IMG/VR virus record: IMGVR_UViG_3300027710_000011
Location: 62,001-126,000 of that record
Strand: one strand, 5' to 3'
DNA: 64,000 bases
Shown: one piece after another, positions 1-64,000 of the stretch
Numbering within the stretch: position 1 is the stretch's first letter
How the letters are laid out: each line of letters begins with the position of its first letter
Program-made: the position numbers and the translations under genes
Notes under the pieces: model-generated
Seen by the model: only the letters and a program-made list of their open reading frames with translations
Databases searched by the model: none
Told to the model about the DNA's origin: nothing

Positions 1-213
1 TCAAGTCGTGATGCAGTCTGACAGTTCTTTCTAAATTATCCAAATTAGCGGGCGGTTCCAGAAACGGTACACCGCTGATAACAGCATAGTTTCGGCTGAA
101 CTTGATCTTGCTCACGTACGAAGCAGCTACCTCATTAAACAAGGCAGCGCTGTTGTTTGGTTTGGTCAAGCGATTCATGATTGCGTCTTTGTCCATTTTC
201 TTTTATCCTTTAT

Positions 214-795
214 TTAGTTGCCGTATACGTTTTGCGGGAAACCAGCGACGTCGTAGTTTGGTTCATCCGGGAGCACATTGAATCGATCAGAGCACACGAG
301 TTGGATCAATTTGACATCAGCTGTCTTAAATCCATAGCGGTCGACAGAGAGGATCACTTCCTCTCTGGTTTTCATCCAGTCCAAGAGTTTGATCTTGATG
401 CGCGAGCGCTGAGGTTCGTCGTCAATAATGACGCAATAATCACGTTCTTCGAGAACCTCATCAAGCAAACGCTGGTAGTTCTCCTGGGTGAATTCAGGGC
501 TATCCAGCATTTTCTGCGACAAGAGATTCATCAGGTTAGCAAGAGTTTTACTCGTGCTACCGGACACAAGGATTTCCGGAATACCGGCCCCAGTGTTACC
601 GATCGTATACAAGTAAGGAAGATTACTATCATCGCCATTAACGCCCTGAATAGCACGGCCCTGCTTAGAGATGATTTTCATCATTGATTGCTTGTAGGCT
701 TTTATTTTCTGTGCAAACTTCTTCAAGACAAATTGCGCGCGCGCGACCACGATGTGCTTGCGTGCACGGACTTTATTTGTTTTGACAATGCTCAT
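214..795 (-). CDS. DUF4262-like hypothetical protein
   Basis: 193-aa ORF; YLYTIGNTGAGIPEILVSG resembles the YTvGl..g.PEli.G motif of DUF4262. Confidence 0.6.
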   Translation of the reverse strand: MSIVKTNKVRARKHIVVARAQFVLKKFAQKIKAYKQSMMKIISKQGRAIQGVNGDDSNLPYLYTIGNTGAGIPEILVSGSTSKTLANLMNLLSQKMLDSPEFTQENYQRLLDEVLEERDYCVIIDDEPQRSRIKIKLLDWMKTREEVILSVDRYGFKTADVKLIQLVCSDRFNVLPDEPNYDVAGFPQNVYGN

Positions 796-834
796 TTCTT
801 TTTATCCTATCTAAGTTGGTTGTTAGGTCAAGCA

Positions 835-843
835 GTGATATGT
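835..843 (-). promoter_or_regulatory. Recurrent phage promoter-like motif ACATATCAC (copy 1 of 5)
   Basis: GTGATATGT occurs on + at 835, 22806, 34655, 49117 and 59166, always intergenic and upstream of a minus-strand gene. Confidence 0.6.
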
Positions 844-864
844 AATTAAAAAAGAATAGACTGC

Positions 865-896
865 ATAAAGGGAGAGGCAAACGCCTCTCCCTTTAT
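865..896. terminator. Bidirectional intrinsic terminator hairpin
   Basis: ATAAAGGGAGAGG-caaacg-CCTCTCCCTTTAT inverted repeat. Confidence 0.8.
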
Positions 897-1318
897 TAAC
901 TCTGTTGCAGACCGATGGTTTTATAGAGTTCTTGTGCCTCCGTAACCGTCAGGTCAAGGAACTCCTGATTAGGAATGGGAGCAAGAAAAGTGTTGTACTC
1001 CCACGAGCCGTTGGCATAATTATTGTTGTAACACACCGAACCAATCAGCTTGTCTTCGCTGAGATACTTGTAAACGGTCACGAACTTGACCAAAGCGGCC
1101 TCAGGATTGACCGTCAAGGCATGTTGCATAACCGCGACCACACCCAGAAGCATGCCGACAGTAGGCGCCGTCAACACGGTGAACAAGCCTTCTGCGTACA
1201 CCAGCTTTGCGCACGTAATCGCTTCGCCCGGAGACTCAAAGCTGCCGATGCGAGTCAGCATGTATTTGTCTTGAATTTTGTTCAAAACGAAGTACTCGCG
1301 GAGATTGTTGGGTTTCAT
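896..1318 (-). CDS. Hypothetical protein
   Basis: ORF in the gene array; start set at MKPNN to avoid overlap with the upstream gene. Confidence 0.7.
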   Translation of the reverse strand: MKPNNLREYFVLNKIQDKYMLTRIGSFESPGEAITCAKLVYAEGLFTVLTAPTVGMLLGVVAVMQHALTVNPEAALVKFVTVYKYLSEDKLIGSVCYNNNYANGSWEYNTFLAPIPNQEFLDLTVTEAQELYKTIGLQQS

Positions 1319-1370
1319 AGTTTTCCTTTTTGACGACATAAAGGAGGAGGCGAAATGCCTCCTTGTGGGG

Positions 1371-2024
1371 TTACGTGTAGAAGATGTGTCCACCAAGCCG
1401 ATAGCGAGCTGCGTAGCGCTTCAGAAATGGCTTTTCATGGACACCGTGGAAGTAGACGCTGCGGCCGACTGGATTGGGCTCGAGCTTGAGTAGGACCCGA
1501 CGTGCGATATCTCGAACATCGTCGAATTCCTTGGAAGGTTTGATAACGTCACTCCTCCCGTCGCAGTACCAGCCGAATTGGCATTGGTTCTTTACTGCTT
1601 TCCCGTTGATATGTTTTCCCTGGCGAACAACACCGCACACGGTGTCAGGGAATCGCTTGTCAGCTGCGCGATTGGTTACCACGTAACCTACAGCAGCCAG
1701 GCCTTTGCGGCCTTCACCCCTTGCTTCGAAATACATCGCTTGCGTTAGGCAGTTGAGACTATTCTCATCAGGCTGTTGCACTGACGGAACTTCGTCTTCC
1801 ACGATGAATGTCGCCGGCCCAAGTATTCGTGGATGGGGCTTGATTTCTTCAGAAACCTGTTTTGTGACAACCGGAGCTTGTTCAGCCAACACGGATTGCA
1901 CTTGACGAGTTTCTATCTCCGCTTGATGCGAAGAGATTGTCGAACAACCGACAAGGATAGCTAACATGAAGAACGTCAGCATAAGGCCTTTGACGGAGCC
2001 GAAGAGTTGATGTAGTTGGTTCAT
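1371..2024 (-). CDS. Cell wall hydrolase, SleB/Hydrolase_2 family, with N-terminal signal and possible lipobox
   Basis: CLTQAMYFEARGE, VVTNR, FPDTVCGVV, CQFGW and GGHIFY motifs; hydrophobic N-terminus ending LVGC. Confidence 0.9.
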   Translation of the reverse strand: MNQLHQLFGSVKGLMLTFFMLAILVGCSTISSHQAEIETRQVQSVLAEQAPVVTKQVSEEIKPHPRILGPATFIVEDEVPSVQQPDENSLNCLTQAMYFEARGEGRKGLAAVGYVVTNRAADKRFPDTVCGVVRQGKHINGKAVKNQCQFGWYCDGRSDVIKPSKEFDDVRDIARRVLLKLEPNPVGRSVYFHGVHEKPFLKRYAARYRLGGHIFYT

Positions 2025-2174
2025 AGTGGGTATTAGTTAGTTCCTATTACGCGAGTTTGGCTTTTCGCGTGCATTGGGGCACTGACTGATTCCGAATTGG
2101 ATTGGCGTCCGCATCAGAGGTCAGAGTCATTTTGCATTAACACCTACCTTTCTTGAGTTGCACATAAATAGGAG

Positions 2175-2480
2175 TTAGAACTTCAAAAGTTCGTCACCTA
2201 CGCGCATGAGAGCTTGCGCCGATTGATTTGTTGAGCGGATGCGCGCTTCTTCAATCAGCTTTTGAAGATCATCACTTGATGTATCGCGCCATTCCAGACC
2301 GTTCTCGGTATTCATCAGGACTTGTCCTGGCTTGCCGAGCGCAGGTTGGTCCGCGGATTCATCGGCAGGGACGACAGTGCTTGTCATTCCACGACCGGGC
2401 TTAGGCAGTACAGCTTGACCAATTGCTGGTGCAGTAATCGCTGTCAGCAGACTACCCAGGAAATTACGACGTTTATTCAT
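2175..2480 (-). CDS. Small protein with twin-arginine (Tat)-like signal peptide
   Basis: N-terminus MNKRRNFLGSLLTAITAPAIGQA. Confidence 0.6.
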   Translation of the reverse strand: MNKRRNFLGSLLTAITAPAIGQAVLPKPGRGMTSTVVPADESADQPALGKPGQVLMNTENGLEWRDTSSDDLQKLIEEARIRSTNQSAQALMRVGDELLKF

Positions 2481-2755
2481 GACGATTCTCCTTTATCTGT
2501 TGGCGGATATTTCTTCCAGGCATCCATTGCAATTTCACGAAGCTTCATTGCGGCTTTGTGAACAGACGGCATATCGAAAGCCGATGGATTAACGGTGCTA
2601 GAAAACCCTTCGCGTACCGGATAGATACCGTCGCTGGTACCAGTCACCGGGCGAGGTATGCCCGTCATGTCTTCACGAGTTACCGTGATGCTTTTGTTTC
2701 TGATGCCGCCTTCCGCGGTCAGCTTGCCTTTCAAGCCTTCCCAATCAAATTCCAT
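2477..2755 (-). CDS. Hypothetical protein
   Basis: ORF with 4-nt stop/start overlap with the next gene. Confidence 0.65.
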   Translation of the reverse strand: MEFDWEGLKGKLTAEGGIRNKSITVTREDMTGIPRPVTGTSDGIYPVREGFSSTVNPSAFDMPSVHKAAMKLREIAMDAWKKYPPTDKGESS

Positions 2756-2828
2756 CTGACACCCCTTGTCAAGTATACGATAAGTTGTTGTGTAAAAAAT
2801 AAAAGGAGGGATTGCTCCCTCCTTTTAT

Positions 2829-3335
2829 TCAGTCAACCCGGCGCGAGTTGATCGCAAGTTCTTGCCAATTGTCACGAACACCAATCTGATATCCCGATGG
2901 GTAAGACATCGTTTTGTTGCGTTCCTCAGCCATCAAAACACTACGCGCATTGAGTAGTGCTTCGATGTAATCGTGACGCTGTGTGGTAGTCAGCGCGACT
3001 TCACGAGGATCTTTCATCCATGACAACTCGATAGGAAAATCATCGATCTTGACAAAGTCACGGTCGTAAATGCTGATCCAGCCAGTGACCGTGCACACCG
3101 TCATTTGCGGCATTGCAAAGCGTGGACGAGCGTACTGTGGTGTAGACGCCGACTCATACATCTTGTCCAACCTAGCTCCGCTCGCATCGATCATTCTCAA
3201 CACCGCCTTCACAGCCACATCAGCGGCACGGTTGGCGTGGTTGAACTTCGCGTTCTGCAGCGAGTTATGCACAGCGTTCTTGCAGGCTGAGACAAAGCCC
3301 CACCAGTCTTTCGACGTATCGATTTTTTCAGTCAT
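2829..3335 (-). CDS. Hypothetical protein
   Basis: ORF; start set at MTEKID, overlapping the upstream stop. Confidence 0.7.
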   Translation of the reverse strand: MTEKIDTSKDWWGFVSACKNAVHNSLQNAKFNHANRAADVAVKAVLRMIDASGARLDKMYESASTPQYARPRFAMPQMTVCTVTGWISIYDRDFVKIDDFPIELSWMKDPREVALTTTQRHDYIEALLNARSVLMAEERNKTMSYPSGYQIGVRDNWQELAINSRRVD

Positions 3336-3639
3336 CAGTATCCTCGAATGTTTGTTGCACACCGATGTGAACGTGCGAAACTTCGCCGTTTGTATCGTTG
3401 AAGATAAATTCCGACGTATAACCAGCCGTGACAATAACGCTATGTCTTTGGCCGCGTTCAGTCTCACTGATCATCACCACGTAAGTGCCGACGCGTTTAC
3501 CTTCTTCTGTTTCATGAAGAACATCAAATCCGATGTCCATCGATTGCAGGACGCCGATGTAGGCCGTCAGCTTCGATCCCGGTAAGACCTCTGCAAGAGC
3601 AGCGATCTGACTGGCTTCAAGTTTCTTTGTTTTCAGCAT
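3328..3639 (-). CDS. Hypothetical protein
   Basis: ORF in a tightly packed operon. Confidence 0.7.
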   Translation of the reverse strand: MLKTKKLEASQIAALAEVLPGSKLTAYIGVLQSMDIGFDVLHETEEGKRVGTYVVMISETERGQRHSVIVTAGYTSEFIFNDTNGEVSHVHIGVQQTFEDTDD

Positions 3640-4054
3640 AGAACGTATCCTCCGTAGACAGACCGAACTTCACCAGGTGAGCGCCGAGGTTGGTGCCGAA
3701 TTCTTCTCGCAGCTTGTTGCCAGCCGCAAGACTGTCTTTGTCATCAAAGAACTCGTGCAAACTACCGGCAAAATCCTCTTCTTCATCTGTGATGCGGAAG
3801 TCCACCGCGCCTTCGATGTTGATGTCCAGCATATCGTCGAGTCTAGGCATCATTGCCGCCATTGGAACGCCGACTTCAGCATTTCCATCATCGATGAGAA
3901 ACAGTACGCTGCGAACAGCCAAACGTACACGTTCCTCAGGCGACAAGTCTTCGCGGCTTGCACACTGCGTTGCGATTTCGTCGCAAGCAGCAGCAAACAT
4001 CAGAGCAGTTTCTTCAGCTGTGTAGAACAACTGCTGTTTGCTGTTTTCATTCAT
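3617..4054 (-). CDS. Hypothetical phage protein
   Basis: Acidic 145-aa ORF coupled to the AAA ATPase stop. Confidence 0.75.
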   Translation of the reverse strand: MNENSKQQLFYTAEETALMFAAACDEIATQCASREDLSPEERVRLAVRSVLFLIDDGNAEVGVPMAAMMPRLDDMLDINIEGAVDFRITDEEEDFAGSLHEFFDDKDSLAAGNKLREEFGTNLGAHLVKFGLSTEDTFYAENKET

Positions 4055-5403
4055 TACCTACGCGCTCCTGATTTGGTATTAAACATCACTTTTCGATCAT
4101 GGCCGAAAGGATAAGCGTCCATTGGATAATTCGCCGGATACACGTGAACTGGCGAATTATCACCTTGTTGTGCCCGTTGACGTTCCATTCGAATCTTACC
4201 TTCTTCGTCAGCAGCCTTATCGAATGGATCAGAGTCGACACTTTCATCGAACTTCTTACCCATTTCCTGCAGCTTACCGACGCGACCCGTTGATTGCCGC
4301 ATTGTCAACTCATAGGTGACGTCGTCTTTGACATACGTGTAAGAACGCATATCTTCAGACATTTTTGTGATCTCATCCTCAAACAAGGTAACCGCCGTCG
4401 TTACTTCTTTGACTTCCGGGTCCTCGCTACAGAAGAAGATCTTGACAACAGTACCAACGTCCGTGACACGCTCGGTCGCGGTTTTGTTCTCCACGCGGCC
4501 GTCAGGATAAGTGATCTTTGCGTGATAAAGAACCGTACCACGTAGTTTAGTGGCGCCGCCAAACATCAAGTCCATAGCACCCATTACGGTCAAGCCTGGT
4601 GTGTGGTTCATTTCGTCCACCATGGCCGCCATCATGTCGAAGTTCAAAGAGTCGTACAGAACAGATAGCTTTGCAAAATGCATCACTGTCTTTTCTTCTT
4701 TGCTCTTGATGTTGTCGCGAACATAACCAACCAAGACATCGAGGGGCAGCAACGAGTAGTACTTCGTGTAGCGAATCCGGCTCGGACGATCGAACAAGTA
4801 TTGAGAGATGCGATCGCTGTCGTTGCCAGCAATCACGATCAACTTCTTACCGCCGCCCACGCTGCCGTCAAAGATGCTGAGCAAGCGATCTTGCGCGGAA
4901 GTGTCGTTGTTACCACTGTTCTCGATTTGCTTGGAGTACTGCTTGTCGAACTCTTCGAACACGAACATCACGTCCTGCGTCAAGGAACGCACCACCATCT
5001 CCAACATCCCGGCCGGGTATTGCTGGCTGCAGTAGATCACAGGCATGTCCATCATGGTGGCTGTGCGTGCCATAGCCATGATAGTGGTGGTCTTGCCAGA
5101 GCCCTTCTGGCCAACCAGCATCACGCCCATGTTGCCTTTCAGGCGCTCGAACGTACGGAAGTAATGATCGACGTCCTTGAGGACATCACCATACAACTTC
5201 TCCGGCGGTTGCACGAAGGGGATCGGTTCCAGCACAGCGCCTTTTTCTGGATCAAAAGTCAGCTCGTAAGGAACAGCGCGCAACTGTTGCACGGCTTTGC
5301 CCGGAACAGCGCGGGTTGGAACAATGTTGCCATTGTCCATCTCACGAAAGATATACGTAACTGGCTGCGCTTGGTTAGAGCCGGCTTTGTTCGTCTGAGT
5401 CAT
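4054..5403 (-). CDS. AAA+ ATPase
   Basis: Walker A GQKGSGKT, Walker B FVFEEFD, sensor/Arg-finger region FDRPSRI. Confidence 0.85.
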   Translation of the reverse strand: MTQTNKAGSNQAQPVTYIFREMDNGNIVPTRAVPGKAVQQLRAVPYELTFDPEKGAVLEPIPFVQPPEKLYGDVLKDVDHYFRTFERLKGNMGVMLVGQKGSGKTTTIMAMARTATMMDMPVIYCSQQYPAGMLEMVVRSLTQDVMFVFEEFDKQYSKQIENSGNNDTSAQDRLLSIFDGSVGGGKKLIVIAGNDSDRISQYLFDRPSRIRYTKYYSLLPLDVLVGYVRDNIKSKEEKTVMHFAKLSVLYDSLNFDMMAAMVDEMNHTPGLTVMGAMDLMFGGATKLRGTVLYHAKITYPDGRVENKTATERVTDVGTVVKIFFCSEDPEVKEVTTAVTLFEDEITKMSEDMRSYTYVKDDVTYELTMRQSTGRVGKLQEMGKKFDESVDSDPFDKAADEEGKIRMERQRAQQGDNSPVHVYPANYPMDAYPFGHDRKVMFNTKSGARR

Positions 5404-5514
5404 CTTGTTTCCCTTTTGGTTGTGGAATAGGTCTAGTGAGAAAATGTGGTGGTTCAGCCACATGTAGAAATTCAAAAGCAGACAGAATCGAAACCCTGTC
5501 TGCCGGTTTATTGC

Positions 5515-5910
5515 TTAGTGCTGAGTGGGTTTCTCGGCCAGCAAAGCCGTTGCATCACCCTTGGCGGATTGAGCCAGGAGAGACATCATGTTCAGCATCG
5601 CAGGGACTTCACTGACATCAGTGATATCCAGCAAACGATGCTCGCTCGAGCGAGAAGCGCGCAGTGCCAAACGCACGCCGAGATAGACGCCGTCTTTGGT
5701 GAAAGCGCGCAGCGTGAAGCGGCGGCCGTCTTGAGTGCGGAACTCGTGAACATTGTTACCTTGCGACCACTCGGCAAAGCCGATCAAAGGCAATGCGTTG
5801 CGCATTGCGGAAATGAAAGGCAGGATGGCTTGCGCATGGTGCTCTGCATTACGGACAGAGCCCTTGATGCCGAGACTGGTTTTACGCAGCAAAGAGACAT
5901 GGGTTTTCAT
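5515..5910 (-). CDS. Hypothetical protein
   Basis: 131-aa ORF with RBS-like AAGGAA upstream. Confidence 0.7.
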   Translation of the reverse strand: MKTHVSLLRKTSLGIKGSVRNAEHHAQAILPFISAMRNALPLIGFAEWSQGNNVHEFRTQDGRRFTLRAFTKDGVYLGVRLALRASRSSEHRLLDITDVSEVPAMLNMMSLLAQSAKGDATALLAEKPTQH

Positions 5911-6079
5911 GATTTCGGTTCCTTATTGAACACAAAGTTGAGTTAAAGAAAAAGTCGGACTACGTGCGACAAACGTCTACACTGATCCTAAGAGACTCGG
6001 ACGCATCCGAGCTTGAACACCTCTCTATAAGGTTTTTGACGTTCAAGATTCGAGTGTTCTGCATTTTACTGCACAACGA

Positions 6080-6379
6080 TTACCAATGTTTCCGGAGTTC
6101 CCGAGTCACCTTCTTGATTTCTCGATAAAGGTGCCGGAGCATCATGTAAATGATCAGACAGATGAAGTACACCGGAATGAGGATGTTCGCTATTGGAATG
6201 GTGCTGAAGATCAGCACAAGTCCAGCGTTCTTGAGGCGCTTGCGTCTTTCAACATGTGTTTCGCCGTCAGGACGTTTCTTGATCTCCCAGCGAACTTGCA
6301 TGAAGACGAGCAAGAAGATGGCGACGTAAATGAACGCCATCGACAGCAAGCCGGTTGTGAATAATGCCTTGGGTGTCAT
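6080..6379 (-). CDS. Small membrane protein (2 TM)
   Basis: Two hydrophobic segments; IPIANILIP motif shared with 52662..53090. Confidence 0.7.
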   Translation of the reverse strand: MTPKALFTTGLLSMAFIYVAIFLLVFMQVRWEIKKRPDGETHVERRKRLKNAGLVLIFSTIPIANILIPVYFICLIIYMMLRHLYREIKKVTRELRKHW

Positions 6380-6822
6380 GAATGTTTCCTTCGCTTTTCA
6401 GCGATGGCTCCGTGAAGGTTGTGCGCGTTCATCTGCACAACTGCTTGGACGTATTGTTCTACCAGCCGATTGATGCTTTCGAGAAGTGTCTCAATTGCAT
6501 CTTCAGCCACGACATCGTCAAGTGATTTGAAGATGTAGTTCAGAACCACGAAGTTGCCAGCAACTGCGCGAGGCGTCGCTTGTCCTGTTTGCAAACTTGA
6601 GGCTTGCGCGAACATATTCAGTGCGCACATCAGGAACTTGTGATACTGGGGATCACAGCGATCGCAAACACGCACAACCATACTCGCAACAATGGTCACC
6701 ATGTCTCTAGTTTTCTTAGGCCAGCAACCACGATACGTTTGATCGTAGAGGATCTGGTTCAGATTGAGAGAGACAGTTTGACTAAACGGCGTCAAGCACG
6801 GATAAACAGAGATGGTGCTCAT
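6376..6822 (-). CDS. Hypothetical protein
   Basis: ORF with 4-nt overlaps at both ends. Confidence 0.7.
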   Translation of the reverse strand: MSTISVYPCLTPFSQTVSLNLNQILYDQTYRGCWPKKTRDMVTIVASMVVRVCDRCDPQYHKFLMCALNMFAQASSLQTGQATPRAVAGNFVVLNYIFKSLDDVVAEDAIETLLESINRLVEQYVQAVVQMNAHNLHGAIAEKRRKHS

Positions 6823-7364
6823 AACAGCCGAATGACGTCAACGTTCGTCAGATGTGTATTGCTGCCCTTGAAGAACGCGTTGTAGAACTTGCATTCTTCT
6901 TGGTAAGTCATCGGCACTTCACCGTAGCTGTCGAACACCAGAGTGCCCAACTTCTTGTCCAGCTGTTCTTCTTCTTTGAACTTGACAAAGGCCGGTTCAT
7001 CGATGTTGTTCAGCAAACAGAAGTGTTGCTTGTGTGACGGATATGCGTCATCGAGCATCACAAGCACATGAGGCTCACGAACAACAATGATAGTGTTGTT
7101 GATGATGGCGTCGTGAGCTTTGTCCAACAGCCAACGACCACGCACGCCGCTTGGCAGCGCAATTACGGGAGTCGTTTGATACAGCTGCGCCAGGCTCAAT
7201 GCTGATTCCTTCCCGCCAGTGATCAGGTTGGACGGATGAGCGTAGTCGTAGATGCCGGTGTATTCTTTCAAGCGCATGCGCGTTTGATCAACCAAACGGT
7301 CGATATAGACGCTGGTCATCGCGTTTTTGATACGCTCGAGTTCCTGATGAGTTTTTTCAGTCAT
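6819..7364 (-). CDS. Hypothetical protein
   Basis: 181-aa ORF in the operon. Confidence 0.7.
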   Translation of the reverse strand: MTEKTHQELERIKNAMTSVYIDRLVDQTRMRLKEYTGIYDYAHPSNLITGGKESALSLAQLYQTTPVIALPSGVRGRWLLDKAHDAIINNTIIVVREPHVLVMLDDAYPSHKQHFCLLNNIDEPAFVKFKEEEQLDKKLGTLVFDSYGEVPMTYQEECKFYNAFFKGSNTHLTNVDVIRLL

Positions 7365-7369
7365 TTCGC

Positions 7370-8071
7370 TTATCCTTTAATTTGCTTGGTGTAGTTAATG
7401 TCGTGAACCTTGCGCATCAAACGAACGATGTCAAGCTTCGCTTTATGATTCTCCGCGATGTTGCTGGGAAATTCAGTTCTCTCAAACATACCCAAGGTTG
7501 CCAGCATGAACTGACCTTGAGAATAGTTTTTGAATTCGTTACCGGCTCGTCCGCGAATGTCGCAAAGACACGCGTTGATAAAGCTCATTGCGAGGCCGGC
7601 GTCGTCCAGCAGACGGGCATCTCGGATGAAGCTAAGGATGCGTGATGAACGCATCGAAAAGATCGAGTGCAACCTGATGTGTTGTTCACACATCAGCAAA
7701 GCCAATTCTCGGTCCATCCCTTCAATACCCAGGCGATCACAAACTGCTTTCACCAGAGGAATGCCGGTGCGCTCATGATCGTGGTGGCGAGGCAATATTT
7801 CAGCAGGCGTGATACCTTTGCCTAGATCATGCACGAGAACAGCAAATCGCTCCGAAGCAGTCAGCTTTAGGCGACGAGATTGTTCCATGCACAGTTCCAT
7901 GTGGATACCGACATCGATCTCAGGATGGTGTTCAGGACGCTGAGGAACGCCGTAGAGCGCATCAACTTCAGGTAAGTAGGACTTGAGCAGTCCGCTTGCG
8001 CGCTGATCTTGCAGCTCTTGTGCAGGGTTTTCACTTTTCAAGAGCTTCAGGAGATGTTCGTTGGTTGTCAT
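7370..8071 (-). CDS. Stand-alone HD phosphohydrolase homologous to the C-terminal domain of CCA-adding enzyme
   Basis: LPEVDALYGVPQ..HHPEIDVGIH and FAVLVHDLGKGITP..PRHHDH match the Cca HD domain; no DxD nucleotidyltransferase head. Confidence 0.85.
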   Translation of the reverse strand: MTTNEHLLKLLKSENPAQELQDQRASGLLKSYLPEVDALYGVPQRPEHHPEIDVGIHMELCMEQSRRLKLTASERFAVLVHDLGKGITPAEILPRHHDHERTGIPLVKAVCDRLGIEGMDRELALLMCEQHIRLHSIFSMRSSRILSFIRDARLLDDAGLAMSFINACLCDIRGRAGNEFKNYSQGQFMLATLGMFERTEFPSNIAENHKAKLDIVRLMRKVHDINYTKQIKG

Positions 8072-8122
8072 CTTATCCTCTATTACGTAATAAAGAGCAG
8101 ACCTAGGTCTGCTCTTTTATGT

Positions 8123-8602
8123 TCACCAACCAGACCAGGCTGGCTTGCCGGCGGAATTAAGCACCGTCACTTTTCGATGACGCAACCATTCCTTCATTTC
8201 AATCTTCTCAACTTTCCTGATGTTGCGCTGAATATCGTTCTTGGTTTTGAACTCATCAGCCAAGTTGTTAAAGCGATTGTTCACCGCTTCCCAACCATCT
8301 TCAGGTGCTTTGAAAATCGTGTACAGATACACCACAATGCCGAGCAAGTCTTCTCGTGTAGGCGAGACTGCACCATTCTCGATAACGATGGTGATGTTCT
8401 GGTCACGAGTTTGCACGCGATTGACTTTGAAGCTTTGCTCCAAAGCTGAAGCAAGTCCCATGTCAATCACATCGTCTCGTGACTTTGCAGCGTAGAGATA
8501 GTGATTGGATTCAGTCTGATCCCATTGCACTTCTACCCCAGTATGCTTAAAAGCAGGCTGGAGTACCTCATGCTCATATTTCGAGCTGTGATAAATGAGC
8601 AC
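8123..8602 (-). CDS. Hypothetical protein
   Basis: 159-aa ORF followed by a hairpin. Confidence 0.7.
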   Translation of the reverse strand: MLIYHSSKYEHEVLQPAFKHTGVEVQWDQTESNHYLYAAKSRDDVIDMGLASALEQSFKVNRVQTRDQNITIVIENGAVSPTREDLLGIVVYLYTIFKAPEDGWEAVNNRFNNLADEFKTKNDIQRNIRKVEKIEMKEWLRHRKVTVLNSAGKPAWSGW

Positions 8603-8615
8603 TTGGATCTCCTTG

Positions 8616-9011
8616 CTACATAGCGTAGATGTGCTCGTCTTGAGCTGCTGCCTTCTCGATCACTGACAGCGCGTCCAGATACAGATCAGCCGTGACTTCA
8701 CCGGAGCCGATGTCCATCCCCATCTTCAAGACTTCACGGGAATCCCAGTGTTGCTTGATGAAAGGAATGAATTTGTCAAGCGTCTTAGGCAAGTTCTCTT
8801 GAGCTTGCTGGAACGCTTTGACGCTGTACTCATATTCACGACGTGGTTCGACCAAACCGTACCACGTGTCAGTATCTTCGTGATACTGTTTACCGTACAA
8901 CTCTGGTTTGTCCCATTGCTTGATCAGCCTCAGAACAAACCGTGCCGTGGTTGTCGAGAAGGTGAGAGGATCTTTGACAGAATCCAATCCTGCGTAGAGA
9001 TAGGTACTCAC
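8616..9011 (-). CDS. Hypothetical protein
   Basis: 131-aa ORF adjacent to dcd. Confidence 0.7.
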   Translation of the reverse strand: MSTYLYAGLDSVKDPLTFSTTTARFVLRLIKQWDKPELYGKQYHEDTDTWYGLVEPRREYEYSVKAFQQAQENLPKTLDKFIPFIKQHWDSREVLKMGMDIGSGEVTADLYLDALSVIEKAAAQDEHIYAM

Positions 9012-9012
9012 G

Positions 9013-9876
9013 TCAGACCTTCCCCAAGGTCAAGCCCGTCTGGCCTTGGTATTTGCCCTTGCGATCAGCGTAGCTGGTCTTGCAGTCCTTGTTGCCGCGG
9101 AAGAAGATGAACTGAGCAATGCCTTCGTTCACGTAGACCTTCATCGGCAGGGACGTCGAGTTGGAGATCTCGATCACCACGTTGCCGTGGAAACCAGGTT
9201 CGATTGGTGTCACGTTGACAATGGCGCCAGCGCGAGCGTAGGTCGACTTGCCCACACAGATCACCATGACGTTGCGAGGGATCTTGAAGTACTCGGGCGT
9301 CACGCCGAGTACATAGCTGTTCGGAGGCAAGATGACGTACTCGCAGCCTTGCGCATCCGTGTGCACCTTGGCATCCACCAGGCAATCTTCACCACCGTTC
9401 TTGGGATCGATGATGCCGCCGTTGGCGTTGGTGAACAGACGGAACTTGTCGCTGACGCGCACGTCGTAGCCGAACGACGACAGACCGTAGCTGAGTACTT
9501 TGGCACCCTCGGATGTTTCGCGAATGCACTCGGTCTTGAAGTCCGAGATCATCGGCTCAAAGCGATTCTTGATCTGCTCGGTGACCGGCAGAGTGTAGAG
9601 TTGCTTCAAGCGCTCAGATTCAGCGTTGATGGCGTCAACAGCGTGCTGAGCCATCGGCCACGTGTTCAGGTTCGGATTGTTCGACCGGAAAGCCTGCAGA
9701 GCTGCGTCGTGACCTGCTTCGTCGTAGTACGTTTCGGGCAGAACGCACAGCTCTTGAATTTCAGTATCCGACAAGATGCCGGACGATGCGCCGATCATGA
9801 TTCCCATGGCGTGCTTGAGCTGATCTTCGCTCAGAACAGCAGCCAGGTCATTGGGGCGAGGAGATTGAATCTTCAT
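9013..9876 (-). CDS. dcd: dCTP deaminase
   Basis: [40 protein letters not shown] and [13 protein letters not shown] motifs. Confidence 0.93.
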
Positions 9877-9889
9877 GGTTTTGGTTCTC

Positions 9890-10462
9890 TTATTTGACAC
9901 GCTTCAGAAACGATGGTTGTGGTTTAGGCTCTGGCGCAGGAGTTTCTTGCGCAGCTGCCGAATCAGTCTTCTCGCCGACCAGCGTGTCGCCAGTAAGCGC
10001 TTCGTACATGCCTGGTGTAATGGCACCAATCAGCAGGGTTTGCGCCATGGTGCCGTAGCCGAACAACTCACCCAGCTTGACGCCAGCTGGACAAAAAGCC
10101 ATCAGCATCGCTGTGAACGGAACGAACACGCTGCGAGCCTGGCCGTTGAATCGCATCATGCAACCGATGCCTTGATCGCTGATGAAGAAGTTCTTGCAGG
10201 CGCTGTCTGCAAAATTCAAGACCAGCGTCTTGCATTGATAAGACGTCGTCATCAACTTATCGTCTTTCACGACAAGTACGGGATATTCTTCCGTCTGATG
10301 AGGAATGCCTTGTACACCTTCGACGCCAGGGAAGTTGTAGATGAACTTCACATGGACCGGATCGCTCATTGCGCGCATCCAGCCAAGCAGACCAGGAACG
10401 ATGAAAGGACGGCTATCAACAACGCCCTGCAGCTGCATGTAATCAAAATCTTTTCTGGTCAT
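9890..10462 (-). CDS. sspB: SspB-like ClpXP protease adaptor
   Basis: RPFIV..W, LVLNF...A, MRFNG...VFVP..A and C-terminal PSFLKRVK align with SspB and its ClpX-binding tail (LRVVK). Confidence 0.8.
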
Positions 10463-10554
10463 GGTACCCTCTTTGTAGCTATACTAATAAAAGATCAGTG
10501 TAAAAATCACACGGCATAAAGGACTGGCGTTGAACCAGTCCTTTATGTATCTAG

Positions 10555-10851
10555 TCATTCTTTCACTGGAGGCTTTGCTGGGAAATGAGTCCGAGCTAAC
10601 AACTTGAACGCTGATCGATTGATGAGTATTCGACGTGCAAGCTGTCTGTCTCCTGGCTTACTTGATTGGGCCAGGGCTTGAGCAATGGCTTTTAAGTCAT
10701 CGATGGACGAGATTACTTCTTGCTCCAGAGTCTTCTCTCTTGGTGGAGCAATAGGCGACATGTCCAGCGGAACACCCATTGTGGTTTCGCCAATGATTGT
10801 GGCGAGATCATCTAGTTTCTTGTTCACACCGAAATTAAAATGGAAGTGCAT
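10555..10851 (-). CDS. Hypothetical protein
   Basis: 98-aa ORF with RBS. Confidence 0.65.
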   Translation of the reverse strand: MHFHFNFGVNKKLDDLATIIGETTMGVPLDMSPIAPPREKTLEQEVISSIDDLKAIAQALAQSSKPGDRQLARRILINRSAFKLLARTHFPAKPPVKE

Positions 10852-10871
10852 GAATCCCCCTTGATTGGATC

Positions 10872-11339
10872 CTACATAGATTTCTTGTGATTTTCAAAGA
10901 CCCTTTGGTCCACAAGATCAAGGTGTTTTTTCCATTCTAGAGGGAAAGAGCAGTTCACTGCTTCACGGAACATGGGTGCAATTTGCTCAGGTGTATAACC
11001 TGCATTACCGCAAGCAATCGAAGTAACCATGTATTCCAGATCGTTGTTGCGATGCGTGTATTCCACGAACTCGGCAACTTCGATAGCGATCTCTTCCAGA
11101 GTGCGCGTGACAATCCAGTTGTTGGTAGGCGACACTTGCTTTCTGGTAGCGATAGCGTAAGCTTGACCGGTACGGCCATGACCAACGCCTTCTACAGCGC
11201 CAAAGTACTTAGCCGCAACTAAGGCCGATGATTTCCCATGTCTCCCGCCCGTATTACTTCCGAATACCCAGATTCTATCCAGCCCGCACACAGTTCCATC
11301 AGCGTGATACACGCGCACTGGAAATAAAGGTGCAATCAT
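10872..11339 (-). CDS. A1S_2505-family phage protein (macrodomain-like fold suspected)
   Basis: IWVFGSNTGGRHGKSSA...FGAVEGVGHGRTGQAYAIAT, VTSIACGNAGY. Confidence 0.7.
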   Translation of the reverse strand: MIAPLFPVRVYHADGTVCGLDRIWVFGSNTGGRHGKSSALVAAKYFGAVEGVGHGRTGQAYAIATRKQVSPTNNWIVTRTLEEIAIEVAEFVEYTHRNNDLEYMVTSIACGNAGYTPEQIAPMFREAVNCSFPLEWKKHLDLVDQRVFENHKKSM

Positions 11340-11443
11340 TTTGTCTCCAATACGTTTGTTTACTAGATCGGTAATATGTGGCTATCGCATTCTGCAATAC
11401 GTAATAAAAGTGGGCTAGATACCCACTTTTATTTTGTGTTTGT

Positions 11444-11968
11444 TTACATCTTGAGATCGTTACTGAGGACGAAGTCGATGAGCGGAGTGTCCACATTGAC
11501 AAACGTGGTTTCAACGGCATCGTACAACATCACGGTTGCCATGCGAGAGTCGATCGCTGTGTTGTCCAGTAACAGACAAAACTGGTCATCGACAATGGTC
11601 AGGATAAAACGGATGTCGTCGTGGAAGTCCAACCGAGAACGGATGTTCCCAGTAATTGGTTTCAGCTTGACTTGCTTACGAAAAGCAAGAGAGGGTCGAC
11701 CGGAGGAGCTCTTGAACAGATTGGCTGCGAGTAAACCCACGTTGGAGTAGGTGGTTGTTTTTGCCACGTCATCATTAACGTGCGCCCGCTGCCAGAGTTC
11801 TTCAAAGATACCTTTTTGCATGTACCGTTTGATTGTGCGTGCGTTGTCGGGATCCACGTTCTTCTGAACGTTTAACAGAAATCCGGATAACGTCAGTGCA
11901 CTAAGTTTTGTAGCCAACTGCTTTTGCATCTCTTTTCCCAGTAACGTAAATCTTGGTTTACATAACAA
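11444..11968 (-). CDS. Hypothetical protein
   Basis: 174-aa ORF. Confidence 0.65.
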   Translation of the reverse strand: MLCKPRFTLLGKEMQKQLATKLSALTLSGFLLNVQKNVDPDNARTIKRYMQKGIFEELWQRAHVNDDVAKTTTYSNVGLLAANLFKSSSGRPSLAFRKQVKLKPITGNIRSRLDFHDDIRFILTIVDDQFCLLLDNTAIDSRMATVMLYDAVETTFVNVDTPLIDFVLSNDLKM

Positions 11969-12118
11969 TGCACCAAGTCCCTCAACCTATGTCTTTACAC
12001 AGTATAAAAAGTCGGGAGGAATCCTATGCTTTTACAAAGCGATTTGTTTAACCAACTGTAAAGGAATGAGCTCTATGTTGCGTCCAACCAACTGGTGGCA
12101 TAAGTAGGTCAAGCGACC

Positions 12119-15100
12119 ATGCCTTCAAATACAACAAAACCATACGGCGGGTTAAGTCGTGACCGACTGACTCAGCTGATCAATGACTTCAACAACACGA
12201 ATCGCGTTGAAGGCGTAGATTTCATCTACGGCGTGCCGGTAGCACACACAGGTCCAAATGGTGAGAACACAAAGATCACCCTGACGCCTTTGCCGGACAC
12301 GATTTACGACGGTCCTGTGGACGTGCATTATTCGCGTCTGCGACTGAACGTTCTGGAGTTCTTGCCAGAAGGTTTCATTCGCGCTGCGGTGATCAAAGAC
12401 TTTCCTTTCTGGATCCACTCAGTCTTGCCGGAGATCAATGCCGCGTTGGGTCTGAATCTGGATGCATCGGAAGTCGTCAACACGCACTACGAAGGTCCTC
12501 AATCAACGTACCGTTTGGAAATCGTTCCAAGCGCTTCTGTTGCTTGGAGGCCGAGCTTCTATGATTTTCACGCCGTTCTCGGTGTGGAGCTCACAGATTC
12601 GTTCTTCACTGACATCGCAGATGGTTTCATCTGGAGCGGTAACGCGCTTGAAGACGTATTGCCGCGCGATTATCTGGAAGGCTTCGTTGCAGAAACCACG
12701 GAACTGAGTGTCGTCATTACTGGCGAAGTTGCGAATGGTTTTGCTCCGCGCGTAACACAGCTGTCTGAAATCATCCCTGTCAATAAGCTGGACGGTTTCG
12801 CTGCTGCGCTGTACGAACTCGAACGCGCTATTCCGACTGACAAGTTGGACGGCTTTGTTTTGACACCCGGTAAGCTTGAAGACCTGATTGGTCCCAAGGC
12901 CCTGGGCTTCGTGGCAGAAACATCACCTCTGGCTTCCTTCATTCCTGATGTAGCCGACGGCTTCGTTTGGACATTGTCGAGCCTGGCTGACTTCTTCCCC
13001 AGTAACGTGATGGGTGGCTTTGAGTTGACGCCTGGCGTTATCTCTAGCTTCTTCCCTGATAAGCTGGACGGCTTTGCCGCGACAACGACATCTCTGCATA
13101 CGTTGATCAACGATGTGGCTGACGGTTTCGATCGCTTCAGTACCAACCTGGGTACGCTGATTGCCGACAAGGCAGACGGTTTTGACCCTGTGTTCTTCTC
13201 GATTCCTTCGGCCTTCAACTCAGACATCCTGGACGGCTTTGTTGTTGCCGAACGTGAGTTGGGTGAGTTCTACCCTAGTAATGTCCTGGACGGCTTTGCT
13301 AAGTCCGAGAGTAACTTCGCTGGATTCTTCCCTAGCGACGTGGTAGATGGTTTCGTGTACACGCCTGGTGACTTGGCTGCTTTCTTTGCCAATAAGGCAG
13401 ACGGCTTTATCTGGACTGAGCGCGAGCTGGGCGAACTGATCGCTGACACTGCTGATGGATTCATTCGTCCTGAAGTAGAGTTGTCGACGCTGATCTACAA
13501 GGATCAAGCAGAAGGCTTCGTACCTAACACCACTGAACTGAGTGAAGTGATTGTTCAAGACGTTGCTACGGGCTTTGTTCGTACCGACAATGAACTGTCC
13601 AACCTGTTCACTGATGTAGCATCCGGTTTTGCGTTGACACCGCGCGAATTGAGCGAGTTGTTTGTTGATCAAGCATCTGGCTTCATCGTTAGCGATACCA
13701 ACCTGAGTGAAATTCTGGCTGACGTACTGAACGGTTTCGTACGTACCCCGACCTTGCTCGAACAAGTGATTTCTGACGTTGCCACTGGCTTCGATGCAAT
13801 CACTTACACACTGGAAGAGAAATTCAATTCAGACATCCTGAACGGTTTCGTTGAAACATTCAGTGACTTGGAACGTCTGATCGATGATTTCGCCAACGGT
13901 TTCGCTTATACGCCAATGCCACTTGGACAGATGTTCGGTGACATCGGTTTGGGCTTCGACATCGTTCCGACAAATCTGTCTGAACTGATTGGCGATGTCG
14001 CTACTGGTTTTGAAGTTCAAGATTCCACGATCGGGACGTTCTTCCAAGACGTCGCTGATGGCTTTGTCCTGACAGAAAACACACTGTCGGCAGTATTTGA
14101 AGACCAAGCCCTCGGGTTTGTTCCACAAACAACTGGTTTGACTGAAGTCATTCCTGGCCATGTGATGGGAGGTTTCTCGCCTTCGACTACAGAGCTGGCT
14201 GAGCTGATCGTTACTGATGTGGCTGACGGTTTCATTCCGCGCACAACAGCACTGGACGACTTGATTGCTAACGTCGCTTCTGGCTTCACGTTGACGGAGG
14301 GTGACCTCCAAGACTTGATTGCTACAGACGTGATGGATGGCTTCACGCCTGAGACCACTGAATTGTCCGTTCTGTTTGACGACGCTGCCAACGGCTTTGT
14401 TTACACAGAAGGCGACATTGGTCAGTTGATCACTGATACAGCAGATGGTTTTGTTTGGACAGCCTCTGACATCGCTGGATTCTTTAGCGATAGCGCAGAT
14501 GGTTTCGTTCTGACCGAAGGTAATCTGGCATCTCTGTTCGTGGACGCTGCCAACGGCTTCTCACGGACTGAATCCAGCCTGACTGTCTTCATCTCCGACC
14601 TCGCTGACGGTTTCACACCCGTTGTCGTGGCACTTTCGGACTTGATCGCAGATAAGGCAGATGGCTTTGCACCTTTCGAACCTGACCTGAATTCGTTGAT
14701 TGCTGACAAAGCTGATGGATTCGTACTGACACCTGGAGAGGTTGAAAACCTGTTCAGCGATGTAATGGACGGCTTCGTGCCTGAAACTACATTGATCGAT
14801 ACGCTGTTCGTTACTGATGTAGCACGCGGCTTCACAGCAGAGACATCTGCTCTAGGTACTTTCCTGCAAGACACAGCTGACGGTTTCGTTTGGACACCTA
14901 CCGATATTGATAGCAAGTTTGTATTCGATGTCGTTGAAGGTTTTGTCTGGACTGAATCCTCGCTGGACAGTTTCATCACTGCTGATGTACTCGATGGCTT
15001 TGTTGCAAGCGTAACTCCGCTTAGCGACATGGTGACCGCTGACGTGTTGGATGGGTTCATTGCTCAGACAACAGCTTTGTCAGAATTGATCAGTAACGTG

Positions 15101-16396
15101 GCGACGGGCTTTAGCCCTGAATCTACACCACTGAGCACTCTGATCACAGCAGACGTAGCGACGGGCTTCATTGTTAGCGAAACGGCTCTCAGCGAGATTA
15201 TCGTTGGTGAGACCGCTAACGGGTTCTCTGCACAGACTACAGCGCTCTCAGCGTTGATTACGGACGTCGCAGACGGCTTTGTGCGTGGTGAAAGTGAACT
15301 GACTAGCTTCATTGCCGACAAGGCAGATGGCTTCGTCTTTACACCTGGTCAGCTGGAAGTGCTGATTGGTAACGTTGCAACCGGTTTCGTACCGGAAACA
15401 ACTGACCTGTCTGCAATGATCGGTGACGTTGCAACCGGCTTCGTCTTTACGCCTGGTCTGATCAGTGATCTGTTTGTTGAGATTGCTGATGGCTTTGCTC
15501 CTGGTACTAGCGACATCGCTACGTTCTTTGCAGATGTTGCTGACGGCTTTGCTGTCGGCACAACGGTTCTGTCGACACTCATCGCTGATAAGGCCGATGG
15601 TTTCGTGGCGGCCGCAACTGATCTGTCAAGCTTGGTCGCAAACGTTGCTGACGGTTTCGTCTACACCGAGAACGACCTGACGAACGTGATCGCTGACAAG
15701 GCAGACGGGTTTGTTGCTGAAACAACAGACATTAATGGCTTGTTCGCTAGCAATGTGTTGGATGGCTTCGATAGCGTTCACACCACGATTGCCACAATGA
15801 TCTCTGACGTCGCTTCTGGCTTCGTCTGGAGTGAACGTGCTCTTAGCGAGCTGATTGTCCCTGATGTCCTGGACGGCTTCGACACTGGCGAGCAAACGCT
15901 CAATAGCGTGATTGCTGACAAGGTTGATGGCTTCCTGGCCACACCTGATGCAGACGGTCAATTGACTAACGCACTCTTCGTATTGCGTCCTGCAGATACA
16001 CAGTGGGCTGACGGTACCGTTATCGATGGTCGTATTGTTGAGAACATGCTTGTTCCAACCAGTCAAGATACGTGGGAAACTTTGCCCGCAACTTGGTCTG
16101 AATGGAATACGTGGCTGAGCAATCCGAACCCGATTGTCGAGTACGAAGAAGTAATTGACCTGGGTCAAGTCCGCACTGTTCGCTTGCGTGTTGATGCTGC
16201 TATCAATACAGCAACGACGGAAGGATGGGAAGCTAGGTACGTTACCAGCCTTGACGGAGTTGATTGGGGCAATGAAACATCGTGGCGTGATTTCCCAGGC
16301 AATAACGTAACAACGCGTTACGTGAAGGTCAAATGGGCCGCTCTCGGTACCTTCGCTACATTGTTGTCGCCAATGCTGACTGTTTACGAAAATTAA
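12119..16396 (+). CDS. Large virion structural / fibre-like protein with ~19-aa acidic tandem repeats
   Basis: 1425 aa; N-terminal domain with G..dvhY.Rl motif typical of phiKZ-like virion proteins; roughly 55-60 L..LI.D.A.GF repeats; distinct C-terminal domain. Confidence 0.75.
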   Translation: MPSNTTKPYGGLSRDRLTQLINDFNNTNRVEGVDFIYGVPVAHTGPNGENTKITLTPLPDTIYDGPVDVHYSRLRLNVLEFLPEGFIRAAVIKDFPFWIHSVLPEINAALGLNLDASEVVNTHYEGPQSTYRLEIVPSASVAWRPSFYDFHAVLGVELTDSFFTDIADGFIWSGNALEDVLPRDYLEGFVAETTELSVVITGEVANGFAPRVTQLSEIIPVNKLDGFAAALYELERAIPTDKLDGFVLTPGKLEDLIGPKALGFVAETSPLASFIPDVADGFVWTLSSLADFFPSNVMGGFELTPGVISSFFPDKLDGFAATTTSLHTLINDVADGFDRFSTNLGTLIADKADGFDPVFFSIPSAFNSDILDGFVVAERELGEFYPSNVLDGFAKSESNFAGFFPSDVVDGFVYTPGDLAAFFANKADGFIWTERELGELIADTADGFIRPEVELSTLIYKDQAEGFVPNTTELSEVIVQDVATGFVRTDNELSNLFTDVASGFALTPRELSELFVDQASGFIVSDTNLSEILADVLNGFVRTPTLLEQVISDVATGFDAITYTLEEKFNSDILNGFVETFSDLERLIDDFANGFAYTPMPLGQMFGDIGLGFDIVPTNLSELIGDVATGFEVQDSTIGTFFQDVADGFVLTENTLSAVFEDQALGFVPQTTGLTEVIPGHVMGGFSPSTTELAELIVTDVADGFIPRTTALDDLIANVASGFTLTEGDLQDLIATDVMDGFTPETTELSVLFDDAANGFVYTEGDIGQLITDTADGFVWTASDIAGFFSDSADGFVLTEGNLASLFVDAANGFSRTESSLTVFISDLADGFTPVVVALSDLIADKADGFAPFEPDLNSLIADKADGFVLTPGEVENLFSDVMDGFVPETTLIDTLFVTDVARGFTAETSALGTFLQDTADGFVWTPTDIDSKFVFDVVEGFVWTESSLDSFITADVLDGFVASVTPLSDMVTADVLDGFIAQTTALSELISNVATGFSPESTPLSTLITADVATGFIVSETALSEIIVGETANGFSAQTTALSALITDVADGFVRGESELTSFIADKADGFVFTPGQLEVLIGNVATGFVPETTDLSAMIGDVATGFVFTPGLISDLFVEIADGFAPGTSDIATFFADVADGFAVGTTVLSTLIADKADGFVAAATDLSSLVANVADGFVYTENDLTNVIADKADGFVAETTDINGLFASNVLDGFDSVHTTIATMISDVASGFVWSERALSELIVPDVLDGFDTGEQTLNSVIADKVDGFLATPDADGQLTNALFVLRPADTQWADGTVIDGRIVENMLVPTSQDTWETLPATWSEWNTWLSNPNPIVEYEEVIDLGQVRTVRLRVDAAINTATTEGWEARYVTSLDGVDWGNETSWRDFPGNNVTTRYVKVKWAALGTFATLLSPMLTVYEN
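12620..15940 (+). repeat. Degenerate ~57-nt (19-codon) coding tandem repeat
   Basis: GAC/GAT-GGN-TTY (D-G-F) recurs about every 57-60 nt. Confidence 0.85.
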
Positions 16397-16698
16397 ACAG
16401 TGACGGCATAGAGGGTAGAGCAGTCATCTTACTGACTGATTGCTCTACCTCAGATTATAATGTGAAGCAAGTTATTTTTGGAAGTACAAGAATAATTTGC
16501 TACACCCTTGTGTTGCCTGTACGCTAACTACGTACCGCAAGCTCAGTCCTCTTCAAGCCAAAACACAGGGTAAGGTTTGAAGTAACCACTTTTGCTCAAT
16601 GTGGTGGTCGTTAATTCGAGTAACATTGAGGGTTCTATTCTTATCCTATGTGGTAACACCCCCTAGGTAACTTTTTCATCTCTCATCTGGAGAATCAC

Positions 16699-17160
16699 AT
16701 GTCTGGTTTGCAAGTCGATCGCGCCAAGAGCGCTGACCAAAATATGCTGGCACTGATCCTGACCGCATCTTCGTTCGCCTTCACCGGCAGCGAATTCACG
16801 GTGGGCCCTGCTTCCGCACAAACTCCTGCTGATCCGCAAGAGAAGACCAACAGCCAAGTCACGCTGACCGCCGTCGCCAATTCCGGCTTCACCGGCACCA
16901 AGACCCTGCGCTACGCTCGCCTGGTCATCGGCCAAACTCGTCCCGGCGCCAAGGTGGCCTACGTGATCGGCGGCGCCGACACTCTGAGCACCCTGAAGTC
17001 CGCCATCGCTGTGGAACACAACCTGGTCGAGTCCGAGTTCGACATCACTGGTTCGTTGCCTGCTCAAGGCGCTGCTGCTGCCGTGTTCGCTGTGACCGCC
17101 GCCGGCGCCAGCAAGCTGTACACCGGCACCATCAACGTGTCCGTGACCTACCCTGCCTAA
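16699..17160 (+). CDS. Small virion structural protein
   Basis: Ala/Thr-rich, strongly C-ending codons; GTKTLRYARL motif like the N-terminus of 12119..16396. Confidence 0.7.
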   Translation: MSGLQVDRAKSADQNMLALILTASSFAFTGSEFTVGPASAQTPADPQEKTNSQVTLTAVANSGFTGTKTLRYARLVIGQTRPGAKVAYVIGGADTLSTLKSAIAVEHNLVESEFDITGSLPAQGAAAAVFAVTAAGASKLYTGTINVSVTYPA

Positions 17161-17174
17161 TCACCGGTGGTCTA

Positions 17175-17202
17175 ATAAAGGAGGGCTTCGGCCCTCCTTT
17201 AT
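17175..17202. terminator. Terminator between convergent genes
   Basis: ATAAAGGAGGGC-TTCG-GCCCTCCTTTAT. Confidence 0.85.
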
Positions 17203-17276
17203 GCCGTCTAAAGCAAAAAATAAAACACAGAATAAACAGAGGAGTCGAAACTCCTCTGTTTACTACATTCTCTTTC

Positions 17277-18194
17277 CTACTGTGCTTTAACAACGTACGT
17301 TTTAACTACTTTGTGCCCAACGCCTTCGTTCACGGTTTTATCGTTGATCCAGACGACTTTACCGCTCTTATAGTGGCGCTTGTGGCCTCGACGAACATGT
17401 TCTCGTGGTCTGAACCGCTCATCAATTCCTTCAGATGGTCCCGCATAATCAGTAGCTTCCGGAGATACAACATCTATTTCCAGAATACGGTAACTATCAA
17501 AAGGAAGTACGCCCTTTGGTAAGGACTTGTTATTGAACTGAGCTTTCTTCAAAATCTTGGGCGGACCCACGTTAACATTTGCACACGACAGCGCGTTTAA
17601 AAAGTTCATAAGCGCATGAGCTTCATCGTTGTAATCGGTAATTGGAAACCGACCATCAGAGGTAGCAATCAAAATAGCACAACTACCGTCCGCTGTAGTA
17701 GTTTTGAAATCCTTTTTAGGGATTGCGCCCATCGGTAATATGCACCATTTTTTATGTTTTTCATCGTAAAAGCACGGTTGAAAGAAAATGAATCTTTCAT
17801 CGCCACTTTCAGTTGCATAAACCAAACGCTTTCTTGACAGTATAGTGGTTTCTGCGTAATTACCCTCGATCCCTTTGGCCCTCATTTCCGCCTGCTGCGC
17901 CTGGATGATGAATTGATCTTCAGGTCTATCCTCACTCCGATCACGAGTAACGTTGAACTCAAGGCAAATTGTTTTAAACGGTAAGCGAAGTTCTTCGTCG
18001 TTGGGAAGTCCCGACAACCCTTTATCATCGAGAACAAAACCGTTATCAGGCAGCACGAACTTCTCAGAATCACGATGCAGCTTAGCGACGTAATATAGAT
18101 CCTCAGCATACTTGTGATCGCCAAGTGCCCTGACTCCATTTTCAAACTTTTTAGCATAAGCAGCAACTGCTCGGCTATAATTGAAGTATTCCAT
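17277..18194 (-). CDS. Hypothetical phage protein with PREHVRRGH motif
   Basis: 305-aa AT-richer ORF; C-terminal PREHVRRGHKRHY...VWI. Confidence 0.75.
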   Translation of the reverse strand: MEYFNYSRAVAAYAKKFENGVRALGDHKYAEDLYYVAKLHRDSEKFVLPDNGFVLDDKGLSGLPNDEELRLPFKTICLEFNVTRDRSEDRPEDQFIIQAQQAEMRAKGIEGNYAETTILSRKRLVYATESGDERFIFFQPCFYDEKHKKWCILPMGAIPKKDFKTTTADGSCAILIATSDGRFPITDYNDEAHALMNFLNALSCANVNVGPPKILKKAQFNNKSLPKGVLPFDSYRILEIDVVSPEATDYAGPSEGIDERFRPREHVRRGHKRHYKSGKVVWINDKTVNEGVGHKVVKTYVVKAQ

Positions 18195-18314
18195 GGTTGT
18201 TTCCTCTTTGGTTATGACGTATTACGCTGCAATAATAAGTATCTGAAATATTCTAGGCTATAGTTCTTAACAAAAAAGAAAGAGCATATGCAGGGAGCCG
18301 AAGCTCCCTGCATT

Positions 18315-18674
18315 TTAGTTCTTAGGCAACTTCTTGAAGTTTTGTCTGAACTCTTCTGGGGAATAGTGTTTGCTACCAACGATCTTGGTGCACGTCGGGT
18401 CAAACGCAATTGCATGACCCATGCAGACTTCATCGGAACCTTTCCAACCAAAGGTGATAAGGATACCTTGTTGGAATTCAGTGCCGGCAGTGAAATGTCC
18501 GCGATTGATATCTGGTGTCTTTCCGCCGCCCTCCTCGACTTTGCGTATATCGATGAATAAATTCTTCATGAAGTCTGCGTGCTCCTGCAGCAAGCCGCAA
18601 GTAGTTGCAAAATCAAAGAACTCGATTGGATCTTCCATCTCCAACATCTTCTCGAGATTGTTCTTTTCAGCCAT
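18315..18674 (-). CDS. Hypothetical protein
   Basis: ORF with RBS, ends at a terminator hairpin. Confidence 0.7.
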   Translation of the reverse strand: MAEKNNLEKMLEMEDPIEFFDFATTCGLLQEHADFMKNLFIDIRKVEEGGGKTPDINRGHFTAGTEFQQGILITFGWKGSDEVCMGHAIAFDPTCTKIVGSKHYSPEEFRQNFKKLPKN

Positions 18675-18687
18675 TTACTCCTCCTTC

Positions 18688-19158
18688 TTACTTGAAAGTA
18701 TTTCTGCGCCAACGACCGTTTATGTCGCTAACAGGGTTGATAGAGCCGCCCTCACCCGCCAGCTTCATTTGGTCGCCGATGAGTTCGCGCATCTTGAACT
18801 GCTTTTGCACGCGCAGTTCGATGAAGACTTCGCCACACACGTCGTCAATCTGTGCGTAGTAATCGTCTTCATCGAACTCTTCACCTTGCGTGTCGGTGAC
18901 TTCATTGACGGCCTTGCGGAAAGCAGCCGCAGCTTTGGCCATCTCTACTTTTTCACGTTCTCTGAAACCCACTGGAAAGGTTTCAGGATCAGGCTTGGCC
19001 ACCATGGCTTCTGCGCCGCAATGCGAGATCTTCTGGCGTTGAGCATCCGTCATGTAAGGGAAGTACTTTTTGAGCACCTCCTCAAACTGATCGATCACGA
19101 ACTGCTTGAAAATCAAGTACAGCTCTTGATTGGTTGGGATCTTTATAACGTTACTCAT
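18688..19158 (-). CDS. Hypothetical protein
   Basis: ORF with stop/start coupling. Confidence 0.7.
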   Translation of the reverse strand: MSNVIKIPTNQELYLIFKQFVIDQFEEVLKKYFPYMTDAQRQKISHCGAEAMVAKPDPETFPVGFREREKVEMAKAAAAFRKAVNEVTDTQGEEFDEDDYYAQIDDVCGEVFIELRVQKQFKMRELIGDQMKLAGEGGSINPVSDINGRWRRNTFK

Positions 19159-19436
19159 CAGCGCACCTGACCTGTTCGACGTGCCGTGATGTTACGCATC
19201 GCTTGACGATACGTCGGGAACAGCGATTCATGCAAGCGCCAGGGTGTGAACAAATGCATGATCCAGCCGCTTTTGCTCTTGATCTTTGCCTTGAGCAAGC
19301 CGTCTTTGATGATCGGCTTGCTCAAGAACAACAGAGGCTGAGGTTTTGACTTTTCTGTCAATTCACCGGCCGGACATGTCCACATAGTGGTGCCCGACTT
19401 GAGCTTCTTGAATTTCTTGGAATTAGGATTCATCAC
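19158..19436 (-). CDS. Hypothetical protein
   Basis: Basic 92-aa ORF with overlaps. Confidence 0.65.
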   Translation of the reverse strand: MMNPNSKKFKKLKSGTTMWTCPAGELTEKSKPQPLLFLSKPIIKDGLLKAKIKSKSGWIMHLFTPWRLHESLFPTYRQAMRNITARRTGQVR

Positions 19437-19684
19437 ATCTTCTCCGGAGTATGACCTTCAGGCCAAGGATCACTGCTGTCGCTTAAAACATCAATCATCC
19501 GGTTACGTACATCGTCACCACGGTCGCTGTGGAATTCGATAATGACATCGCCTTGAGTCGAATATTTCGTATGGAAATCTCGCAGTGCTTCAAGAGAAAG
19601 CGAAGCCTCCGAGACGATATCCCAATTCTCTTTCGTGTCTTTCATCAACACGTAAGGCACGTTGGAGGCTTCTTGCATTTTCAC
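19433..19684 (-). CDS. Hypothetical protein, paralogue of the C-terminus of 19681..20340
   Basis: Shared W.I......EF....R...IDVLS..D.WPEG..PEK. Confidence 0.7.
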   Translation of the reverse strand: MKMQEASNVPYVLMKDTKENWDIVSEASLSLEALRDFHTKYSTQGDVIIEFHSDRGDDVRNRMIDVLSDSSDPWPEGHTPEKM

Positions 19685-20340
19685 ACCTTCTTTTCCGGTT
19701 TATAGCCTTCAGGCCAAGCGTCGACTTGGGACAAGACATCAATCGCGGCATTGCGATCAGCAACAGCAGACGGACGGTTGAATTCGAGAAGCACTTGATC
19801 ATTACTCTCATCGGTGGCAACCGAAGTTGTCACGTGTTTATTGATGATGTCCCAGACTTCTTCGTTGTTCTTGACGACCAGGGACGGGATACCTGGGGTT
19901 TCTTGCAGATCCATTTTGTCTTCCTTCTTGGTTGGTTGTAGGATATTTTTCATCCGAGCGGAGTCAAAGAACTTGACCTCGTTTGAAATAAGTTTGGGGA
20001 GCAAGGCATTGAGCCGCATCTTTCCAAAATGGAAAAACATCTCGCTGCTAGTTGGTTCAGGACGATGAGTTATAATTATCTCGTCAGCAATGGTCTCCAG
20101 CCAACGTCGTGCACCGCCTGCAGGGCGAATAGTTCTGATCTCCACGCCCTTTGCCAATTCACGCAACTTGTTCACGTAGATGGGTTCACGCAAAAAGTCT
20201 GCTTTGTTGGGAATTTCCCAGATGTTGAGGTAATCGCGATATGCGTCTTTGGTATGGTTGGACGAAAGATCGACAGTTTGCTGATCCAGCTGGTTAAGCT
20301 TTTGCAACAATGCTGGGAAATCAATTTGGCTGTTATTCAC
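19681..20340 (-). CDS. Hypothetical protein
   Basis: 219-aa ORF. Confidence 0.7.
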   Translation of the reverse strand: MNNSQIDFPALLQKLNQLDQQTVDLSSNHTKDAYRDYLNIWEIPNKADFLREPIYVNKLRELAKGVEIRTIRPAGGARRWLETIADEIIITHRPEPTSSEMFFHFGKMRLNALLPKLISNEVKFFDSARMKNILQPTKKEDKMDLQETPGIPSLVVKNNEEVWDIINKHVTTSVATDESNDQVLLEFNRPSAVADRNAAIDVLSQVDAWPEGYKPEKKV

Positions 20341-20381
20341 GTTAGTTTCTCTTGGTTAGTGAAATAAAAAAGAATAAACAC

Positions 20382-21475
20382 CTCCTTAAGTACACGGGTT
20401 AGATGCACTTAAGGAGATATTCGAATTCGCTTAGTTCTTCGGTACCGGTGGCCATGAGACTTTCGTCTCGCTGAACTGTGCTTGCGCACAACAGCAACGG
20501 TTCGTACTCCTCTACAAACGAATTCGGTATCTCTGTTTTATTCACGTGGCATCCGTACAAGTTGACCAACGATAAATTGGGGGCGGTCAAGCGTGCACTA
20601 TGGAATCACCAGCGTTATTAAGTCCGTATCTGGATCTTGGTCTGCCGCAACCGGCGTCGAATTGTTTTTGGAAGCTTTTTGGCGGGAGGATTGCAATACA
20701 GTAAGCTAATTAACTCACGTTGTAGACAAGCCCATCCATTTCTGGATGCAAGCAAGTCTAAGCTCAGCGCCGCAACGTGGCCACTGTATCCATGAGGGTG
20801 TTTTAAGAACCTGACTCGATATAATCCGTAGCATTATCCGATCGCATAGATGCTAACGTAGCCTCGGTTTCTTTAATCACATGCGCTCACCCCACCGGGT
20901 ACCTTCGATGCACAGTAGGCGCCGTACAGGCTGCGTCGGGAACTCGGCAAGGGCGGCCACAGCCCACAGTCCCGACTATCGCTGTAGAACCCTTGAACTT
21001 CAGTCGCCTGCAAACACTCGCTTTTGCGCAGCGTGCATTAAAACTGAAGCCAAGGCCCAAGACCTCCGATCTTAGAACGTCAATACGTACTGCCAGTATT
21101 GCGCGTGCTATGGCTTGATCGAACCGGAGGTCCTTTTTGTTTATCAACCCGATGAGGTACCGGGTCAAACGAATGCGTATCCCCACAGAACCTCCCTTCT
21201 GAGTTGACTTTTATTGACAGCAGATTTGGTTTGAATCTACTGCTTGGTTGTTGGTGGGCATGAGTAAACGAGGGGCCTTCTCGAATCCGATGTGGTCTGA
21301 ACCGTCACGGTATTGAAGCCTGGCAGCAAGTTACTCTTCCCGTTTTTTATTCTGTTGGTCAGGGCAACTAACCAACGTAATTGACTCTTTCTAGAGTTTT
21401 GTGTTGGCCGCAACCGGCCTTCGAATTGTGGGTTGGAAAGGGAGTAATGACCATGGTTGATCGTCACTACTCCCA
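20382..21475 (-). ncRNA. Putative large structured non-coding RNA (family not identified)
   Basis: More than 12 helices with G-U wobbles favouring the minus strand, three GNRA tetraloops, nested long-range pairings, a terminal 14-bp hairpin plus U-tract; no convincing ORF between 20340 and 21237. Confidence 0.6.
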
Positions 21476-21989
21476 ACAGCATTCGGATGCGCTCGTGCAG
21501 CACCATGCTGCGGGCTGAAAAGCGCTTCCAGCCTACGTTGCGTTGATGAATTCGCCTGGACTGCTCATGCGCTGCCGCATCATGATCGTTGTCCTGGCGC
21601 GCTTGCACTAATTCATCATTCTCGTATTCACAGACGTACCAAGGAGAGATGGGTTCTTCATTCTGAACCAACGCTTGTGCCAAGGCTTTTCCGAGTCGAA
21701 TGGCAATACTGTCATCCTCAGATAACAGCACTCTGAGAATATCGCGTTTTGCAGCAACTGATCTGGCATCCACCATGCGTTGAAACGTAGAGCCAGATTC
21801 TTGCTCACGAATAGCGTGTAGGAATTCTTCGCGCTTGCTGGCTTCTTGGTTAGCGACTTCGATCAGTTCACATCCGGCTTCTTGTACCAAGTGTCTGATC
21901 TTATCGATCAAAGCAGAATCAAGACCTGCCCCCACGATAAGGAGGCGTTTTGTTTCATCGCTGGAATTCACAACTACCTCCTTTCTCAT
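21237..21989 (-). CDS. Hypothetical protein whose 3' third overlaps the structured RNA
   Basis: RBS GAGG before start; first ~165 aa look protein-like, the tail overlaps hairpins. Confidence 0.6.
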   Translation of the reverse strand: MRKEVVVNSSDETKRLLIVGAGLDSALIDKIRHLVQEAGCELIEVANQEASKREEFLHAIREQESGSTFQRMVDARSVAAKRDILRVLLSEDDSIAIRLGKALAQALVQNEEPISPWYVCEYENDELVQARQDNDHDAAAHEQSRRIHQRNVGWKRFSARSMVLHERIRMLLGVVTINHGHYSLSNPQFEGRLRPTQNSRKSQLRWLVALTNRIKNGKSNLLPGFNTVTVQTTSDSRRPLVYSCPPTTKQ

Positions 21990-21992
21990 TGG

Positions 21993-22520
21993 TTAAACTT
22001 GATAGCAGCTCAGGTGAGCTACACGGTCGAAGAACTCTTCGCAGTCGTCGTATTTCTTAAGTATCAGACTTCCATCACCAAACGTGTGTTCGTACCTGTA
22101 TGGTAAGAACCCGCTCATGACGTAAAGCTTAAACAGTTCAAACTGATGAAAGATGTCTAGAGCCGATTGCTCAATAGTGATCATCTTATCGATCAGTGTT
22201 ACTGACGGATACGGCCAAGGGTTTTGTTTCACACCATTTTCTTGTCCGAGTAACTTAAGTTCTTCCTCGGCTTGACTCAAGTGCAAGTGAAGATACCGCG
22301 TCATGCTAGCGATGTCGCGGTACGCTGTTGCTCTGTAAGAACAGGCTTCAACGATTTGATCAATGATGAATTCAGGGCTGGCTGAGAACAGCGAATTAAT
22401 CGTTCTGATCTGTCGTGAAACATCAATCACGACGGTATGCGGAAGATTGTTAAAGTCATCTACCGCATCAGAGTAACTAATATCTTCTTGCACTGAAGCT
22501 CCTTTATTGACATAAGTCAA
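21993..22520 (-). CDS. Hypothetical protein
   Basis: 175-aa ORF, GFLPYRYEHTFGD..LILKKYD. Confidence 0.7.
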   Translation of the reverse strand: MTYVNKGASVQEDISYSDAVDDFNNLPHTVVIDVSRQIRTINSLFSASPEFIIDQIVEACSYRATAYRDIASMTRYLHLHLSQAEEELKLLGQENGVKQNPWPYPSVTLIDKMITIEQSALDIFHQFELFKLYVMSGFLPYRYEHTFGDGSLILKKYDDCEEFFDRVAHLSCYQV

Positions 22521-22801
22521 TCAGGAACAGTGTGTGTCCTGACCAACTCGATTGCGCGTTGCTTGATGAGGGTAGAACCCAGTTGCTTTGCGAATGCAAG
22601 CATTTCTGGATCTTCGCTCTTATCAATCTTAGACCAAGTGACGAACTGTTTACCCCAGGAAATCTGAGGAGTCAGATCGTTGTAGCTGAAAGCAGCCACT
22701 TGACTTTTCTTGAATTGTGCAGCCATGATTTTAATGTTGGTTAGGTGTCCACAAATGATGGTAAACACACAGTAAAAACTACACATAACACCAGCCTCCA
22801 A
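22517..22801 (-). CDS. Hypothetical protein (start uncertain)
   Basis: ORF with 4-nt overlap to the next gene. Confidence 0.55.
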   Translation of the reverse strand: MEAGVMCSFYCVFTIICGHLTNIKIMAAQFKKSQVAAFSYNDLTPQISWGKQFVTWSKIDKSEDPEMLAFAKQLGSTLIKQRAIELVRTHTVPD

Positions 22802-22902
22802 AATGGTGATATGTCGTTAAAACAATCTAGGATCAAAGTGTATTGTGTGTACATCTCTCTACATGAGAGTAAAGATTTTTATTTTGGCTAGGAGGCCTAG
22901 CG

Positions 22903-24939
22903 ATGGCTAACATTGTTACACGAGCCCTTGGCTTCGTGGATGTGTCTGAAGACGAGAAATACATCACAATCGGCGGTGTGAAGGCTGAGAATATCGGTAA
23001 GGACATTCTCCGCATGTGGGGAACGAATCGCATTGAGCAACACATGTTCAATGAGATTGGTGGACGCGTTATCAGGTTCCCAAAGTTCTTTGGTCCTGAG
23101 GTGCATTACATCCTCAGCAAGATTTTGAACAACAAGAAGGTCGTTACAAGTCGTGGAAGTATCAAGGACGCTTTGGCTCTCCTTGAACAAAACACTTGGA
23201 TGAAACGCATCACGCAAGAGTACGACCCTATTATTGATTTGGATGCCGTCAAGCTGTTCAATAAGACGCCGATGCCGCACCAGATTAATTTCTTCCAGAT
23301 GTATAGTCATCGTACGCAATCGTACGGACTGAACGGCTATCTCCTGTCCGCTGGCGCTGGCACTGGTAAGACACTGATGGCACTCATCTTGTCCGAAATG
23401 CTGCATGCTGACTACAAGGTGATTGTCTGTCCAAAGAATGCTGCTTACCGAGTGTGGGTAACTTCTTTGGCTGAAGAATACAAAGATCCTCGCAAGGCTT
23501 GGGTAATCGCAGACGGTAAGGCTTACGAAGGTCAGAAGTACATTGTCTGTCATTACGAAGGTTTGGAAAAGCTCAAGGCCATTGCTGGCCGCCTTTCCGG
23601 ACGCGTGATCATCCCGCTTGATGAGTCTCACAATTTGAACAGTGACGATTCCTTGCGGACTCAATACTTCATCGACATCTGTCGCTCCATCCGTAACGTA
23701 CACGTGCTGTGGATGTCGGGTACACCAGTGAAAGCTCTTGGGTACGAAAGCATTCCACTGTTGCGCTCCATTGATCCGCTCTTCACCGATGAAGTGGAAG
23801 CGCGGTTCAAGAAGATCTATGGGCGTGATGCCACAAAGGCTTTGGACATCTTGCGTCAACGTATCGGCATGATTTCTTTCCACGTGGAAAGCTCTGCGGT
23901 TGTGACAAATGAGACGACGACTCACAATCGGATGATCAGTATCCCGAACGGTAAGATATACACGTTGGATGCTGTGCGTACCGAGATGCAGAAGTTCATT
24001 GAAACTCGTCTGAAATTCTACTTGGGCGAGAGCAAGAGTTTCAAGAAAACTTATGAGCGAGCGCTTGATATCTACGAAGACACGATCAAGGATAATGGCC
24101 TGCTGTCTAAAGACAGTGAAGAACGTCGTGCATTCAAGACGTACAAGCGCTACATCGAGCTGATCTCTTCCGGCTTTGATCCAATGAGTATGGCTAAGGA
24201 AGCCAAGTATTGCAATCATTTCGAGAAGAACATCATTGCTCCTACTTTGCCAAAAGACTTGAAGAAGGCTTTCATGAGCGCCAAGTCTGTGGTGAAGTAT
24301 CCGCAGCTTAAGGTACTTGGTGAAGCACTCGGTGGTGTTCTGAGCAAGAAGCGTGTTCAATGTCACTTGGACATGATTCCGCATATGGGACTAGAAAAGA
24401 TCATCAACGCGGCTTCGAAGAAGACCATCATCTTCTCGAGTTACGTTGAGGTGGTGGATGCAATCACGAAGTACCTGAAGGGTAAGGGTTTCAATCCCAT
24501 TGCCGTACACGCAAGTAGTGGTCAGGAACTCTCAGCATCCGTTAACCAGTTCTTCAAAGATCCGAATCTCAATCCGTTGGTGGCGACTTTCCAATCGCTA
24601 TCGACAGCAGTTCCGATTATCTGCGCGAACTGTACTGTGTTCACGAACATGCCGTTCCGTGAATACGAGATTACACAAGCTCGTGCTCGCACGAATCGTT
24701 TGGGTCAAGATACTGCTGTTGAGTACTACAACACGTACCTTGACACTGGTAAAGAGCCCAACGTCTCCACCCGCTCACGTGACATCCTGGAATGGTCGCG
24801 CCAACAAGTTGCAGCCATCCTTGGCCAAGACTATGGCGGCACTATTACAGCTGAAATGGTGAACTCGATGGAGAGTTTGACAGAGGACTACACTCCTTTC
24901 GAGATCAGTCTCGCTATGGAGGAATACGCAGACTTTTAA
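22903..24939 (+). CDS. SNF2-like (SF2) helicase
   Basis: PMPHQ, SAGAGTGKT, VCPK, IPLDESH, MSGTP, IFSSY and QARARTNRLGQ motifs. Confidence 0.88.
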   Translation: MANIVTRALGFVDVSEDEKYITIGGVKAENIGKDILRMWGTNRIEQHMFNEIGGRVIRFPKFFGPEVHYILSKILNNKKVVTSRGSIKDALALLEQNTWMKRITQEYDPIIDLDAVKLFNKTPMPHQINFFQMYSHRTQSYGLNGYLLSAGAGTGKTLMALILSEMLHADYKVIVCPKNAAYRVWVTSLAEEYKDPRKAWVIADGKAYEGQKYIVCHYEGLEKLKAIAGRLSGRVIIPLDESHNLNSDDSLRTQYFIDICRSIRNVHVLWMSGTPVKALGYESIPLLRSIDPLFTDEVEARFKKIYGRDATKALDILRQRIGMISFHVESSAVVTNETTTHNRMISIPNGKIYTLDAVRTEMQKFIETRLKFYLGESKSFKKTYERALDIYEDTIKDNGLLSKDSEERRAFKTYKRYIELISSGFDPMSMAKEAKYCNHFEKNIIAPTLPKDLKKAFMSAKSVVKYPQLKVLGEALGGVLSKKRVQCHLDMIPHMGLEKIINAASKKTIIFSSYVEVVDAITKYLKGKGFNPIAVHASSGQELSASVNQFFKDPNLNPLVATFQSLSTAVPIICANCTVFTNMPFREYEITQARARTNRLGQDTAVEYYNTYLDTGKEPNVSTRSRDILEWSRQQVAAILGQDYGGTITAEMVNSMESLTEDYTPFEISLAMEEYADF

Positions 24940-24951
24940 ATAATCGAGGTC

Positions 24952-25254
24952 GTGATGGGAAATGGAACAGAACCTATGAAGGGGCGTCGTGCTCCTTTAA
25001 ACAAAGATGGTTTCTTTGAGAACTTTGGACAACCTGGAGACTATGGACGTATCAAGCGGACGCTCGAACAAGTCCATGGTTTACAGGATCAACTGTACTG
25101 GCAAGTGATTGCACCTGACGGTAGTAGCTGTAAGTTGAGTCCAGAGGTTCACGAAGTCCTTGAACACAAGGACGGTACCATTTCTGTCACACCTTCGATT
25201 GTCACAAAGAGCTGGCACGGCTGGTTGAAACATGGAATCTGGACTTCCGTGTAA
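24952..25254 (+). CDS. Small protein, DUF6527-like C-terminus
   Basis: GTISVTPSI...WHGWLKHGIW. Confidence 0.55.
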   Translation: MMGNGTEPMKGRRAPLNKDGFFENFGQPGDYGRIKRTLEQVHGLQDQLYWQVIAPDGSSCKLSPEVHEVLEHKDGTISVTPSIVTKSWHGWLKHGIWTSV

Positions 25255-25338
25255 TAACCATTATCTTGTGTGAACAAATGTCTAATTACTTGGAAGTAGC
25301 TAGATACGACCACCCTTCTACACGTCTCAGGAAACAAC

Positions 25339-27036
25339 ATGAAACATCTGCCGCAAATTCTCGCCCAACAGCGCGCTCAAGCCCAATTCGCCATCGCCGG
25401 CGTTCCGTCTTCGCAATTGAGCGTTGCTCAAGAAGGCATCGCTCAAGAAGGCTTCGTGGACGGCTTCAAGGACTTCTTCACGCACCAGGCCACCACGAGT
25501 GACTTGGCTATCGTGCGCAAGGCCGCTTCGACCATGGCTGAATACAAGGTCGGTCTGACTTCCACTCGTCAGTTCGTCAACAACAACAACATGGCAGCGC
25601 TGCGCTACCTGTTCAAAGAAGATCAGCTGACCGGCAACCTGGTGGGTGACATCAATCACGACGTCAAGACCGTCGGCATGGTCAACGACGTTCTGCGCAA
25701 CATCGTTGAACTGCTGAAGAAGTCCAAGCCTGAAGACCGCAACAACGAAATCGAGAACGGCCTGATCAGCGTCCTGAAGGAAGCACGTGTCCACCTGGAC
25801 GACGTCGCCATGCTGGGCAACTACTACTTCTCGTTCGGCGCCCGCGGCACCGGAGATATGCTTGGTAACCATATCGACGAAGACATCAAGGCGAAGCTTC
25901 GCTTGGGCAACAACCTCACCGAAGCTGCTGTCGGCCTGGTCTTCTACGCTCTGGACAAGAAGAAGGCCGACGGTCTCTTCCCCAAGATCAACGAGAAGAT
26001 GGACTTCGACCTGAACGCTTTCAAGTCGGCAACTACTGCCTACGCAAAAATGCTGGGCCAGTCGGCTGCTTTGATCGAAGAGTTCATTGGCGAATACAAG
26101 CGCAGCAAGCGTCACGACAGCAAGCACGTTCGTCACGTTCTGCGCTACGGCCACAACGTTTGCGGCGTGTTGGTCGCCATCGCTTCGGTGACTCAGCCTT
26201 TCCTGAACTACATGCGCTCGCAGCTGAAGACTGGCGACGTCGCCATGGAAGGCTTCACTGACTCCGTCAAGAACGGTGTCAATCTGCTGAAGAGCAAATT
26301 CTCGCCCAATGACGAGACGAAGGCCAAGGCACAGATCGAGGTCTTGACCAAGCTCAAAGACGACGCTGAGCAACTGAAGAAGTACATCTCTTCGGGCGCT
26401 GACATCAAGTCGACATCGGTCAAGTTGACGCAAGCTGCCAAGAACTTCCCGGTGAGCGCGCAGACGCCTGACGAGCTGGTGCGCAACTTGTCCGCTTGGC
26501 GCAAGCAGACGGCTGCTGAGGTGACACGCATCTCCAAACTGACCGACAAGGCTGAAGTGGAATCCGCCATCGCCAAGATGAAGGAACAAGCCAAGGTCAA
26601 GGGCAAGATCGCTGACAACATGGTCTTCACGAAGGACGCGTGCTTGAAGCTGCTGTCGGAGATGATCGCATTGATCGATCTGAGCGTTCAGACCTGCAAG
26701 CGCAGTCTGGAGTTGAAGACGGAAGCCGGCGAAGTCAAGCCAAGCATGGAATCCATGTACATCGCCATGGAAAGCATGGAGATGACCATCGCTATGGAAG
26801 GCTTCTGGTCGAAAGTATTCGGCTACTACCTGCTGATCACCGGCTATGCCAGCTGGTTCTACGCCATCATCGTCGCTTGCTGGACTGTGTTCATGATCCT
26901 CACTGGTGCCGGTGTGTTCGCAGTACTGTTTACCGCAGGCGCTGCTGGCGTCAACTGGTTCCTCGGCAGCTTGTTTGTCGAAGCCGGTCGCAAGATGATC
27001 GACGACAACCAGGACGATGGCGAATATCGTTCCTAA
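25339..27036 (+). CDS. Internal head (ejected) protein with multiple A/S-x-E protease sites and hydrophobic C-terminus
   Basis: AQE-G twice, AME-G twice, SME/AME cluster; highly biased codons; C-terminal TM-like helices. Confidence 0.75.
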   Translation: MKHLPQILAQQRAQAQFAIAGVPSSQLSVAQEGIAQEGFVDGFKDFFTHQATTSDLAIVRKAASTMAEYKVGLTSTRQFVNNNNMAALRYLFKEDQLTGNLVGDINHDVKTVGMVNDVLRNIVELLKKSKPEDRNNEIENGLISVLKEARVHLDDVAMLGNYYFSFGARGTGDMLGNHIDEDIKAKLRLGNNLTEAAVGLVFYALDKKKADGLFPKINEKMDFDLNAFKSATTAYAKMLGQSAALIEEFIGEYKRSKRHDSKHVRHVLRYGHNVCGVLVAIASVTQPFLNYMRSQLKTGDVAMEGFTDSVKNGVNLLKSKFSPNDETKAKAQIEVLTKLKDDAEQLKKYISSGADIKSTSVKLTQAAKNFPVSAQTPDELVRNLSAWRKQTAAEVTRISKLTDKAEVESAIAKMKEQAKVKGKIADNMVFTKDACLKLLSEMIALIDLSVQTCKRSLELKTEAGEVKPSMESMYIAMESMEMTIAMEGFWSKVFGYYLLITGYASWFYAIIVACWTVFMILTGAGVFAVLFTAGAAGVNWFLGSLFVEAGRKMIDDNQDDGEYRS

Positions 27037-27109
27037 GTTCTTCTGAACTGTTAAAAGACCGAGTGGAAACACTCGGTCTTTTAATTTGTCACACAACAGG
27101 AAACAAAAT

Positions 27110-27955
27110 ATGGGTACCAATACTCAAACGCTTGTGTTGCCAACGCAGCAAGAAGCTATTGCCATGGAAGGTATCAAAGACACGCTCAAAGATGCCTGGG
27201 GCGCTCTGGTGAAGAAGTTCAATCCTACGGACCATGAAGCAATCATGGCTCGTATGGAAAAGCTCTCGAAAGTTCGTGTTGACCTTATCAAGCTGAAACA
27301 ACAAATCAGCATGGGTAAGGACGACGGTCAGGTGACTGCGAACATCACGCGCTTTACTGCACACTTGCCTGTGACGGCCGATACAGGTGAGCAGCTTGTC
27401 AAAGAGCTGGCTATGCAGCGTAAACGCATTCATGCCGTGGTTGTGGCTGCCGAGCATGCAAACACGCCGGAATCCATCAAGACGGTTCGGGAGCAAATGC
27501 TCTTGGAGCTCTCAAAGAAAGGCAACGTCTCCAAAGACATCATCTTCACCAAGAAGGTGATTCTGCAAGTGCTGGATGAAACCATCGCTTTGCTGGATGT
27601 TGTTAAGGACGCGGGTGGTGCGTACAACAAGTGCCACGAGAAAGCCAAGACTTCTGGAAGCTTGGCTACAGAGTCCTACCTCAACGGCCTGGCTTTGGAA
27701 AGCTATGAAGATACGCTGGAAATAGCCCTAGAAGGCCTTGTGAGCGCCATCGTTGGCCTGACTGCACTCCTGGCCTCTATCACTGCTCGCGTGATGATGT
27801 ACTTCGCCTGGGTGATGGCAATTGGCGCTCTTCTGACCGGACAGTTCGCTGCAGCCTTTGGTTTGTTTATCGCTGCTGAAGTTCTGGAATGGATCAGTCA
27901 AGCTGGTCTGAATTATTCCAATGTCCAGCTGAACGGCGGTGAAGAAGAGCATTGA
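27110..27955 (+). CDS. Internal head protein paralogous to the second half of 25339..27036
   Basis: IAME-G, ATE, ALE-S, ALE-G sites; alignable domain; hydrophobic tail. Confidence 0.75.
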   Translation: MGTNTQTLVLPTQQEAIAMEGIKDTLKDAWGALVKKFNPTDHEAIMARMEKLSKVRVDLIKLKQQISMGKDDGQVTANITRFTAHLPVTADTGEQLVKELAMQRKRIHAVVVAAEHANTPESIKTVREQMLLELSKKGNVSKDIIFTKKVILQVLDETIALLDVVKDAGGAYNKCHEKAKTSGSLATESYLNGLALESYEDTLEIALEGLVSAIVGLTALLASITARVMMYFAWVMAIGALLTGQFAAAFGLFIAAEVLEWISQAGLNYSNVQLNGGEEEH

Positions 27956-27974
27956 TTTTTGAACTGAATATATA

Positions 27975-28007
27975 GCGAGTAAATGGGCTAAAAACCCATT
28001 TACTCGT
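27975..28007 (+). terminator. Terminator hairpin
   Basis: GCGAGTAAATGGG-ctaaaaa-CCCATTTACTCGT. Confidence 0.7.
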
Positions 28008-28174
28008 GTATGCCGTGTGTTTTTAATTGTAACTGGATTTTGGCATTTATAATTTGTACAAGGGGAGAACAGAGTACTTTTTTAGCACTCCGAGTCATCC
28101 TTTGTAAGCAAGTCAAAACTGCTAAGTCCATGCGAAATTATCAACCAAACTCTGTATAAAGAGGTAAAAAATCC

Positions 28175-30793
28175 ATGTTGTCTATCCTAATTAAGCGCGA
28201 CGGAACTCGCGAACCATTGATGGCAGAAAAAGTCAATGGGTGGGGTGAATGGGCGGCCGCTAATCTCGGAGATACCGTAGATTGGACTGCCGGCGTTATG
28301 AGTGCTGTGGCTTCTTTGCCCGAAGTTGCCCATAGCCAAGACTTGCAGCACGCTTTGATTCGTTACTTCTTGAATCTGGGCACGTCTGGTGGTCAGCGCA
28401 TGGCAGGACGTCTGTATGCGGCGACGGTCCACAAAGACATGTTCGGCAAAGCCTACATGCCGACGATTTGGAACGTGCATCAGCAGCTGCTCAACGCCGG
28501 CTTTATGGTCAAGCTGGATTACTCGGATGAAGAATACGCCGAGTTGCAAAGCGTGATCGATCATGAGCGCGATTTCGACTACATGCACACCCAGCTGTAT
28601 CAAATCCGCTACAAGTACTCGCTGCGCAACCAACTGACGGGTACTGAATACGAAAGCCCTCAATTCGTGTTCATGCGTATGGCCATGGCTTTGGCTGAAG
28701 ACCAACCAAAGCATCGTCGTATGAAGGATGCGAAGAAGTGGTACAACTACTTCTCCCTGAACAAGATCAACGCTCCGACGCCGAACTACACCAATCTGGG
28801 CACCAAGCTCAACGGTTACGCTTCGTGCTGTCTGTACACCGTTGATGACACTGCTGACTCTTTGGCAGTGGGCGACCACATTGCGTACAAGATGACTGTC
28901 ATGTCGGCCGGCATTGGCAACATCTTGATGACTCGCTCCATTCTGGATCCCGTGCGCGGTGGTTTGTTCAAGCATCGCGGCAAGCTGCCTTACCTGCGCT
29001 CCATGCAAGGCGCAGTCACTGCCAACGTGAAGAACGGCCGCAACGGCGCATGCACATCGTCCTTCGTGGCGTTCGATCCTGAGATCGATACGTTGCAGCA
29101 GTTGAAGAATCCCATGACGGTTTCTGACAAACAAATCCGCGGGATGGATTACAACATGCAAGGCAACAAGTTCCTTGGTCGCAAAGCAGCTGCCAATGAA
29201 GATGTGTTCTTGTTCAACATCTTCACGGCTCCTGACCTCTTTGCCGCTTTCTACGGCAAGGATCTGAACAAGTTCATCGAGCTGTACAACAAGTACGAAG
29301 CCGATCCGAACTTCAAGAAGGTTTACAAGTCCGCTCGTGAGATCATCATCAATACCGAGAACGAGGCTTACGAAACCGGCCGTGCGTACTTGTCCTTCAT
29401 GGACGAGATCAACTACCACACGCCGTACAAGGATCCGATCAACACATCCAACTTGTGTGTTGAAATCACGGAACCCACGCACGCGTACCAGAACATGATT
29501 GATCTGTACACCAACGGCCCAGTTGGTTACATCGAGATTCGTGTGATTGGCAGCGATGAGCCGATGCGCATGAAAGCCCCTGACGCCGTGTATCTGGTTG
29601 ATCACGAAGAATGGGAAGCTGCGCAGAACCTGATTCCTGGCGTGATGTTCCGTAAGCTCGGCGAAGATCGTGTTTACACGGTGACCGAGATTATCGACGT
29701 CAAGAAAGAACCTGAAGTGGCCATGTGCTCTTTGGGTGCCATCGTCAAACCCAATGTGACTGACGACGAATACGAGGACGTGATGTATTACACGCTCCTC
29801 ATGATCGACAAGTGCATTCACAAGTCCGATTACCCGCTGGCTCACGTCGGCTACACCGCCAAGGCTCGTATGGCTGCCGGTGTGGGGATCATGAGTTTGG
29901 CTCACCATCTGGCGAAGCTGGGTCTGGACTATACCGGCGAAGCTGGTAAGCGTGAAATCCACAAGGTGTTCGAAACGCACATGTACTACGCTATCCGTGC
30001 TTCTTTGAAGCTGGGTAAAGAGCTGGGCAATGCACCGTGGATCCACCGTACCAAGTGGGCTGAAGGTTGGGTTCCTACTCATACGGCCAACAAGCGTGTT
30101 CAGGAGATCGTTCCTGGCGGCTTTGTCAAGCAGTACGACTGGGATGCGCTGAGCAAAGAGATCAAGGCTAACGGCGGTATCCGCAACTCTGCCTTGGTTG
30201 CACACATGCCTGGCGAATCCAGCTCCAAAGCGTCTGGTGGTCTGAACAGCGTGTACCCTGCACGCGATACGTCCCTCATCAAGACGGACAACGACATCAC
30301 GACGTACTGGACTGTTCCGGACAGCAGCTTGTATTACCAACCGGCATGGGAAGTTCCGACCAAGGACATGATCGAAGATTACTCGATCATGCAACTTTGG
30401 ACCGACCAAGCTATCTCGGCAGACGAATATCGCAAGATCGAAGGTGCTGAGAAGGTCGGCACCGATGAGATGTTGCAGAACTACTTCCTTCGTTGCAAGT
30501 ACGGCCAGAAGACTCGTTACTACATGAACACCAAGACTTCCAAAGCGGTCAAGCTCGATCGCGCAGAAACTGCGTGTGGTGTAGAAACGAGTACCAGTGG
30601 CGTTCATGTGGAGAACATGATTGCTGAGTCCAAAGAAAACTGGAACGGCGGTCCTGTTCATGAAGGCTGGGCAAGTAACGATGCTCCTGCGCCGGACATC
30701 GCGCATCGTCCACCGACAATTAGTAGCGGTGACGATAGCGTCTACAACACAGAAGCTTCGGCTGGCTGCGAAGGCGGCTTCTGCAGTCTGTAA
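28175..30793 (+). CDS. nrdA: Ribonucleotide reductase class Ia alpha subunit
   Basis: PTP, YASCCLY, SNLCVE, AMCSLG, GVGIMS, HMPGESSS, KTRYY and C-terminal CEGGFC. Confidence 0.96.
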   Translation: MLSILIKRDGTREPLMAEKVNGWGEWAAANLGDTVDWTAGVMSAVASLPEVAHSQDLQHALIRYFLNLGTSGGQRMAGRLYAATVHKDMFGKAYMPTIWNVHQQLLNAGFMVKLDYSDEEYAELQSVIDHERDFDYMHTQLYQIRYKYSLRNQLTGTEYESPQFVFMRMAMALAEDQPKHRRMKDAKKWYNYFSLNKINAPTPNYTNLGTKLNGYASCCLYTVDDTADSLAVGDHIAYKMTVMSAGIGNILMTRSILDPVRGGLFKHRGKLPYLRSMQGAVTANVKNGRNGACTSSFVAFDPEIDTLQQLKNPMTVSDKQIRGMDYNMQGNKFLGRKAAANEDVFLFNIFTAPDLFAAFYGKDLNKFIELYNKYEADPNFKKVYKSAREIIINTENEAYETGRAYLSFMDEINYHTPYKDPINTSNLCVEITEPTHAYQNMIDLYTNGPVGYIEIRVIGSDEPMRMKAPDAVYLVDHEEWEAAQNLIPGVMFRKLGEDRVYTVTEIIDVKKEPEVAMCSLGAIVKPNVTDDEYEDVMYYTLLMIDKCIHKSDYPLAHVGYTAKARMAAGVGIMSLAHHLAKLGLDYTGEAGKREIHKVFETHMYYAIRASLKLGKELGNAPWIHRTKWAEGWVPTHTANKRVQEIVPGGFVKQYDWDALSKEIKANGGIRNSALVAHMPGESSSKASGGLNSVYPARDTSLIKTDNDITTYWTVPDSSLYYQPAWEVPTKDMIEDYSIMQLWTDQAISADEYRKIEGAEKVGTDEMLQNYFLRCKYGQKTRYYMNTKTSKAVKLDRAETACGVETSTSGVHVENMIAESKENWNGGPVHEGWASNDAPAPDIAHRPPTISSGDDSVYNTEASAGCEGGFCSL

Positions 30794-30841
30794 CCAACCG
30801 GGAGGGCCTGAGTGCCCTCCCACCTCTGAGATACCACAAGC

Positions 30842-31948
30842 ATGTTAGAAAAATCAATCTTCAACATTGGTAAGTCCGATTACCGTGGCCATCCCAGTTT
30901 GTTCCTGGGTCAAGAAGCAGGTCTCTTCGACACTGTGAACAAACAGTTCCCAAAGGTTTGGGATAACTACAAGAACATGAAGTCCCTTGACTGGGACGAG
31001 CTTGAATTCGATTTCAAGTCATGCAATACTGAGTTCAAGTCACGTCCTGCAGGAATGACTCGTCGGATGATCAGCACGCTGGGCTGGCAATGGGAAGGTG
31101 ATTCCGTTGCATCCCGTACCGTGCTGCCTATCATGGCACCTTTCATCTCTGCCCCGGAGTTGCAAGCTGCTTGGGGTCGCATCACTGATAATGAAGTGCT
31201 GCACGCTGCCACCTATTCGGAAATCGTTCGCTACTCGTTCGATAACCCGCATGAAGTGCTCACTGAAGTCTTGAAGATCAAGGAATCTCTGTCGCGTTTG
31301 AAGACCGTTTCTGACGTGATGGCCAAGGTCTATCGTGTTTCTCACGAATACGCATTGGGCATGCGTGAGAACAATCAAGACACGTACAACCACATCTACC
31401 TCTTTGTGGTTGCGCTGTTGTGCTTGGAACGCATTCAGTTCATGGGTTCGTTCGCAATCACCTTCGCTATTGGTGAAGTCGGTGCGTTCATGCCTATCGT
31501 GAAAGCTGTTCAGCGTATCGCTCAAGATGAGCTGGAAGTTCACGTTGATCTGAACAAGATCATTTTGGCCAACGAGCACAAGACTGAACGCGGTCGCATT
31601 GCTCGTAAGGAAACTCTGTCACAAGTCCGCGCAATGGTTCGCGAATGCTTGGGTGCAGAACAAGCCTGGGTGGACTACCAAGATCTGGATCACGATCCCC
31701 TCGTGGGTCTGAATGGTCGTTTGCTGCGCGAATGGAACTGCTTGTCGGCTGGCGACGTCTACGACTCTTTGGAACTCCTGCCTGATTCGGATCTGGTGAT
31801 CCCGAAGAAGAACCCAATTGGCTTCATGACCAACTGGCTGGACATGTCCAAGACGCAAGCTGCTGTGCAAGAACAGCAGAACGCGCAGTACAAGGTCAAC
31901 GTCATCACTCGCAATGATGATGGTAAGATCTACGCTGGTGATTTCTGA
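30842..31948 (+). CDS. nrdB: Ribonucleotide reductase class Ia beta subunit
   Basis: WEGDS, DNEVLHAATY, LERIQFMGSF and QDELEVH di-iron and tyrosyl motifs. Confidence 0.95.
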   Translation: MLEKSIFNIGKSDYRGHPSLFLGQEAGLFDTVNKQFPKVWDNYKNMKSLDWDELEFDFKSCNTEFKSRPAGMTRRMISTLGWQWEGDSVASRTVLPIMAPFISAPELQAAWGRITDNEVLHAATYSEIVRYSFDNPHEVLTEVLKIKESLSRLKTVSDVMAKVYRVSHEYALGMRENNQDTYNHIYLFVVALLCLERIQFMGSFAITFAIGEVGAFMPIVKAVQRIAQDELEVHVDLNKIILANEHKTERGRIARKETLSQVRAMVRECLGAEQAWVDYQDLDHDPLVGLNGRLLREWNCLSAGDVYDSLELLPDSDLVIPKKNPIGFMTNWLDMSKTQAAVQEQQNAQYKVNVITRNDDGKIYAGDF

Positions 31949-31964
31949 CCAAAAAATAAAGATC

Positions 31965-31996
31965 ATAAAGGAGGAGCCCTTGGGCTCCTCCTTTAT
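31965..31996. terminator. Terminator between convergent genes
   Basis: ATAAAGGAGGAGCCC-tt-GGGCTCCTCCTTTAT. Confidence 0.85.
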
Positions 31997-32012
31997 TTTG
32001 TCGCTACTTAGT

Positions 32013-33800
32013 TCAATCCGGAATGTAATCAACGGCGTTCAAGACGCCTTTGATCAAACTGAACATAAACACAGCGCGCAGGCCGCAGCTCAAGAGGTCT
32101 GTCTTCAAACATTCCATCAACCGACCTCCTGTGATACGCGAGAAGTCGGAAATGGTTTTGACACCAATCTCGTCCAGCTGCGCAAAGTTAGCAGCGTACT
32201 GAACCGGCATATCGAAGATGTCGACCATCGGCATGCTCAGCGGAATCACATCCTTCGAAAGCGAAGGCTTGATTGGAAACGGCGTAATGAAACGTATGTC
32301 TTCCTTAAACGTGTAACCTTTATTCTTGATACGTCTAACAACGCAGTCAGCAGCCTCCATAGACAGACCCGACGCGATCATGAAAGTAGTCTCGTTCAAA
32401 CCGATGATGCTGCCAATCGATATAAAACTTCTGCTTACCAGATGCGAAGTCACACCGTCAGGCAGATTCAACTGATTTATCGGACGCAACCCAAGTGGAC
32501 GCGTGTCAGGCGTCTGAGTTGGTTCACGGTCTTGCTTGCGCAAGACCGAGTTCGCAGCCAGGCTTTCAAGACGCATCTCTGACTCACCGACACTTCGCAC
32601 TGGCGCTGCGCGCAAGAACGGATTGACGGTTTCCGTAGCCTTACTTACCAAGTCGGTTTCGCCAATGATGACATTGACCGGAACCCCGGAGCGCTGATGC
32701 AAATACGAACACTTATCCCCCGTCATCGGCAGATTCTTGAGCAGAGATTTTCCAGCATCAGTGATGATGCGTAGCGCTGCTTCAACATGACTCGGTGTTA
32801 CGTCCGAGTCTATTTGCAGATGATCAAGGATGGCGTCCAGCAGTTTCTTCTTCTGACGGAAGTTAGTCAGAAGATCTTGACTGCTACATTCGGCAGCTTG
32901 ACGCTTAGCATTTTCTGCCTGTTTAGCATACATGCCGTGTGGCGTTTGCATCCGGGTGCGCAAACGTTTGGTTGCTTCGATCTGCTGCGCCTGCATGAAC
33001 CATAAGTCCATAAAGCCAGTACTTTCAGGAGGGCGAACAACGGCAGCGGCGCGTGCTTCAGTTTCTTGCGCAATTATATTCATCACACGCCCGACATGAT
33101 CAGCGCTTTTGTTTGCCGTACTGACAACGATCTTCGGCGCCAAAGCGTTTTGTAAGTGATTGGCCAAAGCTACGTTCATTTGACTCAGAACAGAGCGCAC
33201 CTCAGCCGGCATGTCGTTCCAGCAAGTAATGGTCACGATGTCCTTGCTTTGGATCAACCTCTTATCAACCATCTGTACTTGCGCTGTACGAAAGGCTCTC
33301 TCTATGTTTTCATACTTAGGAGAACTAACGTAATGGCTCACGAAGCGATTCGCCAAATCGTGATACAGCTGGATAGTCCAAACGGGTTTGTTCTTAGCCA
33401 CAGCGTCTTCCTTTACGGCCTTTGGAGCCTTTGTTTTTGCCGGTGATGGAGTTGCGTTTGCCTTGACTGTTTTGGTTTTCTGATGGTGCTCCTTCAGTAC
33501 TTTACTGGCGCGAGCACCCAATCTTCCTTTCCACACATCCGTCTTGTACTTTGTTTTGTACTCACGCATCTCGTTGAAGTACGAAGCGTAGAGTTCCTTG
33601 CTAATGGGTTTTGGCGCATGACACAGCGCCTTGATCGTAACTCGGTGATCTTTGTGCAAGATTCCGAGTTTAATCATGTCGTCTTGTGCGAGGTTGAACG
33701 CATCCTGAATAATTAAGTCAGGTTTTGCTTTCACCTTTTCCACGAAAAGACGAGCACAAGCTTTCACTGCACCTTCTGTCCATTTTTGGATATTAGACAT
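32013..33800 (-). CDS. Multidomain protein with C-terminal RNA polymerase alpha-CTD-like domain(s)
   Basis: LRPINQLNL....SHL....FISIGSI......MIASGLS.EAAD.V..RIKNKG aligns with RpoA CTD. Confidence 0.6.
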   Translation of the reverse strand: MSNIQKWTEGAVKACARLFVEKVKAKPDLIIQDAFNLAQDDMIKLGILHKDHRVTIKALCHAPKPISKELYASYFNEMREYKTKYKTDVWKGRLGARASKVLKEHHQKTKTVKANATPSPAKTKAPKAVKEDAVAKNKPVWTIQLYHDLANRFVSHYVSSPKYENIERAFRTAQVQMVDKRLIQSKDIVTITCWNDMPAEVRSVLSQMNVALANHLQNALAPKIVVSTANKSADHVGRVMNIIAQETEARAAAVVRPPESTGFMDLWFMQAQQIEATKRLRTRMQTPHGMYAKQAENAKRQAAECSSQDLLTNFRQKKKLLDAILDHLQIDSDVTPSHVEAALRIITDAGKSLLKNLPMTGDKCSYLHQRSGVPVNVIIGETDLVSKATETVNPFLRAAPVRSVGESEMRLESLAANSVLRKQDREPTQTPDTRPLGLRPINQLNLPDGVTSHLVSRSFISIGSIIGLNETTFMIASGLSMEAADCVVRRIKNKGYTFKEDIRFITPFPIKPSLSKDVIPLSMPMVDIFDMPVQYAANFAQLDEIGVKTISDFSRITGGRLMECLKTDLLSCGLRAVFMFSLIKGVLNAVDYIPD

Positions 33801-33942
33801 GGTTGTATCTCCTTTTAGTTAAAATTTAAGAAAGTCTCAATTCACGCTCGTAATAGGTAATAGAAGTGAAACGTATTACGAGTATAAACAAAAACAAAGA
33901 ATAAAAGGAGGGAGTAATTCCCTCCTTTTATAACGTCTTATC

Positions 33943-34608
33943 TTAGACGTTGCCGTAACCCAGCTTGCGCCAGCGCTCGATGATCGAGTTTTCGAGCAAG
34001 TCATGCAACTTGTCCGAGTCGTTCAGATGAGCCGATGAGAACATCGTCAGTTTGTTGCTATCGTTGGCACCGATATTTGCGACGGCGTATACAGCAGCAG
34101 CAGAGACGGTGTTCTCGTCCAACTTTAGGAAATGGTGCTGGATAAATTTGCCGTCCTTGTTCGCCATCGTGATGGTGAAGCCAGGGTTCTTGAATTCAGA
34201 ACTGCTCTTGACCGGGTCATCCATGTTGATGATGGTTGTGACGCCCACGTAGTTCCCCTTGTGAGGATCTGGCTTTGGCAAGTACGAAGTCACAATCTTT
34301 TCCAGCGACGACATCAGGCGCTCGCGGAAGCGACGAGCGTTTTCTTGCTTGCCTTGGTTGTCATGCCTCACTGGTGTAGCAAAGAACAACTTGACTGCCG
34401 CTGCGAGACTTGCGATCTTGGGATCAGTGATGACGTCGTTATCGCCGTTGATGGCGTTGACAACTTCCAGCGTGATGTTATTTGCTTCGAACTGCATCAT
34501 CTCACGACCATTCGGCCAAGATAACGTGATCATGCCTGTGATGTAGGCGCGAATATGTTCGATGTCTTCTTTGGCGATGACGTATTTGATTGCTGGGAAC
34601 AAATCCAT
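33943..34608 (-). CDS. Hypothetical protein
   Basis: 221-aa ORF downstream of a GTGATATGT motif. Confidence 0.75.
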   Translation of the reverse strand: MDLFPAIKYVIAKEDIEHIRAYITGMITLSWPNGREMMQFEANNITLEVVNAINGDNDVITDPKIASLAAAVKLFFATPVRHDNQGKQENARRFRERLMSSLEKIVTSYLPKPDPHKGNYVGVTTIINMDDPVKSSSEFKNPGFTITMANKDGKFIQHHFLKLDENTVSAAAVYAVANIGANDSNKLTMFSSAHLNDSDKLHDLLENSIIERWRKLGYGNV

Positions 34609-34717
34609 GGTGATTCCTCTTTTTTACTGGTCTAGGACTGGTTATGTCCTGTTAGTGATATGTGTCTTCAAATTTTTTAATAGGGGAGTAGGGGAGTCCT
34701 AGGACTCCCCTACTTTC

Positions 34718-34963
34718 TTACGCCGTTACTTCTCTGCACTTGCCTTTGACTGCTTCAAAGATAACGTCATCGTCGGGACCTAGGAAAAGGAAACCCGCGT
34801 GATAATCACTCGAGTGATCTTCCCATGCACTGTGCGCTTCTTCCATCGAAATGGAATAACCGCGCACGGCACATATCTCGACAATACGACCAGCGTCTTC
34901 CAAGTCCACATCCGAAAGACATGCGGGCTCGTGATACGCTAAACGCTTCTTCAGATCAGCCAC
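34718..34963 (-). CDS. Hypothetical protein
   Basis: 81-aa acidic ORF. Confidence 0.65.
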   Translation of the reverse strand: MADLKKRLAYHEPACLSDVDLEDAGRIVEICAVRGYSISMEEAHSAWEDHSSDYHAGFLFLGPDDDVIFEAVKGKCREVTA

Positions 34964-36488
34964 CGTTGCTGGCCTTCAGCAGGCTGACCACGTCACGACC
35001 ACCAGTGGTGATGGTTCCGAGGTAAGTTGCCAGACCGGTGTTGAAGTTCACTTCAATGTACAAGACATTGCTGTTGGCAGTGTTGGTCACGGTCGCGTAA
35101 GCGCGATCGCTGAACATCTGGAAGCCGCTGGGAATGTAGCCCAGTGTGTCCAGATTCACCTTCACCAGATTGCCAGAGCTCAGATCTTGACGGATGAAGT
35201 TATTCATCGGCGCAGTCACGCAGTAAGCAAAGCCGGCCGAAACACGCGAGTACTTCGGCGAGACGCTCATCGGCGTGATCATTTCCAACACGTCACCAGC
35301 GTACGGCAAGTCCCACTTGTAGGTGGTAGGTGCCGCATAGATCGAGCTTTGCTGGGCCTTGGAGTAGTCCCAGTAGTTGCAGCGATCACCACCGATCACA
35401 GTGCCGCTGCGACCAGCGAAGCGAGTCATCGACTGCGGAGCTTGCACGTTCTTAGCCCAAGGCGCGGAGACGCCGTTGACCACGTCGACCACGGAGTTCG
35501 TGCCGTTTTGATAGGCAATGAATTCCTTGGCATCGCTCAGGACAATGCTGGTCGTGCAAGGCGTGCCGACGTTCTGGTTTGCATCGCGGATGATCTTGAA
35601 GGCGGTGTCACCCTTCTTGTAAATCATCAGGCCAGCGAACTGGCTTGCGTTGCCCACCAGATAGGTGCCGTCATAGGCCAGTTGGCCGCTGAAGTTGCCG
35701 GCCTTGCTGCACACAGGTTGCGTTGTCGCAGTCAGGTCAACACGTGCCACGCCGCCCTTGTTGTCGATCTGCAGTTCGCGAACCAGACCAGTGCTCTTGC
35801 TCAGATAGATCGCGTTGGACGAGGTGTTGAAACCTTCATCGCCCGCAGGGATCATGTCCGAGATGTCGCCGATCACGTCTTGGTTCAGAGCCACAGCTTG
35901 GCCGGTGGTGCCAAAGACCACGTAGTCGCCGGTGGTGTAGGTCAGGTTGCAGCTGGCGTCCACAGACGTGGGCACCGACATGTTGACCAGGGCATTTTGG
36001 TTGCCCATGTCCAACCACCACACGCTGTTGATCTTCACGCCGACGTTGGTGAAGTCGCACTTGACCTTGGATGCATCAGCCGTTGCGAACACAGGCGCCA
36101 TCGAGCCCAGCTTGCCACCTTGACCCAGCTTGGCAGACAGTTGCTGCGTAGCAGGAATGTTGGCAGGTGGGTAGGCCGGTTGGCACAGAGCCCCGCAGGC
36201 TTCAGCGTAGGCATTGCCGACCACGATGGTAGAGCTCTTGTTGAGGAAACGCTCCAGACGGTCCATCATCAAGGCCCCGACCTTTTGAGTGGGAGCCGTG
36301 GTGGCCAGAACGTCCTTGGTGCCCAAGCTCAGACCGGTCAGCGAGATGGCTTGTGGTCCAACAGGCGTCACAGGCGCAACAGGATCGGGCGTGTTGGGTG
36401 TGGAAGATCCGCCGCCTCCGCCGCCACCGCAAGCGGTGAGGACAATGGCTGCAGCAGCGATCAGAGAAGAATTGAAATGCTTTTTCAT
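34956..36488 (-). CDS. Large lipoprotein (possible beta-propeller)
   Basis: MKK..lipobox LTAC followed by poly-Gly and a Pro linker; beta-rich body. Confidence 0.8.
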   Translation of the reverse strand: MKKHFNSSLIAAAAIVLTACGGGGGGGSSTPNTPDPVAPVTPVGPQAISLTGLSLGTKDVLATTAPTQKVGALMMDRLERFLNKSSTIVVGNAYAEACGALCQPAYPPANIPATQQLSAKLGQGGKLGSMAPVFATADASKVKCDFTNVGVKINSVWWLDMGNQNALVNMSVPTSVDASCNLTYTTGDYVVFGTTGQAVALNQDVIGDISDMIPAGDEGFNTSSNAIYLSKSTGLVRELQIDNKGGVARVDLTATTQPVCSKAGNFSGQLAYDGTYLVGNASQFAGLMIYKKGDTAFKIIRDANQNVGTPCTTSIVLSDAKEFIAYQNGTNSVVDVVNGVSAPWAKNVQAPQSMTRFAGRSGTVIGGDRCNYWDYSKAQQSSIYAAPTTYKWDLPYAGDVLEMITPMSVSPKYSRVSAGFAYCVTAPMNNFIRQDLSSGNLVKVNLDTLGYIPSGFQMFSDRAYATVTNTANSNVLYIEVNFNTGLATYLGTITTGGRDVVSLLKASNGG

Positions 36489-36557
36489 GATGATTCCTAG
36501 AAGTCGAATTGAATGGAGAAACAAAAGAGAAGGGAGGGTTAGACCCTCCTCTAAGTT

Positions 36558-37853
36558 TTAATGAGCAGTCAGCGCAGCCAGCTCTTGGGATGCGATGTTA
36601 CGCAGAGCCGAGATAGCGCCAGTGATGCGGCAAAGACGCACGGTGCGGCCATTGTTCTTGGCTTTGTCCACACCCTTTCTAGCCAGATCTTCGTGAGCGT
36701 GCGAAATGAAGCGCACCATCATGAAAACAACGTCTGCGTTGGACGTGTGTTCCACAATCTGGTTTCCAGAGTCATCTGGTTCCAACATCACTAGATCAAA
36801 CTTGCCGTCAAGAGCCTTGCGCGCACGGTCTTGTTCGCGCTTGAACAGACAGACGACCACGGCCTTGGGTTTCTTAACCGGCTTCACTGCCTCAGGCTTC
36901 AGATCCGAAACAATGTTCGGCTTCTTTGCAAAAGGCATGATCGGAACGATATCTACCAGCGCTTTCGCAGCGGGAGTAGGAGTGATATCGATTACCGACT
37001 TGGTTTCCACGATGGCAGGAACTGGAGCAGGTGCCGGAGCTGACACGACCGGCGCCGCTGCTGTCGCGTGTTCCAGATAGCTGTTGAGATCAGCCGAGAG
37101 CTTTTCGTACTTGATCATCAGTGTCTTGATGACGTCGTCTTGAGACAGCACCAGTTCTTCGAGCTCGCTGATGCGTGCAGACAACTTGCTGTTGTCTGCA
37201 CTTGACTGACGATGAGCGGACGAATGCTCTTCATGGATGACGCGACTGACCTCAGCCATCTGAGGTTGTGCCTTGGGCTTCTTGGTCTTGATGACGTGAA
37301 GCGATTGCGATGGCTGCACAAACACAGTGTGCTGGACTGGCTTGTACAACCGGCCACGAAGGTGCTTCACAGCACCATATTCCACCAGATTGTGGGAAGG
37401 CGTCATGCGGTCATTGCCTTGTATGTCACACAGAACCAAGTTACCTTCCGCAGGATCTTCCGCCACCCGCTCGTGACTGGCTTTGACAGCTGTCAGCAAG
37501 TGCTCTTGCGTTGACTGGTCATGAGCAGGTGCTTGCGCAGGCATGGCTGTAGCGAAAGACGGTGAGACCATACCCGACTTGATCTTTCTGTTGGAATTGC
37601 GACCGCCTTGAGTCTTGCTTTCGCGTATTTCCGTGTATACGTCAAGGTGGTTAGTCTTAAACGCTTCCAGCAGATCGCCGCGCATGTCGGACAGGCCACG
37701 CCAAACACGCGTGTTATTTGCCTCAATGTCACCGTCATCGAGCAGTTGTTTTTGCGCGTCGTGCATCAATTGACTTTGCGATGCTGTGCTATCTTCTTTG
37801 TACTTATTGACCAGCAGCGCGACGAACTTCTTGCAAATTTCCTTAGACCACAT
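36558..37853 (-). CDS. Protein with C-terminal DUF2325-like domain
   Basis: ADVVFMMVRFISHA....A.K motif; Pro/Ala linker; N-terminus resembles repeats in 32013..33800. Confidence 0.6.
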   Translation of the reverse strand: MWSKEICKKFVALLVNKYKEDSTASQSQLMHDAQKQLLDDGDIEANNTRVWRGLSDMRGDLLEAFKTNHLDVYTEIRESKTQGGRNSNRKIKSGMVSPSFATAMPAQAPAHDQSTQEHLLTAVKASHERVAEDPAEGNLVLCDIQGNDRMTPSHNLVEYGAVKHLRGRLYKPVQHTVFVQPSQSLHVIKTKKPKAQPQMAEVSRVIHEEHSSAHRQSSADNSKLSARISELEELVLSQDDVIKTLMIKYEKLSADLNSYLEHATAAAPVVSAPAPAPVPAIVETKSVIDITPTPAAKALVDIVPIMPFAKKPNIVSDLKPEAVKPVKKPKAVVVCLFKREQDRARKALDGKFDLVMLEPDDSGNQIVEHTSNADVVFMMVRFISHAHEDLARKGVDKAKNNGRTVRLCRITGAISALRNIASQELAALTAH

Positions 37854-37926
37854 GATCTATCCTCTACCTAGTTAAGAAACAAAATAAGACTGGGAGCGAG
37901 TGCTCCCAGTCTATGCCGACATCGGC

Positions 37927-38349
37927 TCAGAAACGAATGAACACCAGCTCGCAATAGCGACCGTCTTCAGGACCCAGTTCCTTGAAGATGAGTTTGATTC
38001 TGGGTGCAGCGATCTCGATATGGTACTCCAGCTCGCCCTTCTCATTCATCGAACGCGAGAGCGTAATAGAAGTACCTGCTGTATTGGCCAGGAAGTCCAT
38101 CTTGGCCGCTTCGACCAAGGGGTATTCCATATCTGCCAATGTTAGCAAATGCCCGCAGATTTGCGCACAGATGCTTTCCAGCTCCAAATCGCAATCCAAC
38201 GTCACCCGGCCCAGCATGTTGTACGTGCTGAACGTCAGGTACTTCGGCCCTGCAGCAATGCTCAGACTGGGATGTTCACCCAAGTATCGGAGCAACTTCT
38301 TCAACTCGACCACACATTCAAAGTGCGGTGTAATGATTTCAACAGCCAT
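37927..38349 (-). CDS. Hypothetical protein
   Basis: ORF with RBS GGAGG. Confidence 0.7.
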   Translation of the reverse strand: MAVEIITPHFECVVELKKLLRYLGEHPSLSIAAGPKYLTFSTYNMLGRVTLDCDLELESICAQICGHLLTLADMEYPLVEAAKMDFLANTAGTSITLSRSMNEKGELEYHIEIAAPRIKLIFKELGPEDGRYCELVFIRF

Positions 38350-38384
38350 GACGGCCTCCTTTTCTTGACAACAATGTCAATAGA

Positions 38385-38774
38385 TTAATTTTGCCTTTGC
38401 AAGAACTGAACAAGCGCTTGCTTGATCTTTTCAGACGGAGCGTAATTACTCAGTTCTCGCGTAGGTGCCCAAAGTTTGCGTGCTGTGACGTCAGCAAGCT
38501 TCATGATCTCATCCAACACTTCTTGCTTTTTATCGCCAAGAATCAAGCAACGAGCTTCGGCTTCTCGCTGCAGACTATCCAAGTAGAAGTAGGACGAAAT
38601 CTTCACTCCCCGGCGCTGTTCGGAAATATGCGCCAGGAAGTAAAGAAGCAGCGGCACCATCAACTGTATCGCAATCAACGTGACCTCGCTATTGCTAGCG
38701 GTTTGCGGCAATTTTCGTGCAGCATCACGAGCGATAGCGTAGTCGGTGGAGCTGAAGATATTTTTGTTGGACAT
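38385..38774 (-). CDS. Hypothetical protein
   Basis: ORF in array. Confidence 0.7.
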   Translation of the reverse strand: MSNKNIFSSTDYAIARDAARKLPQTASNSEVTLIAIQLMVPLLLYFLAHISEQRRGVKISSYFYLDSLQREAEARCLILGDKKQEVLDEIMKLADVTARKLWAPTRELSNYAPSEKIKQALVQFLQRQN

Positions 38775-38782
38775 CTTGCTGC

Positions 38783-39265
38783 TTAGGCGTAGTAGTTGCT
38801 GAGCTTCGAAGGTCGTTCAGAATTCACGCGCTCAACAAAGCAACTGACTGCTCTGTCCAATTGCCACAGTGGATAACTTTGAACGGTGTACAGCACTTCC
38901 CAGTAGACCTTTTCACGGCTTGCCGACATAAACAACGGCTCGGTACTTTTACGATGAATTTCTTCACCAAAAGCAACTTGCAACGTGTTCGGGATACCGT
39001 TGGTGTGGTACTGATCGTCAACGTAGCGCAGCGTCAAACACGTTTTGTTCTTGAAGAAGTACGCAAACCTGATCTTTGTCAAGTCTTGCGTAAAACCGAA
39101 TTCTTCAAGCCAATCGCTGATGCGCTTGACCGTGATCTCGTCTGGACGAATGTGAGTCAGCTGCAAGGTGTTTCCCTCACTTTGCACGTTAGCCTCACCT
39201 TCGTAGATCTCGATCCGCACCGTACCTGTCTTCACACCGGCGACTTCCGCATTCTTGACTGACAT
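38783..39265 (-). CDS. Hypothetical protein
   Basis: ORF in array with RBS. Confidence 0.7.
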   Translation of the reverse strand: MSVKNAEVAGVKTGTVRIEIYEGEANVQSEGNTLQLTHIRPDEITVKRISDWLEEFGFTQDLTKIRFAYFFKNKTCLTLRYVDDQYHTNGIPNTLQVAFGEEIHRKSTEPLFMSASREKVYWEVLYTVQSYPLWQLDRAVSCFVERVNSERPSKLSNYYA

Positions 39266-39275
39266 GACTGAACTC

Positions 39276-39623
39276 CTAATGAATGTTGACGATGTGCGGC
39301 GAGCGCCGCGCCATGGTCTTGCACGGGCTCATTTCCAGGATTTTGAGCTTGTGCATTGTGACACAAATGCGAACGAAGTCATCTTCGTCGCGCCAGTCCA
39401 AACCGTACAGTTTGAAGTGGAACATAATGGCCATACTGTTCTTGATATCTTTGGCCTTGGTGAAGTTTTCAGGAAAGAGCTTTCGAAGCTTCACCTCGTT
39501 AGAGATGATTGCTTCTTCCAGCTCTGTATCCGTCATATCAGCAACCAGCTTAGTCATGTCAGTGCATCCGAAGAGTTTCAGAACGACGCAGCTCACTTGC
39601 GGTGACAACAGGCTTCTCGACAA
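39276..39623 (-). CDS. Hypothetical protein (start uncertain)
   Basis: ORF in array. Confidence 0.6.
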   Translation of the reverse strand: MSRSLLSPQVSCVVLKLFGCTDMTKLVADMTDTELEEAIISNEVKLRKLFPENFTKAKDIKNSMAIMFHFKLYGLDWRDEDDFVRICVTMHKLKILEMSPCKTMARRSPHIVNIH

Positions 39624-39903
39624 GTTTCTTGTTCTTCTGCTTGTTGGGCAACTTGTCGTTCCACAATGTTTCCATCGTACCCTTAGCTGTGAGGCGGATG
39701 GTGCCGCACTGATAGCCGTTGATGCGCAGGGTGAATTCGATCAGGTCACCCACCGCGCCTTCTTCGACCAAGAACTCACTGCAACGACGAATTGCAGTTG
39801 CAATGCGAGCATAGCGACGAATCCACACCACAGTGCGGACTTTGCTGCGACCTTCGAAACGGTGCAGATGGGCTTCGATATTGAACTTTGCCATTTGGGT
39901 CAT
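39559..39903 (-). CDS. Hypothetical basic protein
   Basis: ORF with 4-nt overlap to the upstream gene. Confidence 0.65.
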   Translation of the reverse strand: MTQMAKFNIEAHLHRFEGRSKVRTVVWIRRYARIATAIRRCSEFLVEEGAVGDLIEFTLRINGYQCGTIRLTAKGTMETLWNDKLPNKQKNKKLVEKPVVTASELRRSETLRMH

Positions 39904-40154
39904 CCCTTTTGTTTGTTCATTTTCAACTGAACTTCATCGATTTGAGCACGCGTCAGAACCACAGCCATTTCGGGCGGCGGATCATAACTGGAAGCGATTT
40001 TGTCAGCCACTTCCTTGTCATCAATGAAGCACTTGCATGCGACCGCATGGTCGTAGTCCGTACCGTTTGGAATATGCCAGTACGAAATGGCGTAGGCTTG
40101 ACCCTGGTCATCCACGGTCCCGCCTGCCAGGAGGATTTCTTGCGTGATAGTCAC
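39900..40154 (-). CDS. Hypothetical protein
   Basis: ORF with RBS. Confidence 0.65.
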   Translation of the reverse strand: MTITQEILLAGGTVDDQGQAYAISYWHIPNGTDYDHAVACKCFIDDKEVADKIASSYDPPPEMAVVLTRAQIDEVQLKMNKQKG

Positions 40155-40188
40155 GACTGCTCCTAAGAGAAGTTATTGAACTGGGCGC

Positions 40189-40527
40189 TCATACCCCCAG
40201 AATAGCACGTTGCTTTTGCAGCCACGTGTTGCGAGAAACTTGCGATTCGTAAATGCACACGGCGTTGTTAGTGCATGCATTGTTGATTTGAGTTTCCCAC
40301 TGGATTTGATTTTCAACAAATCCTTTCATTTGCGCAGAGTCAGCACCCTTTGCAGAACGAATCTTACTAACGTGATTGCGCATCAAGTCGCTTTGCGCAT
40401 TGATGGCTTGTTGGTAGCACGTGTTCAGCGAACGCTGGTCACGATACTTGTTGCAATAGCTGTTGCCCGAAGCAAAAGCACTCATGGAGAGAACCATCAA
40501 AAAGATGGCAGTGATGATCTTGTTCAT
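40189..40527 (-). CDS. Secreted LprI/DUF1311-like protein
   Basis: Sec signal ending AFA; C...C, Q..W, C....C..R helical cysteine pattern. Confidence 0.65.
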   Translation of the reverse strand: MNKIITAIFLMVLSMSAFASGNSYCNKYRDQRSLNTCYQQAINAQSDLMRNHVSKIRSAKGADSAQMKGFVENQIQWETQINNACTNNAVCIYESQVSRNTWLQKQRAILGV

Positions 40528-40621
40528 GATTGATAACCCTTCAAAGATTTCGCGCCGGTCATATTGGCGTGCATGTTTGTTAACTCGTGCGTCAGAATGC
40601 GAGTAAAAGGCAGTAACGCCT

Positions 40622-40918
40622 CTATTCAGTTGGTTTGTACAAATGGTCTTCTTTGAAAACCATCAGCTCCAGAAGTGTGGAGTACACGACAACGTCGACT
40701 TGCTTGTCATTGCGTTCGTTGTACTTCTTGACCAATTTGACATACGTCGAAGGAGCAAGTGTCGGGTCACTGAGTTGGCAGTACACGGCAGTCGTCAGCT
40801 CACTCTTTTGGGAGTACAAGAAATCACTGAAACCGACTTGCACGTCCATCATCTTACCAACGATGACGTTGGAGATGACAGTTGCTTTTTCGGCCAGTTT
40901 GCTGTGTGTGATAGACAT
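40622..40918 (-). CDS. Hypothetical protein
   Basis: ORF, start at MSITH after RBS GGAG. Confidence 0.65.
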   Translation of the reverse strand: MSITHSKLAEKATVISNVIVGKMMDVQVGFSDFLYSQKSELTTAVYCQLSDPTLAPSTYVKLVKKYNERNDKQVDVVVYSTLLELMVFKEDHLYKPTE

Positions 40919-41010
40919 TGAATTTCTCCGAAGATAATAAGTTAGTGATAGGTAAATCTGCAAAAACAAACTTACCTATCACCCACTTAAGTGGGTGATA
41001 GGGTTGATTC

Positions 41011-41472
41011 TTACTTGGGAGCGGCCAAGTTGTAGGCGTTTTCCCACATCTCGCCGCGTGCTTTGTACGCATTGAGTTTTTCTTGAACGGCGTTACCGCG
41101 TTCCCAGACTTTGAGATCGTCCGAATAGCCGTAATGCCAGTCATGGCCGGCGAGCATGGTCAAGAAGTCGAGGAACTCGGGATCCAGGGAATCCAAGTAC
41201 TTGTCAATCAACTTGTCCGTACGTGTTGGCTCCAACAGCCGGTCAGCGTGCTGGCGACCGCGTTCCATGAGAACTTGCATATAGGTGTCACCACCCGCCC
41301 ACGCAATGGGGAACAAAAAGTTGGCTTCGTAATCTTGCGCTCGGACGTAGCGCTCCATATCGCGAGGTTCCAAAGGTTCTTTGAAGTTCGCGATCTCGTA
41401 ACTGAAGTGATGACTGCGTACGTGACTGCGGAAATCATCCAGGGACATCAGTTCGTTTTGCTTGTAGCGCAT
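41011..41472 (-). CDS. Hypothetical phage protein
   Basis: C-terminal MLAGHDWHYGYSDD..VWERG motif; start MRYKQ after GGAGG. Confidence 0.7.
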   Translation of the reverse strand: MRYKQNELMSLDDFRSHVRSHHFSYEIANFKEPLEPRDMERYVRAQDYEANFLFPIAWAGGDTYMQVLMERGRQHADRLLEPTRTDKLIDKYLDSLDPEFLDFLTMLAGHDWHYGYSDDLKVWERGNAVQEKLNAYKARGEMWENAYNLAAPK

Positions 41473-41531
41473 GCTACCTCCTGATATTCTCCGCACCTAC
41501 ATAGGTACGGAGGCTCGTGTAAAAATGGTTG

Positions 41532-41879
41532 TTAGATGACGGTGAAGTTGGCGACAGCGTCTTCAGCCTTCTTCACGTCTTCCTTGGCGCTATCCAGGCC
41601 TTCCATCATGCAATCCAAACGCATTTTTGCCAAGGCAAGGTTGGCGAACTCGCCTCGGGCCAAAGCTTCTTGAACCTTTTCCACACCGCCGTTGGCTTGG
41701 ACGAAATTGTGGATGTTGGCTTCGAGAGTACGGACGGCGGCATCGACATTTTCCAAAACGACCTTGCCGCGCTGAAGAAGGATAATTGCTTCGCCGAACT
41801 TATCGGCTTGTTCCGTAGCCTTGGCTTGAAGACCCTGGCGCAGAGTTTCCACATTCAGTTTGTTGGCTGCTGTGTTCAT
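41532..41879 (-). CDS. Coiled-coil hypothetical protein
   Basis: Helical heptad pattern. Confidence 0.7.
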   Translation of the reverse strand: MNTAANKLNVETLRQGLQAKATEQADKFGEAIILLQRGKVVLENVDAAVRTLEANIHNFVQANGGVEKVQEALARGEFANLALAKMRLDCMMEGLDSAKEDVKKAEDAVANFTVI

Positions 41880-41929
41880 GATTTGTTTTTCCTAAAAAAG
41901 AAGTTAATGGGATTCGCTCTGACATGATG

Positions 41930-42334
41930 TCAGTACTTGCGACGAAACTTGGGTTTGGGTTGAAAGACGTTGTCGGTGTTCCAGGCCACAACTGGTGTGG
42001 AAGGGATATCAATATCCTTCATGAGATGGATGATGACTTTACCATTGCTGTAAATAAAAGCGGGCTCGGTCTTCATCTCATAAAGTGCAATATCTTCGGC
42101 TGTCTCAGCATAGATGCAAATCAGCACCATTAAACCAGCCGACTCGTCATTAATGTAGAAAAACCAACACTTACCCTCGCTGTTCTCGGTCTTGCCCACA
42201 TGGTTGACAGAGTTCAAGTAATCACGTGAACCCGACGCAGTGATGATCAAGGCGATCTGCTCATCGTTCAACGGCTTATGCACCGTCACGTTTTTGAGAT
42301 GGCCCTTTTCGTTGTAGAGAACTTGGATTTTCAT
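41930..42334 (-). CDS. Hypothetical protein
   Basis: Start set at MKIQV just after the upstream stop. Confidence 0.6.
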   Translation of the reverse strand: MKIQVLYNEKGHLKNVTVHKPLNDEQIALIITASGSRDYLNSVNHVGKTENSEGKCWFFYINDESAGLMVLICIYAETAEDIALYEMKTEPAFIYSNGKVIIHLMKDIDIPSTPVVAWNTDNVFQPKPKFRRKY

Positions 42335-42338
42335 GATT

Positions 42339-42689
42339 TCAAAGGCTGTCGCCGAAGAGTTTGTACACCTGCGGCGCAATATCAGGGAAACCACCAACGG
42401 CCTTGGCCAAATCAACCACATCAGTCTCACTGAGGTTGAAACGTTGCCCAAGTTTTTGGTGACGAAACGCATCAATACGTTTTTGCAAAGTTTGCAAATA
42501 CATGTTGGTCGCACGCGGGATAGGCGAGCCATCTTCGTTATCGATACGAATGCCGTTGCTGTCAATAACAACAAACGCGCAGTCCTGATCGTGAGCCGGG
42601 TTGTTCCACAGCTGAACAAATGCGCCGGTGACATGGTCAACACCAAAAGCGATCGTGCACACTTGACCTACGATTTCTTTACGAGACAT
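42339..42689 (-). CDS. Hypothetical protein
   Basis: ORF with RBS. Confidence 0.7.
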   Translation of the reverse strand: MSRKEIVGQVCTIAFGVDHVTGAFVQLWNNPAHDQDCAFVVIDSNGIRIDNEDGSPIPRATNMYLQTLQKRIDAFRHQKLGQRFNLSETDVVDLAKAVGGFPDIAPQVYKLFGDSL

Positions 42690-42740
42690 GGTAGTACTCC
42701 GAAACTTTAAGGGCGAGGTTGGTTGACCTCGCCCTGTGTG

Positions 42741-43136
42741 TTAGACGCGCTGGATATCAGCCACGCCATTCGTGAACGTGATCAGTTGTGAGAACTTACC
42801 CAGGTCAAATCCGGGGATGGCGGACTCCTGATTGTTCCAGGCACGAAGACGCTCGATCAACTCGTTACCGTCGTAGTCGACAGTACCGCCAATCGACCAA
42901 CGGCTGAGTTCCACTTGACCATCGTCGGTCACGTAGTACGGGTTGATACAACACACCGTATCTTCATTGACCGTCACGAGTTTTTCACCCACGTGGTTAT
43001 TGAAGACTGCGGCATGAGTGATCGTCTTAATCTTACCGTTATGACCGTCAATGTACTTGCCCTGATTTTGTTCCAGCACATGCAGGACATTGATAACAGA
43101 AGCGGACAGGGCGGGAGTTTGTGTGGAAACGTTCAT
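42741..43136 (-). CDS. Hypothetical protein
   Basis: ORF, start MNVST after AAGGAA. Confidence 0.7.
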   Translation of the reverse strand: MNVSTQTPALSASVINVLHVLEQNQGKYIDGHNGKIKTITHAAVFNNHVGEKLVTVNEDTVCCINPYYVTDDGQVELSRWSIGGTVDYDGNELIERLRAWNNQESAIPGFDLGKFSQLITFTNGVADIQRV

Positions 43137-43186
43137 GATGTTCCTTGTGAGGTAATAAAAGGAGGGCACATGCCCTCCTCCCTTTT

Positions 43187-43513
43187 TCAGATCCTGTCTT
43201 CTAACAGGAACTGTCGGATTTCATTACGAAGCGTTTTACTATAACGCAATTCGTAATCATCCGACCACCAGTTTTGTTTGGAGCTGAAAACCTCAACACC
43301 GTCGTACAAGACAACAGTGTTGCGACTCTCTTCTCCGCCATAACCGACGGTCTCCACTTGCACCAGCTCAGGGTTGAGATTTGTTCTCAACCACCAAACA
43401 GTGGTGTAAATGAAGTCTTCAACGATATTCCATTTCATGTCACTACGAAGATGATAGACGTCATCTTCGGAGAAAGAAATGGTGGAACCGTTGTTTTTCG
43501 CTACGTTGGACAT
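43187..43513 (-). CDS. Hypothetical protein
   Basis: Start MSNVAK after AGGAG. Confidence 0.7.
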   Translation of the reverse strand: MSNVAKNNGSTISFSEDDVYHLRSDMKWNIVEDFIYTTVWWLRTNLNPELVQVETVGYGGEESRNTVVLYDGVEVFSSKQNWWSDDYELRYSKTLRNEIRQFLLEDRI

Positions 43514-43616
43514 GATGTCTCCTAGTAGCGGACAGCAACTGATCAACACGATCAGTGACCCCGCTCATCCTCTTTTGATCCAGCTGGGTCGCGCTGGAGA
43601 GGTTTAACAGCCCTGG

Positions 43617-43832
43617 TTAGGGCTGAGTATCTTGGGAAGCAGCTTGCGCAGCCTCCCGTTCTTCTTCGTCGTAGTTGTCTTGCATCTCCTTCTCGAAGAT
43701 CTTGGCGTGCTTACGAGCGCATGCTCCGCACATCAGGTAACGATTACCGTCACTGCTGTCAAGCGCTTGACGCAAGTCGTCAACCGGAACTTCTTTCTCA
43801 CAGTTCTCGCAGAGGTCAGTATCGACTATCAT
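43617..43832 (-). CDS. Small Zn-ribbon protein
   Basis: CENC ... CGAC. Confidence 0.65.
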   Translation of the reverse strand: MIVDTDLCENCEKEVPVDDLRQALDSSDGNRYLMCGACARKHAKIFEKEMQDNYDEEEREAAQAASQDTQP

Positions 43833-43847
43833 TTCAATGGCTCCTTA

Positions 43848-44114
43848 TTAAGCTGCCTTTGTTTCCAACAAGTTCTTCAAGCGAACGGTCATTTCAATGT
43901 TCCATTCACCGTCGATAATGCATTGCTTTGTAGCTTGCAAAAGAGCACAGCCATCCAAGTAGATGACGACCATGCTGTCTTTCACAACCAGTTGTACTGC
44001 GTCAACGCGCAACTTAGAGATACGTTGAATGTGACGCAGACGAGCAAACGTACGACCAATGAAGGACATAGCGATCTTGCTTTGTGCCTTCAGTGTCTTA
44101 TAAACTTTGTTCAC
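43848..44114 (-). CDS. Hypothetical protein
   Basis: ORF with RBS AGGAG. Confidence 0.65.
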   Translation of the reverse strand: MNKVYKTLKAQSKIAMSFIGRTFARLRHIQRISKLRVDAVQLVVKDSMVVIYLDGCALLQATKQCIIDGEWNIEMTVRLKNLLETKAA

Positions 44115-44205
44115 TTAAAACTCCTTAATTAGTTGAGTTCAAGAGTGATAGCCATACCTACAAAAGCAAGTATGGCTATCGCCCCAGAGGACGATAGTGG
44201 TTGCG

Positions 44206-44628
44206 TTAGTGATAACGCTTGTTGCCCCAGCGCTTGGAGCGAGCCAGACGAACGACTTCCTTAGAAGCCGTAGACACGTCGCGCATCATTTGCGCAAACA
44301 TGTCTTCTGGTTCGTCTGTTTCCAGGTATTTGCGCAGATGAGCCTCACCCTTAGCAGTGATGACATCTACGACAAACACGCGTTGGATGTGTGCCAGGCG
44401 CGCTTTGATCAAGTACTCCAGCTCGGGTGCCAGAGCAGTCTTGGAGGCTTGAGCAATGAACTCAGCCTTGGCCAGGAACTTGATCGCATCTTCGAGAGCA
44501 GCTGGCTTGGATGCCAGATACGTCTTGAATTCGTCGTTCTCGACGTCGCGAATGACACTCTTGGCTGCGCCAGGAATGTGTTTGGATGCCTTCTTATCGA
44601 AAGCTGCAAGCAAAACGGTGGCGTCCAT
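44206..44628 (-). CDS. Hypothetical protein
   Basis: 140-aa helical ORF. Confidence 0.7.
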   Translation of the reverse strand: MDATVLLAAFDKKASKHIPGAAKSVIRDVENDEFKTYLASKPAALEDAIKFLAKAEFIAQASKTALAPELEYLIKARLAHIQRVFVVDVITAKGEAHLRKYLETDEPEDMFAQMMRDVSTASKEVVRLARSKRWGNKRYH

Positions 44629-44931
44629 GTGGGACCCTTTCTTCGTTGGTGGATGGAATTGAAAAGCCCGAAGATCTTCGGGCTACGAATTTACAAAACG
44701 AGGAACGAATTGGAATCGTACGCTGTTGTGTATTGACTCACAGGGACAAAACGGTAGTTAACATTTTGTCCCTTGCGTTCTTTACGCTTCTCAGGATCAT
44801 TCTCAGGTATGAGAAAATGACGGGACTCCTGACCAATCACAACCACCAAGTCTTCAGACTCGTCTTTAGCTTTGCCGTAGCTCATGCTACCTCCCAAGTA
44901 ACCTGTACCCACATGAGTACAGAGTTGAAAA

Positions 44932-45315
44932 TCAGAACATCTTTGCAGGCTGAATTGCGTCACGCAGTTCTTCGGTCACTTCCACAGACCAAGAGGTGTC
45001 GTTGAAGAAGTCGCGCTTGGCCTTCACCAGTTTGCGATGACCAACCACGAGCTCGATCTCGCCTTGGATACTGGTTTCCATTTTGAACTTGCTCGGGTCA
45101 GAGCTGTTGGCCTTGATGAAAGTGGCCAGCTTGCTCAGCAAGTCCAGAGTGGTGACGGTGTCAATTGCAGTTTCGATCTTGATCATTTTGGTGACTTTCG
45201 TAGTTGTGGAAGTGAAATTTACATCATGAGTCTTCTTGGCAGAACTGCCGATGGCGCACAGGGCAGCCAAGAAGAACAAACCCAGGGCGCTTGAGGGTGC
45301 AGATTTTTCAGTCAT
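44932..45315 (-). CDS. Hypothetical protein with N-terminal hydrophobic segment
   Basis: ORF with RBS. Confidence 0.65.
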   Translation of the reverse strand: MTEKSAPSSALGLFFLAALCAIGSSAKKTHDVNFTSTTTKVTKMIKIETAIDTVTTLDLLSKLATFIKANSSDPSKFKMETSIQGEIELVVGHRKLVKAKRDFFNDTSWSVEVTEELRDAIQPAKMF

Positions 45316-45889
45316 TTGTTTTCTCCAATTAAAAGATGATTATTAAGTTCGATACTACCTTAACTCATGCTAGGTATATGTGTCTGAAATATTCTAGGAT
45401 ACAGTTTTTGACCAAAAAAAGACATCATAATCAGGGGAGCCAAAGCTCCCCTGATTTTAAGACTATACGGATGAACCACTCCGTATTTGACGACGATCAT
45501 GCCACCAATAGCAAGGGATCGCTACTGCGAACATGATGCAGAACGTCAGCACACTTAGTACTGCAATTGCGAACGCGCCCAATACCACCAGTGTCGTAGA
45601 TAACACTTTAGTGGCGAGCTTGTTTAACTTTTTCACCTTATGTCTCCCTTAAGGCTAGATTGTTTTACAGGAGGATTTATCCTCCATACGCATTACTGCC
45701 TTACTTCTCGCCGGTAGCTTCTTTGATCAGTTGCTGGAATTGTTCCAGCTTCTTTTTATTTTGCATCCTGAGCCGCAGCGTTTGTTTGTGATCGCGTAAT
45801 GAAACCACAACAATTGCGAAGATAGGAGCCAACGCAATTGTCCAGACGAGCAACGCCATTAAGTCAGACATACCCTCCCCCTATTTGTC

Positions 45890-46150
45890 TTAAGGTTGCT
45901 CAGCGGCAATATCTTCACGACCAATGATGACACCTTGATCATTGATGGAAGTGGGTTCGAACTGGAAACTACCGCCTTGGCCTTGCGAATTGCCAACACG
46001 GAACATGCCTTGCACATCGAACTCATCGCGCTTCAAGCCAGGAGTCATTCTCGTATAAGAGATGTTTCCCTCAAACGAGTCATTATTCTCGATGCTCTTA
46101 CGAATGTCACCAAGAACATTCATAAGGTTTTCTTTTGTCAGAATTGCCAT
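45890..46150 (-). CDS. Hypothetical phage protein
   Basis: Start MAILT; SFEGNISY..., GQGG motif. Confidence 0.65.
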   Translation of the reverse strand: MAILTKENLMNVLGDIRKSIENNDSFEGNISYTRMTPGLKRDEFDVQGMFRVGNSQGQGGSFQFEPTSINDQGVIIGREDIAAEQP

Positions 46151-46155
46151 TTTGT

Positions 46156-46602
46156 TTATCCTTGTTTTTTGATACTGATCTTTACGCACTCGACGTGAAA
46201 GCCATCAATCAGTTCGTAGTAGTAATCTACCAGTACAAGGCGCTTGTTAACGCGAACCTTGTACTGGCAGCAAACGTCTTTGTTTGGCCGAACTGTAATT
46301 GCGCCGTTCAAGCCATAGATCAGTTCGTTAAACAAGGCTTGCTGTTTTTCATCCGTGTAAAGGATGCCGATATTAGGCGCGGAATACCTAACATCAAATG
46401 GCAAGAGCTTAGCAAACTCACCGCATTTCAGCAGCGGATCAATCGATTCTGGGTTCGACTTGAGATCCGCATAGCGAAACACCCAAGAGACCGTGCTGGG
46501 CTGCATGTTGGATTGGTTAACCCATTCCACCATTCGGTGCAGAGCCACAACAATGTCGCTTGCTTCTTTATAGAGCAGTTTGTATTTCCGCAGGTCGAGC
46601 AT
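46156..46602 (-). CDS. Hypothetical protein
   Basis: Start set at MLDLR. Confidence 0.6.
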   Translation of the reverse strand: MLDLRKYKLLYKEASDIVVALHRMVEWVNQSNMQPSTVSWVFRYADLKSNPESIDPLLKCGEFAKLLPFDVRYSAPNIGILYTDEKQQALFNELIYGLNGAITVRPNKDVCCQYKVRVNKRLVLVDYYYELIDGFHVECVKISIKKQG

Positions 46603-46604
46603 GG

Positions 46605-46955
46605 TTAGTAGCTGAACTTCACGAATTCGGGGTTGATGACACGGCGGATTTGGTATTCGGCCTGGACGTTCCACGCATCAGTACCGTTGGGCTTGCGAGC
46701 GATCAGCAAGACGTCGGTGTTGTGCTTGATGCGCAGCTCTTGAGCGGCCATTTCCAAGCGAATAGCACCGGGATTGTCCACACCCAATTGCAGCATCTGG
46801 AAGACGCGTGAGATCAGAGTGAAAGATTCGACTGTGGACAGATTGAAGCCCAAAGGCTCCAGCTGCAACGAACGAACGTTGTCCTTGAGCAGTTCGCTGG
46901 GGGCAGTGATTTGGTTTTCTGGAGTAGACATAGTCTGCCTTTTATTGCTTACCAT
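46605..46955 (-). CDS. Hypothetical protein
   Basis: ORF in array. Confidence 0.65.
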   Translation of the reverse strand: MVSNKRQTMSTPENQITAPSELLKDNVRSLQLEPLGFNLSTVESFTLISRVFQMLQLGVDNPGAIRLEMAAQELRIKHNTDVLLIARKPNGTDAWNVQAEYQIRRVINPEFVKFSY

Positions 46956-47023
46956 AAAGGTACTTGGTTGGTTGATTTGTCGCTATCAGTATCTAAGCAT
47001 ACTGTTGAGAGTATGCGTAAAAA

Positions 47024-47221
47024 CTAATTGCCTTTGAATGCGTTTTGTGTAACCATACCCAGACGAAGTTTGGTCGCGCGCACAACGTAGTCTTTATATT
47101 GACTATTCTTGTTCTTGAAACGACGCAGAGCTTCTGCTCTGACTTCTATCAATACTTGCTCTACCTCGGTCTCAGATTTACTGGACTGTCTGGCAAGCTT
47201 CATAATTGTTTCACTCGTCAT
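47024..47221 (-). CDS. Small hypothetical protein
   Basis: ORF with RBS GAGG. Confidence 0.65.
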   Translation of the reverse strand: MTSETIMKLARQSSKSETEVEQVLIEVRAEALRRFKNKNSQYKDYVVRATKLRLGMVTQNAFKGN

Positions 47222-47269
47222 AAGTCCTCTCTAAAACGTTGTTAGTTGTAAGTTCCTACCGTCTTCTTT

Positions 47270-47599
47270 TTAGTTCAGACTGTTAGGGTTGATAAAAGGT
47301 TTCGTCGTAAAGTCTTTAACCATGTCATCCATGTTGAGTTTACCGAGCTCAACACGAATGGCGTCAATGTGACCCTTTGCTTCGTCCGACAGCGTAACCT
47401 TCATGGCTTTCGCATCGACGTCGACAGCGCAGCTGGACAGTAAAAGTATTGCTTGTTTCGTTAATGGAATGGTGCCTTTGAGAAGACCTGTCACTTGGTC
47501 CTGAGTAAGGACCGGAAGTAGGAGACGATCAACGATGGTCGGCACAGGAATGTCTTTGAGTAAAGCATTCAGGTGTTCAAGAACAATATTTGCACGCAT
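47270..47599 (-). CDS. Hypothetical protein
   Basis: ORF with RBS. Confidence 0.65.
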   Translation of the reverse strand: MRANIVLEHLNALLKDIPVPTIVDRLLLPVLTQDQVTGLLKGTIPLTKQAILLLSSCAVDVDAKAMKVTLSDEAKGHIDAIRVELGKLNMDDMVKDFTTKPFINPNSLN

Positions 47600-47631
47600 A
47601 ACGAATTCCTTTTTAGATGATTACGTACTCT

Positions 47632-47817
47632 TCACGCAATTTTACTTGCGTCAATGCGCTTGAGAAGCTCAGCCTCGCGTTGCTGAGTTTCTTTGTGTTG
47701 AGCAGCAGCTTCTTTATCCTTGCCTTCGGCAAGAAGTTTGTGCAGCTGACTGCCAGACATTGCGTGCGTTCCTTGGTAGAAGAACGCATTGCGGAACAAC
47801 TCTGACTTGGTAGCCAT
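47632..47817 (-). CDS. Small hypothetical protein
   Basis: ORF with RBS GAGG. Confidence 0.6.
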   Translation of the reverse strand: MATKSELFRNAFFYQGTHAMSGSQLHKLLAEGKDKEAAAQHKETQQREAELLKRIDASKIA

Positions 47818-47831
47818 TTTTTCCTCTCTAG

Positions 47832-48269
47832 TTAACCACGACCTCGTTTATTAGGTGAGCGGTAATCTTGGCATTCAAAATTACCACTCACGATGTCTTC
47901 AAAGAACGGGCCGAGCGTGAGTTCGATAAACATCATCTCATCACCGTTGGGATGGTGAAGCTTGAATTTATCACGAAGCTTTCCATAGGCATGTTCGTCA
48001 TTACCGGCAAGTAAGGCATGAAAGGCATCTAGTGCTTTCTCATGCGAAACACCTTCGGCAATAACGACATTCTCGATGCACAAATCAACACATGCGGCAT
48101 GCACACGGATCTTGGATCGACGCGTGTTGTCCATAGTTGATTGCTTCGTTTTCATAAAGTCAATCAACTTATCTGGACCAACGCGCTTGTGCTTGTAGAG
48201 CTTCAAGCGCACGTATAGCGGAAAGACTTTTTTGATGCTAGGTAATTCTGACATCTCACTTCCCTTCAA
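47832..48269 (-). CDS. Hypothetical protein
   Basis: ORF in array. Confidence 0.65.
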   Translation of the reverse strand: MKGSEMSELPSIKKVFPLYVRLKLYKHKRVGPDKLIDFMKTKQSTMDNTRRSKIRVHAACVDLCIENVVIAEGVSHEKALDAFHALLAGNDEHAYGKLRDKFKLHHPNGDEMMFIELTLGPFFEDIVSGNFECQDYRSPNKRGRG

Positions 48270-48552
48270 TCACTGGATGTTTGTAACGATTATCCAGCTT
48301 CTGTACGGCCGCAATGACTTCAGCGTTCGTGTAGTTGTTTGGATGATTCGCTATTTCAATTGCTTTGTCATACGCAGGGTCGTTATCGATGTTTGCGTAT
48401 TTACAAAGCAACTGTCGTTCACACAACCGGGTTTCCACGACTTGTTGGAACTTTTCCAAACCAAAAGCCATCACGCCGAAGCCGATTACGAAAACAAGAA
48501 TTACGCCTACAACTGAGCACGCGATTTTCAGACGCTTTATGAATTGCTTCAT
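48256..48552 (-). CDS. Single-pass membrane protein
   Basis: N-terminal TM IACSVVGVILVFVIGFGVMAFG. Confidence 0.7.
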   Translation of the reverse strand: MKQFIKRLKIACSVVGVILVFVIGFGVMAFGLEKFQQVVETRLCERQLLCKYANIDNDPAYDKAIEIANHPNNYTNAEVIAAVQKLDNRYKHPVIEGK

Positions 48553-48561
48553 TGTTGTCCC

Positions 48562-48927
48562 TTATGTTTTTTGTATTTTGGTTGGCAGCACTTCACACAC
48601 AAGCTTTCGAAATAACTCTTCTTGTTCAGCAAGAATCCGTGCATCGAAGTTTTCCTTCAAACCGATCACCAAAACACCAAATTCATCCACGTAAAAGTCA
48701 AGCCCTTCCTTCACAATCTGTTCATGGATCAGAGTGAAGTTAAGCATGCTTTTACTTGCCCAAAAACGCACGGTACCAGCAAGTACTTTGCCTTCTTCCT
48801 TCATGGCTTTGACTGCGTCAGGCCATGAATTTTGTTTAGCAGCAAAAGCCCAACTTGCACACGGATGAATGATGGGTGGTGTTGGCAAAATGAAGTCTTC
48901 GTGAAAGCGATTAGTGCCGTTAAACAT
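48562..48927 (-). CDS. Hypothetical protein
   Basis: ORF in array. Confidence 0.65.
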   Translation of the reverse strand: MFNGTNRFHEDFILPTPPIIHPCASWAFAAKQNSWPDAVKAMKEEGKVLAGTVRFWASKSMLNFTLIHEQIVKEGLDFYVDEFGVLVIGLKENFDARILAEQEELFRKLVCEVLPTKIQKT

Positions 48928-49178
48928 TATCGCTTCCTTTCTTCATGCGGTTGCTCATGTTCTTGTCCTTCATCAGTTCGGTATAGAGTTTCAAAGAGAA
49001 ACCCAACACGATCAAATTACCGACGACAAGCAAGACGTTGACGATGGTAAGTCCGATGTTTAGAGTGGTTATTTCCACATCGCCTCCTACAGTTAGTTTA
49101 CTTATACACCAGGTCAGTGATATGTAATCAAAAAAGAATAGACTGCATAAAGAGAGGAGCATTGGCTCCTCTCTTTAT

Positions 49179-49490
49179 TTAGAATTTAATTTGCTTCCAC
49201 TTAAAGAATTTTGCCTTCCAACCAGAATCTGTAAGAATATAACAGACGTCCGGTACTTTATTGGTGAATGTTTGAATCTTACGAACTTTCACGTCGATAG
49301 ATTCAAACAGTTTAATACAGCCATTCATATCACAGCAATTGTGCGATGGCATGTACAGCATACCTTCCTGTTCAAGAAAGTTATATTCGATACTTTCAAC
49401 CTGACACATAAGACCAGGGTGATTAAAGCCCCGAAGAGCTTCAGTTTTTTCTTCATTTTCATCAGGGATCCAGTCGTCTTCATTATTCAT
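49179..49490 (-). CDS. Hypothetical phage protein
   Basis: AT-rich ORF; LYM...NCCDMNGCI.LF motif. Confidence 0.65.
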   Translation of the reverse strand: MNNEDDWIPDENEEKTEALRGFNHPGLMCQVESIEYNFLEQEGMLYMPSHNCCDMNGCIKLFESIDVKVRKIQTFTNKVPDVCYILTDSGWKAKFFKWKQIKF

Positions 49491-49549
49491 GATATTTCCA
49501 ATGTTGATAAAACGTTACGGCATAGGGGGAGGCTAAAAGCCTCCCCCTT

Positions 49550-49999
49550 TTATTTCAAGTACTTTGGATCCAACATGGTCCCACGGCACTTAGGACTTTC
49601 ACACAAACACTTGAACTTACTCAGCTCAGTATCTGTGGTGCGCATTCTGTAATCAATGCAAAGCTCTTCACCTTGCTCGATTTTTCTCTTTGCATAAAAA
49701 CGAATCTGCAGACGATCATTCTCGTCTCGCTCTTCTCGCGCAGCTACATTAGGACTGCACGAGTGATTCATCTTGCGCATCGAGTTGAGCCGGTTGTCGC
49801 CATCGATAGTGGAACCATCAGACAGCTGAAAGCAATAGAACCTAACCCCATCATCTTTGATGAGATGCTCTGTGCCTTCTTTGTACCTCTTTCCAAAGTA
49901 CTGACCAACCAAGACATGACGAGCGATTGGGACGGTTGTGTACAAACCATCAAACCCGTGTTTTGTCTGGCGTACTTCCACTCCCTTAATTGCTCTCAT
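49550..49999 (-). CDS. SET-domain lysine methyltransferase with post-SET Zn site
   Basis: HGFDGLY, RKMNHSCSPN, GEELCIDY, CLCESPKCRG. Confidence 0.9.
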   Translation of the reverse strand: MRAIKGVEVRQTKHGFDGLYTTVPIARHVLVGQYFGKRYKEGTEHLIKDDGVRFYCFQLSDGSTIDGDNRLNSMRKMNHSCSPNVAAREERDENDRLQIRFYAKRKIEQGEELCIDYRMRTTDTELSKFKCLCESPKCRGTMLDPKYLK

Positions 50000-50030
50000 G
50001 ATTCTTATTGGTTTTGAAACTACAAAAGAA

Positions 50031-50130
50031 TGCTGTCTGAAGCTGCTTCACCTGTCAGGCCCAAGAGCGTAAGTGTACGCGTGCCAGAGAAGACGTTGCC
50101 GCCCCCGTTAATGCATATCTTCAGACAGCA
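50031..50130 (-). ncRNA. Putative ~100-nt structured RNA directly 3' of tRNA-Thr
   Basis: Perfect 12-bp terminal helix; internal GGGGGCG-GCAA-CGUCUUC and GCGUA-cacu-UACGC hairpins. Confidence 0.5.
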
Positions 50131-50132
50131 AC

Positions 50133-50207
50133 TGGTGCCGGATATCTGGATCGAACAGATGACCTACCGCTTACAAGGCGGTTGCTCTACCACTGAGCTA
50201 AGCCGGC
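50133..50207 (-). tRNA. tRNA-Thr(UGU)
   Basis: Full cloverleaf GCCGGCTTAGCTCAGTGGTAGAGC...CTTGTAA...TTCGATC...GGCACCA with encoded CCA. Confidence 0.95.
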
Positions 50208-50208
50208 T

Positions 50209-50493
50209 TTATTTTAACACCAAACAATCTTGTCGCATGCGAAACAAAGCACTGTCTTCCCAACACTCTTCGTTGGGGTAGTACAACTTCTCAGCGGCCG
50301 CGGCTTCGGTCGGGAAATTCTCGCCGATCGGGCAAAGCACAATGAACTGGCCAGGCTTTGCGAATTTCGCTGCGTCAGCCTCATCCCAATGCAAAGACTC
50401 GGCCATCCAATTCTTCTCGTCCACCACCGTGCCAACAGCCCAAATTCGCTTCGGCAAAGGCGCGCCTAACTGGTCTTGAGGTGTTTGTTCCAT
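50209..50493 (-). CDS. Hypothetical protein
   Basis: 94-aa ORF ending 1 nt before the tRNA. Confidence 0.6.
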   Translation of the reverse strand: MEQTPQDQLGAPLPKRIWAVGTVVDEKNWMAESLHWDEADAAKFAKPGQFIVLCPIGENFPTEAAAAEKLYYPNEECWEDSALFRMRQDCLVLK

Positions 50494-50638
50494 GATGTTC
50501 CTAAGACTTTAACGTGCTCGCCAACAACGCGGATACGGATACCAAGGTATCTGAACAGGTTTTGATTCAGGTTTCGATTCTTCCTTCGTCTTAGGACGAT
50601 AGGGAGGAATCGCGTACTTGACAACAGGCGCTACCACG

Positions 50639-50917
50639 TTAGCACCAAACAATCTTACCGCCTTGTACCCAGTAATGGGACTTGCACGGGAGTTGCTGGT
50701 TTCCGATGGATGGATGCAAGGTAGGTCCCTCAGGACTTTCCATGTACGTCCAACCACGTTCTTTATCGATGGGAGTCACCGTTTCAATACCGCACCCACA
50801 GGCACAGCGATGAATGGCGAGTTCGTACTTCTTGGAAACGTAGAGCTTACCGTCCTGCATCTTCGTGCGTTCCGGCATTGTCACTACTTCTTCAACTGTC
50901 AGCTTTTCAATTGTCAT
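50639..50917 (-). CDS. DUF6527-family metal-binding protein
   Basis: HRCACGCG, PTLHPSIG, CKSHYWV. Confidence 0.75.
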   Translation of the reverse strand: MTIEKLTVEEVVTMPERTKMQDGKLYVSKKYELAIHRCACGCGIETVTPIDKERGWTYMESPEGPTLHPSIGNQQLPCKSHYWVQGGKIVWC

Positions 50918-50925
50918 TGAAACCT

Positions 50926-51067
50926 CCATTCACCAGGACCCGAACAATACTCGTGTGCCCTTAGTCTGACTTATCATGCTGTCAAGCGCAGTGTATTTCA
51001 CCTGCCAGGTTATCCTCACCCGTCTATGAACCTTATCTAGAAAGATTCGCCAGGCCCTGGTGAATGG
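50926..51067 (-). ncRNA. Putative ~140-nt multibranch RNA or cis-regulatory leader
   Basis: 15-bp closing helix with one G-U on minus enclosing four hairpins; 3' arm abuts the GGAGG RBS. Confidence 0.5.
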
Positions 51068-51279
51068 AACTTCATCTCTATATGGCTGCACCTCTAGGTC
51101 GCATCATGGTCTCTGGAGACAGCACTGTGTGCCGAAACGACAACCAAGCGTTACTTCCACAATTAACAAGCATCACCAAATTAACTGGGTTTCTATTCTT
51201 TCGACCTTGCGGGATCGATGGTCCCGCTACCAGATGCACCCATATAAAGACGGTGATTTAAGTTAACCGTCTTCCGCTC

Positions 51280-51507
51280 TTATCTTCCGATGGTTTTAAG
51301 ACGCAGTATCAGAGCTGCTTGTGCGTCCATGCTGGATTCAAGTTCAGAAATAGCGAGTTCCAAATCACTCGGTGGATGTGGCGAGTGAAGTGTTTTCTGA
51401 GCAAGTTCAGAGATTTGTCTCAGCTTAACTATGTTGGCAGAGACAACAGTGTGCTGATCTTGAAGCACCTGTATCTTCTCTTTGAGATCAGGATCGTTAC
51501 TATCCAT
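51280..51507 (-). CDS. Small coiled-coil protein
   Basis: 75-aa ORF with RBS. Confidence 0.6.
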   Translation of the reverse strand: MDSNDPDLKEKIQVLQDQHTVVSANIVKLRQISELAQKTLHSPHPPSDLELAISELESSMDAQAALILRLKTIGR

Positions 51508-51535
51508 TATCTATCTCCAATCAAAAAGAATAGAC

Positions 51536-52258
51536 TCAGTAGTTTCCACCACTTAAGAATTTGGAGATTGTCCAATGAGAAACGCCTAGACGTCTGCCTA
51601 TTTCGCGCAAGCTTAGCTCAGTCATGTTCTCGTAGATGTAAGCCTGCATCTCCGGAGTTAACACGCTTTGACTATTTTCTTCACCTATCCTTTTTGGAAT
51701 AAGTCCGCTGCTCGATGCGTGTTGCATATTCTCAAGACCAGTTGACCATTCAAGATTCCTAATAGATGGGTTTTCTTTATTGCCATCCACATGATTGACT
51801 TGTGGTTTATCTTCCGGGTTAGGTATGAAAGCCTTTGCTACACATAAATGTAGTTTCATCGCGTAATTTTTACCCTGACGCCCACCTATTTTTGTTACAT
51901 GCCCAGGATAGCCGTTAAGGGAATTTTCTTTAACGACTTTCATACTACGTTTAGATATCAGATGGCCTTCGCTGCTTATCATGAAATATTCAGACGTAGG
52001 ACCAGGAACATCTTTAACCTGTATTTCTAACCTAGGATGTGGGATGCCGCTTTTCAAAACCACAGGTCCAGCAGGCGTCATGAGGCCAGTTTCACCAGGC
52101 TGTAAGGATCTACCAATGCTTGTTTCAACTTGATATTGGCGAAACGATTTTAATACCTTTGTAACGTCACCATTTTCAAATGTTGTTGTAATTAATGCAT
52201 AGCTGAATCCGTCGTCATTAACTTCTTCAACAACTACAGATTTGACATTGTGTTCCAT
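51536..52258 (-). CDS. HNH homing endonuclease (NUMOD4-HNH-HTH)
   Basis: YFMISSEG, HLCVAKAFIPNPE..PQVNHVDGNKENP...NLEW, C-terminal LREIGRRLGVS; AT-rich. Confidence 0.9.
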   Translation of the reverse strand: MEHNVKSVVVEEVNDDGFSYALITTTFENGDVTKVLKSFRQYQVETSIGRSLQPGETGLMTPAGPVVLKSGIPHPRLEIQVKDVPGPTSEYFMISSEGHLISKRSMKVVKENSLNGYPGHVTKIGGRQGKNYAMKLHLCVAKAFIPNPEDKPQVNHVDGNKENPSIRNLEWSTGLENMQHASSSGLIPKRIGEENSQSVLTPEMQAYIYENMTELSLREIGRRLGVSHWTISKFLSGGNY

Positions 52259-52315
52259 AACACCTCCAAAAATAACGGCATAAAGAGAGGTTTTACCCTC
52301 TCTTTATGCACTCAA

Positions 52316-52393
52316 GGCTCCGCATTAGAGAATCGAACTCTACTAACCAGTGATTAACAGTCACGCCCATGCACCTTGCTCGGGTTTTGCGGA
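52316..52393 (-). tRNA. tRNA-Asn(GUU), atypical
   Basis: Anticodon loop CTGTTAA, T arm TAGAG-TTCGATT-CTCTA, acceptor TCCGCA/TGCGGA, G73; ends CC without A. Confidence 0.75.
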
Positions 52394-52411
52394 ATCGTTC
52401 TTTACCCAATA

Positions 52412-52436
52412 GCTCTACCAACTGAGCTATCAGGGA
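52412..52436 (-). pseudogene. tRNA 5' fragment (acceptor strand plus D arm only)
   Basis: TCCCTGA-TA-GCTC-AGTTGGTA-GAGC, followed by no anticodon or T arm. Confidence 0.65.
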
Positions 52437-52447
52437 ATTGTTCTGTG

Positions 52448-52554
52448 TGGCGCTACTTGGAATCGAACCAAGCACCTGCCTTTCTGTCGTAGCTAACGCA
52501 GCAGCGTAATCGCAGGGACAGATCGGTTGCTCTAGCCATCTGAGCTATAGCGCC
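52448..52554 (-). ncRNA. tRNA-like RNA with expanded anticodon domain
   Basis: Perfect acceptor, D and T arms; 33 extra nt in the anticodon region. Confidence 0.75.
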
Positions 52555-52566
52555 TAAACTGGGGAC

Positions 52567-52640
52567 ATAATGGAGCAAGAACCTGTGGAGTCAACGACTT
52601 TTCAGCTATTGACTTGATCCACGGGTCCTCGCTACATTAT
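52567..52640 (-). ncRNA. 74-nt long irregular hairpin RNA
   Basis: Continuous pairing with G-U on minus, 4-nt bulge, GAAA tetraloop. Confidence 0.5.
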
Positions 52641-52661
52641 TAGTGCTTAGCTAGTAAATTT

Positions 52662-53090
52662 CTACTGACCACCACTTTGTTTTCCATCACCATAAACCTC
52701 TTCGAACAGCACGATGATGTACGCTGCGCCCTTAACGCCTATTTGAAATATTGCCCAGCCCAAGAAAAACAACGGGATGAGCATGTTCAGAACAGGAATG
52801 AATCCCCACGTCATGACGACCTTACGAGCTAGTAAGATTTGCGGCGTCACGCTGGTGTGAGGATACGTCCGGATGTGAATATACATCATAATCATGACCA
52901 TCGCAAGGACGGCCACGTAGACCAGGTAAGCTCCTTCGAGCAAAACACTTGGTCCCAGACGCGTATAGATGACCACGCAGAGATTGACGAAGCTTCGTCC
53001 AACCACGAACGTCCACCAAGTAGCTATTGCCATCAAGCCATAGACCAGTAGCGCCTTCCAGAACTTGTTAAACGCTTCTTTTGGTTTCAT
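52662..53090 (-). CDS. Membrane protein (3 TM)
   Basis: Hydrophobic segments; IPVLNMLIP motif. Confidence 0.75.
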   Translation of the reverse strand: MKPKEAFNKFWKALLVYGLMAIATWWTFVVGRSFVNLCVVIYTRLGPSVLLEGAYLVYVAVLAMVMIMMYIHIRTYPHTSVTPQILLARKVVMTWGFIPVLNMLIPLFFLGWAIFQIGVKGAAYIIVLFEEVYGDGKQSGGQ

Positions 53091-53102
53091 ACAGATCCTT
53101 TC

Positions 53103-53723
53103 TTAGAATTTGTCAAGCTTGGCGATTGCGTACGTCCATTTCTTGTCCCGCAAATCTTCATCACCATGGCACGCCATTGCCTTGTAAGTGGTGAACATAT
53201 GGGAAGCAATGCCTTCCATATCGCGATTAGGCCATTGCGAAGGAATCATCATCGCTGTTTTCATGGTCTCGTCGCCGCAATTAATGACAAGAACATGAGT
53301 GACAACGTCAGAGATGGGATCGAGCTTGAGTTTATTGCGGATCACGCTAGCGTGCTCGAAACTGTAGCTGTACCAGTCTTCTTTCAGCGCATTGAGATAG
53401 CGTTCGGACAACGTCTTCACCGTGAGATCATGATTCATCCAGTGGGCATCGGATTGAATCATGAGCCGTAAGTGCTCGATCTGACGTGTCTTGTTCCAGT
53501 AGCGACGTTTTTCCCAATGCTTAAAGCGCTCACCCAATCCACCGTTGGTCCAAGCGTAGTTGATTTCAAACCACGTGCTGTCCACACCAAAGTAGATCAG
53601 AGCCAGTGCCAGCATTCCTGCTACCGGGTTCTTATCGGTTACCGCAAAGTACACACAGATTGCAGCCACCGCCAGCATGATGATGCCTGCAATCCCGATA
53701 CCAGAGAAGATTCTTTTCTTCAC
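53103..53723 (-). CDS. Membrane-anchored hypothetical protein
   Basis: Two N-terminal TMs then a soluble domain. Confidence 0.7.
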   Translation of the reverse strand: MKKRIFSGIGIAGIIMLAVAAICVYFAVTDKNPVAGMLALALIYFGVDSTWFEINYAWTNGGLGERFKHWEKRRYWNKTRQIEHLRLMIQSDAHWMNHDLTVKTLSERYLNALKEDWYSYSFEHASVIRNKLKLDPISDVVTHVLVINCGDETMKTAMMIPSQWPNRDMEGIASHMFTTYKAMACHGDEDLRDKKWTYAIAKLDKF

Positions 53724-53725
53724 GA

Positions 53726-54535
53726 TCAGTCCTTCATGTCGACGATGTCAAAAGTAATGATGTTCAGGCTACCAGGCTGAGGCTGGAGCTTGCCGTCAAC
53801 GCTTTCCAATTGCAGCATTGCTCGCATGCGGAACTCAGGTTTCTTACCTGCTTTTATCTGACCAACCAAGGCGCCGCCAAAAGCGCCGGTCGGTACGACT
53901 TTCCCGCGAACCACACCTTCGTTGTCAATCCACACCTGACTGATCTCGTGACTAACGTATTGCTCGTCAATCCGAGTGAGGCGGTTGGTGATGACGTTTT
54001 CCAGCGCCGAGGCTTTATCCTCGGGTTTGCCGAACTCGCCTTTCAGCGCTCCGGCGTTAATTCGAGGCTGGACGGAGAACAAGGCCTTTGCAACTTCTAT
54101 GCGAGGATAGTAGCGATTGGAATTTTCGTACCAGTAGTCTGCACGGTGCAGTTCCACATTGTTCAAATGCTGAGCGAGAAATGTCGCGTCCTTAATCTCG
54201 CGTTTGAGCTCGCCATCCACAAGCCGAAGTTCTTCGTACGTGTACACACCCGAATCTCGCGGATCAGGCGATCTGTAAATACGAACCATCGGCTCACTGT
54301 TATCCGCCACGATGTCGTCAAGAACGATGCGTGACAGAGCCGTATCGCCTTCTCCCGTGACAACTGCTTTAGGAAACTCATCAAACACCCGTTTGAGAGC
54401 CTTAGAAACCGTATCGTAACCGACGAACAACGGATGGACGTTTCCGTTGATCAACACACGGACAGTGTTTGCTTCGGTAACGTACAGGCTCAAACGGACG
54501 TCAAGGTAGCCGTCGCTATTTGCTTCGATCTTCAT
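53726..54535 (-). CDS. Prohead-protease (gp175/gp21-type) homologue, catalytic residues substituted
   Basis: GALKGEFGKP, RLTRIDE..VSHEI, G.V.PTG.FG..L, FRMRA, ITFD. Confidence 0.55.
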   Translation of the reverse strand: MKIEANSDGYLDVRLSLYVTEANTVRVLINGNVHPLFVGYDTVSKALKRVFDEFPKAVVTGEGDTALSRIVLDDIVADNSEPMVRIYRSPDPRDSGVYTYEELRLVDGELKREIKDATFLAQHLNNVELHRADYWYENSNRYYPRIEVAKALFSVQPRINAGALKGEFGKPEDKASALENVITNRLTRIDEQYVSHEISQVWIDNEGVVRGKVVPTGAFGGALVGQIKAGKKPEFRMRAMLQLESVDGKLQPQPGSLNIITFDIVDMKD

Positions 54536-54613
54536 TATGTTTCTCCTGTTTATACAAAAAAGAAAAGGAGGCCGAAGCCTCCTCTTATTCCGTCAGTTCT
54601 TTCATTGCTCGCC

Positions 54614-54976
54614 TCAGGTTGCCAAAAGCGAAGGAAGGTTTAGCTCGATGGGACGACGCATCGCTGCGCGAGCAGATGCCCACAGCAGACAAACGATGAC
54701 CACATCATCGCTTTGGAACTGCTCTTTGGCTGCGATAAGAATGTCCATCACCGCGACAGCGGCTTCGTAGTTCTTACCTAGACCTCGAGCGTATTCTCGT
54801 GTTTTCACCATCTGGTCCGGAGGTGCCTGCAAAGCAGACATCAGCAGGAACACTACTTCGCTCTTCATGGCAATCGACGACATGTACAGCTGCTTGTTAG
54901 CGCTGCTCACCGACATTTCTTTTCCATTGACGGTAAAGATACGACGGTCGTCGTCTGTGAAACGTTCTTCTGCCAC
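54614..54976 (-). CDS. Hypothetical protein
   Basis: ORF 3 nt after the TAXI stop. Confidence 0.7.
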   Translation of the reverse strand: MAEERFTDDDRRIFTVNGKEMSVSSANKQLYMSSIAMKSEVVFLLMSALQAPPDQMVKTREYARGLGKNYEAAVAVMDILIAAKEQFQSDDVVIVCLLWASARAAMRRPIELNLPSLLAT

Positions 54977-54979
54977 GAC

Positions 54980-55948
54980 TTACTTCTTCTTGGGAGTGGG
55001 CGAAGCGGCTTGAGCATTGGGCAGCTCGTACCAAAAGCGCGGATCACCACGGTCTTCGGAGTTCACATCTTGCCAGGCAGGATGTGTGCCATCAGCGTCT
55101 TGGATCTTGGGCAACTGCTTGTAGAAGCAAGCGCGCAGAGCAGCCAGCTTTGCCAGTTGCTCAGGATCACGGAAAACACGAGTGACAAACAAAGCACGCG
55201 ATGCCAGTGTGTCGACAGCACGACCACCGTTCAGGTTTGCGTATTCCACCTTGACAGCAGAGTACACGCCTTGGGTGTCGGAGTTGCCGCGCAGAGGGAT
55301 CAGTTTGAAGTTGCCCTTGACGGCCTTGACAGCGTCGGATTGCAAACCAGCAGAGATCAACACGCCGTCAACCTTACCGGCAGTCAGAGCCGCCAGAAGG
55401 AGACTGGTGCTTTCATAGCTGTCATCGATCTTCCACTGATACTTCATCATGTCGCTCAGAATGCGAGCGGTCACAGCAGAACCACCCACAGCGCCGATGG
55501 TGCGGTTCTTGAAGTCTTCAGCGTTGTTGTAAGCAACATCAGCGCCACCCAGCTTGGTAAAGCCCAGGTTGACGCCGCCTTCCTTCTTCACGTCAGCACG
55601 TGCGATCAGGTGAGCCGCTTCGTTGTGCAGCGTGAACAGCGTCTTCAGGTTCGACACCGAACTGGCGTTGTCGAAACGCGCAGCAGCCATCACGTCAAAC
55701 GGGATCAGCGCGGCCTTCACGCTATTGCCCTTGATCGACGCCAGGTTGGCCGTGCCGCCCTTGGACTGGACTTCTTCGAGCTTCATATTGTCGTCGCTGC
55801 AACGCTCGCTCAAGGTGCCGAGCATGTTGGAGTACACGCTGCCATTCTTGGCACCGCCACCACCGCCGACCTTGAAGACTTCTTGCGCTTGGATAGACAC
55901 GGACAGCATGAGAGCTGCGACCATCAGAAACAGACGATTCGTTTTCAC
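54980..55948 (-). CDS. TAXI-family (TRAP) periplasmic solute-binding protein
   Basis: Signal peptide, G..GSVY, SKGGTANL, LHNEAAHLIAR, IGAVGGS, GKVDG. Confidence 0.8.
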   Translation of the reverse strand: MKTNRLFLMVAALMLSVSIQAQEVFKVGGGGGAKNGSVYSNMLGTLSERCSDDNMKLEEVQSKGGTANLASIKGNSVKAALIPFDVMAAARFDNASSVSNLKTLFTLHNEAAHLIARADVKKEGGVNLGFTKLGGADVAYNNAEDFKNRTIGAVGGSAVTARILSDMMKYQWKIDDSYESTSLLLAALTAGKVDGVLISAGLQSDAVKAVKGNFKLIPLRGNSDTQGVYSAVKVEYANLNGGRAVDTLASRALFVTRVFRDPEQLAKLAALRACFYKQLPKIQDADGTHPAWQDVNSEDRGDPRFWYELPNAQAASPTPKKK

Positions 55949-55988
55949 AGATGTTTTCCTTTATAAGGTTTGGTTGAGGTTGTACTTC

Positions 55989-56132
55989 TTACTTGCCCAT
56001 GCCGCTGTAGCCGCCGCTGGTTTGTTCAGCAGGCACAGCGGTCTCGGCATCCGCGCCGCTTGTGAGCAAATAGTTCATGCCGACGAGGAAAGCGACCAAG
56101 GCAAGGCCGCCGAGGATGTAGTACTTCTTCAT
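55989..56132 (-). CDS. Small membrane or secreted protein (47 aa)
   Basis: Read manually: MKKYYILGGLALVAFLVGMNYLL...; ATG overlaps the upstream TGA. Confidence 0.6.
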   Translation of the reverse strand: MKKYYILGGLALVAFLVGMNYLLTSGADAETAVPAEQTSGGYSGMGK

Positions 56133-56947
56133 TGCTTGACCTGCTCTTTCTGGGTGACAGGGATTTCAAGGGTTTCGGTGGGAGACATCGTGATCTGATG
56201 CATCGTCACGCCGGAGATGGCCGCTTTTGTGCGGCTGTTATACAGGCTCTGCTCAATCTGAGCACGACGGCGTGCAACCGATTCGCGCACGGCAGTGAGC
56301 GACGCGTCGTTGCGGATGCGATCCGTGAATTCCTTGCGCTGAATGCCAGCCATCTTGGAGTTGAGAGAATCGCGTTTGAGACCCAAGTTCCAGTCAGTCT
56401 CCAGCGCGGTGATCAGACGTTCCCAGCGAGTCTGTTCGACCTTCCACAAGGAGATCTCGGAGCGTTGCAGTTCCAAGTCTTCGCGCATCATAGCGACTTC
56501 AGCTTTGCGATCAGCATAGCTTTCAGCAGTCATGTTGTTGATGCCGGCATTGACTTCAGCCTCGTACTGATGGATGCCAGTGTTCCAATCAGCAACGGCG
56601 TCTTCGGCCGCTTTGATGCGAACGTCTTCTTTGTTCCACAACGCCCACTGGGTTTGGATGGGATTGTCCGCTGCGATCTTTTGGATCAGAGCGATCTGCT
56701 TGACTTCCAGCCAGTTCCAGAAAGGACGCGCGCCGAAGAACGGGATGGCCGCCATTACGCTTGCCAAGATCAGACCGCCCAGACCCATGGTAGCACCCCA
56801 CATGGCCCAGGCGATCCAGTAGCCACCGCCACCCAACACAAAGGCACCGATCAAGCCGGTAACGATCATGTTGCGTTTCATCTTGTCTTTGAGACGAGTT
56901 GTCATCTCTTCGACGTCAAAACCCTTTTGCTTTTCAGACATTTTCAA
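56129..56947 (-). CDS. Two-TM membrane protein with long coiled coil (PspA-like by pattern)
   Basis: Two TMs then ~170 aa of heptads. Confidence 0.7.
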   Translation of the reverse strand: MKMSEKQKGFDVEEMTTRLKDKMKRNMIVTGLIGAFVLGGGGYWIAWAMWGATMGLGGLILASVMAAIPFFGARPFWNWLEVKQIALIQKIAADNPIQTQWALWNKEDVRIKAAEDAVADWNTGIHQYEAEVNAGINNMTAESYADRKAEVAMMREDLELQRSEISLWKVEQTRWERLITALETDWNLGLKRDSLNSKMAGIQRKEFTDRIRNDASLTAVRESVARRRAQIEQSLYNSRTKAAISGVTMHQITMSPTETLEIPVTQKEQVKQ

Positions 56948-57013
56948 TTGCCCTATTGGTTGATTAACTCAAAAGAAGTAGGTGTTCTAGGAAATTTTGG
57001 CAGTGTTTAATTC

Positions 57014-57748
57014 TTAGGTGACCGTGAAGGTGCCATGAACATACAGTGCCACTACGGAGATACTGGAGATCTCGTCATCTGTTCCAAACATTTCACTCAA
57101 CTTAAACAAGTGAGAAGTATGGACTATGTTTGCGAACTCCGCGCTAAACACGCCGGCGCTTGGCTGAAATCCTAAGAACGCCGATAACAAGAAATACTTG
57201 TCACGGAACTTGAATGTTTTATCGAAATGAGGTCCTTGTTTTTCTTGGTCAACACCGACCAAGAAAACCTTTCCGACTTCATCACCACTCAAGCGCGCCG
57301 TGAATTGAATCTTCCTACCTTGTTTGGTAAGCAGTTCCAACTCAATGGCGTTTACACAAATATCTTCGTTGTAGTTGATGGTGCCGACGACATTGTGATG
57401 TGGCGCCAACTTCTTGTGATCGAAGACGATAGTGTTTGGAGGTTCACCAGAGACGTCCAGCTTGTACTCGTAATTACGAATGGTTGAAGAACCCAGCTCG
57501 ATCACGTTCGATGTTGCGGGTTCAACTTCTTGCGCCTGGCCGGAGAGGCGCGACACTTCAGCTTGGAACTCGTCGAGGACTTTTGTCAGGCAAGTTTTGT
57601 CGCCTGTCAAGTCTTCGACTGTCGAGCCGCTCAGCGCAAGGATTTCACGAAGGGCTGGACCGCCGCTCACGACTGCTTGCAGCAGCTCAAACAGAGGCTT
57701 GTAGCTGAGCGTGACTTTGACGTCATCGATCTTTTCTGTTTCACTCAT
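57014..57748 (-). CDS. Hypothetical protein
   Basis: 244-aa ORF. Confidence 0.7.
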   Translation of the reverse strand: MSETEKIDDVKVTLSYKPLFELLQAVVSGGPALREILALSGSTVEDLTGDKTCLTKVLDEFQAEVSRLSGQAQEVEPATSNVIELGSSTIRNYEYKLDVSGEPPNTIVFDHKKLAPHHNVVGTINYNEDICVNAIELELLTKQGRKIQFTARLSGDEVGKVFLVGVDQEKQGPHFDKTFKFRDKYFLLSAFLGFQPSAGVFSAEFANIVHTSHLFKLSEMFGTDDEISSISVVALYVHGTFTVT

Positions 57749-57766
57749 TTTCTTTTGCTCCTGAAC

Positions 57767-58612
57767 TTAAGTGTATTGTTGCACGTAATGGTTGCCGACA
57801 ATGATGTTGCTGTGAATGTTGTCAACAGTGAAGTAACCTTCAGGTTCTTGTTGAGGCAGTTTAAAACCTAGCTTCTTTCCGAACTTTGGGTTGTACTCGT
57901 TGACAAGACGTCGAACACCGTCGTCGTTTGTTTTGTTGAACCAATTGGCCTTATCCAACACGTCTTCCTCGTCACCGGTTTTGATGTAGAGGGCAACAGC
58001 TAGAATCTGGTCAAGAACCGGCGTGTCCTTCAAGTAGACACACAGGTTAGCCACATGCACATCGTCTTTGGTCAGGAGCTCCAGGCTATAAGGCGTGGAG
58101 TATCCCGGAGAGATGGTTCTCTCGATGATGCTTTGGTGACCACGCTTGAGTACAAACTTGAAGATGCTGTTCGGATTATCGATGACGATCTCGTCGCCAC
58201 CAATGAAGATCCGAATCTCATCACCGAAGCCCATGTTGTCCACCAGCTTGAGCGCTTTCTTGATTGCACTTCTGGCCTTGTAGACACTGGATCTTCGATC
58301 ACGCTGGTACTTACGTTTTCTTCTATCAAGTTCTTCTTGCGAAGGTTGACAGTTGTTAACGTTGATCCAATTACCAGTACCGGAAATAAACCACCGCGTA
58401 TCAGTAGACACGGTGTTGTACGTAATACTGGTCGTACCGTTTGTTGGGATGATGATTTCGGACGTTGTTGCGGCTATCGATCGTATCGGCTGAATCACCG
58501 ACAAAGAACCAGCATTAGACGGAACCCAAATCCAACTACCGTCGCGAGGACCTATCGTGACAAATTCAGTGCACGTAGTAGCAATTGGTAGGGTACCTGT
58601 CGTGATGATTCC
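57767..58612 (-). CDS. Hypothetical phage protein
   Basis: Thr-rich N-terminus; ANLCVY..DTPVLDQILA..L motif; start uncertain, ORF open to 58663. Confidence 0.7.
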   Translation of the reverse strand, partial: GIITTGTLPIATTCTEFVTIGPRDGSWIWVPSNAGSLSVIQPIRSIAATTSEIIIPTNGTTSITYNTVSTDTRWFISGTGNWINVNNCQPSQEELDRRKRKYQRDRRSSVYKARSAIKKALKLVDNMGFGDEIRIFIGGDEIVIDNPNSIFKFVLKRGHQSIIERTISPGYSTPYSLELLTKDDVHVANLCVYLKDTPVLDQILAVALYIKTGDEEDVLDKANWFNKTNDDGVRRLVNEYNPKFGKKLGFKLPQQEPEGYFTVDNIHSNIIVGNHYVQQYT

Positions 58613-58659
58613 TGTTCTTGGGATCTCTGGAACAATCAACTCACCTGTCAGTTCCGTTG

Positions 58660-59136
58660 TCATCCGCCTGCAAGGGCACGGGTCGCAATAAGGCGATCGC
58701 CCTTCTTGACTTCATCAGCATCGCGAATGCGGCGCTCAGCTTGGAACTCGCGCTTGACCTCATCCTTGCGCTTTGCAAGACCTGCGCTGCCTGCGTCCAC
58801 ATTGCGCGCGATGTCAGCATCATCCATCAGCTTGACGATCTTCTCGAAGTCCTTGTCCTTGATGATCAAGTTTTCGATGGTATCCACGCCCTTCTTACCC
58901 AGCTTGCGCTTGTAAGAGATATTGGTCATGGGCAAACGACGCGTCGTGAAGAAGACGTAGTTCTCAGCCATCTTCTTGCGGATGAGGTCTTTCATCGCTG
59001 CATCGTTTTCAGGCGACCACGTTATCGTGATATCGCCAGTCATCGAGAGGAAGGTAATCCCAACATGATCGTCAGGAACTTGTTGGTTGGTTGTGTTATC
59101 GTACATTTGAACTTCTCGCTGCAAGAAATCATTCAT
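58660..59136 (-). CDS. Hypothetical phage protein
   Basis: ITFLSMTGDITITW motif, ends RALAGG. Confidence 0.7.
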   Translation of the reverse strand: MNDFLQREVQMYDNTTNQQVPDDHVGITFLSMTGDITITWSPENDAAMKDLIRKKMAENYVFFTTRRLPMTNISYKRKLGKKGVDTIENLIIKDKDFEKIVKLMDDADIARNVDAGSAGLAKRKDEVKREFQAERRIRDADEVKKGDRLIATRALAGG

Positions 59137-59224
59137 GGTTGTAAACCTCCGTATTAGCTAGGGAGGTGATATGTGACCAAAAAAGAATAGACTGTAATTG
59201 AGGAGGGCATTTGCCCTCCTCAAT

Positions 59225-59743
59225 TTAAAACGCTGCTTGACAGATTTTCATTTTGTCAACCATAAAGCTCAACAAATGCATGCCCTTGCCTTCATTGCGC
59301 GGTACAGAAACGACGTAGGTAATCAAGGGGTCAGTAACGTCTTCTGGCACAATCGTAATGCTGATATCCTTGAAACTATCGTTAATGATTTTCTCGGCAA
59401 AGGAAACGTCCTTGAACGGAGAAACAGCTTCAGGATGACGAGAAGTCATTGTGCGAAGATAATTGCGATGAGCTACGCGATAAATGTAGCTCAACATGTC
59501 TGCGTGCTCTACTGCATCAATGCCGGCGTTAGCGACGAAGACCATGCAGGCATCCATAAAGCGATGGTACGCATCGATGCCTTCATTATATTTCTGACGA
59601 TGCAAGACACCGGCTACAACTTGACCCGGAGCGCATTCGTTGCAGTCGGCGACTGAGCCATAGCACATGAGAATATCCTCAATCAGCTGAACAAATGGCA
59701 TCATGTCTTTGGTTACGATTTTGTTAGTTGTGCTCATCTTCAA
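59225..59743 (-). CDS. Hypothetical protein
   Basis: ORF. Confidence 0.7.
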   Translation of the reverse strand: MKMSTTNKIVTKDMMPFVQLIEDILMCYGSVADCNECAPGQVVAGVLHRQKYNEGIDAYHRFMDACMVFVANAGIDAVEHADMLSYIYRVAHRNYLRTMTSRHPEAVSPFKDVSFAEKIINDSFKDISITIVPEDVTDPLITYVVSVPRNEGKGMHLLSFMVDKMKICQAAF

Positions 59744-59766
59744 TCCTTTTTATTAATGGTAATTAT

Positions 59767-60105
59767 TCAGTGCAGTACTTCTTGAGAAGCGCCGATCAGG
59801 TGGACTTTCACACCGTGTTCAGCAGCTACGCTTTTCACAAGTGAGTTCAAAGCCATACCCATCATTGCGTTGCGCTCTTCTTCAGAAGCGTTCTTGAAGC
59901 TCAGACGCACTTCTTCAGGCCACAACAACTTAGGGTTACAGCACGAGAAGTCAGGCGTGCACTCACCACCTTCCATCTTCTCGCGATACAAGACCTTGTC
60001 TTCTTTGTCACAGACGCTGTACCAGCGATTGTTGTTGTGGATAGGATTGCCCTTCACCCACTCTTCCAATTGCTGGTCTGGTGTCATTTCGTTTTCTTCG
60101 AGCAT
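59767..60105 (-). CDS. Hypothetical phage protein
   Basis: GECTPDFSCC.P motif. Confidence 0.7.
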   Translation of the reverse strand: MLEENEMTPDQQLEEWVKGNPIHNNNRWYSVCDKEDKVLYREKMEGGECTPDFSCCNPKLLWPEEVRLSFKNASEEERNAMMGMALNSLVKSVAAEHGVKVHLIGASQEVLH

Positions 60106-60425
60106 GACTTATCCTTTTTTGCGAACTTAGCCTTACTACCATTCACGTAATGGGCTTTTTGCTGACAATAGAGACTCACAGCACTGCGAGACATACGGCC
60201 AAGAATAGCGTTGGCTTCACACTCGAACTCATCACGGGCGCTACCCAGATCAGAGAACGTGCGCGTTTCCATGCTTTGCCCGCTGCCGATGAGAACGTAG
60301 AACTCACGTTCATTATCCTTAGCGTGCAAGCGAACACGATATCCTGCGTACGCGAAGTCCCCCAGGTCGAGTAATCCCGTACAAGGGATCTCTTCTTCAG
60401 ACGGACGGTTTATCGTCTTTGGCAT
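60084..60425 (-). CDS. Hypothetical protein
   Basis: Start set at MPKTI. Confidence 0.6.
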   Translation of the reverse strand: MPKTINRPSEEEIPCTGLLDLGDFAYAGYRVRLHAKDNEREFYVLIGSGQSMETRTFSDLGSARDEFECEANAILGRMSRSAVSLYCQQKAHYVNGSKAKFAKKDKSCSKKTK

Positions 60426-60726
60426 CTTCAGCTCCTGGTGCGGCCGCACGAATGATATCAGCAGCACGTTCAACAATGTCTTTGCGCGACTCGTACTCGC
60501 AGTTCCGTAAGACTTTGCCAACGCCCGAGTTATCGGTTGTCAGGTCTTCCATGATTCCACGTGCTGCAGCATGCGCCCAGTCCACAGCTGGAACTATTTC
60601 ATCCTGACCATCAGGTTGATCGTAAGGAAGAAAAGCAGCCTGTTCCAACTTTTTCTTGGCCGCGAGGAGTCTTACTTGCTGATGTTTCCAGTGAACTTGC
60701 ACTGGTTTGATTTGTTTTTCGCTCAC
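60397..60726 (-). CDS. Hypothetical protein
   Basis: DWAHAAARGIM.DL motif. Confidence 0.7.
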   Translation of the reverse strand: MSEKQIKPVQVHWKHQQVRLLAAKKKLEQAAFLPYDQPDGQDEIVPAVDWAHAAARGIMEDLTTDNSGVGKVLRNCEYESRKDIVERAADIIRAAAPGAEDAKDDKPSV

Positions 60727-60735
60727 GATGTCTCC

Positions 60736-61017
60736 CTAGCCGTGACGGTCGATGATCTTCTTCTTCAGACCTTCGTAAGTCGGGTCGAGCAAGAAGGCGG
60801 TATCCGGTTGATCTTTCTTGGTTGTGTTCTGGGTCTCGAAGAAGATACGATCACCCTTCTTACCAGCGATGTCTTTGGCAAGCGGTGGCGTATCTGTTGC
60901 CAAACGTGTGATCAGGCCGATGAAGTGGTACTGATTGTCCGTACCCAATTTGCTGACCAGAACAGATCCTGGGGCTTTCTTGGAATTGAACTTAAGTGTT
61001 GGTTGCGTGTTCATCAC
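60736..61017 (-). CDS. Hypothetical protein
   Basis: ORF with RBS AGGAG. Confidence 0.65.
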   Translation of the reverse strand: MMNTQPTLKFNSKKAPGSVLVSKLGTDNQYHFIGLITRLATDTPPLAKDIAGKKGDRIFFETQNTTKKDQPDTAFLLDPTYEGLKKKIIDRHG

Positions 61018-61076
61018 TATCTCCTTTTTTACAGAATAAAAAGAAGAGGTGGTTAGCCTCTTCTCTTAGGGGTGGT

Positions 61077-61295
61077 TCAAGCTACGCCTAACAAGTTTCC
61101 CGAGCCAGGTACTACGTGTCGGGTTAACAAAGGGCCAGAGGTATAAACGAGGTCGTACATGCCGCCTTGAATGCGGACAGGAACCATTGGCATGGGCTTC
61201 ATCACAAGCCTTTCTTGCTTGTGTTCATTCGCATAATCAATGTATTCCTGCAGAGCTTTTGGTATTGAATAAGCGCTCGGAAGTAATCTCACCAT
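61077..61295 (-). CDS. Small hypothetical protein
   Basis: 72-aa ORF before a terminator. Confidence 0.5.
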   Translation of the reverse strand: MVRLLPSAYSIPKALQEYIDYANEHKQERLVMKPMPMVPVRIQGGMYDLVYTSGPLLTRHVVPGSGNLLGVA

Positions 61296-61348
61296 GGCAG
61301 GGAAAAAGAATACACTATCACAAAATCACTGCTATGGTTTTTAACTAC

Positions 61349-61714
61349 TCACCAGAAGCTGTATTCCCAATCAGCCACGTATTTCGCACGGAGTTGAGGC
61401 TCGTATTCCGGGTTGCCCAGGAAACGTTTGATCTCCAACTCGTTCGAGTAACGCAGCTTGCGCTCTTCCATGTTGCGGTAGTAGTGGTTGGGAGTCCAGG
61501 CATTGTTGTGCTTGGCCTCACCGTGAATCTCCCAGTACCGCTGGTTGCGCTCTTGTTCCGTCATCGGACGGTAGGTAGGGCACCCACCGTGACCACGCTC
61601 CATCTCGTGAAGGAAATAGTCACAGGTAGTGTAGAAACCGCCGGACTTAAAGCCGCCGTATTTAGAGGGACGGCAAGTCTTTTCGTAAGTCTTGCGACGG
61701 ATGGTTCTGCTCAT
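61349..61714 (-). CDS. Hypothetical phage protein
   Basis: MSRTIRRK start with RBS AGGAG. Confidence 0.7.
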   Translation of the reverse strand: MSRTIRRKTYEKTCRPSKYGGFKSGGFYTTCDYFLHEMERGHGGCPTYRPMTEQERNQRYWEIHGEAKHNNAWTPNHYYRNMEERKLRYSNELEIKRFLGNPEYEPQLRAKYVADWEYSFW

Positions 61715-61788
61715 TGATTTCTCCTTGAAGTCGACATCGACTTAAAAGAGTGGAGCAGAAGTGTTGTTCTTTGTATTTCATGTCAGTC

Positions 61789-62550
61789 CTATTTGAGAAG
61801 CTTTGTTTGCTTTTGAATTTCCAGAGCGAACTTTCTGAACTCGTCTTCGTTACCAAAGACAATGTATTCGCCACGGGTCACATGATGTTGAACACCGGCA
61901 TCTGTCATGGCTTGCACGATCTTGTCCATCGGCAATTCCTTCACAGGAATATCCGTTGGAATGAGAACGCTGGTCTCGATTTTTTGCAGAGCATCTTTAC
62001 TGAGATTGTGGTCGCGATACGCACTGCGGATACCGCCACCATCTATTTGATCCCAGCAGACCGGTGTGACTTGGTTGTCTGGCACCGTCACGACTGTCAG
62101 ACCTGGAGATACTTCATTCACGGTGGTGGCTGCCATGAGTTCGTTATTTCCAACAAGCTCTTCATACTTGCTGGAAGTAATGTGGAGCCTGTTGGACTTC
62201 ACGCCGGAACGAACTGCTGCTAGCACAATGCGTTTTTCCCAACGCTCCGTACTCATCGCCGGCAAAGATGCCCATTTGTAGTAAATTTCTAACGGAATGT
62301 GCATCCGAAACGGAATCTGAGTCGAAGCTTTGTCAAAGCCAGAAAGCGGCTCATTGGTGGCCATTACATTACCGTTACCGCCTCTTATGTACTCGCTCAA
62401 GACGTAAGTCAAGCCATACGCTTCAAAGCTCTCGCAACGAAGTTCGCCATACTGCTGTAACAATTCAGCGTCACTAAGTTTGAGAACTTCGGCAATGATC
62501 TTGTCCACCTCGACGAAATTGGCGGCGTCGTAATAATCAATCTTACTCAT
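61789..62550 (-). CDS. Hypothetical protein
   Basis: 253-aa ORF, coupled overlap. Confidence 0.7.
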   Translation of the reverse strand: MSKIDYYDAANFVEVDKIIAEVLKLSDAELLQQYGELRCESFEAYGLTYVLSEYIRGGNGNVMATNEPLSGFDKASTQIPFRMHIPLEIYYKWASLPAMSTERWEKRIVLAAVRSGVKSNRLHITSSKYEELVGNNELMAATTVNEVSPGLTVVTVPDNQVTPVCWDQIDGGGIRSAYRDHNLSKDALQKIETSVLIPTDIPVKELPMDKIVQAMTDAGVQHHVTRGEYIVFGNEDEFRKFALEIQKQTKLLK

Positions 62551-63029
62551 GTTCTTTTTCCTATTTTGAGTTCTTGACCAATTTCCATATACAGCTCGTT
62601 ATGTCGTCTTTCACGAGCTGCTAAGGCGTCGATGCAGGTGAACATGTTTGTGAACATGTCCTTCTCGCGAAGCCCGTTTCCGATAGTGTACGAGATCATC
62701 TCAGGCGTGACCTCTGGCAACGGATAGTGTTTTTTGCAGAACTGCGCAAGCGTCATTGGACTTGCGTCAGGCAACTTGAAGGGCTTGTGACTGGATTCTT
62801 TCACCGCCTGCATCACGGCAAGTTGGAAGTCAGAGGGATGATGCCTAGCGATCTTACTGGCATCGTTGCGAACCCACATCTCCTGACCTTCGGTTTTACT
62901 GCGCAGCCAGCCGTCTTCTTCAAGAGTTTTGGCAGCCATCTCTTGAGCATGAGTCTTCCCAACTTGCATTGAAGACATTGCTGCAAAGAGAGCGAGACTT
63001 TGGTAAGGACGTAATGGAAAGCGTGCCAT
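62547..63029 (-). CDS. Hypothetical protein
   Basis: 160-aa ORF. Confidence 0.65.
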   Translation of the reverse strand: MARFPLRPYQSLALFAAMSSMQVGKTHAQEMAAKTLEEDGWLRSKTEGQEMWVRNDASKIARHHPSDFQLAVMQAVKESSHKPFKLPDASPMTLAQFCKKHYPLPEVTPEMISYTIGNGLREKDMFTNMFTCIDALAARERRHNELYMEIGQELKIGKRT

Positions 63030-63058
63030 TTTCGTATCTTTCTGAGTTGAGACGAGCT

Positions 63059-63382
63059 CTAGTACTGACTGTCAAGTTCTGCGATTTCCTCAGCAGTGAT
63101 TTGAAGAGTCAGAATAGACATGCAGTCCTCAGGACTGATCACACCTGTCCAAAGCTCGCCGTCGGTTGTGACGATTGCGATCTTGTTTTGAAATGTAGTC
63201 GTATCAACATTCTTAGTGATACGACCGTAACTGATGAACAAGTTCTGAATGAACTGCTCGTCTTTGAATCTTGCTGTTGGAATCTGAATTTGCTTCAGTT
63301 GTTCTTCTTGTCTTGATCTGACGAATTCTGCGAACGTATCTTGGAAGTCCGCTTTCTTGTTTCGTGTCATAAACTCAAACAT
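63059..63382 (-). CDS. Hypothetical protein
   Basis: ORF with RBS GAGG. Confidence 0.65.
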   Translation of the reverse strand: MFEFMTRNKKADFQDTFAEFVRSRQEEQLKQIQIPTARFKDEQFIQNLFISYGRITKNVDTTTFQNKIAIVTTDGELWTGVISPEDCMSILTLQITAEEIAELDSQY

Positions 63383-63470
63383 TTGGTTTCCTCACCCCCG
63401 TTTATTGATCTATACTTTTTACTGACGTAATAAAAAAGAGCAGGATATCCTGCTCTTTTCCATCGTTGTT

Positions 63471-63998
63471 TTATTTTGTCTTTTGCGCTTCGTAATCAAC
63501 TTTCAAGCGATTCATCAGGTTTTCCATTTGAAACAGATCACGCTGATCGCTTGATGAGTTGAACACAATTTGACGTACTTCCTTTTCGAACATGCCGTGT
63601 TGGTTGCAGCACGAGTGATCAGGTAAGCACAGGCCGCGTTCAAAATCCGGTATTTCAACAGTTTGACTGTTGGCTTGTGCACGAGCGCGCAGCTGATGTT
63701 GTTTGCTCCACATGAAAGCCAGTGGTATTTTGAAGATAGGAATGTCCGCATTACCTTTGACACGGATGGGATCCATGTCTTCTAGATACGGAACCAACGA
63801 CTGATGAACAGAGTATCCTTCCACCCAACGCGACAACACGGTGATCCGGTCCAGAGATTCAATTCGCTTGATCAGACGAATGTCTTTCTCAGTGAACCCA
63901 TCTTTCTTGTATCGCAGCGTCATGTAATCCTGACAGTCTTCCGGTGTGAACTTCAAAGGAGGGCTATCTGGATCAAGCGCAATTGCATAGACACCAAT
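63471..63998 (-). CDS. Hypothetical protein, 5' end outside the window
   Basis: Frame stays open to the window edge (IGVYAIALDPDSPPLKF...). Confidence 0.65.
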   Translation of the reverse strand: MGVYAIALDPDSPPLKFTPEDCQDYMTLRYKKDGFTEKDIRLIKRIESLDRITVLSRWVEGYSVHQSLVPYLEDMDPIRVKGNADIPIFKIPLAFMWSKQHQLRARAQANSQTVEIPDFERGLCLPDHSCCNQHGMFEKEVRQIVFNSSSDQRDLFQMENLMNRLKVDYEAQKTK

Positions 63999-64000
63999 CT

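Follow-up and report, generated by a model that had tools for sequence, protein, structure and literature searches.

Introduction

Between them, two later papers that cite the original biochemistry (PMC6961547 and PMC13262624, on Yakunin et al. 2004) describe the HD domain of the multifunctional Cca protein of E. coli as a Ni2+-dependent phosphatase, 2',3'-cyclic phosphodiesterase and 2'-nucleotidase that is inhibited by tRNA. The second of these papers, where it refers to that work, gives 2',3'-cNMPs and 2'-nucleotides as substrates (Yakunin 2004 in PMC13262624). The phosphatase activity of the M. tuberculosis Cca provides a second case besides the E. coli protein (PMC10673834), and the Cca HD domain is held to clear 2',3'-cyclic phosphate from tRNA ends (PMC6961547; the role is also given in PMC10673834). 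According to section 3.4.9 of Iyer et al. (PMC7824862), some jumbo phages encode full-length CCA enzymes, and in a few of these phages as a group HD-like domains may dephosphorylate RNA ends.

The tRNA 3' end is also a point of attack. The toxSAS enzymes, CapRel among them, pyrophosphorylate the CCA 3' end of tRNA, and this modification is reversed by HD-family small alarmone hydrolases (SAH), one of which comes from a phage (10.1101/2021.04.30.441581; 10.1101/2024.07.05.602228). Cas12a3 cleaves tRNA tails, and viral countermeasures to this kind of attack have been stated to be unknown (PMC12851939). The phage gene described here encodes a protein that corresponds to the HD region of a Cca enzyme.

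Results

A stand-alone HD region of Cca

The window, that is, the whole stretch of DNA that was analysed, is 64,000 nucleotides long and covers bases 62001-126000 of a 276,772-bp IMG/VR record (IMGVR_UViG_3300027710_000011) that CheckV rates as complete. On its minus strand, an open reading frame with an ATG start (7370-8071) encodes a predicted headless Cca-type HD phosphohydrolase of 233 aa, here called P0001. Two further elements were read from the minus strand. A Shine-Dalgarno-like GAGGA is located at 8076-8080 and precedes the ATG (8071) by 4 nt, and a 10-bp stem-loop with the arms AAAGAGCAGA and TCTGCTCTTT and a 6-nt loop is located at 8092-8117, with the HD gene on one side and, on the other, the stop codon that ends the 159-aa gene upstream. 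The stem-loop was absent from the calls of a consensus terminator scan; it may act as a weak terminator or contribute to RNA stability.

Of the parts of a class-II CCA enzyme, P0001 has the last stretch of the neck helix, the HD "body" and the tail, which is helical. It carries the motifs HHPEIDVGIH (residues 48-57), HDLGKG (81-86) and PRHHDHE (94-100), and all members of the motif set of the Cca HD part (HPE..G.H, HDLGK, P.H..HE, H...H and D..GR) are present, a match for which chance is excluded by a wide margin. The score against the Pfam HD model (PF01966) was 27.2 bits, above the cut-off of 22, which places the protein in the HD superfamily; Pfam gave no match to HD_4 (PF13328) or HD-GYP in P0001. 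The NCBIfam model of the multifunctional CCA addition/repair protein (NF008137) matched with an E value of 3.8e-48 over profile positions 183-385 of 409, and the score of 164.3 bits is below the equivalog cut-off of 451 bits for a full-length Cca. Similarly, the match to PHROG 2244 (tRNA nucleotidyltransferase) was confined to profile positions 181-386 of 392. In BLASTP, residues 11-189 aligned with residues 185-363 of E. coli K-12 Cca at 36% identity without a single gap. This alignment places H81-D82 on E. coli Cca H255-D256, which we take to be the catalytic His-Asp pair of Yakunin et al. 2004. None of the metal-motif residues (H57, H81-D82, H131, H135 and D171) varies among 58 homologues. 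The sequence-only reading of this DNA had recognized a stand-alone Cca HD region from its motifs, and PF01966, NF008137, PHROG 2244 and the E. coli Cca alignment agree in confirming P0001 as such a region, in which the active site is intact.

The absence of a nucleotidyltransferase head, which the same reading had reported for the protein, extends to the entire genome. A six-frame search of the whole 276,772-bp record detected no head domain (PF01743), a custom head HMM built from 44 full-length homologues gave no match at E ≤ 10 in any genome ORF of at least 50 aa, and no head fragment was found upstream of the P0001 gene. P0001 is the sole HD-domain protein of the genome and, because it is devoid of the head and of most of the neck, CCA addition is impossible for it.

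Structure

The AF2 model of P0001 is all-helical and confident (pLDDT 96.2). Among solved folds it is matched best by residues 221-448 of 3wfo_A, which form the body and tail in this tRNA nucleotidyltransferase of class II (Z 17.3; rmsd 2.7 Å for 182 residues), followed by a poly(A) polymerase (PAP; 3aql, Z 11.3) and the CCA enzymes 9kma, 1ou5 and 1miv, as well as 3h37, whereas generic HD enzymes reached Z values of 8-9. Foldseek TMq values to class-II enzymes were 0.61-0.68, and the ESM Atlas model had a TM of 0.91 to a cluster of 408-aa "Multifunctional CCA protein" sequences. A sequence search of PDB chains with P0001 gave no match, and the fold comparison alone was informative. The model superposes on the helical body and tail of solved class-II enzymes; an AlphaFold prediction had been named as a check in the sequence-only reading.

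The phage and its RNA-repair gene content

The phage encodes a homologue of the phiKZ nuclear-shell protein, chimallin (24% identity over 95% of gp54, E 1e-27), together with homologues of the split RNA polymerase subunits and of DNA polymerase, and its helicase is closest to those of Xanthomonas, Klebsiella and Pseudomonas jumbo phages. It is thus a distant Chimalliviridae-like phage and probably forms a nucleus. Megablast and blastn searches against GenBank phages returned no matches, and the phage is without a close named relative. It originates from a subsurface metagenome, and its relatives come from pond, sediment, freshwater and fish-gut samples.

The genome contains no Rnl1/Rnl2-type ligase, RtcB or Thg1 (PF09414, PF09511 and PF01139 were among the models searched), no small alarmone hydrolase of the HD_4 type (PF13328) and no polynucleotide kinase. 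Its sole AAA_33-like match belongs to another P-loop type and was ruled out as a polynucleotide kinase by its thymidylate-kinase-type P-loop, IAIEGVDGAGKST. The sequence-only reading had invoked T4 Pnk/Rnl as an analogy and had proposed looking for an RNA ligase elsewhere in the genome. No such ligase was found, and the analogy fails for want of the ligases, RtcB, Thg1 and the kinase. Since ligase, RtcB and kinase are all missing, the phage has no enzymes of its own with which to seal a broken anticodon loop. Of the functions that had been suggested, the healing of RNA ends and the hydrolysis of nucleotides stand as two sensible candidates; a T4-like pathway in this phage does not.

The gene had also been connected with an "unusual tRNA island". 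ARAGORN called a single tRNA in the whole genome, a tRNA-Thr (UGU) at 50133-50207 of the window, and an Rfam match identified a tRNA-like gene at 52448-52554, in which a 46-nt insert replaces the anticodon arm. Both are 42-45 kb away from the HD gene, and the island amounts to these two genes; it is thus not confirmed as it had been described and lends no support to the function proposed. An introns-allowed ARAGORN call of a tRNA-Arg with a 520-nt intron (default settings) and the calls made at a lowered threshold, which included obvious false ones, were not relied on.

Closer to the HD gene, a dCTP-deaminase-like (DCD) gene is two genes away, and the other immediate neighbors are without recognized function; the gene for the RNR small subunit is also located within the window. 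The upstream 159-aa ORF was considered as a partner with a Tpt1/Arr-like ADP-ribosyltransferase fold; its matches were all sub-threshold (best Z 5.7), which makes it a tentative candidate at most.

Selection and conservation in the phage lineage

The related phage L135 (276,853 bp) carries a P0001 orthologue that is 95% identical and located in the same place. The dN/dS value for this pair is 0.11, with 0.07-0.21 for the neighboring genes, which shows that the P0001 gene is under purifying selection. The place of the gene is kept in five related phage contigs (L135, L002, L046, L047 and one more). In the last four of these the order is DCD - ~133-aa ORF - (159-aa ORF) - HD - ~181-aa ORF, and the HD proteins among them are just ~50% identical despite the synteny. 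In one relative, an HNH gene is inserted between DCD and the 133-aa ORF. On the grounds of its own GAGGA ribosome-binding site, the dN/dS value and the place kept in five contigs, the gene reads as a working gene and not as a remnant.

A family of headless proteins

A word-based protein search returned 1751 relatives of P0001, and the best 120 of these include 58 headless proteins of 221-255 aa, which outscore the full-length Cca proteins. A tree was built from the shared region with 155 rows (IQ-TREE quick, LG+G4). In it, 62 headless proteins group in a single clade with an SH-aLRT support of 98, beside the proteobacterial full-length Cca proteins, and P0001 falls into a 7-row jumbo-phage subclade with a support of 99. 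This single clade, in which lengths are uniform (231-255 aa) and starts aligned, indicates that one old loss of the head founded the family. Some short rows without a head are scattered among the full-length sequences, and these are probably fragments.

In the alignment, 28 positions are invariant across the 58 headless homologues. They include H49, P50, E51, G55, H57, H81, D82, L83, G84, K85 and T88, and also P94, H96, H99, H131, H135, D171, G174 and R175. The His and Asp residues of the HD site (H49, H57, H81, D82, H96, H99, H131, H135 and D171) are invariant in the 58 headless and in 57 full-length proteins alike. Residues kept solely in the full-length enzymes are mainly those of the N-terminal neck helix, plus an Arg at about position 156; the loss of the neck residues is expected once the contact with the head is gone. 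The tail positions Y183, Q185 and R/K212 are still conserved in the headless proteins. Neither charge nor conserved basic positions separated headless from full-length HD regions.

Pfam and NCBIfam contain no curated model for the headless family, and NCBI labels the few members that it has "HD domain-containing protein". A scan of IMG/VR yielded almost exclusively full-length phage Cca; three loci (L009, L018 and L029) are headless. L009 groups beside the headless clade, and L029, where an HNH gene abuts, represents a separate and later head loss inside a viral Cca clade. Species-genome contigs gave at least 80 loci, all of them full-length Cca among the matches listed, which is no measure of the rarity of headless proteins in bacterial chromosomes. 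Two apparent members turned out otherwise: an "HD domain-containing protein" of the Pseudomonas megaplasmid pMPPla107 (459 aa, 26% identical) was excluded from the family, and a phiM12 match that seemed to be split over two features is in fact an ordinary Cca of 412 aa that an antisense ORF overlaps.

Genomic contexts of the headless genes

The headless family is carried by Chimalliviridae-like jumbo phages, Variovorax megaplasmids and elements of the conjugative type. Gene contexts were inspected at a handful of loci picked for the size of their contigs, without statistics. On a 181-kb contig binned as Agitococcus (L005), genes for a CYTH protein and a DEDD exonuclease are located directly upstream of the headless HD gene; on its downstream side, at a distance of 5-7 kb, follow genes for an RNA ligase (TIGR02306, E 3e-61) and a member of the Thg1 family. 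In L029, the independent head loss, an RNA ligase and a DNA ligase are found within 4 kb. On L040 and L043, which look like a plasmid or an integrative element, the gene is situated between those for a HerA-like ATPase and an S49 peptidase, with DEDD exonuclease, Rad52, SSB and UvrD nearby. The contig L042 also encodes a type-IV coupling protein; the gene order there is HD-less Cca - 110-aa ORF - SpoT-hydrolase-like HD_4 protein - headless HD, an arrangement that looks like a CCA enzyme split into separate genes. The HD-less Cca has 353 aa, gives a full-length match to NF009812 and shares 57% identity with residues 1-201 of E. coli Cca. On the ~800-kb Variovorax plasmids and a related contig, the neighbors are NUDIX, metallophosphoesterase, HD_4 and NadR-like genes and also NAD synthase, NADAR, MazG-like and AlkB genes. 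The RNA-end enzymes near headless genes point to the repair of RNA or tRNA ends as the role of the family. This contextual support for RNA ends stems solely from distant family members and not from the query phage.

Discussion

The best explanation of P0001, with a probability that we put a little short of even, is that of a trans-acting phosphohydrolase of tRNA 3' ends. From the biochemistry of E. coli Cca we infer that the protein is catalytically active; tRNA would be its substrate, and counter-defence its role. A proteobacterial Cca would have lost its nucleotidyltransferase head, and what is left would be an HD phosphohydrolase that is active and depends on metal. In full-length class-II enzymes, the retained helical parts (body and tail) grip the acceptor and T arms of tRNA, and P0001 would act in trans on tRNA acceptor ends. 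The groups stripped from the terminus might be a 2',3'-cyclic phosphate, a phosphate at the 2' or 3' position and possibly a 3'-pyrophosphate, and the healed end could then be rebuilt by the CCA-adding enzyme of the host or charged by aminoacyl-tRNA synthetases during infection. P0001 would heal only, as the sealing of internal breaks is beyond the gene set of the phage. Since there is no ligase or kinase, the sole RNA damage that P0001 could usefully reverse by itself would be at a 3' end, above all at the acceptor end of tRNA. Counted in favor of this explanation are the gapless alignment with E. coli Cca, the conserved HD site and tail, the class-II fold, the headless clade, the low dN/dS with conserved synteny, the RNA-end enzymes near other family members and the published work on the chemistry and on attacks at tRNA 3' ends. 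Furthermore, the chimallin homologue and the split RNA polymerases suggest that the phage DNA is probably shielded, while RNA and tRNA in the cytoplasm would be exposed.

Some observations count against a tRNA-end function. RNA-repair genes are rarer in phiKZ-type phages (Iyer et al., PMC7824862). The genome is without RNA ligase, RtcB, Thg1, kinase, CCA head and SAH, which was counted on the same side, as were the immediate neighbors without recognized function and the failure of net charge and basic positions to tell headless from full-length HD regions. HD enzymes reportedly hydrolyse 2',3'-cNMPs promiscuously, as the title of a 2010 report by Rao et al. is said to have it, and this was likewise counted against it. 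In addition, the need for a second Cca HD copy in the phage is unexplained, because the proteobacterial hosts usually own one.

A broader idea, which we consider unlikely on balance, is that headless Cca-HD proteins are dedicated trans-acting "erasers" of tRNA 3'-end damage on giant mobile elements that counter CCA-end immunity. If it were true, their targets would be the 2',3'-cyclic phosphate made by metal-independent tRNases at the tail or acceptor and the 3'-pyrophosphate of the CapRel/FaRel2 type, and they would provide a general counter at the CCA end, the only feature of a tRNA that is out of reach for variant tRNAs encoded by a phage.

As a conserved family on phages, megaplasmids and conjugative elements that has kept just the half of Cca that removes phosphate and holds tRNA, the headless proteins offer a concrete and cheaply testable candidate countermeasure to tRNA 3'-end immunity. 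They would also provide a natural experiment on the in vivo role of the Cca HD domain, which has so far been only inferred.

The main rival to a tRNA-end phosphohydrolase, possible although somewhat unlikely in our estimate, is a small-molecule nucleotide phosphohydrolase that has nothing to do with tRNA and would hydrolyse 2',3'-cNMPs, 2'-nucleotides, cyclic oligonucleotides or (p)ppGpp/(pp)pApp in counter-defence or recycling. The nucleotide-related neighbors on the Variovorax-type elements (NUDIX, metallophosphoesterase, HD_4, MazG-like, NadR-like, NAD synthase and NADAR) speak for it, as do the DCD-like gene two genes away, the lack of RNA partners in the phage and the promiscuity ascribed to HD enzymes. 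The activity of the E. coli Cca HD domain on 2',3'-cNMPs and 2'-nucleotides, as recounted in the relevant passage of PMC13262624, is in line with it. However, a tail of ~50 residues and a fragment of the neck have been kept that such an enzyme would not obviously need, which is a mild and not a decisive objection. The lack of an HD_4 or HD-GYP signature in P0001 in Pfam and the RNA-end enzymes in other family contexts argue in the same direction and are not decisive either. If P0001 were a general nucleotide hydrolase, the finding would be an ordinary one.

Another reading would tie P0001 to the DCD-like gene as a nucleotide-pool enzyme, for instance a nucleotidase or a hydrolase related to dNTPs that supports the DNA synthesis of the phage. 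The proximity to DCD is kept in all related jumbo-phage contigs, and the window contains more genes of nucleotide metabolism, including that of the RNR small subunit. On the other hand, two or three unrelated small genes and the stem-loop intervene, the family shows no linkage to DCD outside the phage lineage, and both sequence and fold are Cca-like and not dNTPase-like; we regard this function as improbable.

The role of a healing step in a T4-like heal-and-seal pathway for anticodon-loop breaks, such as PrrC/RloC-type damage, appears more doubtful again and is very improbable for this phage. RNA ligases do lie near the headless genes of L005 and L029, and HD-like phosphatases in RNA repair have been noted for a few jumbo phages (PMC7824862), but the genome lacks an Rnl1/Rnl2-type ligase, RtcB, Thg1 and polynucleotide kinase, and an RtcB of the host would need the very 3'-phosphate that P0001 would remove (PMC7824862). 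Finally, that a full-length phage Cca has decayed to this remnant, or that the protein binds tRNA without catalysis, is an idea for which the frequency of full-length Cca in phages makes a truncation easy to imagine, but it is largely refuted and hardly credible in view of the dN/dS of 0.11, the full invariance of the catalytic residues, the uniform lengths and aligned starts across a deep clade, the ribosome-binding site of its own and the lack of an upstream head fragment.

The biochemistry of P0001 is predictable. The headless family, its distribution on giant mobile elements and its possible role in counter-defence at tRNA 3' ends are new and lend themselves readily to testing; in the literature searched, no description of a headless Cca-derived family was found.

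Comparison with known systems

P0001 shares with the multifunctional Cca of the E. coli type (NF008137) the HD motifs, the correspondence of H255-D256 to H81-D82 and the fold of the body and tail. It differs from this enzyme in that it is headless, has lost most of the neck, is encoded by a phage and belongs to a separate clade. Full-length phage Cca proteins (PHROG 2244; for instance in Vequintavirinae and the Sinorhizobium phage phiM12) are 26-37% identical to it in the HD region, but they are 410-426 aa long, possess heads and branch outside the headless clade.

The small alarmone hydrolases (such as PaSpo of Salmonella phage SSU5, ATfaRel and MESH1) resemble P0001 as stand-alone hydrolases of the HD superfamily, some of them phage-encoded, and some have been shown to remove the toxSAS 3'-pyrophosphate from tRNA CCA ends (10.1101/2021.04.30.441581; 10.1101/2024.07.05.602228). 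However, they constitute a different HD family (RelA/SpoT HD_4), and neither P0001 nor its genome has a PF13328 match; a functional likeness is put forward here purely as a hypothesis. With T4 Pnkp/Rnl, P0001 would have in common the phage-encoded removal of 2',3'-cyclic phosphate or 3'-phosphate from damaged tRNA, which in its case is a proposal. In T4 Pnkp, the phosphatase is of the HAD type and joined to a P-loop kinase, and the enzyme has a ligase as its partner, whereas P0001 has the HD fold and comes from a genome without kinase or ligase. P0001 would function like the HD half of Cca, yet it is no Cca, since the defining head was looked for and is absent, and it is no small alarmone hydrolase and no Pnkp.

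A possible partner of the HD gene

Directly upstream of the gene for the Cca-type HD phosphohydrolase (the HD gene) lies a 159-aa gene on the same strand (window 8123-8602, (-)), which belongs to PHROG 13483, a family of unknown function. Of the five related phage contigs, four encode a counterpart at 60-86% identity, and the fifth, L002, lacks the gene. The AF2 model of the protein (pLDDT 75) gave only sub-threshold matches to Tpt1-type RNA 2'-phosphotransferases (Z 5.7 and 4.8) and to the A subunits of bacterial ART toxins (Z about 4.5-4.8, also sub-threshold), and an Arr-type cluster was listed at 0.93 in an Atlas feature search. These comparisons of a predicted structure suggest an ADP-ribosyltransferase-fold candidate, which we treat as a lead only. 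If the protein were a Tpt1-like 2'-phosphotransferase, an RNA-end-healing pair with the HD gene would fit.

Further upstream is a dCTP-deaminase-like gene (window 9013-9900, (-), and L135:3541-4584; Pfam DCD, E 1.6e-28), the product of which carries an N-terminal extension of roughly 90-140 residues outside the DCD family models of Pfam and PHROG. L135, the close relative, has an HNH-endonuclease gene inserted between the dCTP-deaminase-like gene and the next ORF. A 190-aa ORF (window 9890-10462, (-); PHROG 8945) weakly matches the SspB adaptor family of Pfam, at a sub-threshold 23 bits against 27 (E 8e-5); it could encode a ClpXP-adaptor-like host-takeover protein. On the other side of the HD gene, an AAA-type ATPase of 449-473 aa with an uncertain start codon (window 4054-5475, (-)) shows 94% identity in L135 and ~26-30% identity to ATPases found in numerous unrelated phages (Aeromonas, Salmonella 7-11, Lactococcus).

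tRNA genes and affiliation of the phage

The sequence-only reading had regarded a "tRNA island" as fitting an end-healing role of the HD gene; this island amounts to two genes only. One is tRNA-Thr(UGU) (window 50133-50207, (-)). The other (window 52448-52554, (-)), detected with Rfam at 40.7 bits against a gathering threshold of 29, has normal D, T and acceptor arms, while in the Rfam alignment 46 nt stand in place of the 13-position anticodon arm and form a long hairpin when folded. ARAGORN did not call this gene unless introns were allowed, and its call in that case, a tRNA-Arg with a 520-nt intron, is doubtful.

Outside the window, the phage record encodes a homologue of gp54, the nuclear-shell protein of phiKZ (24% identity at 95% coverage, E 1e-27), as well as homologues of the split multisubunit RNA polymerase (G000:C1:199686-201734 (-); 182227-186386; 198104-199594). 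On the strength of these homologies, we assign the record to a distant Chimalliviridae-like jumbo phage, without close named relative, that is probably nucleus-forming.

CCA enzymes on other mobile elements

Another headless Cca-HD protein is encoded on L042, a 53.7-kb JGI metagenome contig from an element that also encodes a type-IV coupling protein. There, at 5709-8705, a 353-aa HD-less Cca is followed by an ORF of 110 aa, then by a SpoT-hydrolase-like HD_4 protein and finally by the headless Cca-HD, in what looks like a CCA repair enzyme divided among separate genes; the HD_4 protein is a candidate tRNA-pyrophosphate or alarmone hydrolase. Full-length cca was also found on several plasmids, including NZ_CP035936.1 (Acinetobacter cumulans plasmid p1_060092, locus L113); some records listed as plasmids have the size of a chromosome. 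Phages are thus not the only mobile elements to carry additional CCA enzymes.

What the first reader, a model, noticed from the sequence alone, without database searches (positions are those of the whole stretch)
9890..10462. Phage-encoded SspB-like adaptor with an intact ClpX-docking tail
Seen: the fold motifs align with SspB along the whole N-domain, with a ~20-aa insertion before VLN; the C-terminus [10 protein letters not shown] mirrors the XB peptide RPALRVVK. Known: SspB delivers ssrA-tagged proteins and RseA fragments to ClpXP. Inference: the altered substrate groove could redirect host ClpXP to new targets such as defence proteins or regulators.
Basis: partly seen in the sequence, partly recalled or inferred. 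Interest (0 to 1): 0.65.

Follow-up and report, generated by a model that had tools for sequence, protein, structure and literature searches.

The report
Divergent SspB-like ClpX adaptor in jumbo phage
A nucleus-forming jumbo phage carries a real but highly diverged copy of the bacterial SspB protein, with the tail that normally docks onto the host ClpXP protease; similar phage genes are already annotated, but none has been tested functionally.

Summary
ORF 9890-10462 (-) encodes a 190-aa protein ending [10 protein letters not shown]. It falls below Pfam's SspB cut-off (23.1 vs 27 bits). Three results still place it in the SspB family: profile-profile comparison with short-loop SspBs gives 99.6% probability (E 8e-25); an AlphaFold model (pLDDT 84) superposes on every residue of the SspB crystal chains (Z 12.5-13.2, rmsd 2.4 A, next fold Z 3.6); and 63 of 67 relatives match Pfam SspB.

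The tail L-K-R-V-K is kept across an 8-member phage clade (67% identity) while the Pro/Glu-rich linker before it drifts (25%). 60 of 67 relatives carry such a tail. dN/dS is 0.13.

The genome is a 277-kb chimallin-encoding phage with no ClpX, ClpP or tmRNA of its own, so any docking partner is host ClpX.

The most likely function is a tethering adaptor for host ClpXP. Its cargo is unknown, and the "redirected to defence proteins" idea is untested. Phage SspB homologs are already annotated (Erwinia phage RAY gp039, Pseudomonas phage pf16 gp18, PHROG 8945), so this is a new, divergent member of a known kind. The ClpX-docking prediction job gave no verdict.

The parts
9890..10462 (-). Complete CDS of the SspB-like protein (190 aa plus stop codon at 9890-9892)
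   Evidence: ORF list and sequence. dN/dS is 0.13 against the 90%-identical relative. Eight-member clade with conserved synteny.
10415..10462 (-). Residues 1-16: N-terminal extension absent from short-loop SspB, with invariant F6, D7, Y8, Q10 and D16. Role unknown.
   Evidence: Alignment A1 invariant columns. 64% mean pairwise identity in the clade. Low model confidence, pLDDT 56 for residues 1-10.
10364..10414 (-). Residues 17-33: helix alpha-1 (RPF..PGL..W), equivalent to E. coli SspB RRPYLLRAFYEWL. In SspB this helix is the dimer-interface helix (the interface role is my own knowledge, not tested here).
   Evidence: HMM alignment to 1yfn/8et3. hhalign. Model helix 18-32 at pLDDT 82-92.
10316..10363 (-). 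Residues 34-49: first strand and the PGVE motif (E. coli PGVQ)
10229..10315 (-). Residues 50-78: the loop region holding the 21-residue insertion. It is modelled as a long beta-hairpin (strands 56-66 and 69-83) and its sequence is variable.
   Evidence: hhalign gap of 21 residues. This region is 30 residues here against 9-11 in short-loop SspBs. pLDDT 87-95. 26% identity within the clade.
10091..10228 (-). Residues 79-124: conserved SspB core (TLVLNFA..A....[22 protein letters not shown]). N83, A88, R104 and P115 are nearly invariant across 67 relatives.
   Evidence: Pfam, PHROG and PDB hits all map here. A2 near-invariant columns. pLDDT 94-97.
9989..10090 (-). Residues 125-158: a second clade-specific stretch (about 125-148) followed by the conserved TPGM helix (149-158). 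The structural alignment places this helix at the C-terminal end of the SspB domain. TPGM may be the counterpart of the G.GM motif of short-loop SspBs (inference).
   Evidence: VIA-align model ranges run to residues 153-159 while covering all target residues. Alignments A1 and A3. Region identities 36% and 56%.
9917..9988 (-). Residues 159-182: flexible tether, rich in Pro/Glu/Ala, variable in sequence and in length (17-25 residues in the clade)
   Evidence: 25% mean pairwise identity and Pro+Glu+Ala fraction 0.42-0.71. 10 of the 16 differences from the 92%-identical relative lie at 159-181. No secondary structure in the model.
9893..9916 (-). Residues 183-190, PSFLKRVK: the ClpX-binding (XB)-type tail. 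L186, R188 and V189 are invariant in the clade.
   Evidence: A1 invariant columns. 67% identity against 25% for the linker. The same tail type occurs in 60 of 67 relatives. It aligns to E. coli RPALRVVK. It fits the LKxh consensus (PMC7226468).
10467..10474 (-). Shine-Dalgarno-like AAAGAGGG, 4 nt upstream of the ATG
   Evidence: Read directly from the sequence. Retained in relatives.
10498..10544 (-). Conserved upstream element. It consists of a hairpin (stems 10518-10527 and 10535-10544, 7-nt loop) just after the stop of the upstream gene, followed by the 19-mer TGCCGTGTGATTTTTACAC (10498-10516).
   Evidence: Alignment with relatives shows changes on both arms of the stem in L002 and a conserved 19-mer, although the proteins are only 43% identical. 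The 19-mer occurs once in the window and once in the whole genome.
9013..9876 (-). Downstream neighbour: dCTP deaminase. The probable start is the ATG at 9876 (287 aa, as in relatives), 13 nt after the SspB-like stop. The SspB-like to DCD gene order is kept in relatives down to 27% identity.
   Evidence: Pfam DCD E 1.6e-28 and phrog_1663 E 2.2e-56. Synteny; one gene intervenes.

Best explanation
The gene encodes a divergent phage member of the SspB adaptor family. Shown here: it has the complete SspB substrate-binding fold with two lineage-specific insertions and an N-terminal extension. [quoted passage not shown] The phage encodes no ClpX, ClpP or tmRNA. Inferred: during infection the protein stays in the cytoplasm, as shown for the RAY homolog. 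It probably dimerises through helix alpha-1, tethers itself by its tails to host ClpX, and holds a bound polypeptide next to the ClpX pore so that ClpXP degrades it faster. The cargo is unknown. It could be host ssrA-tagged chains, a host regulator or defence protein, or a phage protein whose level must be timed.
For: Family and fold: hhalign 99.6%, E 7.9e-25 against short-loop SspBs. 63 of the 67 sequences in alignment A2 (the clade plus the relatives its profile recovered) match Pfam SspB, best 6.9e-34. The profile of that 67-sequence alignment hits full-length E. coli SspB at E 3.6e-32, tail included. The AF2 model has pLDDT 84. The Foldseek top 19 are all SspB. VIA-align gives Z 13.2, rmsd 2.4 A over 111 of 111 residues, with the next fold at Z 3.6. 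Tail: L186, R188 and V189 are invariant. Tail identity is 67% against 25% for the linker. No substitutions occur in residues 182-190 while 10 of 16 changes fall in the linker. The tail fits the LKxh consensus and the SspB XB region. RAY gp39 also ends TLTVVK. Selection: dN/dS 0.13. Partner must be host-encoded: no zf-C4_ClpX, CLP_protease or AAA_2 domain and no tmRNA in the 276,772-bp genome. Context: chimallin homolog at E 3.7e-40. The RAY SspB homolog is cytoplasmic.
Against: No direct evidence of ClpX binding exists; the one complex prediction gave no verdict. The host is unknown, so its ClpX N-domain and ssrA tag could not be compared. The protein is below Pfam's own cut-off. The tether (17-25 residues in the clade) is shorter than the E. 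coli linker visible, and I did not test whether it can reach the ClpX N-domain. Dimerisation was not tested. A conserved tail is equally compatible with a blocker of the ClpX N-domain. The AF2 model was built from an alignment that contains bona fide SspBs, so the fold match is not independent of the sequence homology.
Confidence: 0.6

Rival explanations
1. It is a ClpX N-domain blocker rather than a delivery adaptor. The dimer uses its two XB-type tails to occupy the adaptor-docking sites on ClpX. This would shut out host SspB, RssB and N-domain-dependent substrates, and so stabilise phage or host proteins that ClpXP would otherwise remove.
For: The tail is the most conserved short element outside the core. 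SspB or its XB peptide alone inhibits RssB-dependent sigma-S degradation by competing for the zinc-binding domain (PMC7226468). For phage pf16 gp18 the authors propose competitive inhibition.
Against: The folded domain is under purifying selection as strong as the tail (core 60%, helix 66%, dN/dS 0.13), which a pure tail-presenting decoy would not need beyond dimerisation. No experimental data exist either way.
Confidence: 0.18
2. It is a functional equivalent of host SspB. It keeps ssrA-tag (or anti-sigma fragment) recognition and simply boosts clearance of tagged, truncated proteins during infection, as an auxiliary housekeeping gene.
For: The family-wide conserved core residues are retained: W28, N83, A88, R104 and P115, equivalent to E. 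coli W20, N54, A59, R75 and P86 in the alignments. In SspB only the dimer interface and the ssrA groove are highly conserved (PMC9963277).
Against: Only about 20% identity to solved SspBs. Two insertions and an N-terminal extension flank the core. N83 is not invariant even within the clade; it is E in P0006. The host ssrA tag is unknown and the phage has no tmRNA.
Confidence: 0.15
3. The SspB fold has been reused for a task unrelated to ClpX, for example binding a peptide or protein in nucleotide metabolism together with the neighbouring dCTP deaminase. On this reading the C-terminal motif is conserved for another partner.
For: The SspB-like to dCTP-deaminase gene order persists down to 27% protein identity. 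No ClpX binding has been shown (one search gave no verdict).
Against: The tail type is shared with 60 of 67 relatives, including short-loop SspB-type sequences, and with E. coli SspB, where it is the ClpX-binding element. Gene order in phage early/middle blocks often reflects timing, not interaction (general knowledge).
Confidence: 0.07

Closest known systems
E. coli / H. influenzae SspB (PDB 1ox9, 1yfn, 1ou9, 8et3), the ClpXP specificity-enhancing adaptor
   Same: Same fold over the whole substrate-binding domain (Z 12.5-13.2, rmsd 2.4 A, every target residue aligned). Same order of parts: helix alpha-1, beta domain, disordered linker, C-terminal L-x-x-V-K tail. Conserved W, LN, A, RF and P positions.
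   Different: About 20% identity. A 21-residue hairpin insertion lies between PGV and LN, and a second extra stretch of roughly 25 residues precedes the last helix (my estimate from the alignments and model). There is a conserved N-terminal extension of about 8 residues by E. coli numbering (residues 1-16 in the parts list). The tether is shorter (about 24 residues). The tail is FLKRVK rather than ALRVVK. It is encoded by a phage and scores below Pfam's gathering cut-off.
[quoted passage not shown]
   Same: Also an SspB homolog in a chimallin-encoding jumbo phage with an XB-type tail (KKPTLTVVK). It localises to the cytoplasm outside the phage nucleus and has been suggested as a host-defence countermeasure.
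   Different: RAY gp39 is 150 aa with the short canonical loop. It shares only 30% identity over 46 residues with this protein and lies in a different genomic neighbourhood. tblastn of this protein against 50,697 phage records finds nothing at E 1e-3, so this clade is not represented among deposited phages.
Long-insert SspB-like subfamily in uncultured jumbo-phage contigs (e.g. P0009-P0022, P0021)
   Same: Same 22-52-residue insertion, same tail type and similar length of 155-200 aa. These proteins sit on contigs of 69-240 kb; one carries a Pfam chimallin gene 2.3 kb away, and several have dCTP deaminase adjacent or one gene away. Some are named 'stringent starvation protein B' by their sources.
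   Different: Only 19-29% identical to the window's protein. The window's 8-member clade is a well-supported separate branch (SH-aLRT 99) with its own N-terminal FDYMQ extension and TPGM segment.
Pseudomonas phage pf16 gp18 (SspB analogue in a T4-like phage) and PHROG 8945
   Same: Phage-borne SspB homologs filed under host takeover / auxiliary genes.
   Different: The authors describe pf16 gp18 as highly similar to its host's SspB apart from one deletion, which suggests a host-derived copy. The protein here is deeply diverged and has no detectable close bacterial counterpart.
Bacillus phage SPO1 adaptor-like modulator of ClpCP (PMC6873191)
   Same: Precedent for a phage protein that acts on a host Clp unfoldase in an adaptor-like way (title and abstract listed).
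   Different: Different protease (ClpCP) and Gram-positive host. I did not compare it with SspB by sequence or fold, so this is an analogy only.

Membership tests
SspB family (Pfam PF04386, ClpXP adaptor) | Sequence match to the family model above its curated threshold | tested here: not met
   23.1 bits against a cut-off of 27, covering only residues 78-134. All 7 clade members match weakly; the best E-value among them is 8.2e-5.
SspB family (Pfam PF04386, ClpXP adaptor) | Homology to bona fide SspBs detectable at profile level | tested here: met
   hhalign probability 99.6%, E 7.9e-25 over residues 14-129. 63 of the 67 sequences in alignment A2 (the clade plus its profile hits) match Pfam SspB at E 1e-3 or better. 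The A2 profile hits 8et3_Y at E 3.6e-32.
SspB family (Pfam PF04386, ClpXP adaptor) | SspB substrate-binding-domain fold (N-terminal helix plus beta domain) | tested here: met
   AF2 model pLDDT 84, pTM 0.75. Foldseek top 19 are all SspB at probability 1.00. VIA-align Z 13.2, rmsd 2.4 A, 111 of 111 residues, with the next fold at Z 3.6.
SspB family (Pfam PF04386, ClpXP adaptor) | Disordered linker followed by a C-terminal ClpX-binding (XB) motif, at sequence level | tested here: met
   Linker 159-182 is variable and rich in Pro/Glu/Ala. The tail FLKRVK has invariant L186, R188 and V189. It aligns with RPALRVVK and fits LKxh.
SspB family (Pfam PF04386, ClpXP adaptor) | Physical binding of the tail to the ClpX N-terminal zinc-binding domain | tested here: inconclusive
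   The complex prediction used two copies of E. coli ClpX 1-60, zinc and residues 151-190. It scored 0.22 against a mark of 0.34, which the tool reports as no verdict and not as evidence either way. This needs a bench test.
SspB family (Pfam PF04386, ClpXP adaptor) | Homodimer formed through helix alpha-1 | not tested
SspB family (Pfam PF04386, ClpXP adaptor) | Binds the ssrA tag (or RseA/MucA fragment) in the groove and stimulates ClpXP degradation | not testable with these tools
   The host and its ssrA tag are unknown. Contact-residue lists were not available in the papers I could read, and model coordinates cannot be inspected.
Chimalliviridae-type (nucleus-forming) jumbo phage, as genomic context | Encodes a chimallin (ChmA) homolog in a genome above 200 kb | tested here: met
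   RAY chimallin finds a 706-aa open frame at G000:C1:199812-201572 with E 3.7e-40 and 27% identity. The genome is 276,772 bp. The helicase's best hits are jumbo phages.

The most novel reading that the evidence does not exclude
The long-insert SspB-like proteins could be a chimallivirus-specific class of ClpXP adaptors whose extra hairpin and N-terminal extension create a cargo site different from the ssrA groove. With it the phage would direct host ClpXP to destroy particular cytoplasmic host proteins, such as defence proteins or regulators, while its own DNA sits protected in the phage nucleus. That would be the first phage-encoded substrate-redirecting adaptor for ClpXP.
Probability: 0.22. 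Interest if true: 0.7.

Novelty: new member of a known kind. Interest (0 to 1): 0.36.

Why it matters
Phages are known to inhibit or exploit host proteases. For ClpXP, however, I found no tested example of a phage-encoded delivery adaptor in the literature I could search. SspB-like genes recur in nucleus-forming jumbo phages: RAY, Noxifer, Rebecca, PhiEaH1, 201phi2-1, PhiPA3 and the uncultured lineage here. None has a demonstrated function. This copy adds a deeply diverged clade that standard Pfam annotation misses, yet it keeps the ClpX-docking tail under selection. That strengthens the case that ClpX tethering, rather than the particular cargo, is the conserved requirement. If the cargo were identified, it would show what a nucleus-forming phage needs removed from, or protected in, the host cytoplasm. 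[quoted passage not shown]

Tried and rejected
1. Megablast and tblastn of the region and the protein against 50,697 phage records found no match. The clade is absent from deposited phages, so annotation could not be transferred.

2. The first AlphaFold run used only the 7 close homologs and was too poor to use (pLDDT 51). It was replaced by the 67-sequence run.

3. Complex prediction with two copies of E. coli ClpX 1-60, Zn and tail 151-190 scored 0.22 against a mark of 0.34. The tool reports this as no verdict, and it is not used as evidence for or against binding (the first attempt found the machine busy).

4. phmmer of the tail alone (residues 165-190) against PDB sequences found nothing. 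The query is too short to be informative.

5. I looked for a phage-encoded partner. The genome has no ClpX zinc finger, ClpP, AAA_2 domain or tmRNA. The nearby AAA ATPase (4054-5475) has no CxxC motif, so a phage-internal protease system was rejected.

6. I looked for published ssrA-contact residues of SspB to test the 'altered groove' claim. The papers I could read give no residue lists, so that claim stays untested.

7. I tested whether the conserved upstream 19-mer is a general promoter motif. It occurs once in the window and once in the genome, so it is not a repeated promoter. The sigma-70 scan was at chance level.

8. Sequencing-run search found only DNA metagenomes (subsurface source; sediment, fish gut, pond and aquaculture relatives) and no run on record as RNA. 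Read laying was therefore not run and expression is unknown.

9. Host identification was not achieved.

10. The careful phylogeny did not finish within the time limit, so only the quick tree is cited.

Full report
**1. The observation**

The window is bases 62,001-126,000 of a 276,772-bp IMG/VR virus record rated complete. On the minus strand, 9890-10462 is an uninterrupted ORF of 190 codons. It starts at an ATG preceded by AAAGAGGG and ends in ...[14 protein letters not shown].

**2. Is it SspB-like?**

The single sequence matches only weakly.
- Pfam SspB (PF04386) scores 23.1 bits, E 8.2e-5, below the 27-bit gathering cut-off, and covers only residues 78-134.
- phrog_8945, 'stringent starvation protein SspB-like', scores E 8e-5.
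- phmmer against PDB sequences finds SspB chains at E 0.2-0.5 only.

A word-indexed search of 5.8 billion proteins found six homologs of 43-92% identity, none carrying a precomputed Pfam domain. A profile of these hits E. coli SspB at E 1.8e-4 and aligns both the N-terminal helix and the core.

The exhaustive profile search of 1.84 billion representatives gave 61 proteins at E 1e-3 or better. Of the 67 sequences in the resulting alignment A2 (the clade plus these hits), 63 match Pfam SspB at E 1e-3 or better, the best at 6.9e-34.

Three further results settle homology.
- Profile-profile comparison of the phage clade with the short-loop, canonical-type subset gives probability 99.6% and E 7.9e-25 over residues 14-129.
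- The profile of all 67 sequences hits full-length E. coli SspB (8et3_Y) at E 3.6e-32 from residue 5 to 165. The E. coli tail RGGRPALRVVK aligns to the family's tail.
- The structure agrees, as described next.

**3. Structure**

With the 67-sequence alignment AlphaFold2 gives pLDDT 84 and pTM 0.75, with residues 20-125 above 90. A run with only the 7 close homologs was unusable.

Foldseek against the PDB returns 19 SspB chains first (E. coli, H. influenzae, Agrobacterium AGR_C_3712, Caulobacter), at E 1.4e-6 to 3e-3 and probability 1.00. The next hit is at E 0.15.

VIA-align gives Z 13.2, rmsd 2.4 A, with 111 of 111 residues of 1ou9_B aligned. For the E. coli SspB-ssrA complex chain 1ox9_A it gives Z 12.5 with 108 of 108 aligned. 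The best unrelated fold is Hfq at Z 3.6. The entire SspB substrate-binding domain is therefore present within model residues 11-157, and the extra residues are additions.

One caveat applies. The alignment used for the model contains real SspBs, so the fold match is not independent of the sequence homology, although no templates were used.

**4. Anatomy**

Relative to short-loop SspBs the protein has these parts.
- (a) A conserved N-terminal extension with invariant F6, D7, Y8, Q10 and D16.
- (b) Helix alpha-1 with RPF...W, matching E. coli RRPYLLRAFYEWL.
- (c) The PGVE motif.
- (d) A 21-residue insertion that the model builds as a long beta-hairpin (strands 56-66 and 69-83). It is only 26% identical within the clade.
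- (e) The conserved core TLVLNFA...[23 protein letters not shown]83, A88, R104 and P115 are nearly invariant in all 67 relatives.
- (f) A second clade-specific stretch (about 125-148) and a conserved TPGM helix. The structural alignment places this helix at the end of the SspB domain.
- (g) A tether of 17-25 residues, rich in Pro/Glu/Ala and only 25% identical within the clade.
- (h) The tail PSFLKRVK, 67% identical within the clade, with L186, R188 and V189 invariant.

**5. The tail**

Against the closest relative (90% nucleotide identity), 10 of 16 amino-acid differences fall at residues 159-181 and none at 182-190.

Among the 67 relatives, 60 carry an [LF]-x-x-[VIL] motif in the last 14 residues. 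In 50 it is followed by exactly one residue, usually K.

The phage's LKRV matches the 'LKxh' consensus reported for peptides that bind the ClpX zinc-binding domain. Its authors call that consensus highly similar to the SspB XB region (PMC7226468). The SspB XB peptide binds ClpX at tens of nanomolar and works in any fusion context (PMC12373786).

The 'intact ClpX-docking tail' is thus well supported at sequence level. Physical binding was not shown. The single complex-prediction job gave no verdict and counts neither way.

**6. Is it a working gene?**

dN/dS against the 90%-identical relative is 0.13 at dS 0.35, similar to the adjacent dCTP deaminase at 0.15.

The gene sits in a conserved block: large virion protein, several small ORFs, a phrog_2072 protein, a gene of about 95 aa, the SspB-like gene, then dCTP deaminase. 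This order is kept in relatives at 92%, 51%, 43% and even 27% identity. In a 23%-identical relative one gene intervenes.

In relatives the deaminase is 284-287 aa. Its start in the window is therefore probably the ATG at 9876, not the GTG at 9900, and the two genes do not overlap.

**7. Genomic and biological context**

- The helicase at 22903-24939 finds jumbo phages of Xanthomonas, Klebsiella, Serratia, Burkholderia, Pseudomonas and Erwinia at 39-46% identity.
- RAY chimallin finds a 706-aa homolog in the genome at E 3.7e-40, so this is a chimallin-encoding (nucleus-forming type) jumbo phage of a new lineage.
- The genome has no ClpX zinc finger, ClpP or ClpX/HslU-type AAA_2 domain and no tmRNA. 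The nearby AAA ATPase has no CxxC motif. Any ClpX partner must therefore be the host's.
- The source sample is a subsurface metagenome. Partial matches occur in sediment, fish-gut, aquaculture, pond and freshwater metagenomes. The host is unknown.

**8. A wider subfamily**

The insertion is not unique to this clade. Of the 67 sequences, 49 (the 8-member clade plus 41 others) have 22-52 residues where short-loop SspBs have 9-11. On a quick tree the two forms cluster: 3 changes, with 0 of 500 shuffles as low. The window's 8-member clade is well supported at SH-aLRT 99.

Long-insert members lie on contigs of 69, 154, 233 and 240 kb. One sits 2.3 kb from a Pfam chimallin gene. Two are already named 'stringent starvation protein B' by their sources.

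Structure search of viral models finds SspB-like proteins in Pseudomonas phages Noxifer, PA7, Phabio, 201phi2-1, PhiPA3 and Psa21, Erwinia phages Rebecca and PhiEaH1, Aeromonas phage phiA8-29 and Vibrio phage VAP7.

**9. Prior knowledge**

[quoted passage not shown] It was shown by GFP fusion to stay in the cytoplasm outside the phage nucleus, and it was suggested as a possible counter-defence factor. It ends KKPTLTVVK and matches the present protein at 30% identity over only 46 residues.

Pseudomonas phage pf16 gp18 was described as an SspB analogue in 2017, with a proposed competitive role at RseA.

I found no functional study of any phage SspB. The category is therefore known by annotation, while the function remains open.

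**10. Mechanism**

The best explanation (confidence about 0.6) is a tethering adaptor. A folded SspB domain, probably dimeric, binds a polypeptide. The tails dock on the N-domains of host ClpX. The cargo is handed to the pore as in the SspB-ClpXP delivery complex (PMC9963277).
- Shown here: the fold, the domain layout, tail conservation, purifying selection, and the absence of a phage-encoded partner.
- Inferred: ClpX binding, dimerisation, delivery, and cytoplasmic location.

Three rivals remain.
- A ClpX N-domain blocker (0.18). SspB and its tail peptide do inhibit RssB-dependent degradation.
- A plain functional copy of host SspB acting on ssrA-tagged proteins (0.15).
- A ClpX-independent reuse of the fold, perhaps linked to the neighbouring deaminase (0.07).

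The insertion is the least conserved folded segment, and I could not map groove residues.

**11. Verdict**

This is a new, strongly diverged member of an already annotated kind (phage SspB-like proteins). It belongs to a long-insert subfamily typical of uncultured chimallin-encoding jumbo phages. Interest is moderate: the sequence case for ClpX tethering is good, but the mechanism is unproven and the idea has already been published for a related phage.

Noticed in passing
window 10498-10544 (-), between the SspB-like gene and the upstream 98-aa gene: A hairpin (10518-10527 / 10535-10544) sits just after the upstream gene's stop and shows changes on both arms in a relative. It is followed by a 19-mer, TGCCGTGTGATTTTTACAC, conserved in phages whose proteins are only 43% identical. 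The 19-mer occurs once in the whole 277-kb genome. It may be a terminator plus a gene-specific regulatory site or 5' UTR element.
   Followed up: partly
L010:1304-2122 and L010:4464-5507 compared with window 11340-11443 and about 9012: The 90%-identical relative (276,853-bp contig) carries a GIY-YIG homing-endonuclease gene and an HNH_3 gene inserted in this block. One lies two genes upstream of the SspB-like gene and one just after the dCTP deaminase. The window lacks both, so homing endonucleases are presence/absence polymorphic between near-identical phages.
   Followed up: no
window 9013-9900 (-): A 295-aa ORF holds a dCTP-deaminase domain in its C-terminal half (Pfam DCD, residues 140-268), preceded by an N-terminal region of about 85-140 residues that matched nothing. 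The true start is probably the ATG at 9876 (287 aa), as in relatives. Linkage to the SspB-like gene persists across very divergent phages.
   Followed up: partly
window 12119-16396 (+): A 1425-aa protein with an N-terminal DUF7941 / 'virion structural protein' domain, transcribed divergently from the SspB-like block. Related phages carry equivalents of 967-2335 aa at the same position.
   Followed up: no
window 4054-5475 (-): A 473-aa AAA+ ATPase (Pfam AAA; phrog_2376, E 2.8e-56) with no zinc finger and no ClpX/HslU-type AAA_2 domain. A similar AAA gene lies downstream of the SspB-like gene in the 27%-identical relative P0009. Its function is unknown, and whether it relates to proteolysis or remodelling was not examined.
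   Followed up: partly
window 7370-8071 (-): A 233-aa HD-domain protein matches only the C-terminal part of PHROG 'tRNA nucleotidyltransferase' (profile positions 181-386 of 392). It may be a stand-alone HD phosphohydrolase.
   Followed up: no
window 50133-50207 (-): A single tRNA-Thr (anticodon TGT) is the only tRNA in the whole 277-kb genome. No tmRNA is present.
   Followed up: yes
window 28175-31948 (+); G000:C1:199812-201572 (-), outside the window: Class Ia ribonucleotide reductase large and small subunits (nrdA/nrdB-like) lie in the window. A 706-aa chimallin homolog (27% identity to RAY ChmA, E 3.7e-40) lies elsewhere in the genome and marks this as a nucleus-forming-type jumbo phage of a new lineage; its best helicase identity to any deposited phage is 46%.
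   Followed up: partly
window residues 1-16 of the protein (10415-10462, -): The N-terminal extension M-T-x-K-x-F-D-Y-M-Q is as conserved as the core (64% identity) but has no counterpart in short-loop SspBs and is modelled with low confidence. Its role is unexplained; it could be a self-binding segment, a partner site or a degron.
   Followed up: no

Follow-up and report, generated by a model that had tools for sequence, protein, structure and literature searches.

A duplicated three-hairpin RNA module flanking a small gene in an uncultured jumbo phage and related phages

Two motifs of about 30 bases in the genome of an uncultured jumbo phage are the most conserved cores of two homologous copies of a three-hairpin RNA domain. 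The copies sit before and after a small gene, inside a highly structured minus-strand transcript of roughly 1.1 kb, and the arrangement recurs in related phages but matches no catalogued RNA family. The DNA analyzed (here termed the window) is a 64,000-nt stretch, bases 62001-126000 of a 276,772-bp IMG/VR virus record rated 100% complete. An earlier note had reported the two motifs, their spacing of 763 nt and the absence of other copies, and this observation was confirmed. Its interpretation, a repeated RNA module for protein binding or self-assembly or a pair of processing sites, was supported only in part, as set out below.

Kilobase-sized RNAs with dozens of covarying pairs are rare, and none has been catalogued for phiKZ-like jumbo phages, in which transcription and translation are physically separated so that RNA-level control is expected to matter. 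The locus combines an invariant 12-nt hairpin present twice, a candidate binding protein encoded next to it, a small unannotated gene and natural one-module and two-module variants. It also shows that an apparent 1.1-kb noncoding gap hides a small protein gene.

The locus and its distribution among phages

The features of the locus, all on the minus strand, are as follows.

21237..21989 (-), upstream gene P0001, with a weak Rossmann-like N-terminus and a conserved arginine-rich C-terminal region that ends near 21480
20365..21480 (-), the whole conserved structured transcript region, comprising two leaders, the small ORF, a 3' domain and the terminator
21440..21474 (-), hairpin P0 (15-nt arms), directly 5' of module A and at the end of the conserved part of the upstream gene
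21407..21438 (-), motif copy A (5' copy in the RNA), reading UUCCAA-CCC-ACAAUUCGA-AG-GCCGGUUGCGGC
21343..21433 (-), module A, the full three-hairpin domain, with H1 at 21419..21406, H2 at 21397..21384, H3 at 21376..21354 and the single-stranded blocks ACAAUUCGAAG, UCAAUUAC and AGAAUAAA
20887..21186 (-), small ORF P0004 (99 aa, GTG start), between the two modules and preceded by the Shine-Dalgarno (SD) block GGGAGG at 21196..21191
20935..20976 (-), a covarying RNA helix inside the ORF (GUCGGGAC / GUUCCCGAC), followed by the invariant block GCCUGUACGGC at 20931..20921
20644..20673 (-), motif copy B (3' copy in the RNA), reading UUCCAA-AA-ACAAUUCGA-C-GCCGGUUGCGGC
20534..20670 (-), module B, a homologous three-hairpin domain with a longer hairpin 3, with H1 at 20655..20644, H2 at about 20638..20620 and GAAUAAA at 20543..20537
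20365..20422 (-), an intrinsic terminator, with a 20-pair hairpin at 20422..20376 followed by a U run (ATTCTTTTTT) and the invariant UCUCCUU in its 5' arm
19681..20340 (-), downstream gene P0002, an ORFan behind module B and the terminator

On the plus strand the copies read GCCGCAACCGGC-G-TCGAATTGT-TT-TTGGAA at 20644-20673 and GCCGCAACCGGC-CT-TCGAATTGT-GGG-TTGGAA at 21407-21438. The 21-base core pattern GCCGCAACCGGC-N1-3-TCGAATTGT matched exactly twice in the window, whereas 100 dinucleotide-preserving shuffles gave 0.00 matches. A fuzzy search of the whole genome on both strands and a covariance-model search of the genome each found only these two copies. A partial third occurrence of the word GCCGCAAC, reading GCGCCGCAACGTGGCC, lies at 20767-20782 (+) inside the central domain, but it lacks the other blocks and was not found by the model. 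A motif scan of JGI metagenomes returned only the source contig, and a scan of 185,579 prokaryote genomes returned two chance-level hits, at least one of them (locus L012) inside a long ORF of a bacterial MAG contig. Exact and degenerate scans of IMG/VR gave none, or 11 chance-level single hits, one of which (locus L032) lies inside a 775-aa ORF.

The motifs lie in an operon of small minus-strand genes that diverges from a helicase gene at 22903-24939 (+). The helicase is 39-46% identical to helicases of Xanthomonas phage LucasX, Klebsiella phage Eowyn and phiKZ-like Pseudomonas phages, and the genome encodes a PhuZ-type tubulin-like protein 35% identical to that of Eowyn (E value of 9e-50). 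On this evidence the source is an uncultured jumbo phage of the phiKZ/Chimalliviridae kind. Several helicase homologs of 908-1079 aa carry a LAGLIDADG_3 (PF14528) insert, which is intein-like, and phiKZ-like phages match the helicase in two pieces. In the cultured relatives LucasX and Eowyn there was no large gap beside the helicase gene, and the covariance model found no module anywhere in either genome. Blastn of the region against 50,697 phage records and 72,556 plasmids gave no match, and peptide-word searches of IMG/VR with P0002, the helicase and P0004 found no relatives.

A word search with P0001, however, found a 75%-identical protein on a 276,853-bp contig (locus L005, the closest relative). 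The two phages are about 70-85% identical in flanking genes but 92-100% identical in nucleotides from about 21660 down to the terminator. Homology stops exactly at the terminator (window 20340-20365, L005 from 7595 onward), where the next gene is the ORFan P0002 in the window and a different gene in L005. The first gene of the leftward operon (69 aa, about 22519-22725, minus strand) is also about 95% identical in nucleotides between the window and L005, while its neighbors are 70-85% identical. Helicase homologs at 86-55% identity led to further loci (L014, L015, L016/L017, L018, L019/L021, L022 and L025), and homologs of the small ORF led to L026 and L027. Relatives with helicases at least 72% identical (L014-L019), and L027, have a 0.9-1.1-kb ORF-poor gap at the same place, L026 is a 1,747-bp contig that ends inside the region of module B, and L022 and L025 have a gap of about 410 nt. 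The orthologous locus was thus found in ten related metagenomic phage lineages. Eight of these, like the window, carry both copies, 688-772 nt apart, and the two more distant lineages L022 and L025 carry one. The earlier note had named absence from orthologous loci, or abundance elsewhere in the genome as a plain DNA repeat, as grounds for abandoning its reading, and neither was observed. Sequencing runs from freshwater, sediment, fish gut and wastewater held only two sequence types, window-like and L005-like, and only as contigs, and thus gave no RNA ends, no expression levels and no extra diversity. One wastewater RNA-Seq library held a 170-nt contig identical to 20947-21114.

Structure and conservation of the module

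Comparison of 20 instances from these lineages showed that the three blocks of the motif are not equally conserved. GCCGGUUGCGGC and ACAAUUCGA are conserved in relatives, but UUCCAA is confined to the window and L005. The core CCGGUYGCGG of hairpin H1 (GCCG-GUUG-CGGC) is invariant, the outer stem pair varies as G-C, A-U, C-G or G.U, and the block 5' of the hairpin reads A(C/A)AA(U/C)NNGA. The note was therefore correct in placing an RNA-level repeat with a real GC hairpin on the minus strand. Its T-loop reading was not supported, since the window copies do contain UUCGA next to a GC stem but the pentamer reads UUCGA, CUCGA, UCCGA, GCCGA, UCUGA or UUAGA among the 20 instances, and no flanking complementary arms close it.

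The similarity between the copies extends well beyond the 30 nt of the note. The domain reads ACAAYUCGA, H1, a short linker, a second hairpin H2 of variable sequence, the block (U)CAAUUAAG, a third hairpin H3 of variable length and (A)GAAUAAA, and spans 91-94 nt in copy A and 114-139 nt in copy B. For the seven A copies, RNAalifold predicted the three hairpins, with 95.8% of cells paired and 9 of 17 pairs changed on both sides, compared with 3.2 such pairs in shuffles and at most 2 in slid controls. A covariance model built from A copies only (R1) scored module A of the window at 99.9 bits and found module B of the window full length (model positions 1-94) at 25 bits (E value of 4e-4). It found six of the seven B copies then in hand, plus that of L026, full length (window, L005, L014, L015, L016, L018 and L026; 25-42 bits, E values from 7e-9 to 4e-4), together with one weaker copy in L022 and a partial one in L025. 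The B copies of L019 and L027 fell below the model's threshold, although the core is present in both. On the 14 model-aligned instances, 91.9% of cells were paired and 13 of 17 pairs carried compensatory changes, compared with at most 5 such pairs in slid controls; the covariation score was 0.519, against 0.170 for shuffles and at most 0.078 for slid pairs. The three inner pairs of H1 never varied, whereas every pair of H2 and H3 did. No closing helix for the module was established; a possible P1 helix (CUACCC/GGGUAG, CUCCC/GGGAG, CUUUCC/GGGAAG) was read by eye only and competes with a downstream helix predicted by alifold. Since the G.U pairs in H1 would be C.A mismatches on the other strand, the constraint acts on minus-sense RNA and not on DNA.

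These data essentially exclude a plain DNA-level repeat, whether the remnant of a duplication, att-like sites of an inserted element or a DNA-binding site. Direct repeats flanking a roughly 730-bp segment do look like insertion scars, and the break in homology with L005 exactly at the terminator shows that recombination occurs here. However, both copies are kept in nine lineages whose helicases are only 72-90% identical, all nine carry the segment between the copies, pairing is preserved on one strand by compensatory and G.U changes, the locus has no integrase or transposase, and the motif was not found beyond chance elsewhere in the genome or in the collections scanned.

Searches against Rfam 15, including GOLLD, ROOL, group I and II introns, tRNA-like elements and riboswitches, gave no match. 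At the gathering threshold the window gave only two tRNA hits elsewhere, the region 19800-22000 at E values up to 10 gave one 18-nt fragment hit to a plastid group II D5 model (17.7 bits against a threshold of 61), and four relatives at E values up to 1 gave nothing in the region. The lower stem of the D5 fragment does not pair, no intron core was detected, and the upstream gene ends at varying points before or within module A with no second exon following, so group I and group II introns were rejected. The element is not a CRISPR array.

The small gene and the surrounding transcript

Between P0001 and P0002 no long ORF exists, and all three stop codons occur in all six frames of 20341-21236 outside the small ORF, which rules out an alternative genetic code for the gap. 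The stretch between the copies nevertheless holds a conserved small gene that the note had missed. About 215 nt downstream of module A stands an invariant AGAA(A/G)GGAGGU block, followed after 3-6 nt by GUG, and the frame that starts there is open for 93-127 codons in all nine lineages, while the other two frames over the same span hold 2-7 stops each. The codons of a conserved GLGF motif differ only at third positions among lineages, although overall codon periodicity is weak. A profile of the family found only four related clusters among 1.84 billion representative proteins, and nothing similar was found in Pfam or PHROGs. The 3' half of the ORF doubles as RNA structure, since the helix GUCGGGAC/GUUCCCGAC covaries (CAUGA/UCAUG in L014, GUCAC/GUGAC in L016; columns 545-553 with 577-586 and 590-600 of the seven-lineage alignment) next to the invariant GCCUGUACGGC. 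We conclude that the gap holds a real, clade-restricted small gene inside a heavily structured transcript.

Whole-transcript alifold on seven lineages gave 120 stringent pairs, 42 of them with compensatory changes, and hairpin P0, an inverted repeat in the window, was kept with covariation (columns 18-25 with 50-57). With ribosum scoring the energy was -252 kcal/mol, against -102 to -130 kcal/mol for column-shuffled alignments. The antisense energy of -240 kcal/mol was too close to be decisive, and the strand was therefore taken from gene orientation, the terminator, the SD and the G.U pairs.

The conserved part of the upstream protein ends in the arginine-rich stretch RRxHxxNVGWKRFSxRxxxxHERIR, and the protein is syntenic in all lineages. 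The stop codon of the gene lies 60-84 nt before H1 in three lineages, and its frame runs into module A in four lineages, including the window. In the window and L005 the gene has lost its usual stop and reads on through P0 and module A (21237-21480), and substitutions between the two in that tail are mostly non-synonymous, so the overlap is a read-through tail that is not conserved in more distant lineages. An AlphaFold2 model of the protein from 8 sequences had a pLDDT of 52 and was not used, so no fold search was run, and Pfam detected no RNA-binding domain.

Copy A lies about 230 nt upstream of the start codon of P0004, and copy B about 230 nt downstream of its stop, about 110 nt upstream of the terminator and about 315 nt upstream of the next gene. 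Across lineages these distances to the next start codon are conserved, at 199-238 nt for A and about 260-340 nt for B. In the window, L005 and L015, module B stands upstream of a U-tract terminator; in the other lineages it stands upstream of a conserved terminal hairpin without a U run. The one-module relatives keep the module, a 3' domain and the same terminal hairpin in the leader of the next gene. That gene encodes an RNA_pol_A_CTD-domain protein in L015, L016, L018, L022 and L025. The duplication is old, and the A unit looks like an old duplication of the B unit placed in front of an added small gene.

Possible roles of the two modules

The duplicated domain, its covariation and its placement around P0004 are shown by the analysis; what the modules do is inferred. 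We suggest that each copy is a cis-acting leader element and that the two are equivalent recognition sites for one effector, protein or ligand, which would control translation of the small ORF at copy A and read-through of the terminator or terminal hairpin into the next gene at copy B. The contrast between a sequence-frozen H1 with its 5' flank and the freely covarying H2 and H3 suggests that H1 is read by something sequence specific, with H2 and H3 being structural. The effector is most likely an RNA-binding protein, and the nearest candidate is the arginine-rich-tailed protein encoded immediately upstream in every lineage. This reading is tentative (probability of about 0.42), as there is no direct evidence of any binding partner, and the absence of a U run behind module B in four lineages means that a termination switch cannot be general. 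A broader version is possible but less likely, in which the modules form a previously undescribed class of phage regulatory RNA, an internally duplicated three-hairpin sensor domain coupling expression of two consecutive early genes of nucleus-forming-type jumbo phages to one effector (a new riboswitch ligand or a dedicated arginine-rich phage protein) and embedded in a roughly 1.1-kb RNA that is both folded scaffold and mRNA.

In architecture the motif most resembles the lambda nutL/nutR sites (boxA plus the boxB hairpin, bound by the arginine-rich motif of N protein). Both have two copies per phage of a short linear block followed after a small spacer by a short GC hairpin of fixed sequence, the copies differ mainly in the spacers and act as RNA in cis, and an arginine-rich small protein is encoded next to a site. 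Here, however, both copies lie on one transcript in the same operon rather than in divergent operons, the linear block reads ACAAYUCGA with no boxA consensus (CGCUCUUA-like), the 4-5-bp stem carries the tetranucleotide loop GUUG or GUCG rather than a GNRA-like pentaloop, the motif is part of a 91-139-nt domain, and the phage is expected to use its own RNA polymerases. Peptide binding and antitermination were not assayed. The HK022 putL/putR RNAs are likewise two homologous multi-hairpin elements per phage, acting in cis on downstream terminators, but put has two stems of about 70 nt and shares no sequence with this module.

The note's proposal of self-assembly corresponds to a less likely alternative, in which the invariant H1 hairpins and their flanks make tertiary contacts, either within one molecule to close the roughly 700-nt central domain or between molecules, giving a pseudo-symmetric fold or a homo-oligomer like the ornate RNAs GOLLD and ROOL. 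The extent of structure favors this, invariant hairpin loops are typical of tertiary contacts, most A copies carry CAAC, complementary to the GUUG loop, directly 3' of H1, and RNA-only multimers are documented for large phage-associated RNAs (bioRxiv 10.1101/2024.12.08.627333). Like GOLLD and ROOL, this RNA is roughly kilobase-sized, phage-borne, heavily base-paired with much covariation and of unknown function. Unlike those noncoding RNAs, it carries a translated-looking ORF with a strong SD and an internally duplicated domain, and it is confined to one small clade of jumbo phages. CAAC is AAAC in L026 and L027 and is absent from B copies, and a loop-to-CAAC pseudoknot in cis was rejected on this ground and on geometry. 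No conserved receptor sequence for the loop was found, and the single-module relatives function without a second copy.

The note's proposal of identical processing sites is somewhat less likely again. In this view a host RNase E-type enzyme or a phage nuclease would cut in the AU-rich single-stranded blocks (ACAA/UUCGA, CAA/UUAAG, GAAUAAA), releasing a roughly 0.7-0.77-kb monocistronic RNA for the small gene, in the way homologous RNase III sites flank T7 early genes. The modules flank the gene roughly symmetrically in the window (231 and 233 nt), although the downstream distance falls to about 105-125 nt in L015 and L016; AU-rich single strands next to stable hairpins are preferred by RNase E, and the only RNA-Seq contig recovered lies between the modules. 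Against this, the single-module relatives have nothing to excise, and the strict invariance of H1 is not needed for RNase E. The T7 early-region sites are also structured elements repeated between genes of one polycistronic transcript, but they are long irregular hairpins of about 20 bp or more, whereas the three hairpins here (4-7 bp, with conserved single strands) are far too short for RNase III. Cleavage was not tested. Protein binding, self-assembly and processing all remain possible, and none was tested, because the available sequencing runs are contigs only and give no RNA ends.

Tandem ligand-sensing aptamers, each with its own expression platform (the SD of the small ORF for copy A, the terminator or terminal hairpin for copy B), are also unlikely but are suggested by about 35 conserved unpaired nucleotides lying between freely covarying stems, the usual signature of an aptamer, and by the position of each copy in a leader upstream of an SD or a terminator. 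Ligand binding was not measured, no closing P1 helix or compact junction was established, the module-to-platform distance of 100-190 nt is long for a riboswitch, there is no metabolic gene context, and Rfam has no match. SD-complementary segments do exist. The SD block AAGGAGG (about 21197..21191, minus strand; alignment columns 321-327) is complementary to the invariant UCUCCUU (about 20416..20410, minus strand; columns 1158-1164) in all seven aligned lineages, and because UCUCCUU is also the 5' arm of the terminator or terminal hairpin, alternative pairings are possible. In addition, hairpin 3 of module B (20545-20615, minus strand, in the window; 7340-7400 in L005) exists in three unrelated versions that are distributed mosaically. 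The version in L005, L014, L016 and L018 contains CAGAACCUC, which is complementary to GAGGUUCUG of the SD block, while the window carries another version.

Elsewhere in the window, one of the two Rfam tRNA hits, at 52448-52554 (-), is 107 nt long (40.7 bits) and was not called by ARAGORN. It lies 2.2 kb from a normal tRNA-Thr (50133-50207) and may be a tRNA with an insert or intron.

Follow-up and report, generated by a model that had tools for sequence, protein, structure and literature searches.

A conserved, highly folded RNA of about 1.1 kb with two paralogous modules and a small reading frame in uncultivated phiKZ-like jumbo phages

Why does a gene-dense jumbo phage genome keep a stretch of about 1.1 kb in which no long gene can be read? 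We addressed this question in a 64,000-nucleotide stretch (the window) covering positions 62,001 to 126,000 of the IMG/VR record IMGVR_UViG_3300027710_000011. The region between 20382 and 21475 includes the largest ORF-poor gap of the window, 896 nt between long ORFs, and all three minus-strand frames are broken by stops. An earlier note, made from the letters alone, proposed that it is a large ornate non-coding RNA, possibly of a new class, read from the minus strand. The observation on which the note rested holds, as every helix that it listed is found in the sequence. On the minus strand we read the hairpins GAGAC-GAAA-GUCUC (20456-20469), UGUGC-GCAA-GCACA (20477-20490) and CAUCCA-GAAA-UGGAUG (20733-20748), the perfect 7-bp helices 20696-20702/20783-20789, 20716-20722/20773-20779, 20935-20941/20970-20976 and 20998-21004/21043-21049, a 9-bp helix 21061-21069/21124-21132, the elements GGGAGG (21191-21196) and CCUCCC (20684-20689), and a terminator hairpin with a U tract (20376-20422). 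The note's boundaries are close to right, the 5' end being a covarying hairpin at 21441-21475 and the 3' end the terminator. Its interpretation is only partly supported: a large, conserved phage RNA is confirmed, whereas the RNA is not simply non-coding and one long-range pairing that the note proposed finds no support.

The fold is more than chance. The minimum free energy of the minus strand is -315.9 kcal/mol compared to -280.4 +/- 8.2 kcal/mol for dinucleotide shuffles (z -4.35), whereas the plus strand gives z -0.01. To learn whether the fold is conserved we collected relatives. Searches of deposited phages were of little help: blastn of the region against 50,697 phage records found no match, and tblastn of the three flanking ORFs found nothing useful. 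Single-protein scans of IMG/VR with the flanking proteins and the helicase returned only the source contig, the 219-aa downstream protein has no relatives among 5.8 billion proteins, and a second assembly of the same phage is identical. Motif scans returned only the source contig in IMG/VR, 61 loci in JGI metagenomes, all chance except the source, and two GC-rich loci of about 15 bits in GTDB genomes, also judged chance; a relaxed motif gave 33 loci in IMG/VR, with no model hit better than 13.5 bits. In contrast, metagenomic relatives whose helicase is 72-90% identical yielded nine distinct homologues (given here as L-numbers; one of these, L088, is a cut 1.7-kb contig). All nine lie directly after the same upstream gene, gene C, and all that extend upstream also carry the rest of a three-gene cassette (genes A-C). 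The contig of a further relative, P0009 (67% helicase identity), shows the same ~1.1-kb gap.

The consensus structure of the homologues has an energy of -274 kcal/mol compared to -158 +/- 7.6 kcal/mol for column shuffles (z -15.2), and 90 of 216 pairs covary, compared to a mean of 32 and a maximum of 51 in the shuffles. As the family is small, with nine full homologues plus two short ones, and comes from one clade, these statistics rest on few independent lineages, and the column-shuffle control ignores phylogeny. The reverse-complement alignment folds nearly as well (-254 kcal/mol, 95 covarying pairs), hence the strand assignment rests on the single-sequence z-scores, on the excess of G-U pairs over A-C mismatches in the consensus helices (165 to 71), on the terminator and on the reading frame described below. 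Of the helices in the earlier note, covariation supports 21061-21070/21123-21132 (6 covarying pairs), 20935-20944/20968-20976 (3), 20991-21000/21046-21055 (2), 20696-20701/20784-20789 (4), the terminator, and the GAAA hairpin at 20456-20469, which is GUUGC-GAAA-GCAAC in L012. Helix 20716-20722/20773-20779 is specific to the window and L008. The pairing of GGGAGG with CCUCCC some 500 nt away is not supported: CCUCCC is not conserved (it is GCACCC in L015 and L016), the consensus fold pairs that stretch with 20882-20895 instead, and GGGAGG is the conserved Shine-Dalgarno of an internal ORF.

Could the region be a decayed protein gene, or chance structure in non-functional spacer? The stops in all three minus frames across most of the region would be in line with this, and yet the conservation data contradict it. 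The region is 90% identical between the window and L008, whose neighbouring gene is saturated at synonymous sites, invariant blocks of 12-20 nt persist across nine lineages, covariation is strong, and ORF pieces on both strands match no Pfam or PHROG family. The homologues are not assembly duplicates of one genome, as their identity ranges from 68 to 90%. In the distant relatives blastn matches to the window are confined to the helicase block (with a short piece of gene B in L015 and L016), the DUF7941 gene and short pieces of the RNA, chiefly its two modules.

The RNA (all features on the minus strand) begins with hairpin P1 (21441-21475), an inverted repeat starting about 8 nt after the last conserved codons of gene C (HERIR, 21483-21497). 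Its stem pairs covary (for example UA:5 AU:2 CG:1 and AU:3 GC:3), and in L015 gene C stops just before it. Module 1 (21319-21439) follows, holding the invariant ACAAUUCGAAG, hairpin P2 (GGCCG-GUUG-CGGCC, 21406-21419), CAAC, hairpin P3 (21384-21397), CAAUUA, hairpin P4 (21349-21381), the linker ACAGAAUAAAAAAC and the 5' strand of P5. Its alignment has 75% mean column identity. P5 (21256-21341) is a long stem (GGG-GAGUAAC.../...GUUCACUC-CCC) with a variable tip, in which helix 21327-21336/21262-21272 has 0 broken cells of 64 and 2 covarying pairs. Hairpin P6 (21217-21243) is optional, being absent in L013, L015 and L016; in the window it contains the stop codon of the extended gene C ORF. In the window the frame of gene C reads 83 codons into module 1, and ribosomes on that frame would melt the module, which speaks against the reading proposed below.

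A covariance model of module 1 scores 135.7 bits on module 1 and also hits 20609-20675 (21.8 bits, E 7e-4), revealing a paralogous module 2 (20535-20689). Module 2 runs CCCGCCAAAAAG, ACAAUUCGAC, hairpin GCCG-GUUG-CGGC (20644-20655), a hairpin at 20621-20637, UUAAUAA and then GAAUAAAACAGAG, and it shares with module 1 a 23-nt repeat (21407-21429 and 20644-20665). The model finds module 2 in all nine homologues, with up to 40.9 bits and E 4e-9 in L011, and it finds one module in shorter, ORF-less gaps of ~410 nt in two more distant relatives, L082 and L083. On 18 module copies 89% of cells are paired compared to 70% in shuffles, 16 of 23 pairs change on both sides compared to 9.0 +/- 1.6 (0 of 500 shuffles reach this), and the covariation score is 0.327 compared to 0.02-0.07 for slid controls, although the module alignment was fitted to the model.

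Two near-identical 23-nt repeats lying 763 bp apart raise the possibility of a replication element, in which the repeats would be protein-binding iterons at an origin or the structured transcript would prime replication in the manner of ColE1 RNA II. The neighbouring SNF2 helicase and ribonucleotide reductase genes would fit such a role, and cumulative GC skew shows a shallow local minimum at 20-22 kb. We consider this unlikely. The repeats are hairpins whose stems covary (GC, AU, CG and GU pair types), which is not expected of double-stranded binding sites, the fold is strand-specific, the skew signal is weak and confounded by the switch in gene orientation, and no AT-rich unwinding element or initiator gene was identified.

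Between the modules the RNA, unexpectedly, also carries an AAGGAGG-type Shine-Dalgarno (GGGAGG in the window) and a small ORF. A stem-loop (21143-21208) encloses the translation start, so that the Shine-Dalgarno (21191-21196) and the GUG start (21184-21186) are paired with 21154-21164; the outer helix 21199-21208/21143-21152 has 4 covarying pairs, whereas the inner helix varies on one side only. Pairing of the Shine-Dalgarno with the 3' UCUCCUU motif was considered, but one apparent compensation in L015 needs a register shift and the motif is a genome-wide regulatory element, and therefore we do not claim it. The ORF (20887-21186; 99 codons here, 93-127 in relatives) ends in the motif AACTAPTV..PVG and overlaps the covarying helices 21061-21132, 20991-21055 and 20935-20976. 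The Shine-Dalgarno, a 4-7-nt spacer, the GUG and the open frame are present in 9 of 9 homologues, frames +1 and +2 hold 2-7 stops each, indels keep the frame, and L088 keeps the AACTAP residues of the AACTAPTV motif through three synonymous changes. The predicted protein is basic and looks unlike known proteins: it matches no Pfam or PHROG family and shows no endonuclease, maturase or reverse-transcriptase similarity, only family members are found among 1.84 billion representatives, its Atlas recognition is 1322 with no lead from that search, and AlphaFold gives pLDDT 48 and pTM 0.21, a model too poor to search with. pN/pS is 0.4-0.85, in a frame where pS is itself depressed by RNA constraint. 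Between the window and L008 pS is 0.11 in the ORF compared to 0.70 in neighbouring gene B; synonymous sites are thus about six times more conserved, indicating that selection acts on the RNA itself. Block CAGCCUGUACGGCGCC (20921-20936) is conserved at all three codon positions in 8 of 9 homologues, and in the consensus fold it is a possible 10-bp partner of the module 2 hairpin, but without covariation.

Is the element then essentially an mRNA, with the small protein as the functional product and unusually long cis-regulatory untranslated regions controlling its translation or stability, resembling fold-back inhibition in which the ribosome-binding site is masked until the RNA is processed or bound? 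The conserved frame and start, the synonymous changes in L088 and the occluded Shine-Dalgarno make this possible, and it is the strongest alternative, although we hold it to be the less likely one. The untranslated parts are more conserved than the coding part (75% column identity in module 1, whereas the ORF proteins are 22-51% identical between lineages), synonymous sites are strongly constrained, the related module occurs without any ORF in L082 and L083, about 800 nt of conserved structure for a ~100-codon frame has no known precedent in gene-dense phage genomes, and the protein scores as not protein-like.

The central 3' domain (20682-20895) holds helices 20882-20895/20682-20695, 20866-20880/20798-20811 (GUGAAUAAAGA with UCUUAAAGCAC), 20852-20858/20827-20832 and 20784-20789/20696-20701, with 3, 4, 3 and 4 covarying pairs, respectively, as well as the GAAA hairpin 20733-20748. 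Downstream of module 2, a 3' sub-domain (20421-20527) is closed by a helix at about 20516-20527/20421-20432, in which 10 of 12 pairs covary, and carries the GNRA-capped hairpins 20477-20490 and 20456-20469. An 11-nt GAAA-receptor motif is not present consistently. The unit ends in an intrinsic terminator (20366-20422), a 20-pair hairpin followed by AUUCUUUUUU (with the stem taken as 20376-20422, the tract that follows is ATTCTTTTTT). The terminator is conserved in L008 and L012, with a compensatory G-C to A-U change in L012, and synteny with relatives ends at about 20355.

The RNA matches no described family. Scanning the whole window against Rfam 15 at gathering thresholds, including GOLLD, ROOL, OLE, HEARO, raiA, tmRNA, RNase P, 6S, group I and group II introns and self-cleaving ribozymes, gave only two tRNA hits elsewhere. 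Scanning 20200-21700 at E up to 10 gave only an 18-nt fragment of a group II domain 5 model on the GAAA hairpin (20453-20470; model positions 17-34 of 49, 17.7 bits against a gathering score of 61, E 0.89). As phiKZ-like phages carry group I introns (PMC11620839) and direct repeats flank a segment that contains the ORF, we asked whether the element might be a self-splicing intron or the remnant of another mobile element with a decayed homing or maturase gene. This is very unlikely. No group I intron model, with its conserved P3-P8 core and guanosine-binding P7, was hit in the same scan at E up to 10, gene C ends at its conserved HERIR motif before the RNA, the downstream gene differs in almost every relative so that no host gene is split, the ORF has no endonuclease, maturase or reverse-transcriptase similarity, and the element sits at one fixed locus with no extra copies in the 64-kb window.

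Among known systems, GOLLD and ROOL (bioRxiv 10.1101/2024.12.08.627333) are likewise large ornate RNAs, often in phages and prophages, of 0.6-1 kb or more, with many covarying helices, GNRA loops, A-rich linkers and no known biochemical function. They form RNA-only multimers, which the earlier note describes as multimeric cages for some of them and which for the present RNA would be an analogy only. The present RNA shows no sequence or structure match to either in the Rfam 15 scans, is not next to the window's tRNA genes, has an internal module duplication and carries a conserved, translated-looking ORF. Dual-function RNAs such as RNAIII/hld, SgrS/SgrT and SR1/SR1P are also structured RNAs under RNA-level selection that contain a small frame with its own ribosome-binding site, but they are 200-500 nt, encode peptides of 26-43 aa and act by base-pairing with target mRNAs. 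In hok-type mRNAs and ssRNA-phage genomes, as here, the Shine-Dalgarno and start codon are sequestered in conserved structure, so that translation is expected to depend on refolding or ribosome transit; here, however, we identified no antisense partner, no toxin-like hydrophobic peptide and no replicase, the ORF being about 100 codons and basic rather than a membrane peptide of 30-60 aa as in type I toxin-antitoxin systems. The phi29 pRNA, a phage RNA that works as a protein-bound scaffold, likewise has repeated interaction surfaces that suggest assembly with protein or with itself, but it is about 170 nt, lies at a genome end, has no ORF and has no sequence or structure relation to this RNA; a role in packaging here is pure speculation. 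Finally, we found an unannotated ~800-nt region in the Xanthomonas jumbo phages LucasX and RTH11, which are phiKZ-like, that is ORF-poor, terminator-ended, strand-specifically stable (z -6.65 and -3.72) and located on the gene block divergent from the same helicase. As only two sequences are available this structured region is unproven; it has no Shine-Dalgarno or ORF, and blastn, nhmmer and the module model detected no similarity to the RNA of the window. The synteny of LucasX and Eowyn around the helicase is not conserved.

Based on our data we propose, with a probability of roughly 0.6, that 20366-21475 encodes a new dual-function structured RNA of a small clade of uncultivated phiKZ-like jumbo phages, probably a protein-binding scaffold or RNP. 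Each of its two ~120-nt modules has an invariant AAUUCGA-GCCG-GUUG-CGGC hairpin, two further hairpins and A-rich linkers (AAUUA, GAAUAAA), and together they flank the central multi-helix domain with its frame. The structure, its conservation, the duplication, the open frame and RNA-level selection come directly from the analysis. In the absence of expression data, transcription as one discrete unit and its 5' end, translation of the frame, the binding partner and the function itself are inferred. In this view the RNA is probably transcribed with the three-gene cassette, which starts at the promoter region divergent from the SNF2 helicase gene, and is itself the main functional product. The two modules would act as paired docking sites for a protein, a phage or host factor or possibly the small basic protein that the RNA encodes, although no binding partner has been identified. 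Translation of the embedded frame would be gated by the structure and would in turn remodel it. A more far-reaching and doubtful possibility is that the RNA and its protein form a self-contained ribonucleoprotein, in which the twin GUUG-hairpin modules would dock the protein or drive RNA-RNA multimerisation as in GOLLD and ROOL. Such a particle would act in trans during infection by nucleus-forming jumbo phages, for example as a decoy for a host RNA-binding defence or ribosomal factor or as a scaffold at the phage nucleus, and would be a DNA-phage-encoded RNP in which one transcript is both structural component and messenger.

Large ornate RNAs are rare and their functions remain mostly unsolved. 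Two recent reviews of jumbo and nucleus-forming phages mention only that phiKZ expresses non-coding RNAs, and nothing like this element. The novelty is at the level of the family and has good comparative support, 'new' meaning that the RNA has no relative among described families; the kind of object, a large structured phage RNA of unknown function, has precedents. Its internal logic, twin modules plus an embedded, structure-gated reading frame, is unusual, a simpler one-module relative suggests how it was built, and it is a clean ~1.1-kb target for cryo-EM or chemical probing. In phages that separate transcription from translation inside a protein shell, an RNA can fold completely before it meets a ribosome, and such an RNA could act in either compartment, which makes its localisation and partners a direct experimental question.

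The window belongs to the 276.8-kb IMG/VR contig IMGVR_UViG_3300027710_000011, and its SNF2 helicase (22903-24939, plus strand) is 39-46% identical to the helicases of phiKZ-like jumbo phages, among them Xanthomonas LucasX and RTH11, Klebsiella Eowyn and Pseudomonas PA1C; that the phage is nucleus-forming is inferred from these relatives only. Many relatives of this helicase (proteins P0011, P0033, P0038, P0046, P0050, P0068, P0101 and P0111) are 900-1080 aa long and carry a LAGLIDADG (PF14528) domain, suggesting inteins, and in phiKZ-type Pseudomonas phages the helicase match is split into two pieces about 950 nt apart (phage records H9-H15), which suggests an intron or insertion, whereas the copy of the window is uninterrupted.

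Between the minus-strand ORFs 19681-20340 and 21237-21989 lies the largest ORF-poor gap of the window, 896 nt, in which all three minus frames are broken by stops. A codon-usage score showed that the upstream ORF loses its coding signal near 21440-21500, well before its stop at 21237. The observation of the earlier note, which listed hairpins and helices in this region, held, as every one of them is present as written, and a 20-pair hairpin followed by a U tract closes the region at 20376-20422. The minus strand of 20370-21300 folds to -315.9 kcal/mol, against -280.4 +/- 8.2 kcal/mol for dinucleotide shuffles (z -4.35), whereas the plus strand gives z -0.01; as only 20 shuffles were run, the z-score is rough. 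The interpretation of the note, a large functional non-coding RNA of the phage and possibly a new class, is partly supported, since the RNA matches no Rfam 15 family but also holds a conserved reading frame.

Nucleotide and flanking-protein searches in deposited phages, IMG/VR and JGI metagenomes returned only the source contig, and it was the conserved helicase that led to relatives. Among 5.8 billion proteins the helicase has relatives at 90, 86, 74, 74, 73, 72 and 67% identity, and every one of their contigs has a 0.9-1.1-kb stretch with no called gene, or only a ~100-codon one, at the same place, namely after a cassette of three small genes (A of 68-94 aa, B of 163-175 aa and C of 138-250 aa) transcribed divergently from the helicase. 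Two further homologues came from searches with the internal ORF, giving nine distinct sequences, all metagenomic and from one clade: the window and the loci designated L008, L011, L012, L013, L015, L016, L084 and L088. The six compared directly by blastn or nhmmer are 68-90% identical to the window where alignable. In addition, the Xanthomonas jumbo phages LucasX and RTH11 share an unannotated region of about 800-850 nt (locus L005, 754-1560 on the minus strand of the locus, MW825358.1 174170-174976; locus L007, 2931-3778, OQ790161.1 98422-99269) with strand-specific fold stability (z -6.65 and -3.72), patchy block conservation and a terminator. This region has no Rfam hit, no shared ORF and no similarity to the window RNA, and is a second candidate large structured RNA in phiKZ-like phages.

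The alignment of the homologues shows invariant blocks of 12-20 nt separated by variable stretches: CGAAG.CCGGTTGCGG.CAAC; ACAGAATAAA followed by GGGAAGAGTAACTTGC; CCTCGTTCACTC; CAGAAAGGAGGT; CAGCCTGTACGGCGCC; GTGAATAAAGAA; TAAAGCACCC; and CCCGCCAAAAAG, followed by a second AATTCGA.GCCGGTTGCGG. As the same nucleotides of the 5' domain are read in different frames, with stops at different places, in different phages, this conservation is not protein-level. A consensus fold of an L-INS-i alignment of eight sequences gives -274 kcal/mol, against -158 +/- 7.6 kcal/mol for 30 class-preserving column shuffles (z -15.2), and of its 216 pairs 90 change on both sides, whereas the shuffles, which do not take phylogeny into account, give a mean of 32 and a maximum of 51. 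The reverse-complement alignment folds almost as well (-254 kcal/mol), and therefore the strand assignment rests on the single-sequence z-scores, the excess of G-U pairs over A-C mismatches in the helices (165 against 71), the terminator and the ORF. The region is not a decayed gene, as it is conserved, it covaries, and the ORF pieces on both strands match no family.

A 23-nt direct repeat (21407-21429 and 20644-20665) turned out to mark an internal duplication. A covariance model of the 5' module (21319-21439; three hairpins plus conserved linkers; 121 positions, 23 pairs) finds a second copy in the 3' domain of every homologue, with E-values of 4e-9 in L011, 7e-4 in the window and 6e-8 in L088. 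On the 18 module copies 89% of cells pair, against 70% in shuffles, and 16 of 23 pairs change on both sides, against 9.0 +/- 1.6 in shuffles, none of 500 of which reaches the observed value; the covariation score is 0.327, against 0.02-0.07 when the partners are slid by 1-3 columns. It should be considered that this alignment was fitted to the model, which favours it somewhat. The GCCG-GUUG-CGGC hairpin covaries at its outer pairs (GC, GU, AU and CG types), and its loop is GUUG nearly everywhere, the exceptions being GUCG in both copies of L084 and in one copy of L013. Because the repeats are covarying hairpins and the fold is strand-specific, a DNA-level role such as an origin with iterons is unlikely, although an RNA-primed origin cannot be excluded.

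The model also finds one copy in the ~410-nt gene-free gaps of two more distant relatives, L082 (7395-7817) and L083 (7401-7810; minus strand of each locus), whose helicases are 55-56% identical, with an E-value of about 1e-3 (2e-6 when the gap of L082 alone is searched). These gaps are found at a corresponding spot, yet five genes from the helicase rather than three, they have no Shine-Dalgarno or ORF, and the two sequences show compensatory changes between them (16 of 83 predicted pairs). It is conceivable that this single-module element resembles the ancestral form of the 1.1-kb RNA.

Unexpectedly, the invariant block CAGAAAGGAGGU is a strong Shine-Dalgarno, which in all nine homologues is followed after 4-7 nt by GUG and an open frame of 93-127 codons (20887-21186 in the window). 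The frame has no stop in any homologue, while the other two frames carry 2-7 stops each over the same span. Indels in the variable middle keep the frame, and in three lineages a net length change that is not a multiple of three is matched by a 1-nt shift of the start codon. Furthermore, L088 keeps the AACTAP residues of the C-terminal AACTAPTV motif through three synonymous changes. We conclude that the frame is kept open by selection and is therefore probably translated. The protein itself is odd, as it matches no Pfam or PHROG family, its only relatives among 1.84 billion representatives are members of this family, its language-model recognition score is low, its AlphaFold model is poor (pLDDT 48, pTM 0.21) and its pN/pS is 0.4-0.85. 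The Shine-Dalgarno and start codon sit inside a stem-loop (21143-21208) whose outer helix has four covarying pairs.

Between the window and L008 the neighbouring gene B is saturated at synonymous sites (pS 0.70), whereas the RNA region is 90% identical and pS in the small ORF is 0.11. The same direction holds for two other pairs, pS being 0.40 in the ORF and 0.70 in gene B for L011 against L012, and 0.60 and 0.73 for L012 against L013. In the distant relatives, blastn matches to the window are confined to the helicase block (with a short piece of gene B in L015 and L016), the DUF7941 gene and short pieces of the RNA, chiefly the two modules. Next to a DUF7941 gene the window encodes a 1425-aa protein (12119-16396, plus strand), conserved in the relatives, that consists largely of tandem ~20-residue repeats (..DGFV.T...L..LI.D.A..), the long antisense ORFs on it being repeat artefacts. 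The block CAGCCUGUACGGCGCC is invariant at all three codon positions in eight of nine homologues. The primary constraint is therefore on the nucleotide sequence and structure, and the coding constraint lies on top of it. The main rival explanation is that this is an mRNA with elaborate regulatory untranslated regions, and yet it is weakened by three observations: the untranslated parts are better conserved than the coding part, synonymous sites are constrained, and a one-module version exists without the ORF.

The conserved part of gene C ends at the motif HERIR (21483-21497), and the stop position differs in each relative. In L015 the stop follows HERIR directly, a few nucleotides before the 5' hairpin P1, and in L088 it comes eight codons later, whereas in the window the frame happens to stay open for 83 more codons across P1 and module 1 (21237-21482, minus strand), so that the annotated C-terminal third of this ORF, called as 244-250 aa, is probably not a conserved protein part. 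As there is no room for a promoter between gene C and P1, we infer that the RNA is most simply the distal part of the A-B-C transcript or starts inside gene C, its 5' end and transcript boundaries being likewise inferred. Downstream of the terminator synteny ends: with the closest relative, L008, it breaks exactly there (18810-20354), almost every relative has different genes at this place, and the 3' end of the RNA borders a hypervariable gene cassette region. The 83-aa and 219-aa ORFs found there in the window (19433-19684 and 19681-20340, minus strand) share a similar C-terminal motif (DVLS..D.WPEG..PEK) and look like paralogous ORFan genes with no relatives in any database searched. The 3' motif CTCCYTWWATGC occurs 8 times in the window against 1.3 expected (863-874(-), 2819-2830(+), 20405-20416(-), 33899-33910(-), 45644-45655(+), 49145-49156(-), 52278-52289(-) and 52298-52309(+); also 17204-17215(+)). 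The sites checked lie between genes, some following a hairpin, and the motif is also found in relatives and, as CTCTTATGC, at predicted LucasX terminators. It is a genome-wide regulatory signal, probably a clade-wide terminator or promoter signal, and it is not a specific part of this RNA.

The RNA is not a member of any Rfam 15 family, as scans of the whole window at gathering thresholds and of the region at E up to 10 gave nothing for it apart from an 18-nt fragment resembling group II domain 5 at E 0.89, on a GAAA hairpin. Elsewhere in the window Rfam reports a tRNA match (40.7 bits) spanning 107 nt at 52448-52554 (minus strand), 2.2 kb from the tRNA-Thr at 50133-50207, which ARAGORN does not call and which could be a tRNA with an intron or long insertion, or a tRNA-like element. 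Nor is the 1.1-kb element an intron, since no gene is split and it has no endonuclease or maturase. In kind it is closest to GOLLD and ROOL, the large ornate phage-associated RNAs, and in logic to dual-function RNAs such as RNAIII and SgrS and to structure-gated messages such as hok or the ssRNA-phage genomes, yet it is a member of none of these, and the literature examined describes no such RNA in jumbo phages.

Taken together, our analysis shows a conserved, strand-specific multi-domain fold with duplicated modules, a masked ribosome-binding site, an open frame, purifying selection at the RNA level and an ORF-less relative with one module. We put a probability of about 0.9 on a functional structured RNA, and consider it likely that the RNA is also translated, whereas a mechanism as a scaffold or RNP specifically remains tentative. 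In the absence of expression data or a host, we infer from sequence alone that the RNA is the main product and that the twin modules, with their invariant loops and A-rich linkers, are paired docking surfaces for a protein or for RNA-RNA assembly. In this view, translation of the embedded frame would be gated by the fold, and would in turn unfold three covarying helices and the invariant block.
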